A DNA stretch of 64,000 nt. Origin: a bacterium (GTDB taxonomy: Bacteria > UBA8248). The stretch is taken from the NCBI GenBank assembly GCA_965213685.1, contig CBDBZY010000031.1, positions 288,001 through 352,000 on the forward strand, read 5' to 3'. Every line of letters begins with the position of its first letter. Positions within the stretch are counted from its first letter, which is position 1. Made by a program: the position numbers and the translations under genes. Of the stretch, positions 1-64,000 are shown one piece after another. The notes beneath the pieces are model-generated. The model worked only from the letters and a program-made list of their open reading frames with translations. It was not told the origin of the DNA and did no database searches.

Positions 1-861
1 TTCCCGATCTTCTGGATGATATCCACCTCCTTCAAGGATACGGGCGACTGGGTGGCCTGGCCGCCAAACTGGTTCCCGACCTTCCTCGGCGGGGGATATC
101 AGCCCACGCTGCACAACTACCAGCAGATTTTCAGCATCGTCGGCCACGGTGAGGGACTCAGCCGCGAATACACCGAACAGGCCTTCACGATCTGGGGAGC
201 GGTGCGCGATTCGATGGTCATCTCCTCCGTCAGCGCCCTGGTCGCCCTGGTGCTGGGCACGTTTCTGGCCTATTCGATATCGAGGTTCAACGTCGGCGGA
301 AAGTATTTCCGCTACATGATCCTCACCATCCGGATGGTGCCGCCCATCGTCATCGCGATCCCCATCGTGATGTACTACGCCATCCTGATTCCGTTCGCCT
401 CCGAGTCGGTTCTCGGCTTCCGGGTCAGCCTGATCGACACCTACGTCGGCCTGGGGCTGCTCTATACGGCGACCACGCTGCCGTTCGTCATCTGGATGAT
501 GCTGAACTTCATCGAGGAGGTGCCCTACACCATCGAGCACGCCGCCCAAATCATGGGCGCCAGCCGAATCTACACGCTGCGCCGCGTGGTCATTCCCCTG
601 GTCGCTCCGGGCATGGTGGTGACCTTCCTGTTCATCTTCATCCTGAACTGGAGCGAGTTTCTGCTCGCGCTGACGCTCACCCAGCCGAACGTATCCACCC
701 TTCCCGTGCTGCTCAACAAGTTCCAGAGCGCCGTGGAGGGGAGGCTCTACGGCCCCCAGGCGGCCATCGGCACCGTCATCACCATCCCCGTGGTCATACT
801 CGGCGTCCTCATCCAGAAGCACCTCATCACGGGCTTCAGCTTCGGCACCATCCGCAAGTAG
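1..861 (+). CDS. Carbohydrate ABC transporter permease (MalG-like), 5' end outside the window
   Basis: Frame is open from base 1 (FPIFWMISTSFK). Hydrophobic helices and an EAA-like loop IEHAAQIMGAS. Confidence 0.9.
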   Translation, partial: FPIFWMISTSFKDTGDWVAWPPNWFPTFLGGGYQPTLHNYQQIFSIVGHGEGLSREYTEQAFTIWGAVRDSMVISSVSALVALVLGTFLAYSISRFNVGGKYFRYMILTIRMVPPIVIAIPIVMYYAILIPFASESVLGFRVSLIDTYVGLGLLYTATTLPFVIWMMLNFIEEVPYTIEHAAQIMGASRIYTLRRVVIPLVAPGMVVTFLFIFILNWSEFLLALTLTQPNVSTLPVLLNKFQSAVEGRLYGPQAAIGTVITIPVVILGVLIQKHLITGFSFGTIRK

Positions 862-990
862 CGCGCTCCCCCGTCCGCCGCCGCCCCCGTCCGGGAAGAG
901 GGGGAAAAAACGCCGGAGAATGCGGTCGGGAGGGAGACCCGCGCGCGCGGAGGCGGGCGGCATTGTTTTTCGAGCAAGGGGGGAAACAAC

Positions 991-1082
991 TGGCGGAGAG
1001 GGAGGGATTCGAACCCCCGGTGCAGTCGCCTGCACAACAGATTTCGAGTCTGCCGCCTTCAACCGGACTCGGCCACCTCTCC
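991..1082 (-). tRNA. tRNA-Ser(CGA)
   Basis: Reverse complement reads GGAGAGGTGGCCGAGT...GCAGAC-T-CGA-AA-TCTGT...long variable arm...GGTTCGAATCC...GCCA. Confidence 0.97.
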
Positions 1083-1105
1083 TTCGGGAATGCGCCTCTC
1101 TTCTC

Positions 1106-1606
1106 TCAGCGCGCGGCCTGCCTCGCCTCTCGGGCGAGGCGGCGGCGCTCCTCAAAAAAAGCGCGCAGGACTCTGGCGCTCTCCTCGGCCATCACGCCCG
1201 AGGTTATCGGCACGCGGTGGTTCACGCGCGGGTCGGAGGGAATGTCGAACAGGGAGCCGCACGCCCCGCCCTTGGGGTCCTTGGCGCCAAACACGAGCCT
1301 GGAGATTCTCGCATTCACGATGGCGCCCGCGCACATGGGGCACGGCTCAAGCGTCACATACAAGGTGGCGCCGTCGAGCCGCCATATGCCGTCGGTCTCC
1401 GCCGCCTCCCTGAGCGCCAGCACCTCGGCGTGCGCCGTCGGGTCGCAGGCGGCCTCGCGCCTGTTGAAGCCACGGCCCAGCACCCGGCCTCCGCGAACCA
1501 CCAGGGCACCCACGGGCACGTCGCCCGCCTCCTCCGCCCTTTTGGCCAACTCCAGCGCCTCTGCCATCCACCGCCGGTCCTCCCGGGCCTGCTCTGTCGA
1601 ACGCAC
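1106..1606 (-). CDS. tadA: tRNA adenosine(34) deaminase
   Basis: HAE, TLEPCPMC and FGAKDPKGG motifs. Probable GTG start at 1606 after a GGAGAG RBS. Confidence 0.93.
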   Translation of the reverse strand: MRSTEQAREDRRWMAEALELAKRAEEAGDVPVGALVVRGGRVLGRGFNRREAACDPTAHAEVLALREAAETDGIWRLDGATLYVTLEPCPMCAGAIVNARISRLVFGAKDPKGGACGSLFDIPSDPRVNHRVPITSGVMAEESARVLRAFFEERRRLAREARQAAR

Positions 1607-1667
1607 GCTCTCTCCCCTGTCCCCGAATCTCCTCTCCCCGCGCAACCCCTCTAAAAGACCATGAATG

Positions 1668-1775
1668 GAAGCCCCTGGCAAGCCTGGAAGCGTCTCGCCT
1701 CGACGTCCTTCGTACGATGGGAAGGAAACCGAGGCTCCTTGCCCAACGGGGCAAAACCTGAGAGGCTAGGGGTTC
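1668..1775 (+). ncRNA. Candidate structured RNA (three-stem junction) in the leader of the creatininase operon
   Basis: Closing stem GAAGCCCCTGGC/GCTAGGGGTTC. Inner stems GCCTCG/CGAGGC and TCCTTC/GAAGGA. Hairpin TTGCCC-AACG-GGGCAA. No family recognised. Confidence 0.35.
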
Positions 1776-1810
1776 TCACCCATTTCTCATTCTATGGGAA
1801 GGACGCTCCT

Positions 1811-2566
1811 ATGCTTTGGGAAGAGCTGAGTTGGCCGGAACACAAAAAAATGGCGGAGGACGGAGCCGTGGTCCTCATCCCCTTCGCCTCGATGGAACAG
1901 CACGGGCCCCACAGTCCCGTCGTGGTGGATACCCTGCTGTGCGGGAGCGTCTGCCGAGAAGCGGCGGATGGCCTCGACAACGTGCTCCTCACGCCCACCA
2001 TGTGGACGGGCACCTCCCACCACCATTTTGAATATCCGGGCACCATCTCGCTCAGGCTGGAGACCTACGTCGCCCTCGTCAAGGACATCGTCCGCTCCGT
2101 CGCCCACCACGGGTACAAAAAAATATTCGCCGTGAACGGCCATGGCGGCAACGCGCAGCCCCTGCAGGCCACGCTGAACGACATCGGCTACGAGCTCGAC
2201 GTCGCCATCTGGATGGTCACCTACTTTCATCTGGGAAACGAAATCGCGGAGGAGATCAGAAAAAGCGCGGTCGGCGGCATGGCCCACAGCGGCGAGTTTG
2301 AAACCGCCATGATGCTGCACCTCCGGCCCGACCTGGTGAACATGGACGAGGCGGTGGACCAGCCGAACGCGAATCCGCACCCCCTGATGACGAAAGACAT
2401 GCACCGGAGGGGAATGCTTTTCCGCCCCGTGGACTTCAACAGAAACCGCGCACCCTCCGGCGTGTCGGGTATCCCGACGGCGGCGACCGCGGAGAACGGG
2501 AAACGATACTTCGAGGCCGTGTCCGCCCGCCTGCGCGGGCTGATCGAAGACATGGCCGCACTATAA
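1811..2566 (+). CDS. Creatininase / creatinine amidohydrolase family protein
   Basis: EQHGPH, NGHGGN and HSGEFET motifs. ATG at 1811 after an RBS-like GGAAGG. Confidence 0.92.
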   Translation: MLWEELSWPEHKKMAEDGAVVLIPFASMEQHGPHSPVVVDTLLCGSVCREAADGLDNVLLTPTMWTGTSHHHFEYPGTISLRLETYVALVKDIVRSVAHHGYKKIFAVNGHGGNAQPLQATLNDIGYELDVAIWMVTYFHLGNEIAEEIRKSAVGGMAHSGEFETAMMLHLRPDLVNMDEAVDQPNANPHPLMTKDMHRRGMLFRPVDFNRNRAPSGVSGIPTAATAENGKRYFEAVSARLRGLIEDMAAL

Positions 2567-2570
2567 AGCC

Positions 2571-3452
2571 ATGGTACGCATCGCCAACGAGTCCTCCCGC
2601 ACCGCCAGATACGTTAACATCAGCCGTTCCGGGGCGGACGACTCCATCATCCTATGCTACGAGGCCGCCGGCGACGGCACGCCCATGCTGTGCCTTCCGG
2701 GGCTGGGGGACACGAACTGGGTGTGGCGAAAAATCATCCCCTCCCTGGTGTCCGCCCACCGCGTCATCGCCATGGAGCCGAGAGGGCACGGCCGCTCCTC
2801 CAGCCCGCGGGGGAAGTATACGCTGGACGAGATGGCGAGCGACGTGATGGAGGTCGCCGCGCGCCTGGGCGTGGAGCGACCCGTCCTCATGGGACACGGC
2901 CTGGGCGCGAGAGCGGCGCTCCTGCTGGCGACGGAGCACCCCCGCTACCCGGCCGCGCTCGTCCTCATCAGCGCGGGCGCCGCGCCCGCCGCCAAGAGCG
3001 TGCGCAGGGGAATCGCCGAGCGCATCCACCTGGCCGAGGCGGGGCGGATGCGCGAGGCCTACAGGAACCGAAAAGCCGAGGGCAGGGAGCCGAGAGGGAT
3101 GAACCCGCAGGAACGCGCGGCGCATCATCGCCTTTTCCTGCGAAACGACCCCGCCGGCTACGCCTCGGCCGGATATGCGGAACTGCTGGCGCCCGACCTG
3201 ACGGGGCGCCTGGGCGACATCTCCTGTCCCGTTCTCGCGCTCGCCGGCGAACGCGACGCGGAATACCACCAGGACGTCCAAACCCTTTCCGCGAAAATCC
3301 CCCGGTGCGAATCGGTCTTGATAGAGGGGGCGGGACGCTACGCGCAACTGGACAGGGCGGAGGCGGTGCTCGCCCTCATCCAGGAATTTTCCCGGAAACA
3401 CCGCCTTTTGGTCTCCACATCCATGGAGGAAGACGATGGGCCGATGGATTGA
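2571..3452 (+). CDS. Alpha/beta fold hydrolase
   Basis: PRGHGRS motif. The nucleophile elbow reads GHGLG (Ser replaced by Gly). Confidence 0.85.
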   Translation: MVRIANESSRTARYVNISRSGADDSIILCYEAAGDGTPMLCLPGLGDTNWVWRKIIPSLVSAHRVIAMEPRGHGRSSSPRGKYTLDEMASDVMEVAARLGVERPVLMGHGLGARAALLLATEHPRYPAALVLISAGAAPAAKSVRRGIAERIHLAEAGRMREAYRNRKAEGREPRGMNPQERAAHHRLFLRNDPAGYASAGYAELLAPDLTGRLGDISCPVLALAGERDAEYHQDVQTLSAKIPRCESVLIEGAGRYAQLDRAEAVLALIQEFSRKHRLLVSTSMEEDDGPMD

Positions 3453-4116
3453 TCTCACAGCACCCCTGGGGCATCCGGACCTTTGCGAAGTCCCGACCTT
3501 TCCCCCGGTAGAATACTGGCAGTTTCACGAGCACCCGTCCCATGGCCGCCAGAACAGCGCGGTCAGAATGGCCATACACCAGGGAACGCACATTGACGCG
3601 CCCAGCCATTTCTATGCGGATGGAGCCACGATTGACGAGATGCCGCTGGAAACCTTCTGCGGACGCGCAGTGAAAATCGACTTGCGGGGAGTCGCGCAGG
3701 AGGCGCGTCCGATCACCCGGCAAATGCTCGAATCCTCTCCCGGCTTCGACCCCGGGCGCCTGGAGGGGGCCATCGCCGTCACGTGGACGGGCTGGGCGCA
3801 GGAGAAAATCTTCACCCCCGACTACTTCGGCCCCAATCCGCATCTCGACAAGCTCGCGTGTCATTTCCTGTGCGATTGCGGGATGAAGGCGCTTTGCATG
3901 GATCACGCCATCGACCCGGGGCTACAGCCGGACTCGGTCGTCCACCACGAAGACTCCCCGGGGCACCGGGCGGTGCTGGGGCGGGGCGTTCCGCTCATCG
4001 AGCACGTCGTCAACCTAGATGCGTTCGACGAGGCCGAGTTCGAGATGTTCGCGTTTCCCATGAAACTCTACAAAATCGAGGGCGCGCCGGCGCGCGTGGT
4101 GGCTCGGCTGGACTGA
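3436..4116 (+). CDS. Cyclase family protein (kynurenine formamidase-like)
   Basis: HQGTHIDAPSH motif, plus IEHVVNL and GAPARVVA. Confidence 0.92.
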   Translation: MGRWIDLTAPLGHPDLCEVPTFPPVEYWQFHEHPSHGRQNSAVRMAIHQGTHIDAPSHFYADGATIDEMPLETFCGRAVKIDLRGVAQEARPITRQMLESSPGFDPGRLEGAIAVTWTGWAQEKIFTPDYFGPNPHLDKLACHFLCDCGMKALCMDHAIDPGLQPDSVVHHEDSPGHRAVLGRGVPLIEHVVNLDAFDEAEFEMFAFPMKLYKIEGAPARVVARLD

Positions 4117-4146
4117 GCTGGCCTGAAAGGGAGGAGGGCGGAAGGG

Positions 4147-4536
4147 GTGCCATTCTACAAGATATCCGAGATGGAAACGCAGTTCGTCGATATGGGACAG
4201 GCGCGCATGCAGAGCGTGGCCGGGGAGCTCATGAAGGCCGGGATGATCACCTATCCCGAAGATGGGGGTCCCCCACCGCATTTCCACCCGAACGAGGAGC
4301 AGTTTCTTCTGGTGATGGCGGGCAAGGCGAACATGATTTTGGGGGAGGAGACCCGTGCGGTCGGCCCCGGAGACCTGATCCACATCCGCCGCAACGAACG
4401 CCACGGCCTTTTGATCCTGGAGGGGCCGTTCTCCTTCTTCACCGTGAAAAGTCCCGCGGGCGACGGCGATCTGTACCAAGACTACAACCTGGCCCGGGAC
4501 GCGGACGAGGCGCGAAAAAAACTGGAATCCAGTTGA
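4147..4536 (+). CDS. Cupin domain protein
   Basis: PPHFHPNEEQF ... GDLIHI..N..H cupin motifs. Confidence 0.9.
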   Translation: MPFYKISEMETQFVDMGQARMQSVAGELMKAGMITYPEDGGPPPHFHPNEEQFLLVMAGKANMILGEETRAVGPGDLIHIRRNERHGLLILEGPFSFFTVKSPAGDGDLYQDYNLARDADEARKKLESS

Positions 4537-4732
4537 TTCGCCCCGAAAGGGAGACTTCCGAGACGCCTTGTTACAAAATCGAAAACCTGCCCCCCATGGC
4601 GCATGGTGAAGTAGGGGGCCCGCCGTCAATCTCGCGACCGCCGGCGAACGGATGAAGAGGTCGGCTGGGTCATTTATCCCCTCGGGGCGGGGGGCCGCGC
4701 GCCTCCTTGTTTCCATCCCGACGGGGAGCTGT

Positions 4733-6088
4733 TTATCCCGGCTGGGGTGCTCCCCTCCCCTGAAGCAAGTGCGCGCGGTCAGCGGCTCCAACCAGGGCGC
4801 CTCCGGCCGCCCACCAGATCGCAGTGAGCTGAAATGACCCGACCGGGGTATTCGTCTCGAGCATCGACATCAACAGCCCGGACAACACGATGAGGCACAA
4901 TGCGGCGGACTCGTCCCGCTCCGCTACAGTCGCGGACTCGTCCCGGAATATCCGCCATCCGGTGCGCAGGATGCGCATCACCATGAACAGGAACAACAGA
5001 GGCGCCAAAATACCCGTGAAGCTCGCCCAGCGGAGCCAGAGATTATGAATCTCCGCCCGGCGGTTCCATGGGGCTTTCAGCTCCAGCGCGACTTGCCCGA
5101 GTCCATGGCCGAGCAGCGGCCGTTCCGCGATCTTCTCCAGACCGAACAGGTAACCTTGAACGCGGCGCGTGGACGCGGCGTCAATCCTCTTCAGAGCCGC
5201 CGAGGCATCCTGCATATGGCGCGTGGATTTGGTATTCCATACATTGGATTTCACCCTCAGTCTCAAGTGCGTGGCGCATGATCTGTCCATGTACACAATG
5301 CTTGCCAGGAGTCCCAATAAGATGACGATGGCCGCCAGCCGTCTTGTGGAACGCATAAACGCAAAGGCCGCAACTACAAGAAGGGACGACAACATCCCGG
5401 TGCGGCCGCCGCTGATGAATTGGTTGCCAAGAAGAACAACAACTCCAACAACGCCGATGAATTTCCAAACCGTCGGCGAACGATTCCCGGAGGGCAGGAA
5501 GAAAAGCGCCGCCATAGGGATGAAAACCGCCAACCCTACCGACCACGCGGTGGTTTTTGTGCTGAAACCCGTGATGTTGCGCGCTTCCCATAGACAGGGC
5601 CTCTGCCAGTCCGGGGTCCACCAAAGCGTGTCGACCAACACGACGCTTGACAACGCGGCGAGCATGACGAAAGCGCGCTGGAAAATGACGCGGACGTCGC
5701 CGGCATCCCTGGCGACGCAGAAAAAACACCAGAAAAACGCGCTGGAGATGCCGAGCTTGATGACGAATTCGATCACTTTGAATGGCTGCTCGCTGGCCTG
5801 GACGAACCCCGGAATCCACAGCACCAGGACGCCGGCGAACCCGAGCGGGCCCAGCAATCCGGCGGGGAACGGGCGCCTGCGCTTCAGCAGCACCCTCCCG
5901 AGCACCAGGCATGACGCCGCCAGGAATATGCTCCACTCGACCTTTCGCAGGGCGGCCATGCTGATGTCGGGCAGCCAGTAAACCGGACCGAGCGCCAGGA
6001 ACAGGCTGAGCAGCCAGCTCGCCACCTTGTCCACGCCGGGGACCAAGGGAACGACGTCCAGGCGCAAGCGTCCGGGCCAGGCGATCAT
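4733..6088 (-). CDS. O-antigen ligase / Wzy-like membrane protein
   Basis: Many TM helices with SGGRTG, PLLGHGLG and IHNLWL motifs. ATGA overlap with the upstream gene. Confidence 0.8.
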   Translation of the reverse strand: MIAWPGRLRLDVVPLVPGVDKVASWLLSLFLALGPVYWLPDISMAALRKVEWSIFLAASCLVLGRVLLKRRRPFPAGLLGPLGFAGVLVLWIPGFVQASEQPFKVIEFVIKLGISSAFFWCFFCVARDAGDVRVIFQRAFVMLAALSSVVLVDTLWWTPDWQRPCLWEARNITGFSTKTTAWSVGLAVFIPMAALFFLPSGNRSPTVWKFIGVVGVVVLLGNQFISGGRTGMLSSLLVVAAFAFMRSTRRLAAIVILLGLLASIVYMDRSCATHLRLRVKSNVWNTKSTRHMQDASAALKRIDAASTRRVQGYLFGLEKIAERPLLGHGLGQVALELKAPWNRRAEIHNLWLRWASFTGILAPLLFLFMVMRILRTGWRIFRDESATVAERDESAALCLIVLSGLLMSMLETNTPVGSFQLTAIWWAAGGALVGAADRAHLLQGRGAPQPG

Positions 6089-7296
6089 GGCGCGCACGCC
6101 AGGTGCGCGGAGTCGCCTCGCCCCATCGCCAAACTCCTGATTTTATCGCCCAATAACGCGCTCTCGTTGGTATATGCGAACACGGCCTGCGGCAACGCCG
6201 CCATGTTTTCCTTCCAGACTTTCAGGTCTCCGGGCGTCACGGCACAGATTGCATGCACGGCGTCTTCGATATCGTCGCCCTCGACGACCAGCCCGATTTG
6301 ATGTTTTTCCACCTCCTCCGCATCCGCCGTTCCGGCCCGGACGATCAGAGGCTTTTGGAAAAGACAACTTTCGTTGTATCGATTCGATCGCGCCCAGCAT
6401 TGGGGAGGCTGCGTCTCGTAGCACACCAACACCATGTCCACGCTCCCATACAAGTCCGGAAGATCATCGGGATATGCGTATTCTCCCCCGTATTCGATGT
6501 GCGGGTTTCTCTCGAGATACCGGTCGAATTCCTTGATGCGCGGGAGGGGCACGCCCCGGATGACCGCCTCGAAGCCATCGGATGCGGACGTCAAACGCTC
6601 GAGCAGGCGCAAACTCCACGCATTCCCGATGAGCCCGAAATATCCGATGCGAAGCGGTCTGCATTCAAGCGGTTTTCCGTCCGATGCCGGAATTCCCTCC
6701 CTGCGAACCGCTTTGGCGAATGACGCGGGAACCTTGTTCTCAACGATCAGTGCGGGCGTCTCGACGTTCAGGAACGCATGATAGTATCTGAGGTAATGAC
6801 GCGACGTCAGCACCAACAGATCGCTCTTCCCGGTCGCCACCTTGTCGGCAAGCTGCACAAAGCGTTTCATGCGACCGCGCAATCGCCGCCGCCCGATATC
6901 TCTTATATCGACAACCAACGGTTTTTCCAGCCCCAGGCGAGCCGCCAAGCCGAGCCAAGCCATGTCGAATCGGAAGGCGTAGACGATGTCATTGCGTCGA
7001 ACCACGGCGCGAACCTTTGGCGCACGAGCCAGCACCTCCACCCCCCTGAGAAAATGCGTCTTGAAAACGGTTCGGCCCAGCAGATGGGCGGGGGAACAGA
7101 GAAGGGATCCTGTATTATAATGGCGATTATCGAAGGCCATGGTCTCGACCTCGAAGCCCGCCTCTTGAAGCATTCCGATCTGCCGCCATATCCGCGCATG
7201 AATGACTTTAGGCGTCAAGCACAGGATTTTTAGCGGACGCCCCGCTCCGGGCGGCAGAGTTTCCCCCTGTCCAGCCGCCCTGTCAGACGGATTCAC
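6085..7296 (-). CDS. Glycosyltransferase (GT-B, ExoL-like)
   Basis: IVENKV, LRIGYFG, YGGEYAYPDDLPDLY and SNRYNE resemble succinoglycan ExoL-type enzymes. GTG start after GGAGG. Confidence 0.7.
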   Translation of the reverse strand: MNPSDRAAGQGETLPPGAGRPLKILCLTPKVIHARIWRQIGMLQEAGFEVETMAFDNRHYNTGSLLCSPAHLLGRTVFKTHFLRGVEVLARAPKVRAVVRRNDIVYAFRFDMAWLGLAARLGLEKPLVVDIRDIGRRRLRGRMKRFVQLADKVATGKSDLLVLTSRHYLRYYHAFLNVETPALIVENKVPASFAKAVRREGIPASDGKPLECRPLRIGYFGLIGNAWSLRLLERLTSASDGFEAVIRGVPLPRIKEFDRYLERNPHIEYGGEYAYPDDLPDLYGSVDMVLVCYETQPPQCWARSNRYNESCLFQKPLIVRAGTADAEEVEKHQIGLVVEGDDIEDAVHAICAVTPGDLKVWKENMAALPQAVFAYTNESALLGDKIRSLAMGRGDSAHLACAP

Positions 7297-7336
7297 AGGC
7301 ACCTCCTCCACAGGCTGACCCGCTTTCAGCCCGCCA

Positions 7337-7828
7337 TCATCTTCTTGCTTTCTTGTGGAACTGCACCAACCCCAGCACGTCCTGCCACACGAGACGCCCG
7401 ATGGGCCCCGTGCTGTACACACCCACGGCCACCACGCCGTCGGGCCTGAGAACATAGCCCGTGCTGTGAAGAATCTGGCGCTTCTCTTCGTAAAAACAAC
7501 CGGTGCGCTCGGAAATCTGCTTGTTGTCGAGACCGTAGCCTACAGGAAAGCGCACTTCGCATTCATCCACCGTTCCCCTGGCCTGCTCCTCCGTGTCCAC
7601 GGAGGCTGCAACAACCCGGACGCCCTCCTCGGCGAGCTTCGCAGCCCGATCGAAGGCCGTCAGCTGCTGCTTGCAGTACGGTCACCAGTGCCCGCGATAC
7701 AGGAGAATCACCCCCCAGCCACCCGCCAGGTCGCCGGGAAGGGAGATTTTGCCCCCGCCCACCTGGTCCATCTCGAGATTCGGGAAGGAATCACCCGAAT
7801 CGAGCATCTCGTCCGTCATGCGTGGCAT
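7337..7828 (-). CDS. Peroxiredoxin-like (AhpC/TSA-redoxin) selenoprotein with UxxC motif
   Basis: Frame reads MPRMTDEMLDSGDSFPNL...VILLYRGHW-TGA(7682-7684)-PYCKQQL and continues in frame into ORF 7337..7600. Start is 7828 or 7819. A hairpin lies downstream of the TGA. Confidence 0.88.
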
Positions 7829-8009
7829 CCATCCACCCTCCTAAGAATGAACGAAACGAAAACGACCCTGAAAAAAATCATGAGGCCAACCGGTTCATCG
7901 TTTATACCTGCGCACCGGAGATATTTCAAACCGGACGGCGTCCCTCCCGACCTGCCGCCCCGACCTGCCGCGCAGGCGCGATTTGGAGGTTTTTCGCCCC
8001 CCTGTGCGC

Positions 8010-8039
8010 TTGACAACCGGAGCGCCCGCTTTCTAGCAT
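8010..8039 (+). promoter_or_regulatory. Sigma70-type promoter
   Basis: TTGACA-18 bp-TAGCAT upstream of the ORF at 8068. Confidence 0.55.
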
Positions 8040-8067
8040 GGAGCCACTTTTTTCGGGAGACACCTCC

Positions 8068-8346
8068 ATGAGCCATGTCGTTTCGTGTGAATGCAAGAAC
8101 ATCCAGCTGCAGGGAGAATATGAAAAGGCGTCCTGTGCCTGCAATCGGGAGGTGCGCCTCTCCGAGCGGGATGCGGAGCGCTATCTTCCCCGAGACGAAT
8201 CCCAGAAAAACCAGATCATCTCCAAGGAATGCCGGATTCCTCCCCTCACCAGCGTCATCCGGTATGGGCGGGATTACTATGTGCTCAAAAAAGGCAGGGT
8301 GATGCGGAAGGGGTTCCGCAGAACGCTTCCCGAATATCGGCAGTGA
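8068..8346 (+). CDS. Small Cys-containing hypothetical protein
   Basis: ATG at 8068 after GGAG. CxC...CxC...C residues. Promoter-like motif upstream. Confidence 0.6.
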   Translation: MSHVVSCECKNIQLQGEYEKASCACNREVRLSERDAERYLPRDESQKNQIISKECRIPPLTSVIRYGRDYYVLKKGRVMRKGFRRTLPEYRQ

Positions 8347-8444
8347 CGAGGGCGCCCGGCGGTTTTGACCTGAAAATTCATCGCGTTCGGGCATGCAAAA
8401 CATGATGCCGATTCGTTCGATCGCCGGATGGAGAGCATGATACC

Positions 8445-9217
8445 ATGATGAAGCGCACCTCCGCACCTCCGCACATGAAAACTATGACCCTGTAGCATCA
8501 TCCGCCGAACCTTCCTCCGAACCCGCATCACGCATTGAGCGCAAGGATTTCCGCGCGTTTCTGAGCGCGCTGCCCGAGGGTTCTGTCGACCTGATCCTCA
8601 CCGATCCGCCCTACGCCATCAGCCGCAAGACCGGTTTCGCCAACGTGAAGGCGGGCGTCCGGCGCTTCGCCGTCTCGATGGACTTCGGCGAATGGGATCA
8701 TGAGCCGATTGACCTGGATGCGCTCTCGGACGCCTCCTACAGGGCGCTGCGGCCCGGCGGAACGGCGATCGTATGGTATGACCTCTGGAAGCTCGGACGC
8801 CTGGCCGACGCCATGGCCGCCGCCGGCTTCAAGATGCTGCGGCTCATCGTATGGAACAAGACAAACCCCGTCCCGCTGAACTCCCGGGCCATATACCTGT
8901 CCAACGGACGCGAGACCGCCGTGCTTGGGGTGAAGCGGGGCAAGCCGACGTTTCATAGCCAATACGACAAGGGCGACTACTCCCTACCCATTCCCAGACA
9001 CAACGGCGCGCGCATCCACCCGACGCAAAAGCCGCTGGGCCTGTTCCAGGAGCTGATCCGCAAGCACAGCAACAGGGGCGACCTCGTGGTCGACCCGTTC
9101 CTGGGCGGCGGAACGACCGCAATCGCCGCCATCTCGGAGGGGCGCCGGTTCGCCGGCTGCGACATTGACTCCAGATACGTAACCGCTGTCCGGAAGCGAA
9201 TCCATGCGCAAGCCTAG
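8445..9217 (+). CDS. Site-specific DNA methyltransferase (beta class, N6/N4); 5' end appears frameshifted by an 8-bp duplication
   Basis: DPPY at 8603-8614, HPTQKP, and DPFLGGGTT. The frame is open from 8441 but has no ATG/GTG before DPPY. ATG 8445 comes into frame if one CGCACCTC copy is removed. Confidence 0.85.
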
Positions 9218-9824
9218 CAAGAAGGACAAATTTCTTGCGCTGGCCAAGCCCGACAAATACGGATTTTCGCGGATGGTTCCCATAGAGGAGCTGGAGAAAA
9301 ACGACCTCGGCTTCGGCAACGGCGGAAGCTGGTGCCGAGAGGACGGGGCGTTGGCGAAACAGTTCAACGTGGAGCGCAAGAAGGAAAAAAACCGCATCGT
9401 CGGCGTTCGGCTGCACGGATGGAAAAAGAACCCGATTCAAAAAACCATCCCCCCACACATCAGAAAGATGATAGTAGCGCGCCCATGCGCGGTTCTGCAT
9501 ACAGGACGCTCGGAATGCGATCACAAAGACGGGCGACTGGACGGGCCCAGTGCGAACCCGGATGATTTTCAGCCCCTGTGCAAAGCCGTCAACAACGCGA
9601 AACGCCAGCACTGCAAAAAGTGCAGGGAAACAGAAGAGAGATTCGACGCGAGAGTCCTTGGATACCGGAAAGGACAATGGGCGGGGAACGGCAGATATAT
9701 GGGGTCCTGCACCGGCTGCTATTGGCATGACCCGCATACGTTCAATCAGAAAGCCTCCGAAAACTGGGGCGTCCTTCGCGGCACCCCCCAGGCCAACGGC
9801 CCGGGCAACGTGGAGGATGCATGA
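9204..9824 (+). CDS. NlaIII/IceA1-like HNH type II restriction endonuclease
   Basis: FLxLAKP, LGFGNGGSWCR, DHKDGR, DDFQPLCKAVNxxKRQxCKxC and CxGCYxxDP match the NlaIII/IceA1 pattern as recalled. Overlaps the MTase stop. Confidence 0.85.
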   Translation: MRKPSKKDKFLALAKPDKYGFSRMVPIEELEKNDLGFGNGGSWCREDGALAKQFNVERKKEKNRIVGVRLHGWKKNPIQKTIPPHIRKMIVARPCAVLHTGRSECDHKDGRLDGPSANPDDFQPLCKAVNNAKRQHCKKCRETEERFDARVLGYRKGQWAGNGRYMGSCTGCYWHDPHTFNQKASENWGVLRGTPQANGPGNVEDA

Positions 9825-10058
9825 GCCGATGACCGCGACAAGGGGGGAACAGACGCGCACAGGCCCGGGCGCGGGGGCACAATGCGGGCAGCCCCGCGCG
9901 TTGTCGTGGGCGGCGTCCGTCGACGCCACGGCAAAAGCGGCCTGTCCCGGGCGGGCGAGGCGAATCCCCTCCGCGCCTTTTCGCCCGCGAACGTTTTTTG
10001 GTGCTAAAATGGCTTCCGTGGAACTCCAAAACACGCGAGCCCGGGGAGGAGGGGGAGG

Positions 10059-10421
10059 ATGCGCGCCAAAAAGTATCGCTGGGACGAGATGCCCGAGGAG
10101 GTCGTGACCGATTCTCTCTCACGGAAAATGGTGGTGGGAGAAAAGGAGATGCTGTGCTGGCTCCGGCTCAAGCCCGGCTGCCTGGTGCCCATGCACAGCC
10201 ACGAGCATGAGCAGATATCGCACGTCATCCAGGGAAGGCTCCGCTTCGTCGTCGACGAGGAGGCCGTGGAAATCGGGCCTGGGGAAACCCTTCTGATCCC
10301 GCCGAACGTCCCCCATTCCGCGGAAGTCGTGGGCGATGAAACGGTGCTGGACTACGATATATTCAGCCCCGTTCGCGAAGACTGGCTCGACGGGAGCGAC
10401 AGCTATCTGAGAGAGGAATAA
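10059..10421 (+). CDS. Cupin domain protein
   Basis: PMHSHEHEQ, IPPNVPH and DIFSPVREDW motifs. Confidence 0.92.
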   Translation: MRAKKYRWDEMPEEVVTDSLSRKMVVGEKEMLCWLRLKPGCLVPMHSHEHEQISHVIQGRLRFVVDEEAVEIGPGETLLIPPNVPHSAEVVGDETVLDYDIFSPVREDWLDGSDSYLREE

Positions 10422-10555
10422 CGCGCGAGTCCCCATCCGCCCGGCCCGTGGAGAGGCCCCAAGGGTCAGGAGCGCCAAGCGCCATCCCGCGATCTTCTCC
10501 CCCCTCCCCGCCCACGACGGCGGCGGCGGGAAAAAGCCGCGGACCTCCCTCGCAT

Positions 10556-10724
10556 ACGCGAGATATTGTATCCACAACCCGTTATGACACTATATATAGA
10601 TTCCCCATAACCGATTGCTTCTTATGCGGTAATTCGTCTCCCCCCATCTGGATAAACTGTGCGTAAAATGAGATTTTTACCCTATATGTTGTGTAGCCAA
10701 AAGAAAACACACTATATCGGGTAT
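10556..10724. promoter_or_regulatory. Four NrdR-like boxes (two tandem pairs) with interspersed DnaA-like boxes
   Basis: NrdR-like: ACGCGAGATATTGTAT (10556), ACACTATATATAGATT (10587), ACCCTATATGTTGTGT (10679), ACACTATATCGGGTAT (10709). DnaA-like: GTATCCACA (10568), TCTGGATAA (10647), TGTGCGTAA (10658). Confidence 0.7.
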
Positions 10725-10904
10725 GGACTACGAGACATATGGAGACGCGCCGCGCGCCCTATTCCGGAGAGAAATCTTATCCGCGCAGAACAGCCAGCGT
10801 TCAAGACAGGCGCATCCGCCCCGCCTTCCAGAAGATGATGCCCGCCATCCCGCCGAGCGCGCCCCTCCAGGGGGGAGAGGGCTTCTTCCCCGCCACGTGC
10901 GACA

Positions 10905-10948
10905 ACAAAAAAAGCCCCCCCCTCCCTCACCGGGAAGGGGGCGGCTTT
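10905..10948 (-). terminator. Rho-independent terminator of hflKC
   Basis: On the minus strand, a GC-rich hairpin AAAGCCGCCCCCTTCCC...GGGAGGGGGGGCTTT followed by a T run. Confidence 0.75.
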
Positions 10949-10964
10949 CGCTGGAGGGAATTCG

Positions 10965-11861
10965 CTATTCGGATTTTTTCCCCTTTGAGTCCTGCAGGAA
11001 GCGGAGGAAATCACTGTTCGCGGGCAGGACGAGGGTCGTCTTGTCCTTCAGGGAGCGGCGGTACACTTCCAGGCTCTTCAGGAAGGCGTAGAATTCCCGA
11101 TCCTGCCGGAACGCCCGGGCGTTGATGTCGATGCTCTTGGCGTCCCCCTCGCCCTTGATGGTCTGTTCTTGCTCATAGGCCTCCGCCAGAAGCACGTCCC
11201 GCTCCCGGTTGGTTTCCGCGCGTATCTTCTCGGCCTGCTCCTTGCCTTCCGAGCGATACTGGCGGGCGATTCGCTGCCGCTCGGCCTGCATGCGCCCGTA
11301 GATCGCCTTCAGGTTCTCCGCGGGCAGATCCGCGCGCTTCAGGCGGACGTCCACTATCTGGATGCCGTATTCGCGCGCCTTCTTGTCGCTCGCCTCGGTG
11401 ACTTTCCCCATCAGCTGCTCGCGATCCTTCGCCACAATGTCGATCAAGTCCTTGCGGCCCAGCTCCAGGCGCAACTCGCTGTAGATGATGTCGTCCAGCC
11501 GCGCTTGTGCCCCCGTTTCGTTCCGGACGGTGCGGAGAAACTGCAGGGGGTCAATGATGCGCCAGCGCGAGAAATTATCCACCACCAGGGTTTTCTTGTC
11601 CTGCGTGATGATCTCCGTCGGGTTGGAGTCATACTCGAGGAGGCGGCGGTCGAAAAACGAGAGCTGCTCCAGAAACGGGACCCGGTAGTGAAGCCCCGCC
11701 TCGCGCAAAACCCGCACGGGCTTCCCGAAGCGGGTGACGACCACTTGCCGGTCTTCTCGGACCGTGAACAAAAACGAATTGAGGCCGACGAGGACGAGCA
11801 CGCCCGCAACAACCAGGGCGATCGTCTTTTTGGGTAGTTGGACCGAGCCCTCGGCGCTCAT
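10965..11861 (-). CDS. hflC: FtsH protease modulator HflC
   Basis: SPFH domain with DKKTLVVD, RMQAER and FYAFLKSLEVY. Lies downstream of hflK. Confidence 0.95.
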   Translation of the reverse strand: MSAEGSVQLPKKTIALVVAGVLVLVGLNSFLFTVREDRQVVVTRFGKPVRVLREAGLHYRVPFLEQLSFFDRRLLEYDSNPTEIITQDKKTLVVDNFSRWRIIDPLQFLRTVRNETGAQARLDDIIYSELRLELGRKDLIDIVAKDREQLMGKVTEASDKKAREYGIQIVDVRLKRADLPAENLKAIYGRMQAERQRIARQYRSEGKEQAEKIRAETNRERDVLLAEAYEQEQTIKGEGDAKSIDINARAFRQDREFYAFLKSLEVYRRSLKDKTTLVLPANSDFLRFLQDSKGKKSE

Positions 11862-12892
11862 CGCTTCGTCACCCCTTCTATGCCATTCCCCCGCAACGGG
11901 AGGATGGGCAAGACCCCGGATTTGCCCTGATTCAGGATCACCTTGTCCACCGTCGGCATCACCTCCTGCATCATTTCCAGATACAGGCGCTCGCGCGTAA
12001 TGGCCGGCGCCTTCCTGTATTCCTCCAAGGTAGCGAGAAAGCGGTTCGCATCTCCGCGCGCGTGCCGAATCTTGGTCTCCCGGTATGCTTCGGATTTTCT
12101 GAGGACGGCGGCCACCTTGCCGCGCGTCTCCGGTATCACCTGGTTTTGATAGCCCTGCGCTTCATTCACGAGGCGGTTTCTGTCCTCCCGGGCGCTCGCC
12201 ACGTCCTTGAAGGCATGAATCACCTCCTTCGGAGGCGTCACGTCCTGCAGCTGCACCGCCGCCACGCGCAAACCGGTCTCGTATCGATCCAGTATCTTCT
12301 GCATCTCCACCAGCGTCTCCTGCTGAATGGCGCCCTTTCCCGTGGTGAGTGCCTCGTCAATGGGCTTGCTGCCCACCACCTGGCGGATGGCGGCCTCCGC
12401 CGCGTGCACCACTGTCTCCCTGGGATTGCGCACCTTGAAGAGATACTTGTCCGCCTCCACGATGCGATACTGAACGATCATGTCCACATCCACCATGTTC
12501 TCGTCGCCGGTCAGCATCCTCGACTCATGGGGCTTGTCCGAATACCGCGCCGGAGGGCCCGGGTCGATGGTGCGGAAGCCGATCTCCACGCGCTTCACCT
12601 CCGTCACCTTCGGCGTATACGCGGTCTCCATCGGGAAGGGGAGGTGATAGTTCAGGCCGGAAGACACCACGCGATCAATGCGTCCAAATCGAAGGACGAT
12701 CCCCTGCTCATCCGGCCCCACGCTGAAGATGCCGGACGCCAGCCATATCAGCACGGCGACAACGAATATGGCGACGGACGGCAGCTTGAAACCGGGCAGG
12801 CGGAACTGGGGCAGCTTGATCTGCTGCGGCATCCCGCCGCCGCCGCCACCGCCCTGTCTTTTCGATTTGAACTCATCCCAGTCCATTGGCAT
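11858..12892 (-). CDS. hflK: FtsH protease modulator HflK
   Basis: MLTGDENMVDV and TRERLYLE motifs, with a Gly-rich N-terminus. Confidence 0.95.
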   Translation of the reverse strand: MPMDWDEFKSKRQGGGGGGGMPQQIKLPQFRLPGFKLPSVAIFVVAVLIWLASGIFSVGPDEQGIVLRFGRIDRVVSSGLNYHLPFPMETAYTPKVTEVKRVEIGFRTIDPGPPARYSDKPHESRMLTGDENMVDVDMIVQYRIVEADKYLFKVRNPRETVVHAAEAAIRQVVGSKPIDEALTTGKGAIQQETLVEMQKILDRYETGLRVAAVQLQDVTPPKEVIHAFKDVASAREDRNRLVNEAQGYQNQVIPETRGKVAAVLRKSEAYRETKIRHARGDANRFLATLEEYRKAPAITRERLYLEMMQEVMPTVDKVILNQGKSGVLPILPLRGNGIEGVTKR

Positions 12893-13001
12893 GAGCGTTT
12901 CTCCTGTTTGGCTATGAGGCAACGTAAAATCACCCTCTGGGGCGGAGGCGCGCTCCTCCGTCCTCCACCGGGGTTCACCCTATGCGGGTTATGGGTTCAA
13001 G

Positions 13002-13965
13002 TCAACCGGCCCGCATCGGTTTTTCGCGCACCGCGTTTCGGGCTTTCATGATTTGCCGGCGCGAGGGCAACCCTCCTTGTGCCCCGCGTTTGCGCACCGA
13101 ACAAGACCCCGCGCCCACGGCGAAGCGAACCGCGTCCCCCCATCGCGCGCCCTCTGCGAGCCTGGCCGCGAGCGCGCCGCAAAAGGCGTCGCCCGCACCC
13201 GTCGCGTCCACCGCCCGAAGCCCGGCGGGGGGCGTCAGCCAGGAGGCCTCCTCCCCGTCCAGAAAAAAAGCGCCTCTTTCCCCCGCCGTGATGATGACGC
13301 GGGAGGGCCCCATCGCCTGCAAGGCGCGCGCGGTGCGCAGGAACTCCCGATCCCGCGCGGGGATTTTCCCGAGTCCGGCCAGATGCGCCGCCTCCGTTTC
13401 GTTCGGCACCAGCGCGTCGGTCAGCCGAAGCAGATCCGCGGGCAAATCGTCCGGCGCCGGCGCCGGGTTCAGGATGTTGCGGGCGCCGCGTTTTTTTTCC
13501 CATCCGGAACGCGGCCGCAACCGACGGGACGGGAACCTCGAGCTGGGCCAGGACAACCTCTCCAAAATCCAGAAGCCCCGGCTTCCTCCTCATCCGCCCG
13601 GGCGTGAGGAAGCCGTTCGCGCCGGGGGCCACGGCGATCTGGTTCTCGCCGCCCTGATCCACCAGGATCAGCGCCGTGCCCGTGCCCTCTCCGCAGCACA
13701 GGACGCCATCCGGCGATATTCCGTTTTTGGCCAGATGACGGCGATAGGCGTCGCCTCCCGGGTCGCCCCCCAGCATGGTGATGAAACGAACCTCCGCGCC
13801 GGCGCGGGCGGCCGCCAAAGCCTGGTTCGCCCCCTTCCCCCCAAAATGATCCTCCCGCTTTCCTCCCAGGACGGTTTCGCCCGCAGACGGAAGTTTGTCC
13901 ACGCGAACGACGATGTCGATATTCGAGCTGCCCAGCACCAATACCTCGTTTTTCCTATGCTCCAT
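13002..13965 (-). pseudogene. rbsK: Ribokinase, apparent +1 frameshift in an A8 run (possibly a sequencing error)
   Basis: N-half (GSSNID, GGKGANQA) and C-half (NPAPA, PNETE, DATGAGDAF) are in different frames. They join at the T run 13491-13498. Confidence 0.85.
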
Positions 13966-14977
13966 CGGCGTCCCATCCGCGATACCTTTGCAGGTGCCGC
14001 ATGAAAAACCCCAAAAATCCCTCGACGTCCACATCCAGGGCCACCTCGACCCGATTTTGGGCGCCGCGCGGCCTCATGCCCTCTCGCAAATCCACCAGCG
14101 TCATTCCGCGCGCGACGCCCCCGCTCGCATCGACGTCCACGCGACAGTCCACGGTCTCGACGAAGCCCGGCCGCATCGCGACCGCAAGCGCCAGCGGATC
14201 GTGCAGGGTAATATCGTCCGCCCCCCTGCGCTCCCTGGCGAACCGCGCGTACGTCCGGATGAGGTCCCGGAGCGCCGCCCGGAACGGACCGCCGCCCTCC
14301 AGTGCGCGGACGCGAAGGAGCGCGCGCCTCGTGACGTCCAGCCCCACCATGGTGATGGGCAACCCCGACGCGAATACCTCGGCCGCCGCCTGGGGGTCGC
14401 AATAGACGTTGAACTCGGCGGCGGCCGTCACGTTCCCGGGCATCCGGGCGGCGCCTCCCATGACGACGATCCGCCGCACGCCGGACAAGGCGTCGGGCGC
14501 GCGCCGGAGCGCCAGGGCGAGATTCGTCAACGGCCCCAGCGCGATGATGGTCAACGCCGGGCCCAGCTCCCGGGCCTGCTCGATGATGACGTCGCAGGCC
14601 GGCCTCGCGCTTCCCCTGGCGGCCGGCTGGCGGAGCCGGCCTCTGTTCCGGAACATCTCCCCCAGTCCCTCCGGCCCGTGAATCATGCGCGATTCGGCCC
14701 GGCTCATGCGGCGCTTGTCGAGGGCGGTGGAGGCGCCCCGATACACGGGTGCGGCCGGGGCGGGACGCTCGAGATGCGCGCGCAGAAACGCGGTGATTCT
14801 TCTCGCGTTCCGATAGGCCAGACGCGCGGAAACGTTGCCGTGGACGGTCGTCACGGCGACATACCGAAAGATGGGGGACGCGAAGCCCATCGCCAGGGCG
14901 AGTGCGTCGTCCACGCCCGGGTCGCAATCCACCAGGGCGTATCGGGGGACGGATTCCCCGTTGCCTGCCGCCGTCAA
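13955..14977 (-). CDS. Inosine-uridine preferring nucleoside hydrolase
   Basis: DCDPGVDDA, AEFNVYCDP and LHDPLA motifs. Start uncertain. Confidence 0.92.
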   Translation of the reverse strand: MTAAGNGESVPRYALVDCDPGVDDALALAMGFASPIFRYVAVTTVHGNVSARLAYRNARRITAFLRAHLERPAPAAPVYRGASTALDKRRMSRAESRMIHGPEGLGEMFRNRGRLRQPAARGSARPACDVIIEQARELGPALTIIALGPLTNLALALRRAPDALSGVRRIVVMGGAARMPGNVTAAAEFNVYCDPQAAAEVFASGLPITMVGLDVTRRALLRVRALEGGGPFRAALRDLIRTYARFARERRGADDITLHDPLALAVAMRPGFVETVDCRVDVDASGGVARGMTLVDLREGMRPRGAQNRVEVALDVDVEGFLGFFMRHLQRYRGWDADGA

Positions 14978-15398
14978 AGCGCGCCTCTCATATGTGAGGA
15001 GAATGTGCGCCGCCTCGCACGGGCGTAGGGACTTCGTCCGCAGTCCGCGCGAATCCGCGTGATATGTTGAATAATATACCTTTGCGGGATGACGGAACAC
15101 CCGGCCGTCCGGACAAAACGCAAAGGATAGGACTCCATAACGATAGATATATCAATGATCTAGAGCAAAAATCCCATTGCGTTTCATTATTTCCATTCCG
15201 CCCCCCGCATCGACAAAACCCGTCAAACTCTTATATTTCAATAGCTTGTGCGAAATTCGCCCGCCCGGAAATTGACAAAGAGCATATTTTCATATACTTA
15301 TGGCTGTTTATAGAATTTGCGTTGCCTGGAGCCACCCGGACCGACACAGTGCCGTTCTTTGCTGTCCCTACTTCAAGAGGCTTGCCCACAACCTAGAA

Positions 15399-17498
15399 AT
15401 GGCCAGATCCGCTTCATCTTCCACATCCAGAAAACGAATCGTCGCCGCCATTGACATCGGGGGCACGTTCACCGACATCGCGATTTACAATCCCTCGAAC
15501 GGAAATACCGCCGTGGGGAAATATCTCACGACGCCGAACGACCCCTCCATCGGCGCCCTCGCGGGCCTGCGCACGCTGCTGGACGAGGAAAATCTGCGCT
15601 TCCGCAACCTGGGCCAGGCGATTCACGCAACCACGCTCGCCACCAACGCGATCATCGAGAAAAAAGGAGCGCCCACGGGCCTCCTCGCGACCAAGGGGTT
15701 TGCCGACATCCTCCTGATGGGCCGCGAATCCAGATATGACATTTACGACATCGTGCCGGAATTCCCGGAACCGCTGGTCTCCGGTCCCTTTCGTCGCGAG
15801 CTGACGGAGAGGATTTCCGCGACCGGCGAAATCCTCCAGCCCCTGAGCACCCAGGAGGTGCGGGTGACGATTCAGGAGCTGGTGGAGAAGGGGGCAAAGT
15901 CCATCGCCGTCTGCCTCCTGCATTCCTACGCGAATCCGGCCCATGAGGATGAGGTCGGCGAAGCGATAGCGGCGTCCTTCCCCGACGTGAGCTTCAGCCT
16001 CTCCTCCCAGGTGTGCCCGGAAATCCGGGAGTACGAGAGAACGTCCACCACGGTGGCCAACGCCTACATACAGCCCATCGTGTCGAAATATCTCGAGGAC
16101 CTGGAGGTCAACCTCGAGAACGTCTCGCTCTACATCATGCTCTCGAACGGCGGCATCGCCACGGCGCAATCCGCCGCGAGAAGCCCGATACGCATGTTCG
16201 AGTCAGGGCCGGCGGCGGGGGCGCTCTCCTCGGCCTACTACGGGAAGCTCGGCGGGTTTGACAACCTCGTCGCCTTCGACATGGGCGGCACCACCGCCAA
16301 GTCGTGCATCATCGAAAACGGCGAACCCCACCTGTCCGTCCAGTTCGAGATCGCCCGCGTCAAGCGCTTCACCAAGGGCAGCGGAATGCCCATCCAGGTG
16401 CCGTGCATCGACCTGATCGAGGTGGGCGCCGGCGGGGGCAGCATCGCGCGAATCGACGATTTGGGACTGCTCAAGGTCGGCCCCGAGAGCCAGGGGGCGT
16501 CCCCAGGGCCCGCCTGCTACGGGCTGGGCGGCGAGGAGCCCACGGTGACCGACGCCAACCTGCTGCTCGGCTACATCAATCCGGAGTATTTCCTGGGGGG
16601 CGAGATGCCCGTCTTCCCGGAGGAGGCGTCGGAGGCCATACGCACCAAAATCGCCGAGCCGATGAAGATTGAGGAGATAGAGGCGGCCTGGGGCATTCAT
16701 GAGCTGGCGAACGAGACCATGGCCGCCGCCGCGCGCATCAAGCTATCCGAGCGCGGCAAGGACCCGCGCAACTTCACCCTGATGGCCACCGGCGGCGCCG
16801 GCCCCGTGCACGCCTTCCGGCTCGCGCGCAAAGTAGGGCTGAAGCGCATCGTTTGCCCGCCCGGCGCCGGCCTGGCCTCCAGCCTCGGACTGCATACCGT
16901 CCCCTTCAAGGTGGACACCGTGGACAGCGATGTGATGCCGCTCGAGGACGTGGACCTCGCCCGGCTGAACGACGTGCTCGCCCGGCGGGAGAAGCGAATT
17001 CGCGAAGTCCTCAGCACCGCCGGCGTGAGAGAACGCGACATTCGCATCCAGCGCATGGCCGACATCAGCTTCGAGGGGCAGGGGTTCCCCCTCACCATTC
17101 CCATCCCGAGCGGAAATCTGACGCAGAACCATTTCGCGGAGATCGGCAACACCTACCGCGAGCATTACGCCTCCGCCCACGGGCGCGCCATCGAGGAGGT
17201 GCCCCTGCAGGTGTTCTGCTGGCGCATCTTTGGCATGGGGCCGGAGCCCAACGTGAATTTTCACTTCTCGAACCTGCAGGAAAAAGAGGTCAAGAACGCA
17301 CAGAAGGGCCACCGGCGCATCTACATGCCGGAGAGCAAGGGTTTTCGGAAGGTGAACATCTTCGACCGCTATCTCCTGAAGCCGGGCCAGAAATTCAAGG
17401 GGCCCGCACTGATAGAAGAGAGGATGACGACGACGGTCGTCGGGCCGCGCTCGAACTTCCAGGTCGACAAATTCCAGAACCTGATCATCGAACTCTAG
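15399..17498 (+). CDS. Hydantoinase/oxoprolinase family, subunit A
   Basis: DIGGTFTD, ESGPAAG, DMGGTT and GAGGGS motifs. Confidence 0.95.
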   Translation: MARSASSSTSRKRIVAAIDIGGTFTDIAIYNPSNGNTAVGKYLTTPNDPSIGALAGLRTLLDEENLRFRNLGQAIHATTLATNAIIEKKGAPTGLLATKGFADILLMGRESRYDIYDIVPEFPEPLVSGPFRRELTERISATGEILQPLSTQEVRVTIQELVEKGAKSIAVCLLHSYANPAHEDEVGEAIAASFPDVSFSLSSQVCPEIREYERTSTTVANAYIQPIVSKYLEDLEVNLENVSLYIMLSNGGIATAQSAARSPIRMFESGPAAGALSSAYYGKLGGFDNLVAFDMGGTTAKSCIIENGEPHLSVQFEIARVKRFTKGSGMPIQVPCIDLIEVGAGGGSIARIDDLGLLKVGPESQGASPGPACYGLGGEEPTVTDANLLLGYINPEYFLGGEMPVFPEEASEAIRTKIAEPMKIEEIEAAWGIHELANETMAAAARIKLSERGKDPRNFTLMATGGAGPVHAFRLARKVGLKRIVCPPGAGLASSLGLHTVPFKVDTVDSDVMPLEDVDLARLNDVLARREKRIREVLSTAGVRERDIRIQRMADISFEGQGFPLTIPIPSGNLTQNHFAEIGNTYREHYASAHGRAIEEVPLQVFCWRIFGMGPEPNVNFHFSNLQEKEVKNAQKGHRRIYMPESKGFRKVNIFDRYLLKPGQKFKGPALIEERMTTTVVGPRSNFQVDKFQNLIIEL

Positions 17499-17523
17499 AC
17501 CGAACTCTAGGAGAGGTTCCCAC

Positions 17524-19185
17524 ATGGCCCGCAAGGGTATCGATTCGATTACGCTGGAGGTTCTCTGGAACCGGCTCATCGCGATCGCCGAGGAGGCGGC
17601 CACCGAGATCGTGCGCACCGCTTTTTCCACCACGATACGCGAGTCGAGAAACTTCGCCGTCATCATACTGAACACCAACGGGCAGTCCATCGCCCAGGCC
17701 AGGTCCACCATGCCCAGTTTCGTGGGCGCGCTGCCGATCACGGCCAAGAAACTCCTGGAGATTTTCCCTCAGGAGACGCTCGCGCCAGACGATCTCATCC
17801 TCACGAACGACCCCTGGATGGGAACCGGCCACCTGCAGGATCTCGCCTCGCTCACACCCGTGTTCTACAAGAGGAAGCTGGTCGCCCTCATCGGCATCAC
17901 CACCCAGGTCACGGACATGGGCGGAAAGCTGCGCTCCCCCGAAGTCCGGGAAATCTACGAAGAGGGCCTCCAGCTCCCGCCCTGCAAATACATGTCGGCG
18001 GGCGAGATCAACGAGGACATCCTGCGCATCATCCGGCACAACGTGCGCGTGCCGAACCAGGTGGAGGGAGACTTGATCTCCCACATGTCCGCGGGAAGGC
18101 TCGCCGCCTGGCGCATCGGCGAGATGCTCGAGGAATACAGGATCGCCGACCTCGAGGCGCCGGCCAACACCATCTTCCAGCGCTCGGAAAACGCCATGCG
18201 CGAGGCCATCAAGAAGGTGGAAGACGGCGAATACCGCTTCCAGGTATCTACGGACGGCTATGACGAGCCGCTCGTCATCCGCGTGGAGGTCAAGGTTCGC
18301 GGCAGCAGCATTCTGGTGGACTACACGGGTTCGTCCCCCCAGGTGGACCGCGGCCTCAACTCCGTTCTGAACTACGTCTATTCCTATTCCGCCTATTCGC
18401 TCAAATGCCTGTTCTGTCCGCAGATTCCCAACAACGAGGGGAACTTCCGGCCCGTCACGGTATCCGCCCCCGAGGGCAGCATACTGAACCCGCGCTACCC
18501 GGCGCCCGTGAACGGCCGCTCCATGGTGGGACATTTCATTCCCTCCGCCATTTTCGGCGCGCTGTGCAAGGCGGTTCCCGACCTCGTCCAGGCGGCCAGC
18601 GGCAGCCCCACCTGGGCTATCAACGCAGCGGGCATCACCAAGGAAAACAGGCGCTTCGCCGGCAACTTTTTCCTGCACGGCGGGCAGGGCGCGACGAACG
18701 GGCACGACGGGCGGGTGTGCCTCGACTTTCCCTCGAATACCTCGAACACGCCCATCGAAATTCTCGAGCATCTCGTGCCCCTGCTCGTCGAGAGAAAGGC
18801 GTCGATCCGCGACAGCGGCGGTGCGGGCAAATACGCCGGCGGAAACGGCCAGCAGGTCATCGTGAAATCCCTCTCCGACGGGCCGATTCTCCTCACCTTC
18901 ATGAGCGAGCGCACCCGGCACCCCGCGTATGGATTGTCCGGCGGGAAAAACGGGCGCGTCGGCAAGGTCACCCTGAACGGACGCCCCATCAACCCCAAGC
19001 GACAATGGGTGATGAACCAAAGCGACAGGCTCGTCCTCGAGGTGCCGAGCGGCGGCGGCTACGGGGACTCCAAGGACCGCGCCTCCCACGCCATCGAGCG
19101 CGACCTCCGGGAGGGGCTGCTCTCCGTTCAAAAAGCCCGAACCGAATACAACTACGACGGCGACTTCACCGCCACCGACCTGTAG
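17524..19185 (+). CDS. Hydantoinase B/oxoprolinase family protein
   Basis: NDPWMGTGHLQD, NTPIE, DSGGAG and GGGYG motifs. Confidence 0.95.
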   Translation: MARKGIDSITLEVLWNRLIAIAEEAATEIVRTAFSTTIRESRNFAVIILNTNGQSIAQARSTMPSFVGALPITAKKLLEIFPQETLAPDDLILTNDPWMGTGHLQDLASLTPVFYKRKLVALIGITTQVTDMGGKLRSPEVREIYEEGLQLPPCKYMSAGEINEDILRIIRHNVRVPNQVEGDLISHMSAGRLAAWRIGEMLEEYRIADLEAPANTIFQRSENAMREAIKKVEDGEYRFQVSTDGYDEPLVIRVEVKVRGSSILVDYTGSSPQVDRGLNSVLNYVYSYSAYSLKCLFCPQIPNNEGNFRPVTVSAPEGSILNPRYPAPVNGRSMVGHFIPSAIFGALCKAVPDLVQAASGSPTWAINAAGITKENRRFAGNFFLHGGQGATNGHDGRVCLDFPSNTSNTPIEILEHLVPLLVERKASIRDSGGAGKYAGGNGQQVIVKSLSDGPILLTFMSERTRHPAYGLSGGKNGRVGKVTLNGRPINPKRQWVMNQSDRLVLEVPSGGGYGDSKDRASHAIERDLREGLLSVQKARTEYNYDGDFTATDL

Positions 19186-19195
19186 CCTCTCCCCC

Positions 19196-34032: not shown

Positions 34033-34860
34033 CTACTGCCGTGCCAGAAACGCGGAGATGGCCGCCGTCACCGCCTCGGTATCCTCAATCGCCATCAGGT
34101 GCCCCACCCCCGGAACCACCATTTTCTCGGCACCCTCAATCTTCCCGGTCAGCTCCTCCGCGCAGGCGTGAAAGCCGCCGAGGTCCTTCTCGCCCACCAT
34201 GAGGAGGGTGGGGGCCGTGATCTTGCCGGCGACGCTCGCGAGCGATGCGTCCTGCGGAGGATACTGGTCCAGCCAGTGCGCGCCCGTATAGGTGAGGAGC
34301 ATATCCTCCGCCCAGTCGGCGGCGTCCTCGTTCTCCCGCAGGGAAGCGAAGATGGGCAGCTCCGACCAGTAATCCTTGGCCGCCCGCAGTCCTTCGGCTC
34401 TCAGGGTGGCCATCGTCTGCAGCCTTTGGTCCGCGAAATCGGGCATGAGGCGGGGGAAGTCGTAGCCCGCGCCCATCGCGATGACCGACGCCGTTTTTTC
34501 CGGATGCGCCGCGGCAAAGGCGAGCGCGACGCCGCCCCCGCGGCTCAAGCCCACGATATGGGCCCTGGCTATGCGGATGGCCTCGAACAGGTCGGCCAGG
34601 TCCGCCACCTCGGTGTCCCGGCCGTAGCCCGTGGCGGGCTTCTCCGATCGGCCGTGCCCCCGCAGGTCATACGTCACGACCCGGTACGCGCCGCGCAGCG
34701 CGAGTTTCTGGCGATCCCACATCGAGCGGTTCATCCCGTGCCCGTGCAGGAAAACGATGGGGGGATTCGAGGTGTTGACCCCGTTGTCGTCAAAAGAAAT
34801 CTGGACTCCGTTGCATACCGCTTGCGCCACTGGAATTGCCTCCGGCGGGATGTTCATCAT
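34033..34860 (-). CDS. Alpha/beta fold hydrolase
   Basis: DLRGHGRS, GLSRGG, and GH near the C-terminus. Confidence 0.9.
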   Translation of the reverse strand: MMNIPPEAIPVAQAVCNGVQISFDDNGVNTSNPPIVFLHGHGMNRSMWDRQKLALRGAYRVVTYDLRGHGRSEKPATGYGRDTEVADLADLFEAIRIARAHIVGLSRGGGVALAFAAAHPEKTASVIAMGAGYDFPRLMPDFADQRLQTMATLRAEGLRAAKDYWSELPIFASLRENEDAADWAEDMLLTYTGAHWLDQYPPQDASLASVAGKITAPTLLMVGEKDLGGFHACAEELTGKIEGAEKMVVPGVGHLMAIEDTEAVTAAISAFLARQ

Positions 34861-35182
34861 CCAAACCCCTCCGCCCGACTCCTCCTTGAGTCGTCCCGCG
34901 TTGGCGGCCGGGTTGGGCTGGAAGACACTGTATATACAATGATTCGGGACGATTCGCAAAGCGTCGGGCAAAGCGTCGCTCCGGTGCGGCGGATGCGCGC
35001 TGCCGTTTTCGCTCCATCCACGCCACAAGGGGGCCACGGGTTGGGTGGACCCGGGCGCGCGCGCGTTTGGCCTCTCCCAGCGAGAGGGAAGAGGGGGGCT
35101 GGGCGCGCTTCCCCGAACGGGGCCTTTGCGCCAAAATGACGCCGCTCCCGATGCGGCCCGGCGGAAAAAAGGACGCCCCCCG

Positions 35183-35590
35183 ATGCAGCTCACCTACGAG
35201 CACGCCCACCTCCTCCACGCGGACCACGACGAGGCGGTGCGCTTTTATCAGGACATCCTGGGGGCGCGCATCATCGACTCGCGCGCGCGCAAGGGGGCGA
35301 TGCAGACGAAGCTCATGGCCGGGGGCGGAATGCTCATCGTGCGGGGCGTCCGGCCCGGCGAGAATCCCGCCCCCGAGGGCCGCCTCCCGAGGCTGGGCAT
35401 CGACCACATCGGCTTCTACGTGGGGGAGGGGGAGTTGGAGGCCGCCCGCAGAACCCTCCGGGAGAAGGGGGTCGCCATCCTGGAGGAGGGCGACATGCCC
35501 CACCTGAAATACCTCTACCTCCAGGGGCCGGACGGCGTGGTGGTCGAGCTCATGGAGAGGAAGGCGCCCCCTCCCGCGCCAAGCGGGTAA
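35183..35590 (+). CDS. VOC/glyoxalase family protein
   Basis: HAHL..., GIDHIGF and GPDGVVVELME motifs. Confidence 0.9.
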   Translation: MQLTYEHAHLLHADHDEAVRFYQDILGARIIDSRARKGAMQTKLMAGGGMLIVRGVRPGENPAPEGRLPRLGIDHIGFYVGEGELEAARRTLREKGVAILEEGDMPHLKYLYLQGPDGVVVELMERKAPPPAPSG

Positions 35591-35617
35591 GCATATGTCG
35601 AGAGGAGCCGGAGAACG

Positions 35618-36371
35618 ATGGAAAAAGCGCGCACGCTCATGGAGATGACGAACCCCGAGGCGGAGAGGACGCTGGAGGAAACCGGCTTCGCCATCCTCCC
35701 CCTCGGTAGCGTGGAGCAGCACGGCGCCCACCTCCCGACGGGAACGGACTACTACGCGGCGGAGTCTTTCGCGAGGCGGGTCGCGGCCATCACCGGCGGA
35801 CTCCTGGTGGATTTCTGCCCCTTTGGCGTCACCCCCCCTGCACATGGGCTTCGGCGGCACGGTGTCGCTGCGCTCGGACACCATGATCCGCCTGATGCGC
35901 GACGTCGTGGGCAGCCTCCACCGGCACGGGGCGCGGAAGGTGGTGTTCCTGAACTGGCACGAGCGCAACCTGCCGGCGATGGAGATTGCCGCCGAAGACG
36001 CCCAGAACGCGCACGACGGCCTCCGGATTCTCATCGTCCACGCGCACTTCATCGCCAGGGAGATGTATGGCCAGAAGGTGGGCCTCACCCACGGAGGCGA
36101 ACTCGAGGCCATCCCCGTGCTCGCCGACAGGCCGGAACTCGCGCGTCTCGAGCGCGCCACGGACCCCTCGCCCATGGAGCGTGGCGCCAGAAGCGACGCC
36201 GCCCGCCGCGACCCGGCGGTCTACCACATTCCCAAGGACGTGCGGGACATGTACGAAACCGGCTGGTATGGCCTGATAGAAGACACCTCGCCGGCGCGGG
36301 TGGCCGAGGTGATGGAGGGGGTCTCCCGCCGGGCGGCCGAGCGCATCCGGGCCTATTTCGGGTTGTCCTAG
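35618..36371 (+). pseudogene. Creatininase family protein, apparent +1 frameshift in a C7 run
   Basis: EQHGAHLP is in one frame; HMGFGGT, NWHERN and HGGELE are in the next. They join at 35832-35838. Confidence 0.85.
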
Positions 36372-36643
36372 TTTCCGGCTTTTGAGGGTGCGTGCGGAGA
36401 AATCGCCCAAAAGACCGGCGAAACAAGGCAACGGGCGCTTAGCTTTGCCGAAACGGCGCGCGCCATCCAGATCGCGCTTCCGGCCGCCCTGCACGACGAC
36501 GCCCTTGTGCCTCCTCGCAGGCGTTGATCTCGGCGCGGCTCATTCCCGCCTTAGGGCGCGGCGTCCATGAAATGGGCCGTCAGCATCGCCTTCGCCGCCA
36601 TATGCCGCCGCGAGGACGGCCCCGCATCCGGGGAGGCGGGCGG

Positions 36644-38053
36644 TCAGCCGTTCTCGCGCACATACTTCGCGTCGTCCTCATCGGGCATGAGCACGAACTC
36701 GGGATAGGCCTCGAGGCCGAGCTCCGCCGTGTCCTGGCCGAGCTCCTCCACCGTGCGCGACACCCGCACGCCTATTGTCTTCTCGAGTACCTGCCAGAGG
36801 AGCAGCGAGGTTCCGAACGTGAACACGCCCACCGCCAGCACGCCGAGGAGCTGCACGAGGAAGTTGGCGCCCCCGACGATGCAGACCGCGAGCGTTCCCC
36901 AGACGCCGGCGAACAGGTGGGCGGGAATCGCGCCCACGACGTCGTCCACCTTCATCCGCTCCAGGAGGCTCATGCCGAACGTGCAGATGACGCCGCCGAT
37001 CGCGCCGATGATGACCGCCCAATGGTAGTCCACGATGTCCGGCCCGGCCGTGATGGAGACGAGCCCGCCAATCGCGCCGTTCAGCACAGCGAGCAGGTCC
37101 ACCCGCCCCAGGATGGGCCGCGCGACGAACAGGGCGGCGACAACCCCGCCCGACGCCCCGAGGTTGGTGTTGATCAGTATGTTGCCCATCCCCACCACGT
37201 CGGCGGCGCTCCCGAGCGGGAGCTTCGAGCCGCCGTTGAACCCGAACCATCCGAACCAGAGGATGAAGACGCCCAGGGCGACCAGCGGGATGTTCGACGG
37301 CGGAGTGGCCTTGACGCTGCCGTCGGGCCGGAACTTGCCCCCCCGCGCGCCCACCGAGAGCACGCCGGCGAGCGCCGCCCAGCCCCCTGTGGAGTGGACG
37401 ATGGTGGAGCCCGCGAAATCCTGGAAGCCGAGCGCGCTGAGCCAGCCGCCGCCCCACGTCCACGCCCCTACCAGCGGGTAGATGAAGGTGGTGAAGACCG
37501 TGGTGAAGAGGAAGAACGACCAGAGCCGCACGCGCTCGGCGAGGGCACCGGAGACGATGGAGGCGGTGGTCGCCACGAACGTCATCTGGAAGAACCAGTA
37601 GGACACGCTGGCGTAGCCGCTCTCGACCACGGCCTTGCGCGCCCCCTCGTTGCCGGCGAGCAGGGCGAGCTCATCCCCCGAGGGCCGGAAGAAGAGGCGA
37701 AACGAGCCGATCCATCCCGTGACGTCCACGAACATGAGGTTGTAGCCGACGACGTAGAACATGATGCCGGCGATGGCGTATAGCCCGATGTTCTTGAGAC
37801 AGATGACCGAGGCGTTCTTGGTGCGCACCGAACCCGCCTCGAGCATGGTGAAGCCCGCGCACATCCACATGACGAACGCGCCCCAGATGAGAAAGGAGAA
37901 GGTGTTGAATATGTATTGCCCGACAGCGAAGGGGGCAACCTCGGCGGGGGCGGCCGCCTCCGCCACGCCCGCCGCGAGGACGAGGGCGGCGAGGGCGAGA
38001 AGTGCGGCGAGTGCCGCGGGCCGCGGCGGGGAGTTGTGATGGCGGCTTTTCAC
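36644..38053 (-). CDS. amtB: Ammonium transporter
   Basis: FFQMTF, DFAGSTIVH, GWFGFNGGS and DDVVGAIPAH. GTG start after GGAGG. Confidence 0.95.
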   Translation of the reverse strand: MKSRHHNSPPRPAALAALLALAALVLAAGVAEAAAPAEVAPFAVGQYIFNTFSFLIWGAFVMWMCAGFTMLEAGSVRTKNASVICLKNIGLYAIAGIMFYVVGYNLMFVDVTGWIGSFRLFFRPSGDELALLAGNEGARKAVVESGYASVSYWFFQMTFVATTASIVSGALAERVRLWSFFLFTTVFTTFIYPLVGAWTWGGGWLSALGFQDFAGSTIVHSTGGWAALAGVLSVGARGGKFRPDGSVKATPPSNIPLVALGVFILWFGWFGFNGGSKLPLGSAADVVGMGNILINTNLGASGGVVAALFVARPILGRVDLLAVLNGAIGGLVSITAGPDIVDYHWAVIIGAIGGVICTFGMSLLERMKVDDVVGAIPAHLFAGVWGTLAVCIVGGANFLVQLLGVLAVGVFTFGTSLLLWQVLEKTIGVRVSRTVEELGQDTAELGLEAYPEFVLMPDEDDAKYVRENG

Positions 38054-38744
38054 GAGCTTCCCTCCAGGTTGCATGGACAGGCGATTATTGACCGAAGCCC
38101 CCCTTGCGGGGAGCGTCTTTAGCACCGGATGTGTTCCGCCAGCCTTCGGCAGCGACGCCCCGCCCGGGGGGAAGGGCCTCCATCCTTTCGGGGACGCCCG
38201 CACCGCATCAGAAGGCGTATGTCATCGCAAGGCCGACCGCCCGGAACGAGACGCCTGCGTCTCCATCGCGCAGGCAACCCATTCTCCGTTCGGTGCGATG
38301 CGGGAGTCTTGGCTGCGCAACTGGCCGCAAGGCGCGCCGTCGGGGAGATTGTCCGGGTTCGCGGGACGCTGAGATCGCCCAGGCGGAAGCCGGTGCCGAC
38401 GCGAGCGGGAAAGCCGCCGGCACGCCCCACCTCCCCATCACCCATGCGCGTCTCATCGTACCATTCCCGCCGTCGTTGGAACGCTCGGGAAAAATCGCTC
38501 AAGCGGGATGCCGGACGCCCCGGCCGCCCGCGCATCTGTGCATCGCGCCTTGCCCTGCTTTTCGCCCATCTTCACACAGCATCGCGTTCCGGGCAACGCC
38601 GCCCCGGACTCTCATCCGTCCCCCCTCGGGAAAGGGGGGCGGGGGCGCATCTCGCCCGAGGCCGTCGATGAGAAACCCTGCCGTATCGGCGATATATGGA
38701 CAGTATACTAGAGGATGGCGGGGGCGTGATACAAGAGAATTCTT

Positions 38745-38984
38745 TCAACGCCCCCCCTCCCCCCGGGCGTCGAGGCGCGGCACCCGGTTGCGGCAGGGGG
38801 AGCGCAGCTTGAGGCGTCCGATGAATTCCTGCTCCGTCAGCGCAACTTCGTATCGCTCGGGGTCGCGTTTCAAGACCTCGAATACACCGTCCCGCCCGGC
38901 GAAGCGGTGCTTGAAATCCCTGGGAGTTTCTACCGACCAGACGTCGCGCAGGAGAGCTGGCGCGATCTCGAAGCCTCATCTCAT
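38745..38984 (-). other. Coding-like segment with TGA at codon 3 (gene remnant or small UGA-readthrough ORF)
   Basis: ATG AGA TGA, then 76 sense codons with host-like usage (GFEIAPALLRDVWSVETPRDFKHRF...). Confidence 0.3.
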
Positions 38985-39092
38985 GGGGGAGGATCGTTCC
39001 GCCCGCCCGCGCGCTTCCAGGGTCGTGAAAAATCCGCCCGACAAGGGGGGCGGGTGGGGGCAACCCCCCTCCTCCCGGCCCGGCGATGGTGC

Positions 39093-39698
39093 TCATGCGG
39101 GCGGGGGCACGCTGCTTCCGTAAATCTTCTCGGATTGCGCCTGCGTCACGGCGTTTCCCTCCGGGTCGTGCAGGGGGTAGGCGCCCAGGGTGCGCATGAA
39201 CACCTGCATGCCGTAGTGAAGCGCCGTCATCGAGCCGATCTCCATGATCTGGGCTTCGGTGAAATGCCGCTTGCCCTCGTCGTAGAAGGCCTTGTCGAGC
39301 CGGGCCGCGTCGCGATACATCCAGTAGGCGTAGCGGAGCGCCCACTTCTCGGCGTCGGTGAACTGCGGGTCGTTCTCGAAATCGCCGCAGGCGGCCTCGA
39401 TGCGCGCCTCCGTCAGCCCCTCTTTTTTCGCCTTCTCCGAGCGCAGGTTCGCGAAGTAGGTGTCCCCCGCCGTTCTGGCGAGCTGGATGCGCACCATCTC
39501 CTTGAGACGGTGATCCACCCCGCCCTGGGCGTGGGAGCGGTGCATCGCGTCGTGCAGGGCGGCGGCGTAGCCGGGCGCATGGGCCATGACGCGAGAGAAC
39601 AGCGCGTCGGGCGCCCCCGTCTCGGCGGTGCGCTCCATGACGCGCTCCCAGCCTTTTTCTTCGATCTCCTCGGGGTCGAGCGGTTCGATTATCGGCAT
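39093..39698 (-). CDS. Carboxymuconolactone decarboxylase/AhpD-like protein lacking the redox motif
   Basis: DHRLKEMVRIQLARTAG-DTYF-ANLRS aligns with its neighbour's CNYU region. F-T-x-AEK-x-AL-x-Y pattern. Confidence 0.88.
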   Translation of the reverse strand: MPIIEPLDPEEIEEKGWERVMERTAETGAPDALFSRVMAHAPGYAAALHDAMHRSHAQGGVDHRLKEMVRIQLARTAGDTYFANLRSEKAKKEGLTEARIEAACGDFENDPQFTDAEKWALRYAYWMYRDAARLDKAFYDEGKRHFTEAQIMEIGSMTALHYGMQVFMRTLGAYPLHDPEGNAVTQAQSEKIYGSSVPPPA

Positions 39699-40351
39699 GG
39701 CGCCTCCTCGTCTCCGCCCGCCTCCGTCGCGCGGGCGAGCGGGCCGCTGCGGTGCGAGACAGGACAATCGCCATAGATGCGGCGCGACTCCTCCTGGCTC
39801 ACCAGCCGACCGTCTGGGGAGAACATGGGGTAGAAGTCGAGCGTGCGGAAAAAGGTGTGGTACCCCACGTTGAAGCCGATGAACGAGCCGAGCTCCACGA
39901 TCTCCGCGTCCGAGTAATGCGCCTGGAGGCGCGCGTAGAAGGCCGCGTCGATTTTCTCCGGCTCCGAATCCATGAGCTCGCTGTACTCGAGCGCCAGCTT
40001 CTCGGCCTCGGAGAAGTGCACGCTTTCGCGCCAGTTGTCGATGCCCTCGTCGATCATCTCCTCGGTCAGCCCCGCCTGCTTCGCCGAAGCAGATCGCACG
40101 TTGCCTCAGTAGTTGCAGAAGGCGCGGCGGGAGAGCTGCACGCGGATGATCTCCTTGAGCCTGTGGTCGATGGCGCCGGTGTTGAACACCGCCCCCCAGG
40201 CCAGGTACATGGATTTCGCCAAATCCTCGTTGTGGCCCTGCATGGCGTGAAAGGCCGGGTCGGGCGCGCGGTGCTTGAGCGCCTTGTTGACGAAGGGGGC
40301 CAGCTTCGTCTTCTTCAGCCCCTCGATGTCAAGCATGGTGATGTTGGACAT
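39689..40351 (-). CDS. AhpD/CMD-like selenoprotein with CxxU motif
   Basis: ...RVQLSRRAFCNY-TGA(40106-40108)-GNVRSASAK joins ORFs 40106..40441 and 39689..40099 in frame. Hairpin CTGCTTC-GGC-GAAGCAG 13 nt downstream. Confidence 0.9.
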
Positions 40352-40403
40352 GGTCCCGTCTCCTGAAAAAGGATGGATGCATGACGGACAAGGCGCGGCC
40401 GCC

Positions 40404-41765
40404 TCACGCGCCGCCCTCCGCCTGCAGGCGGCGCAGGGCATCGCCTAGGACGGACGCCACGCGCCCGGCCTCCTCCTCGGTAATGACCAGGGGCGGGCTG
40501 ATGGTGACGGTGTTCGCCGGGCCTGCGGCGATGCCGGCGTTCTTGCCGAAAATCACGCCCCCCTCCTTCGCGTAGGCTAGCACCCGGGAGGTGGCCGCCG
40601 TGGAGAGGGGCGCGCCGTCCTCCTCTATCAGCTCCACCCCCCAGATGAGTCCCACCCCCCGCACGTCGCCCACGCAGGGGATGTCCGAGAGGCTCCGCAG
40701 GAGCCCGCCCAGATGGGCGCCCACCTCCCGCGCGCGGGCGGGTAGCGCCTCCGCCGTCAGGATGTCGAGGTTCTTGAGCGCAGCCGCGCAGGCGGCGGGG
40801 TGTCCCCCGTAGGTGTTCACCTGGAGGAAGCCCGGCTCGCCCTCCGCGTTGATCGCCTCGAATATCTCCTCGGTGGCGGCCGTCGCGCCGATGGGCAGGT
40901 AGGCGCTGCTCAGCCCCTTGGCCAGCGTCACGATGTCCGGCTCGATCCCGTAGAGGTCGGAGGCGAAAAGCGCGCCCGTGCGGCCGAAGCCGGTGATGAC
41001 CTCATCGGCGATGAACAGCACGCCGTGGCTGCGGCACACCGCGCGCATCCGCCTCAGGTAGTCCGCGGGCGGCGGTATCACCCCCCCTCCGCCGATGACG
41101 GGCTCCGCGATGAACGCCGCCACCGTCTCCGGGTCCTCGTAGCGGATGACCTCGTCGAGCTCCTCCGCGCACCGCCGGGCGAGCTCCTCCTCGGTGGCCG
41201 CCCCGCTGCGGTAGAAGTAGGGGGCGCTCACGTGAATCACCCCCGGCAGAAGCGGCTCGAACGCCGCCCGCCGCAGCGTCTGGCCGCTCAGGCTCGCCCC
41301 GCCGATGGTGGCGCCGTGATACCCCTGGTGGCGGGCGATGATCTTGTACCGCCGCCCGCCGCCCAGCCGCCCGTGGACGCGGGCCAGCTTGATCGCGGTG
41401 TCCACCGCCTCCGACCCGGAGTTCACGAACCAGACGCGATCCACCCCCTCCGGCAGCAGGGAGGCCAGCCGGTCGGCGAGCCGCGCCGCAGGCGGGTTCG
41501 CCTGCGTCAGGGGGTAGTAGGCCAGCTCCCGCATCTGCTCGTAGGCCGCCCGGGCCACCTCCTCGCGCCCGTAGCCGATGTTCACGCACCAAAGCCCCGC
41601 CATGGCGTCGACGTACTCCCGCCCGGCGGCGTCCCGTATGGTCGAGCCCCGCGCCCCGACCACGACGTCGAGCGGGTTCTCCTCCATCCCCGAATGGTTC
41701 ATGAGCGGATGCCAGACGTGCGCCCTGTCCATCTCCCGCAGGGCTTCGGCTGTGGCCGGGTTCAT
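40404..41765 (-). CDS. Class III PLP aminotransferase (omega-amino acid/BioA-like)
   Basis: SGSEA, YHG, FIADEVITGFGRTG and LAKG motifs. Confidence 0.95.
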   Translation of the reverse strand: MNPATAEALREMDRAHVWHPLMNHSGMEENPLDVVVGARGSTIRDAAGREYVDAMAGLWCVNIGYGREEVARAAYEQMRELAYYPLTQANPPAARLADRLASLLPEGVDRVWFVNSGSEAVDTAIKLARVHGRLGGGRRYKIIARHQGYHGATIGGASLSGQTLRRAAFEPLLPGVIHVSAPYFYRSGAATEEELARRCAEELDEVIRYEDPETVAAFIAEPVIGGGGVIPPPADYLRRMRAVCRSHGVLFIADEVITGFGRTGALFASDLYGIEPDIVTLAKGLSSAYLPIGATAATEEIFEAINAEGEPGFLQVNTYGGHPAACAAALKNLDILTAEALPARAREVGAHLGGLLRSLSDIPCVGDVRGVGLIWGVELIEEDGAPLSTAATSRVLAYAKEGGVIFGKNAGIAAGPANTVTISPPLVITEEEAGRVASVLGDALRRLQAEGGA

Positions 41766-41873
41766 GGGGTCTCCCTCCCAGGTGGCGGCGGCGGTGCGGG
41801 GCGCGCGGGCGTCCCGTGGAGGAAATCGTAATGCGCGAGGCGGCGCGAGGCAACCGGCGGGCGGGGCGGGCGC

Positions 41874-42698
41874 CTATGGTTTCGCAGCCCGGAATCGCGC
41901 GAGAAAATCGAGAATCAGGCGCCGCGCCGCCCGGTTGCGCGAGAGGTTGTGCGCCCGGCCCTCGAACAGGTGAAACTCCATCTCCAAGCCGCGCCGCCCG
42001 GCTCTGCGCAGGCATCGGTCGGCGGGCCGGCCCCGCCGCCACGGGTCGTCTTTCGAGTAGAGGGCGAGGACGGGCGTCCCGGGCGGGATGCGCACCCCGC
42101 GCCCGCACGTGGAGCCGCTGATGACGCGGGCGCGGAACTCATCCCCCGCATAGGCGGCGACCGCCGTTCCGCCCTGGCTGTGGCCCATCAGAAAGAGATT
42201 TCGCCGATCCACCCAGGGAACGTTCCGCACCCGATGCGCCGCGTGCCGAATCTCCTCCTGCCGCATCTGTCCCACCCGCCGGAAGGGCGCCCCCGGGACG
42301 GGGCGACGCTGGGAGGGGAGGCAGGTCTCGGGCCGGTAGCGGCGGGCGAAGCTGTCCGGTGCGATGACGGCGTATCCCGCGCGCGCCAGCAGGCGCATAT
42401 AGCGCAGGTTTCCGCGGCCGAGCCCCGCGCAGCCGTGGGCGAAAATGACCGTGGGACGCTTTCCCGCAAGCCGCGCGAGACGCTCCCGAACGAACCGATG
42501 GCGCATTTCGCCCTCGATGAGCTGGCCGTCGGCGCGGATCATGATGCGGGCGGCGTCAAAGGTGCGCCGCGCCTCGTCGACCAAATCCAGCGTCTGCGGG
42601 TCCACGGGCGGGCCGCACCCGAAAAGCAGAAAACAGGCAGCGGCCAGCAGGCGGCGGCCCGCCCCTCTCCGCACCGCAAGACCGCCGATTCCCCGCAC
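41874..42698 (-). CDS. Dienelactone hydrolase family lipoprotein
   Basis: Lipobox LFGC, HGCAG and GHSQGG motifs. Confidence 0.8.
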   Translation of the reverse strand: MRGIGGLAVRRGAGRRLLAAACFLLFGCGPPVDPQTLDLVDEARRTFDAARIMIRADGQLIEGEMRHRFVRERLARLAGKRPTVIFAHGCAGLGRGNLRYMRLLARAGYAVIAPDSFARRYRPETCLPSQRRPVPGAPFRRVGQMRQEEIRHAAHRVRNVPWVDRRNLFLMGHSQGGTAVAAYAGDEFRARVISGSTCGRGVRIPPGTPVLALYSKDDPWRRGRPADRCLRRAGRRGLEMEFHLFEGRAHNLSRNRAARRLILDFLARFRAAKP

Positions 42699-42711
42699 GA
42701 TACGCGCCTCC

Positions 42712-43944
42712 TCAGATCACCCCTTCTTCCTTCAGCCGCGCGCACTCCGCCTCCGACACCCCGAGCAGGCCGCCGAGCACCTCCTCGTTGTGCTGCCCCA
42801 CCAGCGGGGCGGGGGAGGCGTAGCCGCCCCGCATCTCGCTGAACCTGAAGGGGAAGCCCGGTGCCTTCGCCCCGTCGAGCGTCCCGAGGGTGGGGTGTTC
42901 CAGGTCGCGTATCATCCCGCGCGCGCGCATGTGGGGCCAGGAGAGAATGGCGTCGATGTCGTTCACCGGCCCGCAGATGACGTCGTGTGCGCGCAGGGAG
43001 GAAACCGCCTCCCGCGTCTCGCGCCGCCGCGTCCAGGCGGCGATGATCCCGTCGACCTCCGCGCATCTGGTGACGCGCCGGCTCATGTCCTCATACCGCT
43101 CATCGCCGATGAGGTCGGCGCGCTCTATGCCGCGCAGTATGTTGTGCCAGTGCGCGTTGGTTCCCGAGGCGACCACCACCCAGCCGTCTTTCGTCTCATA
43201 AGCGTTGAAGGGGGCGAGCCGCATGATGCGGTTCCCGATGCGGGGAGGAAGGCCGAGCCGCTCGTAGCAGTCCATCGGCTCATCGAATATCAGGGAGAAG
43301 ATGCAGTCGATCATCGAGATGTCGATGTGCTGGCCCCTGCCGGTGCGCTCGCGGTGGAAGAGTGCCGTCATGATCGCGCCGAAGGCGAACGTGCCGCCCA
43401 GGCTGTCGCCGAGGGCGGAGCCCGCCTTGGTGGGCGGGCCGTCGGGAAACCCCGTGAGGTTCATCAGGCCCGAGGCGGCCTGGGAGACGGCGTCATAGCC
43501 CTTGAGGCCCGCGTCCGGCCCCGTCTGGCCGTAGCCCGTGATGGAGCAGTAGATCAACGAGGGCTTGCGCACCCGGAGCGTCTCGTAGTCGATCCGGAGC
43601 CTCTTGGTGACGCCGACGGAGAAGTTCTCCGCCACGATGTCGGATTTCTCGACCAGACCCTGGAACATCTCGAGGCCCCTCGGGTCCTTGATGTTGAGGG
43701 TGATCGCCTTCTTCCCGCGCGTGCGCTTGAGATAGGCGACCCCCATGTCCTCCTCCGTCTGGGGGTGGAAGGAGACGCCCTCCGCGCCGATGAAGGGAGG
43801 GGAGTAGGCCACCGGGTCGCCCGTGGCCGGGTTGTCGATTCGGATGACCTCCGCCCCCAGACCCGCCAGGAAGAGGGTGGCCTGGGGACCGGAGAGAAAC
43901 TGCGTGAGGTCCAGAACGCGGATGCCTTCCAGCGGCTTCGTCAT
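42712..43944 (-). CDS. CaiB/BaiF (class III) CoA-transferase
   Basis: PLEGIRVLDL, LGAEVI, SITGYGQTGP, YD and APLVGQHN motifs. Confidence 0.95.
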   Translation of the reverse strand: MTKPLEGIRVLDLTQFLSGPQATLFLAGLGAEVIRIDNPATGDPVAYSPPFIGAEGVSFHPQTEEDMGVAYLKRTRGKKAITLNIKDPRGLEMFQGLVEKSDIVAENFSVGVTKRLRIDYETLRVRKPSLIYCSITGYGQTGPDAGLKGYDAVSQAASGLMNLTGFPDGPPTKAGSALGDSLGGTFAFGAIMTALFHRERTGRGQHIDISMIDCIFSLIFDEPMDCYERLGLPPRIGNRIMRLAPFNAYETKDGWVVVASGTNAHWHNILRGIERADLIGDERYEDMSRRVTRCAEVDGIIAAWTRRRETREAVSSLRAHDVICGPVNDIDAILSWPHMRARGMIRDLEHPTLGTLDGAKAPGFPFRFSEMRGGYASPAPLVGQHNEEVLGGLLGVSEAECARLKEEGVI

Positions 43945-43957
43945 CGGGGAGTGCGCG

Positions 43958-44500
43958 CTATGCGCCAAGCAGAACCTTCACCGCCTGGCGGGCCGCATCG
44001 CGCGCGCGCGAGGAGATTTCCTCGTCCGACAGCGTGCTCAGGGGGTGTTGTATGACCACGGGGTCGAGGCCGTCCATCCCCAGGGCCGCCCGCTGCACGC
44101 GGGCCTCGCGCAGGAAAACCTCCGTCACCACCACGGCGGTGGGCACTCCCCTCTCCTCCAGGGAAATCGCATCGTGCATACAGCACGAGGTGCAGGAGCC
44201 TCAGTCGCCAATCGCCGTCAGGACGACGTCGTTCTCCTCCGCGATCCGCGCGATCAGCTCCGGGGCCGCATTTTTGGAGAAGCTCTCCTTCTTGTAATAC
44301 CGCACCCCCGCGAAGGGGCCCTCCGCCTCCATCAACGCCGTGGCCCGCTCCAGGAGCTTCCGCCCGTTCCACTTGGTGTTGTCCAGAACGCCGAGCCTGA
44401 GGCCCTTCAAATCCCGGGCGCGGCGCGCGACCGACCGCGCTTCGGCCTCGACGACGCCCCGGGGGTCATAGACGACCTGGCCGGTGATGAGATCGCTCAT
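43958..44500 (-). CDS. UGSC-family selenoprotein
   Basis: ...VLTAIGD-TGA(44201-44203)-GSCTSCCMHD joins ORFs 44201..44500 and 43958..44179 in frame. Hairpin TCGTGC-TGTAT-GCACGA 12 nt downstream. Confidence 0.9.
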
Positions 44501-44528
44501 GGTTTTCTCTCCTATTCCGGAATCGTCC

Positions 44529-45623
44529 CTACAGCAGGCAGGTGCCGTCCACGCAGACGGGACCGCCTCCGAGCGCCTTGCCGTCCACCGCGCGCAGCAC
44601 CGGGTTCGTCATGTGGCCCCAGCCGGGAATGAAGGCGGAAAAACGGCCCGCCTCCCCTCCCGCCACGAAGAGGTGGATGTTCTCCGGCCCCGGCACGATG
44701 GGGATGCGCTCCTCCGGCGTCCGCCTGTACCACCTGGGGATGTTGCGGTTATAGACCTTCCCGTAGCGATGTTGGAACGAAATGTCGGCGAACGTGTTGT
44801 CGGTGTGCATCCACAAGTAGCGCTTCACGTCGTTTCGCGTCCAGCTTCTCGCGCTGATGGTGGCGGCGTGCTCCGGCCCGATGACGACGGCGCACGAGCC
44901 GCTGCTCACCGCGTTGTTGTGCGCAATCGTGCTCATGGCCGAGCAGACGCTGTCGAGAATCCCCTCGGGATCGTCGGAGACGTGGTTCGTCACGCTGTGG
45001 GGCGCCTCGGCCGCGATGGCGAACACCGTGGAGTCCTCGGGCGCATATCCCTGCTCCACGTGATAGGGCGCCCAGGGACTCGCCTCCTCGTTCTCGGCGA
45101 TGCAGTAGGCGTATTTCGTGGGACAGCCCAGCGTGCTCTTGTCCAGGTCGCCCGGCCACGCGCCGCCCACGTTCAGGAGCATCAGCCGCACCGCCCGGCC
45201 TATCGTCGCGTTCGCGCGGTTGCCCGAACCGAAAACGTTGCAGCCCGCGTTCATGCCGATCTCCCCCCGCACCGGCCCGTTCACGACTATCAGCGGACAC
45301 GCCATGTGGGTGGTGGCCTGCACGCCGTTGAGGTTGAAGTGCGGGTCGCAGAGCGCGCGCATCGCCGCGCGAACGACGGGCGCGTATTCCGCCCGGCAGC
45401 CCGCCATCACCATATTGATCGCCAGAGTCTCTCTCGTGAGATTCCCCCAGCGCGGGGGCACCCGGCACTCGACGCGGTCTTTATCCCCACCGAGCGCCGC
45501 GACCGCGGCGTCCACCTTCCCGGGGGTGGGCGGTGCCACGGGAAGCCCGTCCGAGAAGCCCTCCTCGTAGTAGTGCTCCACCAAATCGACTTCAGGGTCC
45601 ACCGTCCGCGTCGTTTGCGACAT
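44529..45623 (-). CDS. Conserved hypothetical protein (typical neighbour of UGSC proteins)
   Basis: DGLPVAPPT, AINMVMAGC, GNRANATIGRA, AENEE and a C-terminal CVDGTC. Confidence 0.8.
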   Translation of the reverse strand: MSQTTRTVDPEVDLVEHYYEEGFSDGLPVAPPTPGKVDAAVAALGGDKDRVECRVPPRWGNLTRETLAINMVMAGCRAEYAPVVRAAMRALCDPHFNLNGVQATTHMACPLIVVNGPVRGEIGMNAGCNVFGSGNRANATIGRAVRLMLLNVGGAWPGDLDKSTLGCPTKYAYCIAENEEASPWAPYHVEQGYAPEDSTVFAIAAEAPHSVTNHVSDDPEGILDSVCSAMSTIAHNNAVSSGSCAVVIGPEHAATISARSWTRNDVKRYLWMHTDNTFADISFQHRYGKVYNRNIPRWYRRTPEERIPIVPGPENIHLFVAGGEAGRFSAFIPGWGHMTNPVLRAVDGKALGGGPVCVDGTCLL

Positions 45624-45721
45624 ACGCCATCACTCCTGTTCTCTGCGTCCCGCGCGATGAGGCCGCCATCATAAACCGAATCCCGCAAAAGACAAAGACG
45701 GGCGCACGAGGGCTCTCCCCC

Positions 45722-46363
45722 TCACGCCTCCGGCAGGAGGGTTCGCGCGTCCTGGAGCGCGGCCTCGGCCTGGGCGGGCGCCAGCCCTCGCGCACCCGAG
45801 AGGTTGACGCCCCGGATGTCGGCCATCTCCATGTCCGCATCGTCCAGGAGCGCGCCGGCGAGATTCGCGCCCGCGAGCCGCGCCCGCTGCAGCGACGCCC
45901 CGCGCAGGTCGGCCCCCTCCAGGTCGGCGTTCGTCAAATCCGCGAATTTCAGGTCCGCCGACATCAGGTTCGCCCCGGACATCCGGGCGGCTGCGAGGTT
46001 CGCACCCTCGAGGTTCGACTGAAACAGGTCGGCGGACTCGAGTTGGGCGTCCGAGAGGTCCGCCCCGCCCAGGTTCGCCCACTGCGCGTCCGCCCGGCCG
46101 AGGCGCGCCCCCCGCAAATCGGCCTTCGAGAGATTCGCCATGAACAGGTTGGCGGACTCGAGGCGCGCACCCGCCAGGTCGGCCCGCTCCCCGCTCGCAC
46201 CGGCACTCTCGAGCCACCTGCCGTGGGCTTCGGCCTTCTTCCGGAACAGCGCCTCCCGCTCCGCCGGGTCGGGCGCCATGGGCAGGCCGGGGCCCCGCGC
46301 GGGCGGCGCATCCCCGGATGCGGCGCCGCCCCTTTTCCGGAGCCAGCCGAGAATCTTCCTCAT
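45722..46363 (-). CDS. Pentapeptide repeat protein
   Basis: Long A(D/N)Lxx tandem repeats. Confidence 0.92.
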   Translation of the reverse strand: MRKILGWLRKRGGAASGDAPPARGPGLPMAPDPAEREALFRKKAEAHGRWLESAGASGERADLAGARLESANLFMANLSKADLRGARLGRADAQWANLGGADLSDAQLESADLFQSNLEGANLAAARMSGANLMSADLKFADLTNADLEGADLRGASLQRARLAGANLAGALLDDADMEMADIRGVNLSGARGLAPAQAEAALQDARTLLPEA

Positions 46364-46420
46364 GACGGCGACACCTCGCTTCCGCCCTCCACCAGGGCGC
46401 CCGGCGGGGTGCATCCTTCC

Positions 46421-47221
46421 TCAAGCGGCGAGGGAGGCGAGGAAGTCATGGCATATCCGCGCGAAGGCGTCGGGCCGCTCGATGAGCGCCACGTGGCCCG
46501 TGCCCTCCAGGACGATGAGCCTCGAGCCCCTGATGCGGGCGTGCATCTCCCGCGCGTGGTGGGGGTCGACGATCAGGTCGCGATCCGAGCAGGTGATGAG
46601 CGTGGGCGCCTCGATCCGGTGAAGGCGCTCGAGGGTGTCTCCCTCCAGGCAGGCCTGGAGCTGCCCCTCCCAGCCGACGTCCTCTCCGGATCGCTCCATG
46701 AGCCACCGCCTCTTCTCCTCCAGCGCATCGGCGTTCGCGTCGTAGAATACGTGGGAATACAGCCCCAGGAGGCTGATCTCGACGAGCGCCTCGCGCTCGC
46801 CGCGCGCGGCCAGACGCTTGCGGGCGCGCTGAAACGAGGCGAGGCGCGCGCAGTTTCTCGCCCAGGTGTGGTGGAGGCCCAGACTGAGGACACGCTCCGG
46901 ATGGCGCAACGCGAGTTCGGTCGAGATGTGTCCCCCCATGGAGAAGCCCATGACGTGGGCGCACCCGACGCCTGAGGCGTCCAGAACGCAGGCGGCGTCC
47001 TCGGCCATGTCCGCGAGGGAATACCCGGGAGGGGGAGCCGCACTCCTGCCCACGCCCCGGTTGTCGAGGACGATACAGCGGTAATCCGCGCTCAACAGGG
47101 GCAGTTGGCCCGACCAGAAGGTGTGGTCGTGGCCCGTTCCGCTCACCAGCAGAAGGGGCGGCCCCTCCCCTTGCGCCTCATAGAAAATCTCCGCACCGGA
47201 GCGCGACCGGACGAACGGCAT
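46421..47221 (-). CDS. Alpha/beta fold hydrolase
   Basis: DNRGVGRS, GFSMGG and TGH motifs. Confidence 0.92.
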   Translation of the reverse strand: MPFVRSRSGAEIFYEAQGEGPPLLLVSGTGHDHTFWSGQLPLLSADYRCIVLDNRGVGRSAAPPPGYSLADMAEDAACVLDASGVGCAHVMGFSMGGHISTELALRHPERVLSLGLHHTWARNCARLASFQRARKRLAARGEREALVEISLLGLYSHVFYDANADALEEKRRWLMERSGEDVGWEGQLQACLEGDTLERLHRIEAPTLITCSDRDLIVDPHHAREMHARIRGSRLIVLEGTGHVALIERPDAFARICHDFLASLAA

Positions 47222-47253
47222 CGGGGATGCCCTCCCTGAAAGGGCGCGCGGCC

Positions 47254-47934
47254 TCACATTCGCGGTTCATCCTCGGGACCCCAGAAAAACGGGTCCAGCA
47301 ACAGACCCTCCCGGGGGATTCGGGCGCGCGGCGCCAGCCCCTGCTTGCGCTTGAGGCGCTGAATCGTCCGCAAGTGCACCAGCCCCTCCCAGTACATCTG
47401 CAGGAGCATCCCCCCGAGGGTGAACGTAAATTTCGTCTCATCCTCCACGTCCTGCGATATTCCCCCTTCGTGAAACGTGGAGACGTGCATCCAGAACCGG
47501 TAGACGGGCAGCGCCGTGTCCCCCATCAGCAGGTCGGGCCGGAACGCGCGGGTGATGCGCAACGCCCGCAAATCATCCGCGCTCCTGCCCTCGGCGGCGC
47601 GCTCGGCGAAGGAGATCGCCTCGTCGAACTTGGGCAGCAGGTCCTCCAGCTTCCAGTATCTCTCCTCATCCAGCCTCCGATCATACCGATCGGGAGCGGC
47701 CTGCGAGAAATCCACCGGGTCCTCGGGCGGGTTCTCCGGCCAGAGGGTTTTGCCCCACATCTTCGCCCACCAGAAGAAATACGCGAGCGCCACATGGCTT
47801 ATCTGCCGCCGGACGCTCCAGCGCGACCAATCCTCGGAGGGGTACTCCCAGTCGAGCTGGGCGTCGGTCAGCCCGTCCACCTCCTGATGAAACATCGCGC
47901 GCAGCGCCTGAAAATCGGGGACTCCCTCACGCAC
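47254..47934 (-). CDS. DinB-like family protein
   Basis: GLTDAQLDW...WSVRRQISHV...HLRTI pattern. GTG start after GGAG. Confidence 0.65.
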   Translation of the reverse strand: MREGVPDFQALRAMFHQEVDGLTDAQLDWEYPSEDWSRWSVRRQISHVALAYFFWWAKMWGKTLWPENPPEDPVDFSQAAPDRYDRRLDEERYWKLEDLLPKFDEAISFAERAAEGRSADDLRALRITRAFRPDLLMGDTALPVYRFWMHVSTFHEGGISQDVEDETKFTFTLGGMLLQMYWEGLVHLRTIQRLKRKQGLAPRARIPREGLLLDPFFWGPEDEPRM

Positions 47935-48032
47935 GTCCGCCTCCTCTCCTCCAGCCGACCCTTCGCCGACGCCAGCCTCCCGTCCGCCACCGCGCAATCG
48001 GCGACTCGCACAGGATACACGCCCGGCGGCCG

Positions 48033-49580
48033 CTACAAAACCCGCAAATCCCTGCCCGTCATCTCCGGCGGCGGCGCAATCCCCATCAACCCCAGCAGGG
48101 TGGGCGCCACGTCGCACAGCGCGCCGCCCGCCCGCAGCGGGGCGTCGAACCCGGGCGCCGCGACGACGCACGGCGTCTCGTTCAGGGTGTGCGCGGTATG
48201 GGGGCAGGCGTTTTCCGCATCCCACATGACCTCGCAATTCCCGTGATCCGCCGTCACCACCGCGGCCCCCCCGACCCGCTCCAGGGCGCGCAGGACGCGC
48301 CCGAGGCAGGCGTCCACAACGCGGACCGCCTCCACGGCGGCGCTCTCCACGCCGGTGTGTCCCACCATGTCCGGATTGGCGTAGTTCACGACGATGGCGT
48401 CGTCCTCCCCGCCCGCGACGGCGTCCAGAACCACCCGCGTGACCTCCCCGGCGCTCATCTCCGGCTGGAGGTCATAGGTGGCCACCCGGGGGGAGGGAAC
48501 CATCCGCCGCCTCTCCCCCGGAGGCGGCTCCTCGACGCCGCCATTGAAGAAATACGTGACGTGCGGATACTTCTCCGTCTCGGCGACCCGCAGGCACGTT
48601 CGCCCCGCATCCGCCAGCGCATGGCAGAACAGCCCCTCCATCCGCAAGGGGGGAAACGCCACGGGAAGCGCCAGGCGTTCGTCATACTCCGTCATGCAAA
48701 CGTAACCCACCCGCGGCCTGCCGGAAACGTCGAAGCCGCCGAAGCGCTCCTCCGTGAACATCCGGGTGAGCTGCCGCACCCTGTCCGCGCGGAAATTCAT
48801 GCATATCACGGCGTCGCCATCCCGAATCAGCCCGACCGGGCACCCGTCTTCGCGCAGCACCACCGGCTCGATGAACTCATCCGTCACGCCCCGCGCATAG
48901 GAGGCCTCTATCGCCTCGCAGGCGCTCCGCGCGCAAGCGCCCTCGCCCGCCACCATCGCCCGGTAGGCCCGCTCGCTTCTCTCCCAGCGCTCGTCGCGGT
49001 CCATGGCGTAGTAGCGGCCCATGAGGGTGGCGACCCTGGCGTCCGCCTCGCGCCGCAAACTCTCCGCATACCGCCGGACGAACGCCAGGCCCGAGCGGGG
49101 GGGCGTGTCCCGCCCATCGGTGAAGGCGTGCGCGAAGATGCGCTCGACTCCCGCCTCCCGCCCCATGCGCGCCAGCGCCACCCCGTGCTCCTGCAGGCTG
49201 TGGACGCCGCCGTCGGAGACGAGGCCGAGGATGTGCAGCGCCCCGCCCCGGGCCCGCGCCTTCCGGAGACAGTCGACGAACGCGGGGAGGGCGAAGAAAT
49301 CCCCCTCCCCGATGGCGCGACCGATGCGAACGACCTCCTGGTTCACCACCCGGCCCGCGCCCAGGTTCAGATGCCCCACCTCGGAGTTGCCCATCTGGCC
49401 GTCGGGAAGCCCCACGGCGCGCCCGGAGGTGCGGAGGCGGGCGCCGGGCCGGCCGGCCAGAAGGCCGTCCATGGTCGGGGTGTCGGCCAAAGCGGCGGCG
49501 TTGTGGGCGGGATCGGCGGACAGCCCCCATCCATCGAGAACGACGAGCATGACGGGACGAGGAACGCGCAATGGTTTCAC
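48033..49580 (-). CDS. gpmI: 2,3-bisphosphoglycerate-independent phosphoglycerate mutase
   Basis: LDGWG, QMGNSEVGH, AETEKYPHVT, NPDMVGHTG and TADHGN motifs. Confidence 0.97.
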   Translation of the reverse strand: MKPLRVPRPVMLVVLDGWGLSADPAHNAAALADTPTMDGLLAGRPGARLRTSGRAVGLPDGQMGNSEVGHLNLGAGRVVNQEVVRIGRAIGEGDFFALPAFVDCLRKARARGGALHILGLVSDGGVHSLQEHGVALARMGREAGVERIFAHAFTDGRDTPPRSGLAFVRRYAESLRREADARVATLMGRYYAMDRDERWERSERAYRAMVAGEGACARSACEAIEASYARGVTDEFIEPVVLREDGCPVGLIRDGDAVICMNFRADRVRQLTRMFTEERFGGFDVSGRPRVGYVCMTEYDERLALPVAFPPLRMEGLFCHALADAGRTCLRVAETEKYPHVTYFFNGGVEEPPPGERRRMVPSPRVATYDLQPEMSAGEVTRVVLDAVAGGEDDAIVVNYANPDMVGHTGVESAAVEAVRVVDACLGRVLRALERVGGAAVVTADHGNCEVMWDAENACPHTAHTLNETPCVVAAPGFDAPLRAGGALCDVAPTLLGLMGIAPPPEMTGRDLRVL

Positions 49581-49624
49581 GAGGCCTTTGCGTGCAGAAG
49601 CTGAAAAAGAGCGGAGCCGCTCCC

Positions 49625-50497
49625 CTATTTCGGGTCAAAGACGCGGACGAACCGCCTCGTCTTCTTGTCCCACATCCAAAATTCCTTTACCGGAAACCGC
49701 TCGACGGAGACCGAATCCTTCCCGTTTCCGCCGCGCGCGGCGGACACCCGCGCCTCGTATCTCCGCACCCCCTTCAGGATCAGGGTGGCCGGGTTGCCCG
49801 GACCGTTGAAGCGAAAACGAACCCGGGCGCGCAGGCTTTCGCTCCTTTGCACGCTGCGGCTCTCCGCCTCGTCCAGATACTCTTTCGGCCACCGCAAATT
49901 CTCCTGCAGGCGCGCGAACCACACCATCTCGAAGCGGCGCTTCCGGATCGCCTTGATGACCCGCACGACGTCTGACTGTCGGCCGTTGGCGCCCTCCCGA
50001 ACGTTCATGATCAGCTCGCTCGTGCCGTCCGCCGTCAGGTCGGCTATCTGGTAGGTGACCTCCCTCCCGTGACTCAGGTCGCTGTAGGAGGCGAGCGGTG
50101 CGCGCCCGTTCTTGTCGTCATCCATCAGACAAAAGGTGATGTAGTGCGTTTTGCGGGGATCCGACTGGATGACCATCAGGGTTTCGAGGCGCTTGTCCGC
50201 GTCCATGTTGAGGGGAATGAAATCCACCGAGAAGGCGTAGTCGCGCAGATGCCCGGAGGAGAGATACCAGGGCCACTCGTTTTCCGGCAGCGGACAATTC
50301 GACAGCGCGTTCAGCTGTATGTTCTGATCCGGGGAGAACAGCTTGCGGGCGAGGCGCCAGTCCGCGCGCCTCCCCAACCGCTTGAGGTGGGCGACGAGGC
50401 GAGAGACGCGGTCCTGGCGGACGGGTTCGGCGGCGGCCGCAAGCCCGCCGAGGCCCCAGAGCGAGACGAGAAGCCATGCGGTACAGGCCATCCCCAT
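49625..50497 (-). CDS. Hypothetical exported protein
   Basis: Signal-peptide-like N-terminus and DxDxD-like motifs. Co-oriented with its neighbours. Confidence 0.65.
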   Translation of the reverse strand: MGMACTAWLLVSLWGLGGLAAAAEPVRQDRVSRLVAHLKRLGRRADWRLARKLFSPDQNIQLNALSNCPLPENEWPWYLSSGHLRDYAFSVDFIPLNMDADKRLETLMVIQSDPRKTHYITFCLMDDDKNGRAPLASYSDLSHGREVTYQIADLTADGTSELIMNVREGANGRQSDVVRVIKAIRKRRFEMVWFARLQENLRWPKEYLDEAESRSVQRSESLRARVRFRFNGPGNPATLILKGVRRYEARVSAARGGNGKDSVSVERFPVKEFWMWDKKTRRFVRVFDPK

Positions 50498-50595
50498 GCG
50501 GCCTCTCACGATGCGTCCTCCCCAGAACGCCCCGGCCCCTTCGCCGAAATCCCGCGCGTCGTCGGCTCCCGGCAAGGGAGCGCCAGCGAAGCCTG

Positions 50596-51558
50596 CTAGG
50601 GCCGGAGCAACACCTTGATTATCCCCTTTTCGCGGGCTTTTTCAAACGCCCGGGGCGCGTCCCGCAAGGCGAAACGCCCATGAATCATGGAAGATACGCG
50701 CAGCGCGCGCGTCTTGAGTGCGCGAATCGCGGGGGCGAAGGGGCCGCAGCGCGAACCCAGGAGGGTGATTTCATCCACCACCAGGGCGGAGAGATCCACA
50801 GAGACCATCGAGGCCACCGTGCTCTTGAGCACCAGGACGCCCTTGGGTTTCGTCTTGGAGGCGGCGAGGGAGAAGCCGCCTGCCGCGCCGGTGGCCTCGA
50901 CCACCACGGGCCACCTCCGCCCTCCGGAGCAGACGGCCTCCGCAGGCTCCGTCCAGGCGGGAATCCCGAACGGGGCGAGCAGCGCCATTTTTCTCGGGTG
51001 GCGGCCCAGCACGCCCACCTTCGCCCCGGCGGCGCGAAGCACCTGGGCTTGCAGAAGGCCGAGGCGCCCGTCGCCCACGACCAGCACCTCCCGCTCCAGG
51101 ATTTCGGGAAACTGCCCGATCACCTCCAGGCAGGCGGCGATGGGTTCACAAAAGACAGCCTCCTCGTCCTCCACGGAGTCGGGGAGGGGGTGCAGGTTTT
51201 CATCGGGCAGGCAGGCGTATTCCGCAAACGCCCCGGCGCGGCCGAGAATGCCGAGGACGCTCCTCTGCGGGCAATGCCGCCCCATTCCGTCCGCACACCA
51301 GGCGCAGCGCCCGCATCCGCAATTTATCTCGCCCACGACCCTGTGCCCCAGGAGCGGGTGCGCCTCCGGCCCCGCCACCTCGCCCACGAACTCGTGGCCC
51401 GGCACGCCCCGAAAATTCATGTATCCGCGGAGCAACTCCAGGTCGGTGGCGCAAATGCCCGCGAGCCGCACCCTGAGGAGCGCCTCCCCGGGCGGCGGCT
51501 TCGGGCACTCCACCTCCTTGAGGGAGGGACCGCTTTCCTCCAGGACGTATGCCAGCAA
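50596..51558 (-). CDS. Zn-dependent MDR alcohol dehydrogenase family
   Basis: GICATD, GHEFVG, CGRCAWC...C and GDGRLG motifs. Confidence 0.92.
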   Translation of the reverse strand: MLAYVLEESGPSLKEVECPKPPPGEALLRVRLAGICATDLELLRGYMNFRGVPGHEFVGEVAGPEAHPLLGHRVVGEINCGCGRCAWCADGMGRHCPQRSVLGILGRAGAFAEYACLPDENLHPLPDSVEDEEAVFCEPIAACLEVIGQFPEILEREVLVVGDGRLGLLQAQVLRAAGAKVGVLGRHPRKMALLAPFGIPAWTEPAEAVCSGGRRWPVVVEATGAAGGFSLAASKTKPKGVLVLKSTVASMVSVDLSALVVDEITLLGSRCGPFAPAIRALKTRALRVSSMIHGRFALRDAPRAFEKAREKGIIKVLLRP

Positions 51559-51614
51559 CCGATGACGCCTCTCTCTTCTCCGGGCGGCGACGAGCGGCGC
51601 GGACGCGCTGTGCC

Positions 51615-52346
51615 TCATTCCTGCGACTTCAGGGCCTCCCGCACGCGGCCGACCCCCAGATGCTCGGCGATGACGTCCTCGCGCGCGAGGAGCTCCGCAC
51701 TGCTCCCCTCGAAGGCGATGCGCCCGCGACTCAGCACGTAGAAGTAATCCCCCACCTCCAGGGCCAGGGAGAGGTTCTGCTCGACGAGCAGGATGGAGAG
51801 GCCGTGGGTGCGGGTCTGGAGGATTCCGTCCCGGATGGCGCGGACGAGGCCCGGCGCGAGGCCCTCGGTCGGCTCGTCGAGCAGGATGAGCCGCGGCCGC
51901 GCCACCAGGGCGCGCGCGATCACGAGCATCTGCTGCTCGCCTCCGCTGAGGCTGCCCGCCCGCTGGCCGGCGCGCTCGGCCAGAACCGGGAAAAACGCCA
52001 GCGCCTCCCCGACGCCCCCCGCCTCCGCGCGCGGGCTGGCCTGCGCGGCGACCCGGATGTTCTCCTCGACCGTCAGGGAGCCGAACGGACGTCTGTCCTC
52101 GGGCACGTAGGCGACCCCCATCCGGGCGATCCGGTGGGCGGCGAGGGCGTCGATCCGCCGATCCCCCAGGGCGACCTCCCCCGAGGTGGCGGGCGCCAGG
52201 CCCATGATGGCCTTGAGCGTCGTGCTCTTGCCGGCGCCGTTGCGGCCGATGAGGCAGACGATTCTGCCGGCGCCCACCTCGAGGCTGACGCCGTGGAGAA
52301 CGTGGGCGCTCCCGTAATGGACGTGAAGCGAGGAGACCCGCAGCAT
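51615..52346 (-). CDS. Branched-chain amino acid ABC ATPase (LivF-like)
   Basis: GRNGAGKST, LSGGEQQ and DEPTEGL motifs. Confidence 0.93.
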   Translation of the reverse strand: MLRVSSLHVHYGSAHVLHGVSLEVGAGRIVCLIGRNGAGKSTTLKAIMGLAPATSGEVALGDRRIDALAAHRIARMGVAYVPEDRRPFGSLTVEENIRVAAQASPRAEAGGVGEALAFFPVLAERAGQRAGSLSGGEQQMLVIARALVARPRLILLDEPTEGLAPGLVRAIRDGILQTRTHGLSILLVEQNLSLALEVGDYFYVLSRGRIAFEGSSAELLAREDVIAEHLGVGRVREALKSQE

Positions 52347-53104
52347 CAGCCCCCCTCCACTTCCACGGCGCCGAGGTAGGCGTCCTGCACCAGCGGGTCC
52401 CTGCTGATCCGCTCCGGCGATCCCTGGGCGATCACCCGTCCCTGCGTCATCACGGTGATCCTGTCCGAAATCGAGAGCACCACCTCCGTGTCGTGTTCGA
52501 CGAGAAGGACGCTCGTCCTCTCCGCGATGCGCCGCACCAGGCGGGCGATGCGCTCCGTCTCCGTTCGGGACATGCCCGCCGTCGGCTCGTCGAGGAGCAG
52601 CACCTCGGGGTTCAGCGCCAGCCCGATGGCGACCTCCAGCACCCGCTTGTCGCCGTGCCCCATCTCCTCTGGCCGAAGGTGCGCCTTCTCCAGCAGCCCG
52701 ACCACCCGCAACGCCTCCTCCGCCTCCCCGCGGGCTTCCCGGCAGGCGCTCGCCTTGCGGAAAAAGTCGAAATTCCGGCCCTGCCGGGAGCGCGCCGCCA
52801 GCTCCACGTTCTCCCGGGCGCTCAACTCGCCGAATACCTGGGTGATCTGAAAGGTCCGCACCACCCCCGCCTTCACCAGCCTGTGGGAGGGGAGGCGGGT
52901 GACGTCCTCCCCCCCGAGGAGCACCCTGCCGGCGTCGGGGCGGAGGAAGCCGGTGATGCAATGGAACAGCGTCGTCTTGCCGGCGCCGTTCGGCCCTATC
53001 AGCGAGTGCACCTCGCCGGCCGCGACCTCGAGGGTCACGTCATGGACGGCGCACAGGGCGCCGAAGGATTTGCGAAGGCCCTCGATCACGAACGCGCTGG
53101 CCAA
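52346..53104 (-). CDS. Branched-chain amino acid ABC ATPase (LivG-like)
   Basis: GPNGAGKTT, RTFQ and DEPTAG motifs. Confidence 0.93.
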   Translation of the reverse strand: MASAFVIEGLRKSFGALCAVHDVTLEVAAGEVHSLIGPNGAGKTTLFHCITGFLRPDAGRVLLGGEDVTRLPSHRLVKAGVVRTFQITQVFGELSARENVELAARSRQGRNFDFFRKASACREARGEAEEALRVVGLLEKAHLRPEEMGHGDKRVLEVAIGLALNPEVLLLDEPTAGMSRTETERIARLVRRIAERTSVLLVEHDTEVVLSISDRITVMTQGRVIAQGSPERISRDPLVQDAYLGAVEVEGG

Positions 53105-54090
53105 AATCGTCTCCAGATTCTCTCGGCGATGCCCGCGATCCCCGACGGCATGAAGAGGACGGCCAGCACGAAAGCCAGCCCGAAGGAAAATTGCCACGCG
53201 CGGAACATCGTCGTCACATGATCGCGGATGAACACGAAGCCTATCGCCCCGACGATCGGGCCGAACAGCGTTCCGATGCCGCCGAAAATCGTGATGGCCA
53301 GTATGTTGCCCGACTCGATCCAGTAGAGCGACATCGGGTTCGCGCCCGCCTTCAGGAAGACGAAGAGCGTTCCCGCGACGCCGCCCACCATCCAGGAGAG
53401 GACCAGAACCGCCAGCTTGTGGCGCGGCACGTCGATTCCGATGGCGGCCGCCCTGTCCTCGTTCGAGCGAATCGCCAGGAGGGTGTGCCCGAACGGAGAG
53501 GCCACCAGCCTGCGCAGGAGCAGGTAGGAGACGATGAGCGTGGCGGCGGTCAGCAGGTAGAATTCCCCTCCGGGTTCCACCGTGCGGCCCAGCAGCTTCG
53601 GCAGCGGAACGCCGATGAGCCCGTCCAGCCCGCCCGTGACCGAGCGCCACACGACGGATATCTGGAACAGCACCTGGCAGATGCAGAGGGTGAGGATGGC
53701 GAACGCGATTCCGGACAGGCGGGTCACGACGAGGCCGGTGAGGAGCGCCACGCCCGCGGCGGCGGATACGGCGGCGGCGGCGGAGAGGAAAAAATCCGCG
53801 GACACGTTCTGGGCGAAAATCCCCGCGGCGTAGGTCGCGAGGCCGAAGCTCGCGGCATGGCCGAACGACACCAGCCCGGTGTATCCCACCAGCAGGTCCA
53901 GGCTCATCGCCCAGATGCCGAAAATCAACGCCTCCGTCAGCAGGGTGATGAAAAACGGGTTGACGTCCAGGAGGGGGACGGCCAGGGCGAGGGCCGCGCA
54001 CGCCGCGAGGAGAACCCGCACGGCGACCTCGCGCGAGCGGGTACTGCCCGCGTCCGCCGCCGGGCTTGCCGCGTCAGGCGATTCGGCCAC
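53086..54090 (-). CDS. Branched-chain amino acid ABC permease (LivM-like)
   Basis: GYTGLVSFGH and SPFGHTLLAIRSNE motifs. Confidence 0.93.
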   Translation of the reverse strand: MAESPDAASPAADAGSTRSREVAVRVLLAACAALALAVPLLDVNPFFITLLTEALIFGIWAMSLDLLVGYTGLVSFGHAASFGLATYAAGIFAQNVSADFFLSAAAAVSAAAGVALLTGLVVTRLSGIAFAILTLCICQVLFQISVVWRSVTGGLDGLIGVPLPKLLGRTVEPGGEFYLLTAATLIVSYLLLRRLVASPFGHTLLAIRSNEDRAAAIGIDVPRHKLAVLVLSWMVGGVAGTLFVFLKAGANPMSLYWIESGNILAITIFGGIGTLFGPIVGAIGFVFIRDHVTTMFRAWQFSFGLAFVLAVLFMPSGIAGIAERIWRRFWPARS

Positions 54091-54940
54091 GACCGAACAC
54101 TCCCCTGGGACGCAGAACCATGATGGCCGCCACGACCAGAAACAGGACCGCGATGGCCCATTCCGCGATATACCCGCCGCCGATGGACTTCGCCAGCGCC
54201 ACGATGAACGCCCCCGCCGCCGTGCCCGGCAGGTGCCCGAGTCCGCCCAGGATCACCGCCAGGAACGAGTCGATGATGACCCCCATGCCCATTTCCGGCT
54301 CGACGGAAAAAATGGGCGCCCCGAGCGCGCCGGCGAACGCCGCAAAGCCGGCCGCACCCCCGAAGATGCCCGTGAGCAGCCGCCGCGTATCGATTCCCAG
54401 AGCCTCGGCCATCTCGCCGTCATCCGTGATGGCGCGTATCTTCAGCCCGACGGACGTGCGCTGGATGAAGACGAAAACGAGCCCCGTCACGAGCAGCGAA
54501 AGCGCCGCCGCGAAGAGCCTGTAGACGGGAAACTGGTTGCCGGCGATGTTCACCGTCCCCCGGAAGACGGCGGGCGGACTGATCAGGGTGGTCTCGGTGC
54601 CCCACAGATACTCGATGGCGCCCGTGATCATGAACGACAGGCCGAAGGTCACGAGCAAGGTGTAAATCTCGTTGCGGCCCCGGATGGGAGCGATCGTCAG
54701 CCGCTCCATCGCGATGGCGATGGGCACGACCAGCAGCGGCGCGAACGCCATCGCCCCCCACCCCAGCGTCGGCAGGAGGAGGATGAAGAAATACCCGCCC
54801 AGGGCGTAGAGCACCCCGTGGGCGAAGTTGACGACCCGTCCCAGGCCGAACACGAGGCTCAGGCCCAGGCTGGTGAGCGCCAGGAACGCGCCGTAGATGA
54901 CCCCGTTCAACGAATTGACGAACAAGAAGTTCCAATCCAT
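54074..54940 (-). CDS. Branched-chain amino acid ABC permease (LivH-like)
   Basis: GLSLVFG...NFAHG and VILGGLG motifs. Confidence 0.93.
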   Translation of the reverse strand: MDWNFLFVNSLNGVIYGAFLALTSLGLSLVFGLGRVVNFAHGVLYALGGYFFILLLPTLGWGAMAFAPLLVVPIAIAMERLTIAPIRGRNEIYTLLVTFGLSFMITGAIEYLWGTETTLISPPAVFRGTVNIAGNQFPVYRLFAAALSLLVTGLVFVFIQRTSVGLKIRAITDDGEMAEALGIDTRRLLTGIFGGAAGFAAFAGALGAPIFSVEPEMGMGVIIDSFLAVILGGLGHLPGTAAGAFIVALAKSIGGGYIAEWAIAVLFLVVAAIMVLRPRGVFGRGRIA

Positions 54941-54949
54941 CGGGGACGG

Positions 54950-56188
54950 CTATTTCTTCACATGGCAGCCGAGCTGCTTCGCCGGCAGAAGCGTTTCGTA
55001 GGACGAGAGAATCTCGACCGACTGCGCGTATTGGGCGCCGTACCTGGGCGTCTGGAGCTTCTCGATGTTCCCGAGGATGAGGGGCACCTCCGCCATGCGC
55101 CCGTTCGGCTGGAAGTGCATCCTCCCCGCCGGCGTTATCATGTCGATCTGCTCGAGTGCGCCCACGACGGCTTTCGCGTCCGTCGAGCCGGCCTGCTCCA
55201 TCGCCTGAAACAGGAGCAGGGCCGCCGTCCCGGCCTGGATGGCCTGCATCCCGGCCACGCGGCCGTGCATCTTGTGATACAGCTCGTTGAACTTGCGGGT
55301 CATCGGCACCCGCTCCTCCAGCCGCCACGCACCCCACGCGCCCGCCGAGATGATGTGGGTGGACAAGCTCCCGAGCTTGGCGATGAGCCAGTCCGGCAGG
55401 CCGATGGGCGCCACCAGCACCGCTTCTTTCGTGAGGCCAAACTCATGGGCCTGCTGGATGAACTGCACGAGCGGCGTGCCCAGGGTGACGGGAATGACGA
55501 CGGCCGTCGCGCCCGCCGAACGCACCTTTGCGATGAACGGCGCCCAGTCCGTGGTGTCGAGCGGCGCGAAGGTTTCCCCGACATACTTGACGCCCTTGAC
55601 GATCTTCACCGAACGCGCCACCCGGCGGCTCCAGGGGTAGTCGTGGCCGAGGGTGAACCACTTCGCGGTGCGCAGCTTCGGGTTCCGCGTGATGAGGTGG
55701 CGCATCGCCGCGACGGCCATCTGGGGGGTCGGGTTCGTCTGGAACACCCAGTAGTTGCACTTCTTCCCCGTGATGACGGCGGAGCCGCTGTTCGAGGTGA
55801 TGATCGGCACGCGCAGACGGTCCGCCACCGGCAGCAGCGCGAGTGCCTCGAGCGTGCTGGTTCCCAGAATCGCCGCGACGCGGTTTCTTTGCACCAGTTT
55901 GGTCGCCTTGGTGACCGCCACCTGCGCGTTGACGAGGCTGTCCTCGAGCACGAGCGCAACGGGCCGGCCCAGGACGGGCCCGCGCATTTTCACGGCCGTC
56001 TGAATCCCGGTGCTGATCTCGTCTCCGATGGGCTTCAGCTTCCCGCTGAGAAACGTCAGCACCCCGATTTTGACGGGCTCCTTCGGAGCGGCGAAAACGG
56101 GGGCGCAAAAGACGGCGAGAAGCGTCAACATCGCCGCCACAAGACCAGAAACGCCGAACCATCGCTTGGGGACATACATGCGCATCAT
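54950..56188 (-). CDS. Branched-chain amino acid ABC substrate-binding protein
   Basis: Signal peptide, VKIG...SG and DYPWS motifs. First gene of the liv-like operon. Confidence 0.9.
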   Translation of the reverse strand: MMRMYVPKRWFGVSGLVAAMLTLLAVFCAPVFAAPKEPVKIGVLTFLSGKLKPIGDEISTGIQTAVKMRGPVLGRPVALVLEDSLVNAQVAVTKATKLVQRNRVAAILGTSTLEALALLPVADRLRVPIITSNSGSAVITGKKCNYWVFQTNPTPQMAVAAMRHLITRNPKLRTAKWFTLGHDYPWSRRVARSVKIVKGVKYVGETFAPLDTTDWAPFIAKVRSAGATAVVIPVTLGTPLVQFIQQAHEFGLTKEAVLVAPIGLPDWLIAKLGSLSTHIISAGAWGAWRLEERVPMTRKFNELYHKMHGRVAGMQAIQAGTAALLLFQAMEQAGSTDAKAVVGALEQIDMITPAGRMHFQPNGRMAEVPLILGNIEKLQTPRYGAQYAQSVEILSSYETLLPAKQLGCHVKK

Positions 56189-56339
56189 GACATGATCCTC
56201 CCTGGCTTCCGATTCCGTGGACTCGACCGCAGGCGCGGAGGCTCCCCTTCCCTTCCAGTGGTCAGAGGAAAATCCGAACTCCCCCCCGGAGTCATTCCGG
56301 CAAGGCCCGCGCAGGTAAAATGGCGAAGATGATGTCCGC

Positions 56340-56367
56340 ATCATACAGAAAGGCCTCCCGTTGTCAA
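56340..56367 (-). promoter_or_regulatory. Sigma70-type promoter of the liv-like operon
   Basis: TTGACA-16 bp-TATGAT on the minus strand. Confidence 0.55.
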
Positions 56368-56595
56368 CAGAACCGCTTCGCGCATCCTACCCGGAGACGA
56401 TAGGAACCCGGGGCGCATTCTGGCATACCCTTATGATGATGGGTGCTTGTGGGGGCGCGCCGCAAGGCGGAGGCCCGGAGCGCGCAGGCGGAGCCGGGGC
56501 GAGAGTCCCCATGACGCGCAAGTCCCCCCATGCGGCCTCCGGCGAGGCGGCGGGTCGACGCCGCCGGCAGGGGGGAGGGAGAGGGAGGGGTTCCA

Positions 56596-57444
56596 TTGCT
56601 TCCCGGGTTCATCCTGCTCGCGCTTTTCGCGTCTTCCCTGATCGGGGTGGCGGACTACATCTATGGCCGCGCCGTCAGAAACCGGATATCTCCGGGCACG
56701 ATGACGGTCTCGCAGGCGAGTTTCGTCGTTCCCGCCACATGGGCTTGGGCACAAGTCGAGGGCACCTACGCCTGGACGGCTCCCGCCTTCTGGGGCACGG
56801 CCGCCGCCCTGTTCACGTTCACGGGCTTTTGGAGCTTCATGAAGAGCGTGGGGCTGGGAGAGGCGAGCGTCAGCACTCCCATCTACCGGCTGAGCTTCGT
56901 CGTCACCGCGATGCTGGCCATCTGGTTTCTGGGAGAGGTCGTCACGATTCCCAAAATCCTGGGCTTTGTCCTCACCGGCTGCGCCATCTTTTTGTTCTCG
57001 GAGTTTCGCATCGGAAATCTTTCGGCGGACAAACTCGCCTCCGTCCTGTGGGCCGTCGCCGCGATGATATCCGTCGGCCTCGTGAACATCATCTACAAGC
57101 TCGGCGTCTCGGGCGGCGTGGCACCGACCATGTTTCTCCACAGCCAGTCGGTCTTCTTCATCACCATCTCGCTCATCTACGCGTTCCTGACGCAGGGCGG
57201 CCCCCGATTCTCGAAGAAGGGCTGGGCACACGCGCTGCTCACCGCCGTCTGCTTCACGCTCGGGAACGTCGCGCTGCTGGCCGCGCTGCGCGACGGGGAG
57301 GCCACCATCGTCACGCCCATCGTCCAGCTCAGCTTCATCGTCAGCGCGCTTTTGGCCGTCTGGCGGCTCGCGGAGAAGATGACGCTGCGAAAGTTTCTGG
57401 GACTGGCCGCAGCGGTCGGCACCATCATCGCCTTCACGGCCTAG
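56596..57444 (+). CDS. EamA/DMT family transporter
   Basis: Two repeats of five TM helices with GEAS..TPI and GEAT..TPI. Confidence 0.88.
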   Translation: MLPGFILLALFASSLIGVADYIYGRAVRNRISPGTMTVSQASFVVPATWAWAQVEGTYAWTAPAFWGTAAALFTFTGFWSFMKSVGLGEASVSTPIYRLSFVVTAMLAIWFLGEVVTIPKILGFVLTGCAIFLFSEFRIGNLSADKLASVLWAVAAMISVGLVNIIYKLGVSGGVAPTMFLHSQSVFFITISLIYAFLTQGGPRFSKKGWAHALLTAVCFTLGNVALLAALRDGEATIVTPIVQLSFIVSALLAVWRLAEKMTLRKFLGLAAAVGTIIAFTA

Positions 57445-57537
57445 CCGACTCCCCCCCCTGCGCGTCGGGGGTGGGAGCACCGCCAAAACCGCGGCGAAAG
57501 GAAGCGCGCCTGGCGGGCGCCGGGAGGCGCGACCGGG

Positions 57538-59106
57538 CTAGGGAGCCGCCGGGGAGGCGGACAATCGCGCCCCGGCCTCCCGCCGCGCGCGCAGCGCCGC
57601 GCGACGAAGCGCCTCCACGTCCGCGCTCACGGCCTCCTTCAGGACGGCCACCGCCAACTCCAGGGCCGCATCCGCTCCCACAGCGCCCGCCTCTCTCGGC
57701 TTCTCCTCGGAGGATGTCAACGTTTTCCGGCGCTCTGCGACCTGCTGGCGGGAGAGGGCCTTCGGCCCAGCCTCCACGTCGGGGCGGATTCCTTTCTCGT
57801 GAATCAACCTTCCGAGCGGGGTGTAATACCGCGCCGTCGTCAGCCGCAACGCAGCGCCCCCCCGCATGGGGATGATGGCCTGAACCGACCCCTTCCCGAA
57901 GCTCGTCCTGCCGACGATCAGGGCGCGATCCAGATCCTGCAGGGCGCCGGCCACGATTTCCGACGCGCTCGCGCTGCCCTTGTTGATCAGCACGACCAGG
58001 GGCCTCCCCACCCAGACGCCCCGCGCGCGGGAGCGGAAATAGACCGTCTCGCTTCGCCTGCGCCCGCGCGTGAAGACGATCATGCTCCCCTCCGGCAGGA
58101 ACCTCTCCGACACCTCGACGGATTTGGTGAGGAAACCGCCCGGGTTGCCCCGCAGGTCCAGCACGATTCCCCGCACGTTCCGGCGCATCAGCTTCCTCAG
58201 CCCCTCGTCCAGCTCCCGCGTCGTTCGGCCATGAAACGCCGTGATCCGCAAATAGCCCACCCCGCCCTCCTTCACCCCCGCCTTGACGCTGCGAATGCGA
58301 ATGATGGCGCGGCGCAGGGTCACCTCCCGGGGCTTCGGCCAGCCCGCGCGCGATATCAGCAAGCGCACCGGTTCTCCCGCCGGGCCCCGCATCCGGCGGA
58401 CGACCTCGGGCAACGCCATGTCCCTGGTCGGCGCGCCGTCGATCTCCACGATCACGTCCTCGGACTTCAATCCGGCGCGAAAGGCGGGGGTGTCCTCTAT
58501 CGGCGATATGATGGTGAGCCTCTCCCCCCGCCGGGTGATGATGATCCCCACCCCGCCGTAGCTTCCGGTATGCTCGACCCGCATCTGCCTGTAAGACTCC
58601 GGCGAGAGGAACCCGCTGAACGGGTCCAGCGAACCCATCATGGAGGAGAGGGCGGCGTACATGACGCGCAGCCCGTCTTTTTTCTGCTCCTCCCCCCCCG
58701 CAGCCATGTTCTCGACGGCGAACCGGTAGGCCCGCTCGAAAGCGCCCAGCCCGCCCTCGGCGTCGCCCCGCAGGAGGATGCGCAGCGTATTCTCCCGCCC
58801 CCTCAGCAGCACCTCGCCGCCCGCCTCCTCGACGAACCCGAAGCGGGCCGCGCCCACCTCCTTGCGCAGGCGCCCGAGGCCCGCCACGTACATTTTCCGG
58901 TAATCCGGAATGCGGGCGTAATTGTCCTCCACATTCTCCACGGCCTCATACAAAAGGGCGACCGCCTTCTCCTGATCCGCAGAAGCGCGGGGGAGGGGGC
59001 TCGCCGGGAGCGCCGCCCACCAGAGCAGGAGCATGGCGCCTGCCGCGAGACGCCGCGCGCAGCCTCGGCCCGGGCGGAGAAAAGGAGAAGAGCGGGTGCG
59101 CCTCAT
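57538..59106 (-). CDS. S41 family C-terminal processing peptidase (CtpA-like)
   Basis: LDPFS, a PDZ domain, DLRGNPGG, SASASEI and FGKGSVQ. Confidence 0.93.
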   Translation of the reverse strand: MRRTRSSPFLRPGRGCARRLAAGAMLLLWWAALPASPLPRASADQEKAVALLYEAVENVEDNYARIPDYRKMYVAGLGRLRKEVGAARFGFVEEAGGEVLLRGRENTLRILLRGDAEGGLGAFERAYRFAVENMAAGGEEQKKDGLRVMYAALSSMMGSLDPFSGFLSPESYRQMRVEHTGSYGGVGIIITRRGERLTIISPIEDTPAFRAGLKSEDVIVEIDGAPTRDMALPEVVRRMRGPAGEPVRLLISRAGWPKPREVTLRRAIIRIRSVKAGVKEGGVGYLRITAFHGRTTRELDEGLRKLMRRNVRGIVLDLRGNPGGFLTKSVEVSERFLPEGSMIVFTRGRRRSETVYFRSRARGVWVGRPLVVLINKGSASASEIVAGALQDLDRALIVGRTSFGKGSVQAIIPMRGGAALRLTTARYYTPLGRLIHEKGIRPDVEAGPKALSRQQVAERRKTLTSSEEKPREAGAVGADAALELAVAVLKEAVSADVEALRRAALRARREAGARLSASPAAP

Positions 59107-59221
59107 CGACGTGCAACCTTCTCGTTTGGGGGGTTCATCGGATGACCTCGCGGCCAAAGAATCATAGTATAATCCAAAAGGACGCAATCGCCCAAGGTTT
59201 TTCCGTCCGGGGATTTCCTCG

Positions 59222-59885
59222 ATGATCTCCATCGTCGCGCCCGTGCTCGACGAAGCCCGGCGCCTGCCCGCCATGTTCGAGATGCTCGACGCCCAGCCGG
59301 GAGAGAAGCAGATCATCCTCGCCGACGGGGGAAGCGCGGACGACACCCTCGAGGTCGCGGAGGGGCGCGCCCTCGTCGTCCAGACGGAGCGCGGCCGCGC
59401 CCGACAGATGAACGCGGGCGCCGCGCGGGCCCGGGGGGAGACGATTCTGTTTCTCCACTGCGACACGCAGCTGCCCGCCGGGGCGCTCGGGAAAATAGAG
59501 GAGGCCGTCCGCATGGACGGCGTGGCGGGCGGGGGCTTCCTCCACAGCTTCGACCGCGACGATCTCTTCAGCCGCTTCATCAGCCTCAGCGCGAACGCGC
59601 GGGCGCGGACCTCGCGACTTTTCTTTGGCGATCAGTGCATCTTCATCCGGCGCGACGTCTTCGAGCGGATGGGGGGCTACGCCGATATGCCGATGTTCGA
59701 GGACTGGGACCTGAGCAGGAGGATGCGCGACTTCGGGCGCCTGGCGCTCATCGAGGCGCCCGTCGTCACGAGCGGCCGCCGCATCGACGTCTGGGGCAAG
59801 TCCAGATGCCTCACCCTCTGGTGGGGGCTGAGCATCCTCTACGCCCTCGGGGTGCCGGCCGAGCGGCTCAGCCGATACTACGCCC
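59222..59885 (+). CDS. GT2 glycosyltransferase (TIGR04283-like); C-terminus cut at the junction
   Basis: [27 protein letters not shown] and TSGRR motifs. Confidence 0.85.
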
Positions 59886-60676
59886 AGAACAACGAATGGC
59901 TGGACGACCATCTGCCGTCGATCTATGACCCGATGCTGACAACGGCGCAGACCGTTGCCGACCGCTATCGTGTTTCCCGCGAAGTGCAGGATGAGTACAG
60001 TTTACAAAGCCAGTTGCGCACGGCGGCGGCGCAGCAGGCCGGCAAGTTCGACGACGAAATCGTGCCGATGACGTCGATCAAAGCGGTAATGAACAAGGAT
60101 ACCGGCGAGGTAACCTACGAGGAAACGGCGCTCGAGAAGGATGAGGGCAACCGGCCCAGCACCACGCTTGAAGGTTTGCAAAGCCTGAAACCGGTGACCC
60201 GGGATGACGGCCATATCACCGCCGGAAATTCCTCGCAGCTTTCCGACGGCGCTTCCGCCGCGGTGGTGATGAGCGATGCGGAGGCGGCCAAGCGTGGTCT
60301 CGAGGTGATGGGGATCTACCGCGGCCTGGTGGTACATGGTTGCGAGCCGGACGAGATGGGCATCGGCCCGGTCTTCGCGGTGCCGAAGTTGTTGGAACGC
60401 AACGGCCTGACCGTCGACGATATCGACCTCTGGGAATTGAACGAAGCCTTCGCCGTGCAGGTACTCTATTGCCGCGACAAGCTCGGCATCGATAACGACA
60501 AGCTGAATGTCAATGGCGGGTCGATCTCCGTTGGTCACCCCTACGGCATGACCGGCGCCCGACTGACGGGCCACGCCCTGATCGAAGGCAAGCGCCGCGG
60601 CGCCAAGCACGTCGTCGTCACCATGTGCGTCGGCACCGGCATGGGCGCCGCCGGCCTGTTCGAGATCCCGCAGTAG
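59886..60676 (+). CDS. Acetyl-CoA acyltransferase (thiolase), C-terminal portion only
   Basis: [21 protein letters not shown] and CVGTGMG are present. The N-terminal part with the nucleophile Cys is missing. Confidence 0.88.
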
Positions 60677-60759
60677 ATATGGTCACGCCATACGCGGTGG
60701 CCGCGGGACCGCAATAGCAAACCGCCGAATGCGGTTGGTTGCGTTGGAGAGTTTGCGGG

Positions 60760-62052
60760 ATGAAGATCAATGGCGATACTCTCGCAAAGATCGTTTCGCT
60801 TGCGTCGGCATTGTTTCTTGCGTTTTTTGTCGGCGGCCTATTCGTCTATTTTAAACTCTTCCCGCACCATTCGATTAAACAGTTCGAGGAGTTTGTTCGC
60901 GGCGTCATTGAGCATCGTGAAGCTTATTTCTTCGGCGCGCCGACCGACCATTTGGAGCCGGCGCGGGGCGAGCCCTATGGTTTTACGGTAGCCGGCGACG
61001 CGCGTGCGCAGCCGGGCTTGACCTTGGTGGTCGGTTTGTTCGGCTACACACTCGGGGCGCGTCTTTATGACAATTCCGGCGAACTGGTCCACGAATGGCC
61101 CGTCGACTTCTTCAAAATCGCGCCGGAAACAATGCTTTACGAGTTCCATGCGTTGATTCACGGCGCCTGGATGTATCCGAACGGTGATTTGCTCATCAAT
61201 CTGGACCGCCGGCATCTCTATCGGATAGATGCTTGCGGGCGGACAGTCTGGGTCAACGCCAATACGCCGCATCATTCGATCCATGTCGACGATCAGGGCT
61301 ATATTTGGACGCCCACCGGGGTTTGGTCGTACAACGAGCCGCGTCTATGGCGAGAGGAAGCGCACGTCGATCGGATCGCCAAGTTCGATCCCGATAACGG
61401 CAAAAAGCTTCTTGAAATTGATCTGGTCGAGTTACTTGTCGAAGCCGAAATGCAGGGCATTGTCTTGGGTGTCGCGAATAAATTCGATGATTTGTTGCAT
61501 CTGAACGACGTCGAAGTGTTGTCGGCCGACATGGCGGCGGCTTTCCCATTGTTCGACGCCGGCGACATTGTTTTGAGTTTTCGCAACACCAACCAACTTT
61601 GGGTGCTCGACGGTCGGACCCACGCGATCAAATGGTGGCAAACCGGACCATGGCGCGGCCAGCACGATCCCGATTTTCAGCCGGATGGATCGATTACGCT
61701 GTTTGACAACCGCAATTCCGTCAAGCCGTCGATCGAGAACGATTTTCTTGGCACGATGGGCGGAAGCCGAATTTTGCGTCTCGATCCGCTGTCCCGGGAA
61801 ACCACGACGTTGTTTCAATCGACGGAGAAGGTCCGGTTTCATTCCGCCTTTCGGGGCAAGCATCAGGTGCTGGCCAATGGCAACATACTGATCACCGAAA
61901 CCGATGCGGGGCGGGCTTTCGAAGTTACGCCCGGCGGCGATATCGTATGGTCCTTTGTCAACGGTTGGGACGAAGACCAAGTGGGTTGGATCATGGGTGC
62001 CTACAAATTTCCCGAGAATTATGGGGCGTTTGCGGCCAACCGTTGTCAGTGA
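60760..62052 (+). CDS. Arylsulfotransferase (ASST) family protein
   Basis: HHSI, LHLNDV, GQHDP, FDN and NGNILITE motifs. Confidence 0.85.
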   Translation: MKINGDTLAKIVSLASALFLAFFVGGLFVYFKLFPHHSIKQFEEFVRGVIEHREAYFFGAPTDHLEPARGEPYGFTVAGDARAQPGLTLVVGLFGYTLGARLYDNSGELVHEWPVDFFKIAPETMLYEFHALIHGAWMYPNGDLLINLDRRHLYRIDACGRTVWVNANTPHHSIHVDDQGYIWTPTGVWSYNEPRLWREEAHVDRIAKFDPDNGKKLLEIDLVELLVEAEMQGIVLGVANKFDDLLHLNDVEVLSADMAAAFPLFDAGDIVLSFRNTNQLWVLDGRTHAIKWWQTGPWRGQHDPDFQPDGSITLFDNRNSVKPSIENDFLGTMGGSRILRLDPLSRETTTLFQSTEKVRFHSAFRGKHQVLANGNILITETDAGRAFEVTPGGDIVWSFVNGWDEDQVGWIMGAYKFPENYGAFAANRCQ

Positions 62053-62076
62053 CGAACACCGTTGATGTCAATGGTG

Positions 62077-63297
62077 TCAGGTTGCAACCGGTAGCCTAAG
62101 CACTTCGCGGAAGCGGACGCGGTCGGCGATTTCGGCTGGACCGGTGAGGTGCAGACGCGGGAAGCGGTGAAAGAGTTGTTGAAAAGCGATCACCCCTTCG
62201 ATACGGGCCAACGCGTTGCCGGCGCAAATGTGAATGCCGAGGCCGAAGGAAAGATGACGGTTCGGCTTGCGGCCGATATCGAAGCGGTCGGGGTCGTCGA
62301 ATTCGGCCGGATCGCGGTTGGCGCCGGCAATCATCAAATGGGCGGTGGCGCCGGCGGGGATTTTGACACCGGCCAGCTCGGTGTCTGCCAAGGCTCTCCG
62401 GTTGTTGATTTGGATCGGCGCCTGATAACGCAGAATTTCTTCAACGCAGGTGTCGATTAGCGAGGGGTCGGCCATGAGGCGCGCGATCTGGTCCGGACGC
62501 TGCAGCATTTCATGGACGCCATGCGAGATCATGTTGGTCGAAGTTTCATGCCCGGCGTTGAGCATGAAAATGCACTGATGCAGCAGTTCAAGCTCGCTTA
62601 ATTTCTCACCATCTTCCTCCGCCTCCATCAGGGCCGTCAGGACCTGCCCGCGGGTACCGTCGCATGGATGTTTGCGAAGATGCGCCACCAAGTCCCGCAA
62701 ATAGGCCTTGAAATCCGCGACCGCTTTATTGCCTTCGTCGAGCTGCGCCGGGCTTAGGGACGGTTCCAGCGCCGTCAGGATTGCCACCGCCCAATGGCGG
62801 ATCAACTCGCGGTCACCGCTCGGCACGCTGAGCATCTCCGAAACTACTTCGATCGGCAGTTTGAAGGAGAAATCGTCGACCACATCCATTTCACCGCGAT
62901 CCTCGAACTGGTCGAGATATTGATCGACGAGTTCCCGAATTTTCGGTTTCAAGGCATCCAGCGCCTTTCGTGTGAACGCGGCCTGGAAAAGATTGCGGAT
63001 GCGGCGATGATCCGGCGGATCGGTGAACACGACGCTGGTGGTGTGATGTTCATAAAGCGGACTGTTGCCGAATTTCGGTTTGAAGTCGGCCTTCTTGTCT
63101 GAACTCCAAAGCGCCGGGTTGCGGTAGATTTGCGTCAGGTCGGCATGGCGAGTCAGCACATAGCTGCCGTCGGGGGCGCGGTGAACCGGATCATGGCTCC
63201 GCAATGCAGCCAGATAACGATAGGGCTCGGCGATGTAATCGGCGGGCAGGCCGGCCAGATCGAAGTCTGCTATGTCCGCCGCGGTCAACTCTTGCAT
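62077..63297 (-). CDS. Cytochrome P450
   Basis: AGHETS, EEILR and HLSFGLGIHICAG motifs. Confidence 0.96.
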   Translation of the reverse strand: MQELTAADIADFDLAGLPADYIAEPYRYLAALRSHDPVHRAPDGSYVLTRHADLTQIYRNPALWSSDKKADFKPKFGNSPLYEHHTTSVVFTDPPDHRRIRNLFQAAFTRKALDALKPKIRELVDQYLDQFEDRGEMDVVDDFSFKLPIEVVSEMLSVPSGDRELIRHWAVAILTALEPSLSPAQLDEGNKAVADFKAYLRDLVAHLRKHPCDGTRGQVLTALMEAEEDGEKLSELELLHQCIFMLNAGHETSTNMISHGVHEMLQRPDQIARLMADPSLIDTCVEEILRYQAPIQINNRRALADTELAGVKIPAGATAHLMIAGANRDPAEFDDPDRFDIGRKPNRHLSFGLGIHICAGNALARIEGVIAFQQLFHRFPRLHLTGPAEIADRVRFREVLRLPVAT

Positions 63298-63371
63298 CGC
63301 CCTCTCCCTCTTGCCAGAGCATAGCCGCAGGTGGGATGATCGCCAAGGCCGGTATGGGACCCGAGGCAAAT

Positions 63372-64000
63372 ATGAAAACATCCGTTTCGATCGGCGGTTA
63401 CGCCTATGACGAAATTCTCGAAACCGTCGAATTCGTGCAAGCCGCGGAGCGTTTGGGGGTGTCATACGTCTTTTCGGCGGAAGCCTGGGGCCAGGACGCG
63501 GTGACCAGCCTTGCCTATCTCGCCGGCAAAACGGAAAAGATCAAACTTGGCACCGGGATCATGCAAATCAGCGCGCGCGCCGCCTCGATGACCGCGATGA
63601 CGGCGTTGTCGCTGAACAATCTCAGTCGCGGCCGGTTCGTCCTTGGGCTTGGTGCCAGCGGACCGCAAGTGGTCGAGGGCCTGCACGGAGTGCCATACGC
63701 GCAACCCCTGACGCGGCTCAAAGAGACCGTCGCGGTGATGCGCATGGCCTTCCGGGGCGAGAAGCTGCGATATGACGGCAAGCATTTGGTCTTGCCGCGG
63801 CCGGGCGGCGAGGGCAAGGCGATCCGCCTCGACCACCAACCGGCGGATATCCCGATCTATCTGGCAACCCTTGGGCCGAAGTCGCTTGAATTCACCGGTG
63901 CCGCCGCCGACGGTTGGCTCGGGACCTCGTTTTCGCCGGACCACGCGGAAGCCCATCTCGATCACATCCGCAAAGGCGCGGAAGCGGCGGGGCGCAGTCT
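63372..64000 (+). CDS. LLM class (probably F420-dependent) oxidoreductase, runs off the window end
   Basis: Manual translation: MKTSVSIGG...AEAWGQDA...LGTGIMQISAR...GRFVLGLGASGPQVVEGLHG. Confidence 0.9.
   Translation, partial: MKTSVSIGGYAYDEILETVEFVQAAERLGVSYVFSAEAWGQDAVTSLAYLAGKTEKIKLGTGIMQISARAASMTAMTALSLNNLSRGRFVLGLGASGPQVVEGLHGVPYAQPLTRLKETVAVMRMAFRGEKLRYDGKHLVLPRPGGEGKAIRLDHQPADIPIYLATLGPKSLEFTGAAADGWLGTSFSPDHAEAHLDHIRKGAEAAGRS

Follow-up and report, generated by a model that had tools for sequence, protein, structure and literature searches.

Results

An AT-rich island between a cupin gene and hflC

The window, that is, the whole stretch of 64,000 nucleotides analysed here, contains an intergenic island at which the GC content dips to 0.40-0.44, against ~0.62 in the surroundings. 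It is flanked by a Cupin_2 gene on the left and by the genes of two SPFH/Band_7 proteins, HflC and HflK, on the right (Table 1), as described in the initial annotation, which had also been right in finding no nrd or dnaA gene beside the site. The hairpin of the hflC intrinsic terminator could, by inference, also end a transcript of the plus strand. NrdR (TIGR00244, 185 bits, full length) and DnaA are both encoded by the genome, and its RNR is a single class II gene placed on a contig other than that of the island. As far as the flanks could be read, no RNR gene lies at the locus in the window or in 22 relatives, which rules out a leftover nrd promoter. The open reading frames called mechanically across the island (10448-10666, 10712-11014, 10723-11091, 10739-11125 and 10119-10577) were treated as spurious because they have no Pfam match and non-triplet indels occur among the relatives. 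Likewise, no Rfam family fits, neither at the gathering threshold over the whole window nor in E-value mode over the intergenic region and the loci of four relatives, the only matches being chance-level ones to a plant-virus hairpin and to microRNA models.

Table 1. Genes and predicted sites at and around the island, with positions in the window.
Feature	Position	Strand	Description
Cupin_2 gene	10059-10421	+	Left flank of the island
NrdR box 1, distal pair	10556..10571		ACGCGAGATATTGTAT; 6/6 critical positions, all invariant in 21 aligned genomes
Single DnaA box	10568..10576	+	GTATCCACA; 1 mismatch to TTATCCACA
NrdR box 2, distal pair	10587..10602		ACACTATATATAGATT; 6/6 critical positions, invariant in 21 genomes
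IHF-like site	10608..10620	-	AAGCAATCGGTTA; between oppositely oriented DnaA boxes
Double DnaA box	10647..10666	-	TTACGCACA-gt-TTATCCAGA; same-orientation 9-mers, 2-bp spacer
DnaA 9-mer TTATCCAGA	10655-10647	-	1 mismatch to TTATCCACA
DnaA 9-mer TTACGCACA	10666-10658	-	2 mismatches to TTATCCACA
NrdR box 3, proximal pair	10679..10694		ACCCTATATGTTGTGT; 6/6 critical positions, invariant in 21 genomes
NrdR box 4, proximal pair	10709..10724		ACACTATATCGGGTAT; 5/6 critical positions, T11 = G in the window
Degraded promoter remnant	10732..10765	+	GAGACA, 22-nt spacer, TATTCC; TTGACA-N17-TACATT in relatives (alignment)
RNA remnant	10797..10853	+	5' hairpin piece AGGCGCATCCGCCCC joined to CCTTCCAGAAGATGATGCCC, 3' half of the C/U-rich hairpin
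hflC intrinsic terminator	10917..10941	-	Hairpin
SPFH/Band_7 genes (HflC, HflK)	10965-12922	-	Right flank of the island
rRNA operon	26160-31693	-	Reads towards the island

Two pairs of NrdR boxes

Four 16-mers of the NrdR type lie exactly where the initial annotation had placed them, with spacings of 31, 92 and 30 between their starts. The critical positions of this 16-bp, partly palindromic box are C4, A6, A8, T9, T11 and G13 (PMC13584703), and 23 of the 24 such bases are present in the window; the missing T11 of box 4 is kept in 19 of the 21 aligned genomes, among which the other five critical positions of this box are invariant. As described in the NrdR literature, the protein requires two boxes with a linker of 15-16 bp (PMC13584703, PMC12051234), a linker of 26-27 bp being also functional (PMC13584703). 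In each of the 20 genomes measured, the linker of the distal pair is 15 bp and that of the proximal pair 14 bp, one below the predominant 15-16 bp; 14-bp linkers are also listed between the NrdR boxes of the Thermotoga nrdJ promoter (PMC13584703). The comparison of box number and spacing among relatives, proposed at the outset as a check, revealed near-invariant critical bases in 21 genomes and constant linkers in 20.

Chance controls were run on 3.07 Mb of high-GC contigs belonging to the organism. Only 7 sites with at least 13 of 16 matches to the consensus of the initial annotation were found there, 3 of them inside the element, and 362 single sites carried all six critical positions. When these positions were demanded in both boxes at a register of 30-32 or 41-43, only four such strict pairs were left in the same 3.07 Mb: the left pair of the element, a pair at C38:31575, in front of nrdJ, the one class II RNR gene, a pair in the promoter of a small ORF on contig C43 and a GC-rich pair (C12) that is probably due to chance. 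Ten first-order Markov genomes yielded 0, 0, 1, 0, 0, 0, 0, 0, 0 and 0 strict pairs. The genome-wide scan for strict pairs, of the kind suggested earlier, recovers, along with the element, the organism's own nrdJ promoter, and box 2 shares 15 of 16 positions with the second box of the C43 operator as conserved in relatives. These results support the identification of the island boxes, from their sequence, as genuine NrdR-type operator pairs. A collection-wide pattern scan with the 16-base word made of box 1 and its DnaA box met the element in only 3 of the 80 loci fetched, this word being short enough for chance matches.

The other NrdR-boxed promoters of the genus provide a context for this arrangement. 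In the nrdJ promoters of the relatives a DnaA box TTATCCACA (+) is followed by an NrdR box, a double box TGGGGATAA-gg-TGTGGGTAA, a second NrdR box, a T tract, TTGACA and a last NrdR box that covers the -10, and, as far as predicted sites tell, these promoters and the island are written in the same site grammar. The C43 locus, present in 22/22 relatives, carries a third conserved NrdR pair that precedes the small ORF with no other evident promoter in 10/10 genomes examined, which suggests that box-embedded promoters are in use in the genus.

DnaA boxes and an IHF-like site within the array

Three of the four DnaA-like 9-mers of the initial annotation stand; the fourth, the weak TTCCCCATA at 10601, was not counted, because of its 3 mismatches and its place in a spacer of low conservation. 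The single DnaA box shares 4 bp with the 3' end of NrdR box 1, and 4 of its 5 columns outside the overlap are invariant in 21 genomes. The other two 9-mers form a double DnaA box in the sense of PMC11317965, where it is defined as two same-orientation 9-mers 2 or 3 bp apart and where DnaA is reported to bind such double boxes, that of nrdA included. Its 2-bp spacer occurs in 22/22 genomes, there are at most 2 mismatches per 9-mer in 21/22, and 13 of its 20 columns are invariant (21 genomes). The IHF-like motif, equally present and conserved, departs at one position from the (A/T)ATCAAnnnnTT(A/G) consensus given in PMC5742627, with 7/13 columns invariant in 21 genomes and a regular-expression match in 19/22; four genes of the HU/IHF family are found on the organism's contigs. 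DnaA sites with no more than one mismatch number 231 in the genome, forming 3 close pairs against ~2.6 expected. The clustering of DnaA boxes alone is not beyond chance, and its weight is in conservation.

An AT-rich, genus-wide conserved island with three DnaA boxes and an IHF-like site could be taken for the chromosomal replication origin, at which the minimum of the cumulative GC skew is expected, normally beside dnaA. This is, however, practically impossible here, as the initial annotation had anticipated. GC skew (contig C31) is negative to the left and to the right of the site, without a turn; in the complete relative G007 the skew minimum coincides with dnaA (~362 kb), 186 kb apart from the element at 175.5 kb; dnaA is located 154-281 kb away in 4/4 complete relatives and is itself flanked by DnaA boxes; and, as had been pointed out before, the rRNA operon reads towards the site. 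The origin was rejected on the skew and on the position of dnaA.

Conservation of the element across the genus

The element was found by blastn in 21 of the 22 relatives, and the remaining one (G019) has a diverged copy between the end of a cupin-like gene and hflC; in a relative whose flanks were read (L006) the element has cupin and hflC as its neighbours, just as it does in the window. Conservation is punctuated: among the 21 aligned genomes each predicted site holds 6-13 invariant columns, and there are none in linker 1, in spacers a and c or in either flank, the intergenic DNA on both sides being unalignable across the genus. Outside the genus, blastn found no such element in 18 genomes, two short matches in G024 (E ~1e-4) falling outside the box array, and none was seen beside hflC in two further genera of the same family or in two further families of the same order. 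None of the findings that the initial annotation had named as fatal to it was encountered, nrdR being present, the relatives having no nrd operon at the locus and the boxes being conserved.

A predicted promoter and a putative RNA region downstream of the array

The array had been described as an orphan element with no gene to regulate, which is wrong for the genus: a TTGACA-N17-TAnAnT promoter directly follows box 4 in 18/22 relatives (3 of the 22 are without it and G003 is cut by a contig end), and behind it comes a conserved, single-copy, genus-specific, transcript-like region of ~210-290 nt, with 84% mean column identity beside flanks that cannot be aligned. A covariance model of the 3' domain of this RNA retrieved one match per genome, always at the island locus, in 18/22 relatives, of which 17 were in the training set and G003 is the only new one; it matched 0/38 genomes from 29 other genera. 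The consensus fold comprises 44 pairs, compensatory changes being seen at 4, and 97.7% of its cells are paired versus 46-55% when the partners are slid; this covariation is thin (4 pairs, 9 cells), and the fold was derived from the sequences used to test it. One hairpin of the relatives' RNA exposes a C/U-rich loop, resembling an anti-Shine-Dalgarno sequence.

The most conserved part of the RNA is also spanned by a 28-55-codon frame that is open in 11/17 genomes, and the downstream unit of the relatives might accordingly be a gene for a small protein (~30 aa, ...PGIACPF[LP]PEDAPIPPRGPHGAP) with the array as its promoter and operator. In those 11/17 genomes the frame has an in-frame start and a nearby stop, several core substitutions are synonymous, and the C43 pair of the same genus precedes a small ORF. 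Nevertheless, we regard this as very improbable: the in-frame start is absent in 3/17 genomes (G018, G021, G019), a 1-nt loop indel extends the frame beyond 90 codons and through the terminator in another 3/17 (G014, G020, G011), no candidate start is preceded by a Shine-Dalgarno-like sequence, unlike those of nrdJ and the C43 ORF, and G019 retains both hairpin stems with an almost completely changed peptide.

In the window itself, the promoter scan that detects the site of L006 with 10/12 matches recognised no sigma-70-like promoter in the element. The alignment reveals ~100 nt missing from the RNA relative to the relatives; nhmmer gave no match better than E=4 in the assembly, island locus included, and the covariance model had no match in the genome. 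The fold of the remnant was not better than that of shuffles (z = +0.35, -1.06), and neither was that of the relatives' hairpin domain (z from +0.35 to -1.59 over the two), folding energy lending no support in this GC-rich context. The relatives combine traits of an sRNA gene, namely the promoter (18/22), the shared terminator and weak covariation, a combination that the window does not show. As judged from these alignments, promoter and RNA are decayed here and the array is nearly an orphan. Three relatives (G001, G007 and G009) resemble the window in keeping all four NrdR boxes and the DnaA boxes with the TTGACA promoter absent, each with a different deletion, and in G001 and G007 essentially no RNA region is left. 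On the other hand, G019 is without the distal NrdR pair and keeps the proximal pair, the double DnaA box, the promoter and a mini RNA.

Such decay would also be expected if the array of this genome were a functionless relic of an sRNA gene, not yet eroded; degraded promoter hexamers around a 22-nt spacer, the deletion of ~100 nt of RNA with no second copy in the assembly and the loss of T11 from box 4 are in line with it. It appears quite unlikely, given that the promoter and the RNA have drifted far in a lineage that still has 23/24 critical NrdR bases and an undamaged double DnaA box and IHF-like site, that the neutral intergenic DNA on either side is unalignable across the genus, and that the pattern recurs in three further species with a different deletion in each.

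Discussion

On balance, we favour by a little the view that the island is a genus-conserved NrdR/DnaA control region of the nrd type serving an sRNA, as its predicted sites and those of the nrdJ promoters suggest. An NrdR-controlled sRNA promoter had been offered as the second choice of the initial annotation; it is the better supported one for the genus, because a TTGACA-N17 promoter and a conserved region follow box 4, and falls short in the window, where both have decayed. By analogy with other NrdR and DnaA proteins, NrdR tetramers would fill the box pairs when dATP is plentiful and silence rightward transcription. DnaA on the double box, which lies upstream of the proximal NrdR boxes, would modulate these promoters too, in the way described for E. 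coli nrdAB, and repression may be made tighter by the distal pair and by DNA bending at the IHF-like site. The output in most of the genus would be a single-copy, genus-specific non-coding RNA of ~210-290 nt, a putative non-RNR member of the NrdR/DnaA regulon that would be co-expressed with nrdJ. In the window, the operator array would remain, at most with weak candidate promoters embedded in the boxes (TTGTAT-N19-TATATA and TTGTGT-N18-TATATC), and would yield at most a shortened transcript running to the shared terminator.

Several observations speak against this view. In the window and in G001, G007 and G009 the array has been retained although the output proposed for it has not; the window element is without a recognised promoter, an RNA-model match or a fold signal; the proximal linker is 1 bp short of the predominant length; RNA covariation is thin, a frame for a small peptide is open in 11/17 genomes, and an Hfq gene was not found in the assembly, which is 94% complete. 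Because the array persists in genomes whose sRNA gene is shortened or gone, we are open to a stand-alone role for it.

Such a role would be that of a DnaA/IHF-like/NrdR nucleoprotein locus that acts on DnaA, by titration or through its nucleotide state, in the manner of E. coli datA, DARS1 and DARS2, with NrdR occupancy reporting dATP/ATP and transcription of the neighbouring RNA being secondary or separate; we see it as possible, if on the unlikely side. In its favour are the persistence of the whole array in the four species where promoter and RNA diverged beyond recognition or were deleted, and parallels with these loci. As described for E. coli, datA and DARS are likewise non-coding, non-origin clusters of DnaA boxes that set the nucleotide state of DnaA; the DARS core has three boxes with one opposed to two, as in the island, and datA is intergenic, downstream of two genes, with an IHF site between its DnaA boxes, an arrangement also found at oriC (PMC5742627). 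The 4-bp overlap of NrdR box 1 with the single DnaA box and the distance of the locus from dnaA in the complete relatives fit as well. However, close spacing is described for the DARS core boxes, and in the island ~70 bp lie between the single and the double box; the essential datA boxes are described as sharing one direction, and those of the island do not; and DnaA-box density alone does not exceed chance in the genome. Moreover, the cluster is promoter-proximal in most species (18/22 relatives), the nrdJ promoters of the relatives show the same grammar and are explained by plain transcription control, and selection in G019 tracks the transcription unit. We know of no involvement of NrdR in datA or DARS. 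Were the array to act even where nothing is transcribed, it would couple the sensing of dNTPs physically and directly to the DnaA cycle.

That the island is a replication-control locus, where access to a DARS/datA-like DnaA-IHF assembly is gated by NrdR as a dATP/ATP sensor, we consider doubtful and rather unlikely; such gating is proposed because box 1 overlaps a DnaA box and the two NrdR pairs bracket the DnaA/IHF core. If true, the dNTP pool would feed directly into the DnaA cycle, and it would be explained why four species kept every site after losing promoter and RNA.

Returning to the control region of an sRNA, what the island contributes is a non-RNR locus where two complete NrdR pairs are combined with a double DnaA box and conserved throughout a genus of uncultured bacteria. 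In the NrdR papers cited here, the firmly established targets are RNR operons, the exception being topA, which has a single box and is disputed (PMC4409342, PMC12051234). A full-text literature search for NrdR with sRNA or small RNA found no NrdR-controlled sRNA. Seen together, the island and the C43 small ORF suggest that the NrdR/DnaA 'dNTP supply' regulon is able to recruit both an sRNA and an uncharacterised small protein. Whether it serves the sRNA or acts by itself, the array is a natural test case for NrdR biochemistry, with two pairs, linkers of 15 and 14 bp and overlapping DnaA sites.

Comparison with known systems

A close parallel to the favoured control region is the promoter of E. 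coli nrdAB, where NrdR boxes and a same-orientation double DnaA box are likewise reported upstream of the promoter (PMC12176259, PMC11317965) and control the genes of dNTP supply, the nrdJ promoters of this genus being built alike. The island differs in having two full box pairs instead of one and no RNR gene after them, its output being a predicted non-coding RNA or, in the window, nothing recognisable. Two NrdR pairs per control region, the distal one with a 15-bp linker, are described for nrdAB of Listeria monocytogenes, where the authors of the reports find the role of the distal pair unclear and suggest a more stringent repression (PMC12051234, PMC13584703). In contrast to the island, the Listeria pairs belong to an RNR operon and are 113 bp apart; here, the starts of boxes 1 and 3 are separated by 123 bp, with DnaA boxes and the IHF-like site between them. 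Finally, topA of Pseudomonas aeruginosa has been reported as a non-RNR NrdR target linked to DNA metabolism (PMC4409342), and it has been questioned as such on the grounds that NrdR needs two boxes (PMC12051234). The single box of topA, with its apparent activation, stands in contrast to the two complete and conserved pairs of the island.

NrdR boxes of the AT-rich island

The NrdR box was reportedly first defined by Rodionov and Gelfand in 2005. Four 16-mers of this type had been recognised by the initial annotation in the AT-rich island (40-44% GC at 10556-10724, surroundings 62-65%) of the 540-bp intergenic region between the Cupin_2 stop codon and the hflC terminator, and their positions are borne out by the sequence (see table). 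According to a 2026 mutational study (PMC13584703), C4, A6, A8, T9, T11 and G13 are the critical bases, and a pair of boxes is required, joined by a linker of 15-16 bp; by this criterion box 4 scores 5/6 and each of boxes 1-3 scores 6/6, with linkers of 15 bp in the distal and 14 bp in the proximal pair. The assembly (G000) mixes at least two organisms, 49 contigs (3.07 Mb) exceeding 60% GC and the remainder (~4.9 Mb) lying at 33-54%, which is not visible in its quality figures of 94% completeness and 3.7% contamination; genome-wide statistics were therefore restricted to the high-GC set, that of the window's organism. The genome-wide scan that had been proposed found the six critical bases at 362 single sites and only four in-register pairs, versus one pair in total across 10 Markov-simulated genomes, and with the looser consensus of the initial annotation the element holds three of the genome's seven best sites. 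The NrdR boxes of the element are thus real and far beyond chance. The strict scan recovered the promoter of nrdJ (class II, the only RNR gene detected in this organism), which therefore serves as internal positive control, while the GC-rich pair on contig C12 is probably due to chance. A full-length NrdR, whose absence would have told against the proposal, is encoded by the genome.

Features of the element, its flanks and related loci (coordinates of the window unless a contig is named)
Feature	Position	Strand	Remark
ORF of 396 aa	8844-10034	-	directly upstream of cupin gene; no Pfam match
Cupin_2 gene	10059-10421	+	left flank of element
NrdR boxes 1-4 (starts)	10556, 10587, 10679, 10709		boxes 1/2 distal pair (in register), boxes 3/4 proximal pair
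Possible weak promoter TTGTAT-N19-TATATA	10566-10596		within distal pair
DnaA 9-mer GTATCCACA	10568	+	overlaps end of NrdR box 1
Double DnaA box TTACGCACA and TTATCCAGA		-	between NrdR boxes 2 and 3; same orientation, 2 bp apart
Possible weak promoter TTGTGT-N18-TATATC	10689-10718		within proximal pair
hflC terminator	10941-10917	-	closes intergenic region on right
hflC	10965-11861	-	right flank of element
In-register NrdR pair, C12			
In-register NrdR pair, RNR promoter, C38	~31450-31700		promoter region
In-register NrdR pair, C43	79346-79392		third pair
ORF, C43	79450-79680		directly downstream of the pair
dCTP-deaminase-like gene, C34	5211-5765	-	
Region upstream of it, C34	~6146-6270		NrdR-like and DnaA boxes
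Single NrdR-like box, C3	278140-278155		ahead of mutL-like gene

DnaA boxes and conservation of the array

ChIP-seq in E. coli (PMC11317965) places a 'double DnaA box' at nearly all DnaA-bound sites, including nrdA, and its same orientation and close spacing are common to the minus-strand pair of the element. DnaA sites with at most one mismatch number 231 in this genome, and their close pairs (3 observed vs ~2.6 expected) are not significant as a count, so the DnaA boxes draw their weight from conservation and geometry; 22/22 genomes retain the 2-bp spacing. The other two close pairs adjoin dnaA and lie upstream of dcd. DnaA boxes with at most one mismatch lie within 150 bp of one another at only three places in the genome, among them the latter region, on contig C34; this region carries a double DnaA box (TTGTCCACA-tc-TTACGCACA), a further CTATCCACA and an NrdR-like box with 13/16 matches, ahead of a gene recognised by eye as dCTP-deaminase-like from its N-terminal sequence. 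The IHF-like site of the element has one mismatch to the published consensus and is conserved, and four HU/IHF-family genes are present.

When the intergenic region was compared by blastn with 40 relatives, 21 of the 22 same-genus genomes matched, only over 10561-10717 and at 72-80% identity, and the remaining one (G019) has a diverged copy recognised by reading the locus. In the 18 genomes from other genera blastn found no copy; G024, among these, gave only two ~30-base matches (E ~1e-4) outside the box array. The one relative whose flanks were read (locus L006) shows the window's arrangement, with cupin and hflC on either side of the element. Within the 21-genome alignment, invariant columns amount to 9/16, 6/16, 7/16 and 6/16 in NrdR boxes 1-4, 13/20 in the double DnaA box and 7/13 in the IHF-like site, versus 0/55 in the 5' flank, 0/10 in linker 1, 0/5 and 0/12 in two spacers and 0/52 downstream. 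The six critical bases do not vary in boxes 1-3, and box 4 varies only at T11 (kept in 19/21). The conservation of spacing anticipated by the initial annotation also holds, the registers of 31 and 30 being identical in 20/20 genomes measured. Such a punctuated pattern is exactly that predicted for protein-binding sites.

The element was rejected as oriC, in agreement with the earlier view and its suggested GC-skew check. On contig C31, which carries the window, skew is negative to the left and to the right of the element; across 400 kb surrounding it in G007, a complete relative, the cumulative minimum at 360-365 kb coincides with dnaA, the element lying at 175.5 kb. The distance from dnaA is 154-281 kb in 4/4 complete relatives checked, and TT(A/T)TCCACA-type DnaA boxes flank dnaA in this genome; we consider an origin practically excluded. 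Towards the contig end (window ~60000-64000, C31 from ~348 kb) GC falls from ~0.67 to 0.57-0.61 and skew turns from negative to positive. This could mark an island, the edge of an inversion or a feature of the replichores; a different contig carries dnaA.

A candidate sRNA downstream of the array

Directly 3' of box 4, 18/22 relatives have TTGACA, 17 nt and TACATT or a close variant; G001, G007 and G009 are without this promoter and in G003 it is interrupted by the contig end. There follows a region of ~210 nt (mean column identity 84%) and then the terminator common to hflC. In its consensus fold a closing stem is accompanied by a variable middle domain that shows compensatory changes and by a near-invariant hairpin GGGCAUC-[GCCUGCCCUUUCCUUCCAGAG]-GAUGCCC with a C/U-rich loop, after which comes a G+C hairpin. 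Covariation is modest (4 pairs, 9 cells), its score being equalled by 0/500 shuffles, with the structure derived from the same, closely related sequences on which it was tested. Searched for with a covariance model, the 3' domain gave one match per genome, at the element locus, in 18/22 relatives, 17 of which belonged to the training set, with G003 the sole new match; none of 38 genomes from 29 other genera matched, nor did any Rfam family. A short frame across the conserved core has a start and nearby stop in only 11/17 genomes, no Shine-Dalgarno-like sequence was found ahead of it, and indels disrupt it (2 nt with loss of the start in G018 and G021; 1 nt in the loop, with run-on, in G014, G020 and G011), while G019 keeps the stems and not the peptide. 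These features lead us to favour a non-coding RNA, and a peptide gene seems improbable, more likely only than an origin. Hfq (PF17209) had no match in either component of G000 (94% complete), which is relevant to the mode of action of an sRNA here.

The window's own copy is reduced. Its promoter remnant reads GAGACA, 22 nt, TATTCC. Of the RNA, the 5' part can no longer be recognised and ~100 nt are deleted; the break joins AGGCGCATCCGCCCC to CCTTCCAGAAGATGATGCCC, a junction that may restore a hairpin whose loop is C/U-rich. The RNA remnant gave no match with the HMM or with the covariance model, and its fold is not better than those of shuffles. Genomes whose RNA is reduced or absent (G019, G001, G007, G000 and G009) fall, on the nrdJ tree, outside the full-RNA clade, in which only G010 is shortened. 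In G000 and G009 the remnants can be aligned with both ends of the full RNA, and we therefore take the full form to be ancestral.

Relation to nrdJ and other NrdR sites

In the region upstream of nrdJ in nine relatives, a near-consensus DnaA box (+) comes first. Next is an NrdR-type box, which overlaps the start of a double DnaA box on the minus strand (TGGGGATAA-gg-TGTGGGTAA or a close variant); there follow another NrdR-like box, a T tract, the TTGACA hexamer and an NrdR box over the -10, with an additional downstream box in most. The -10 box, ATACTACATTTAGTGT, almost equals box 4 of the relatives' element, ACACTACATTTTGTGT. The two regions run parallel in the order of their parts and in sequence (…GGATAA-NN-TGTGGGTAAG-TCAT…), which suggests shared ancestry or strong convergence, and the element, judged by its motifs, is a second nrd-type control region. 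The nrdJ promoter of the window's organism is rebuilt relative to these nine: it retains the strict NrdR pair around TTGACA, has five copies of the word TGTTG(C/T)(G/A)AT(A/T), three as TGTTGnGATAATA, and no DnaA box with at most two mismatches was found within 400 nt.

The pair on contig C43 keeps 6/6 positions and the 31-bp register in 10/10 genomes examined, and its locus (L194) is present in 22/22 relatives. It lies directly upstream of a conserved protein of 73-76 aa without a Pfam family, probably an undescribed member of the NrdR regulon. This protein (…SKRIHQACMRNLALYLQG.ISYEDW…QEELESRLTPAPELPF…) has a strong ribosome-binding site and is followed by a cold-shock protein gene. No other promoter is evident between pair and ribosome-binding site, and the TATATA in the middle of the second box is the probable -10. 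Each pair of the element may, by analogy, hold a weak promoter; these box-embedded candidates were not flagged by a consensus promoter scan of the window. A single NrdR-like box on contig C3 (14/16, ACACAAAATGTTGTGT) lies 5 bp upstream of a TTGACA, ahead of a gene called mutL-like by eye from its N-terminal motif; single boxes are not bound by NrdR according to PMC12051234.

Possible roles of the array

The most economical account, towards which we lean, is an nrd-type control region that would respond to NrdR and DnaA and have an sRNA as its output; binding of both proteins and transcription would be expected from motif quality, geometry, conservation and analogy. A full-text literature search, main articles only, returned no report of an NrdR-controlled sRNA. 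The array is kept despite the reduction of the RNA: all four boxes score 6/6 in G001 and G009, those of G007 and the window score 6, 6, 6 and 5, and the double DnaA box is retained in all four genomes. G019 presents the converse: its distal pair has been lost, and what remains is the proximal pair with the double box, the promoter and a mini RNA. That the array is a pure relic is improbable, and less likely than either an sRNA control region or a role independent of any transcript. Its persistence where a recognisable output is gone implies either that short unrecognised transcripts matter or that the role is transcript-independent. We regard the latter as a distinctly less probable alternative to control of an sRNA: this persistence speaks for it, and, although the array fails other arrangement rules of datA and DARS, in such a role it would share parts of the arrangement of these loci.
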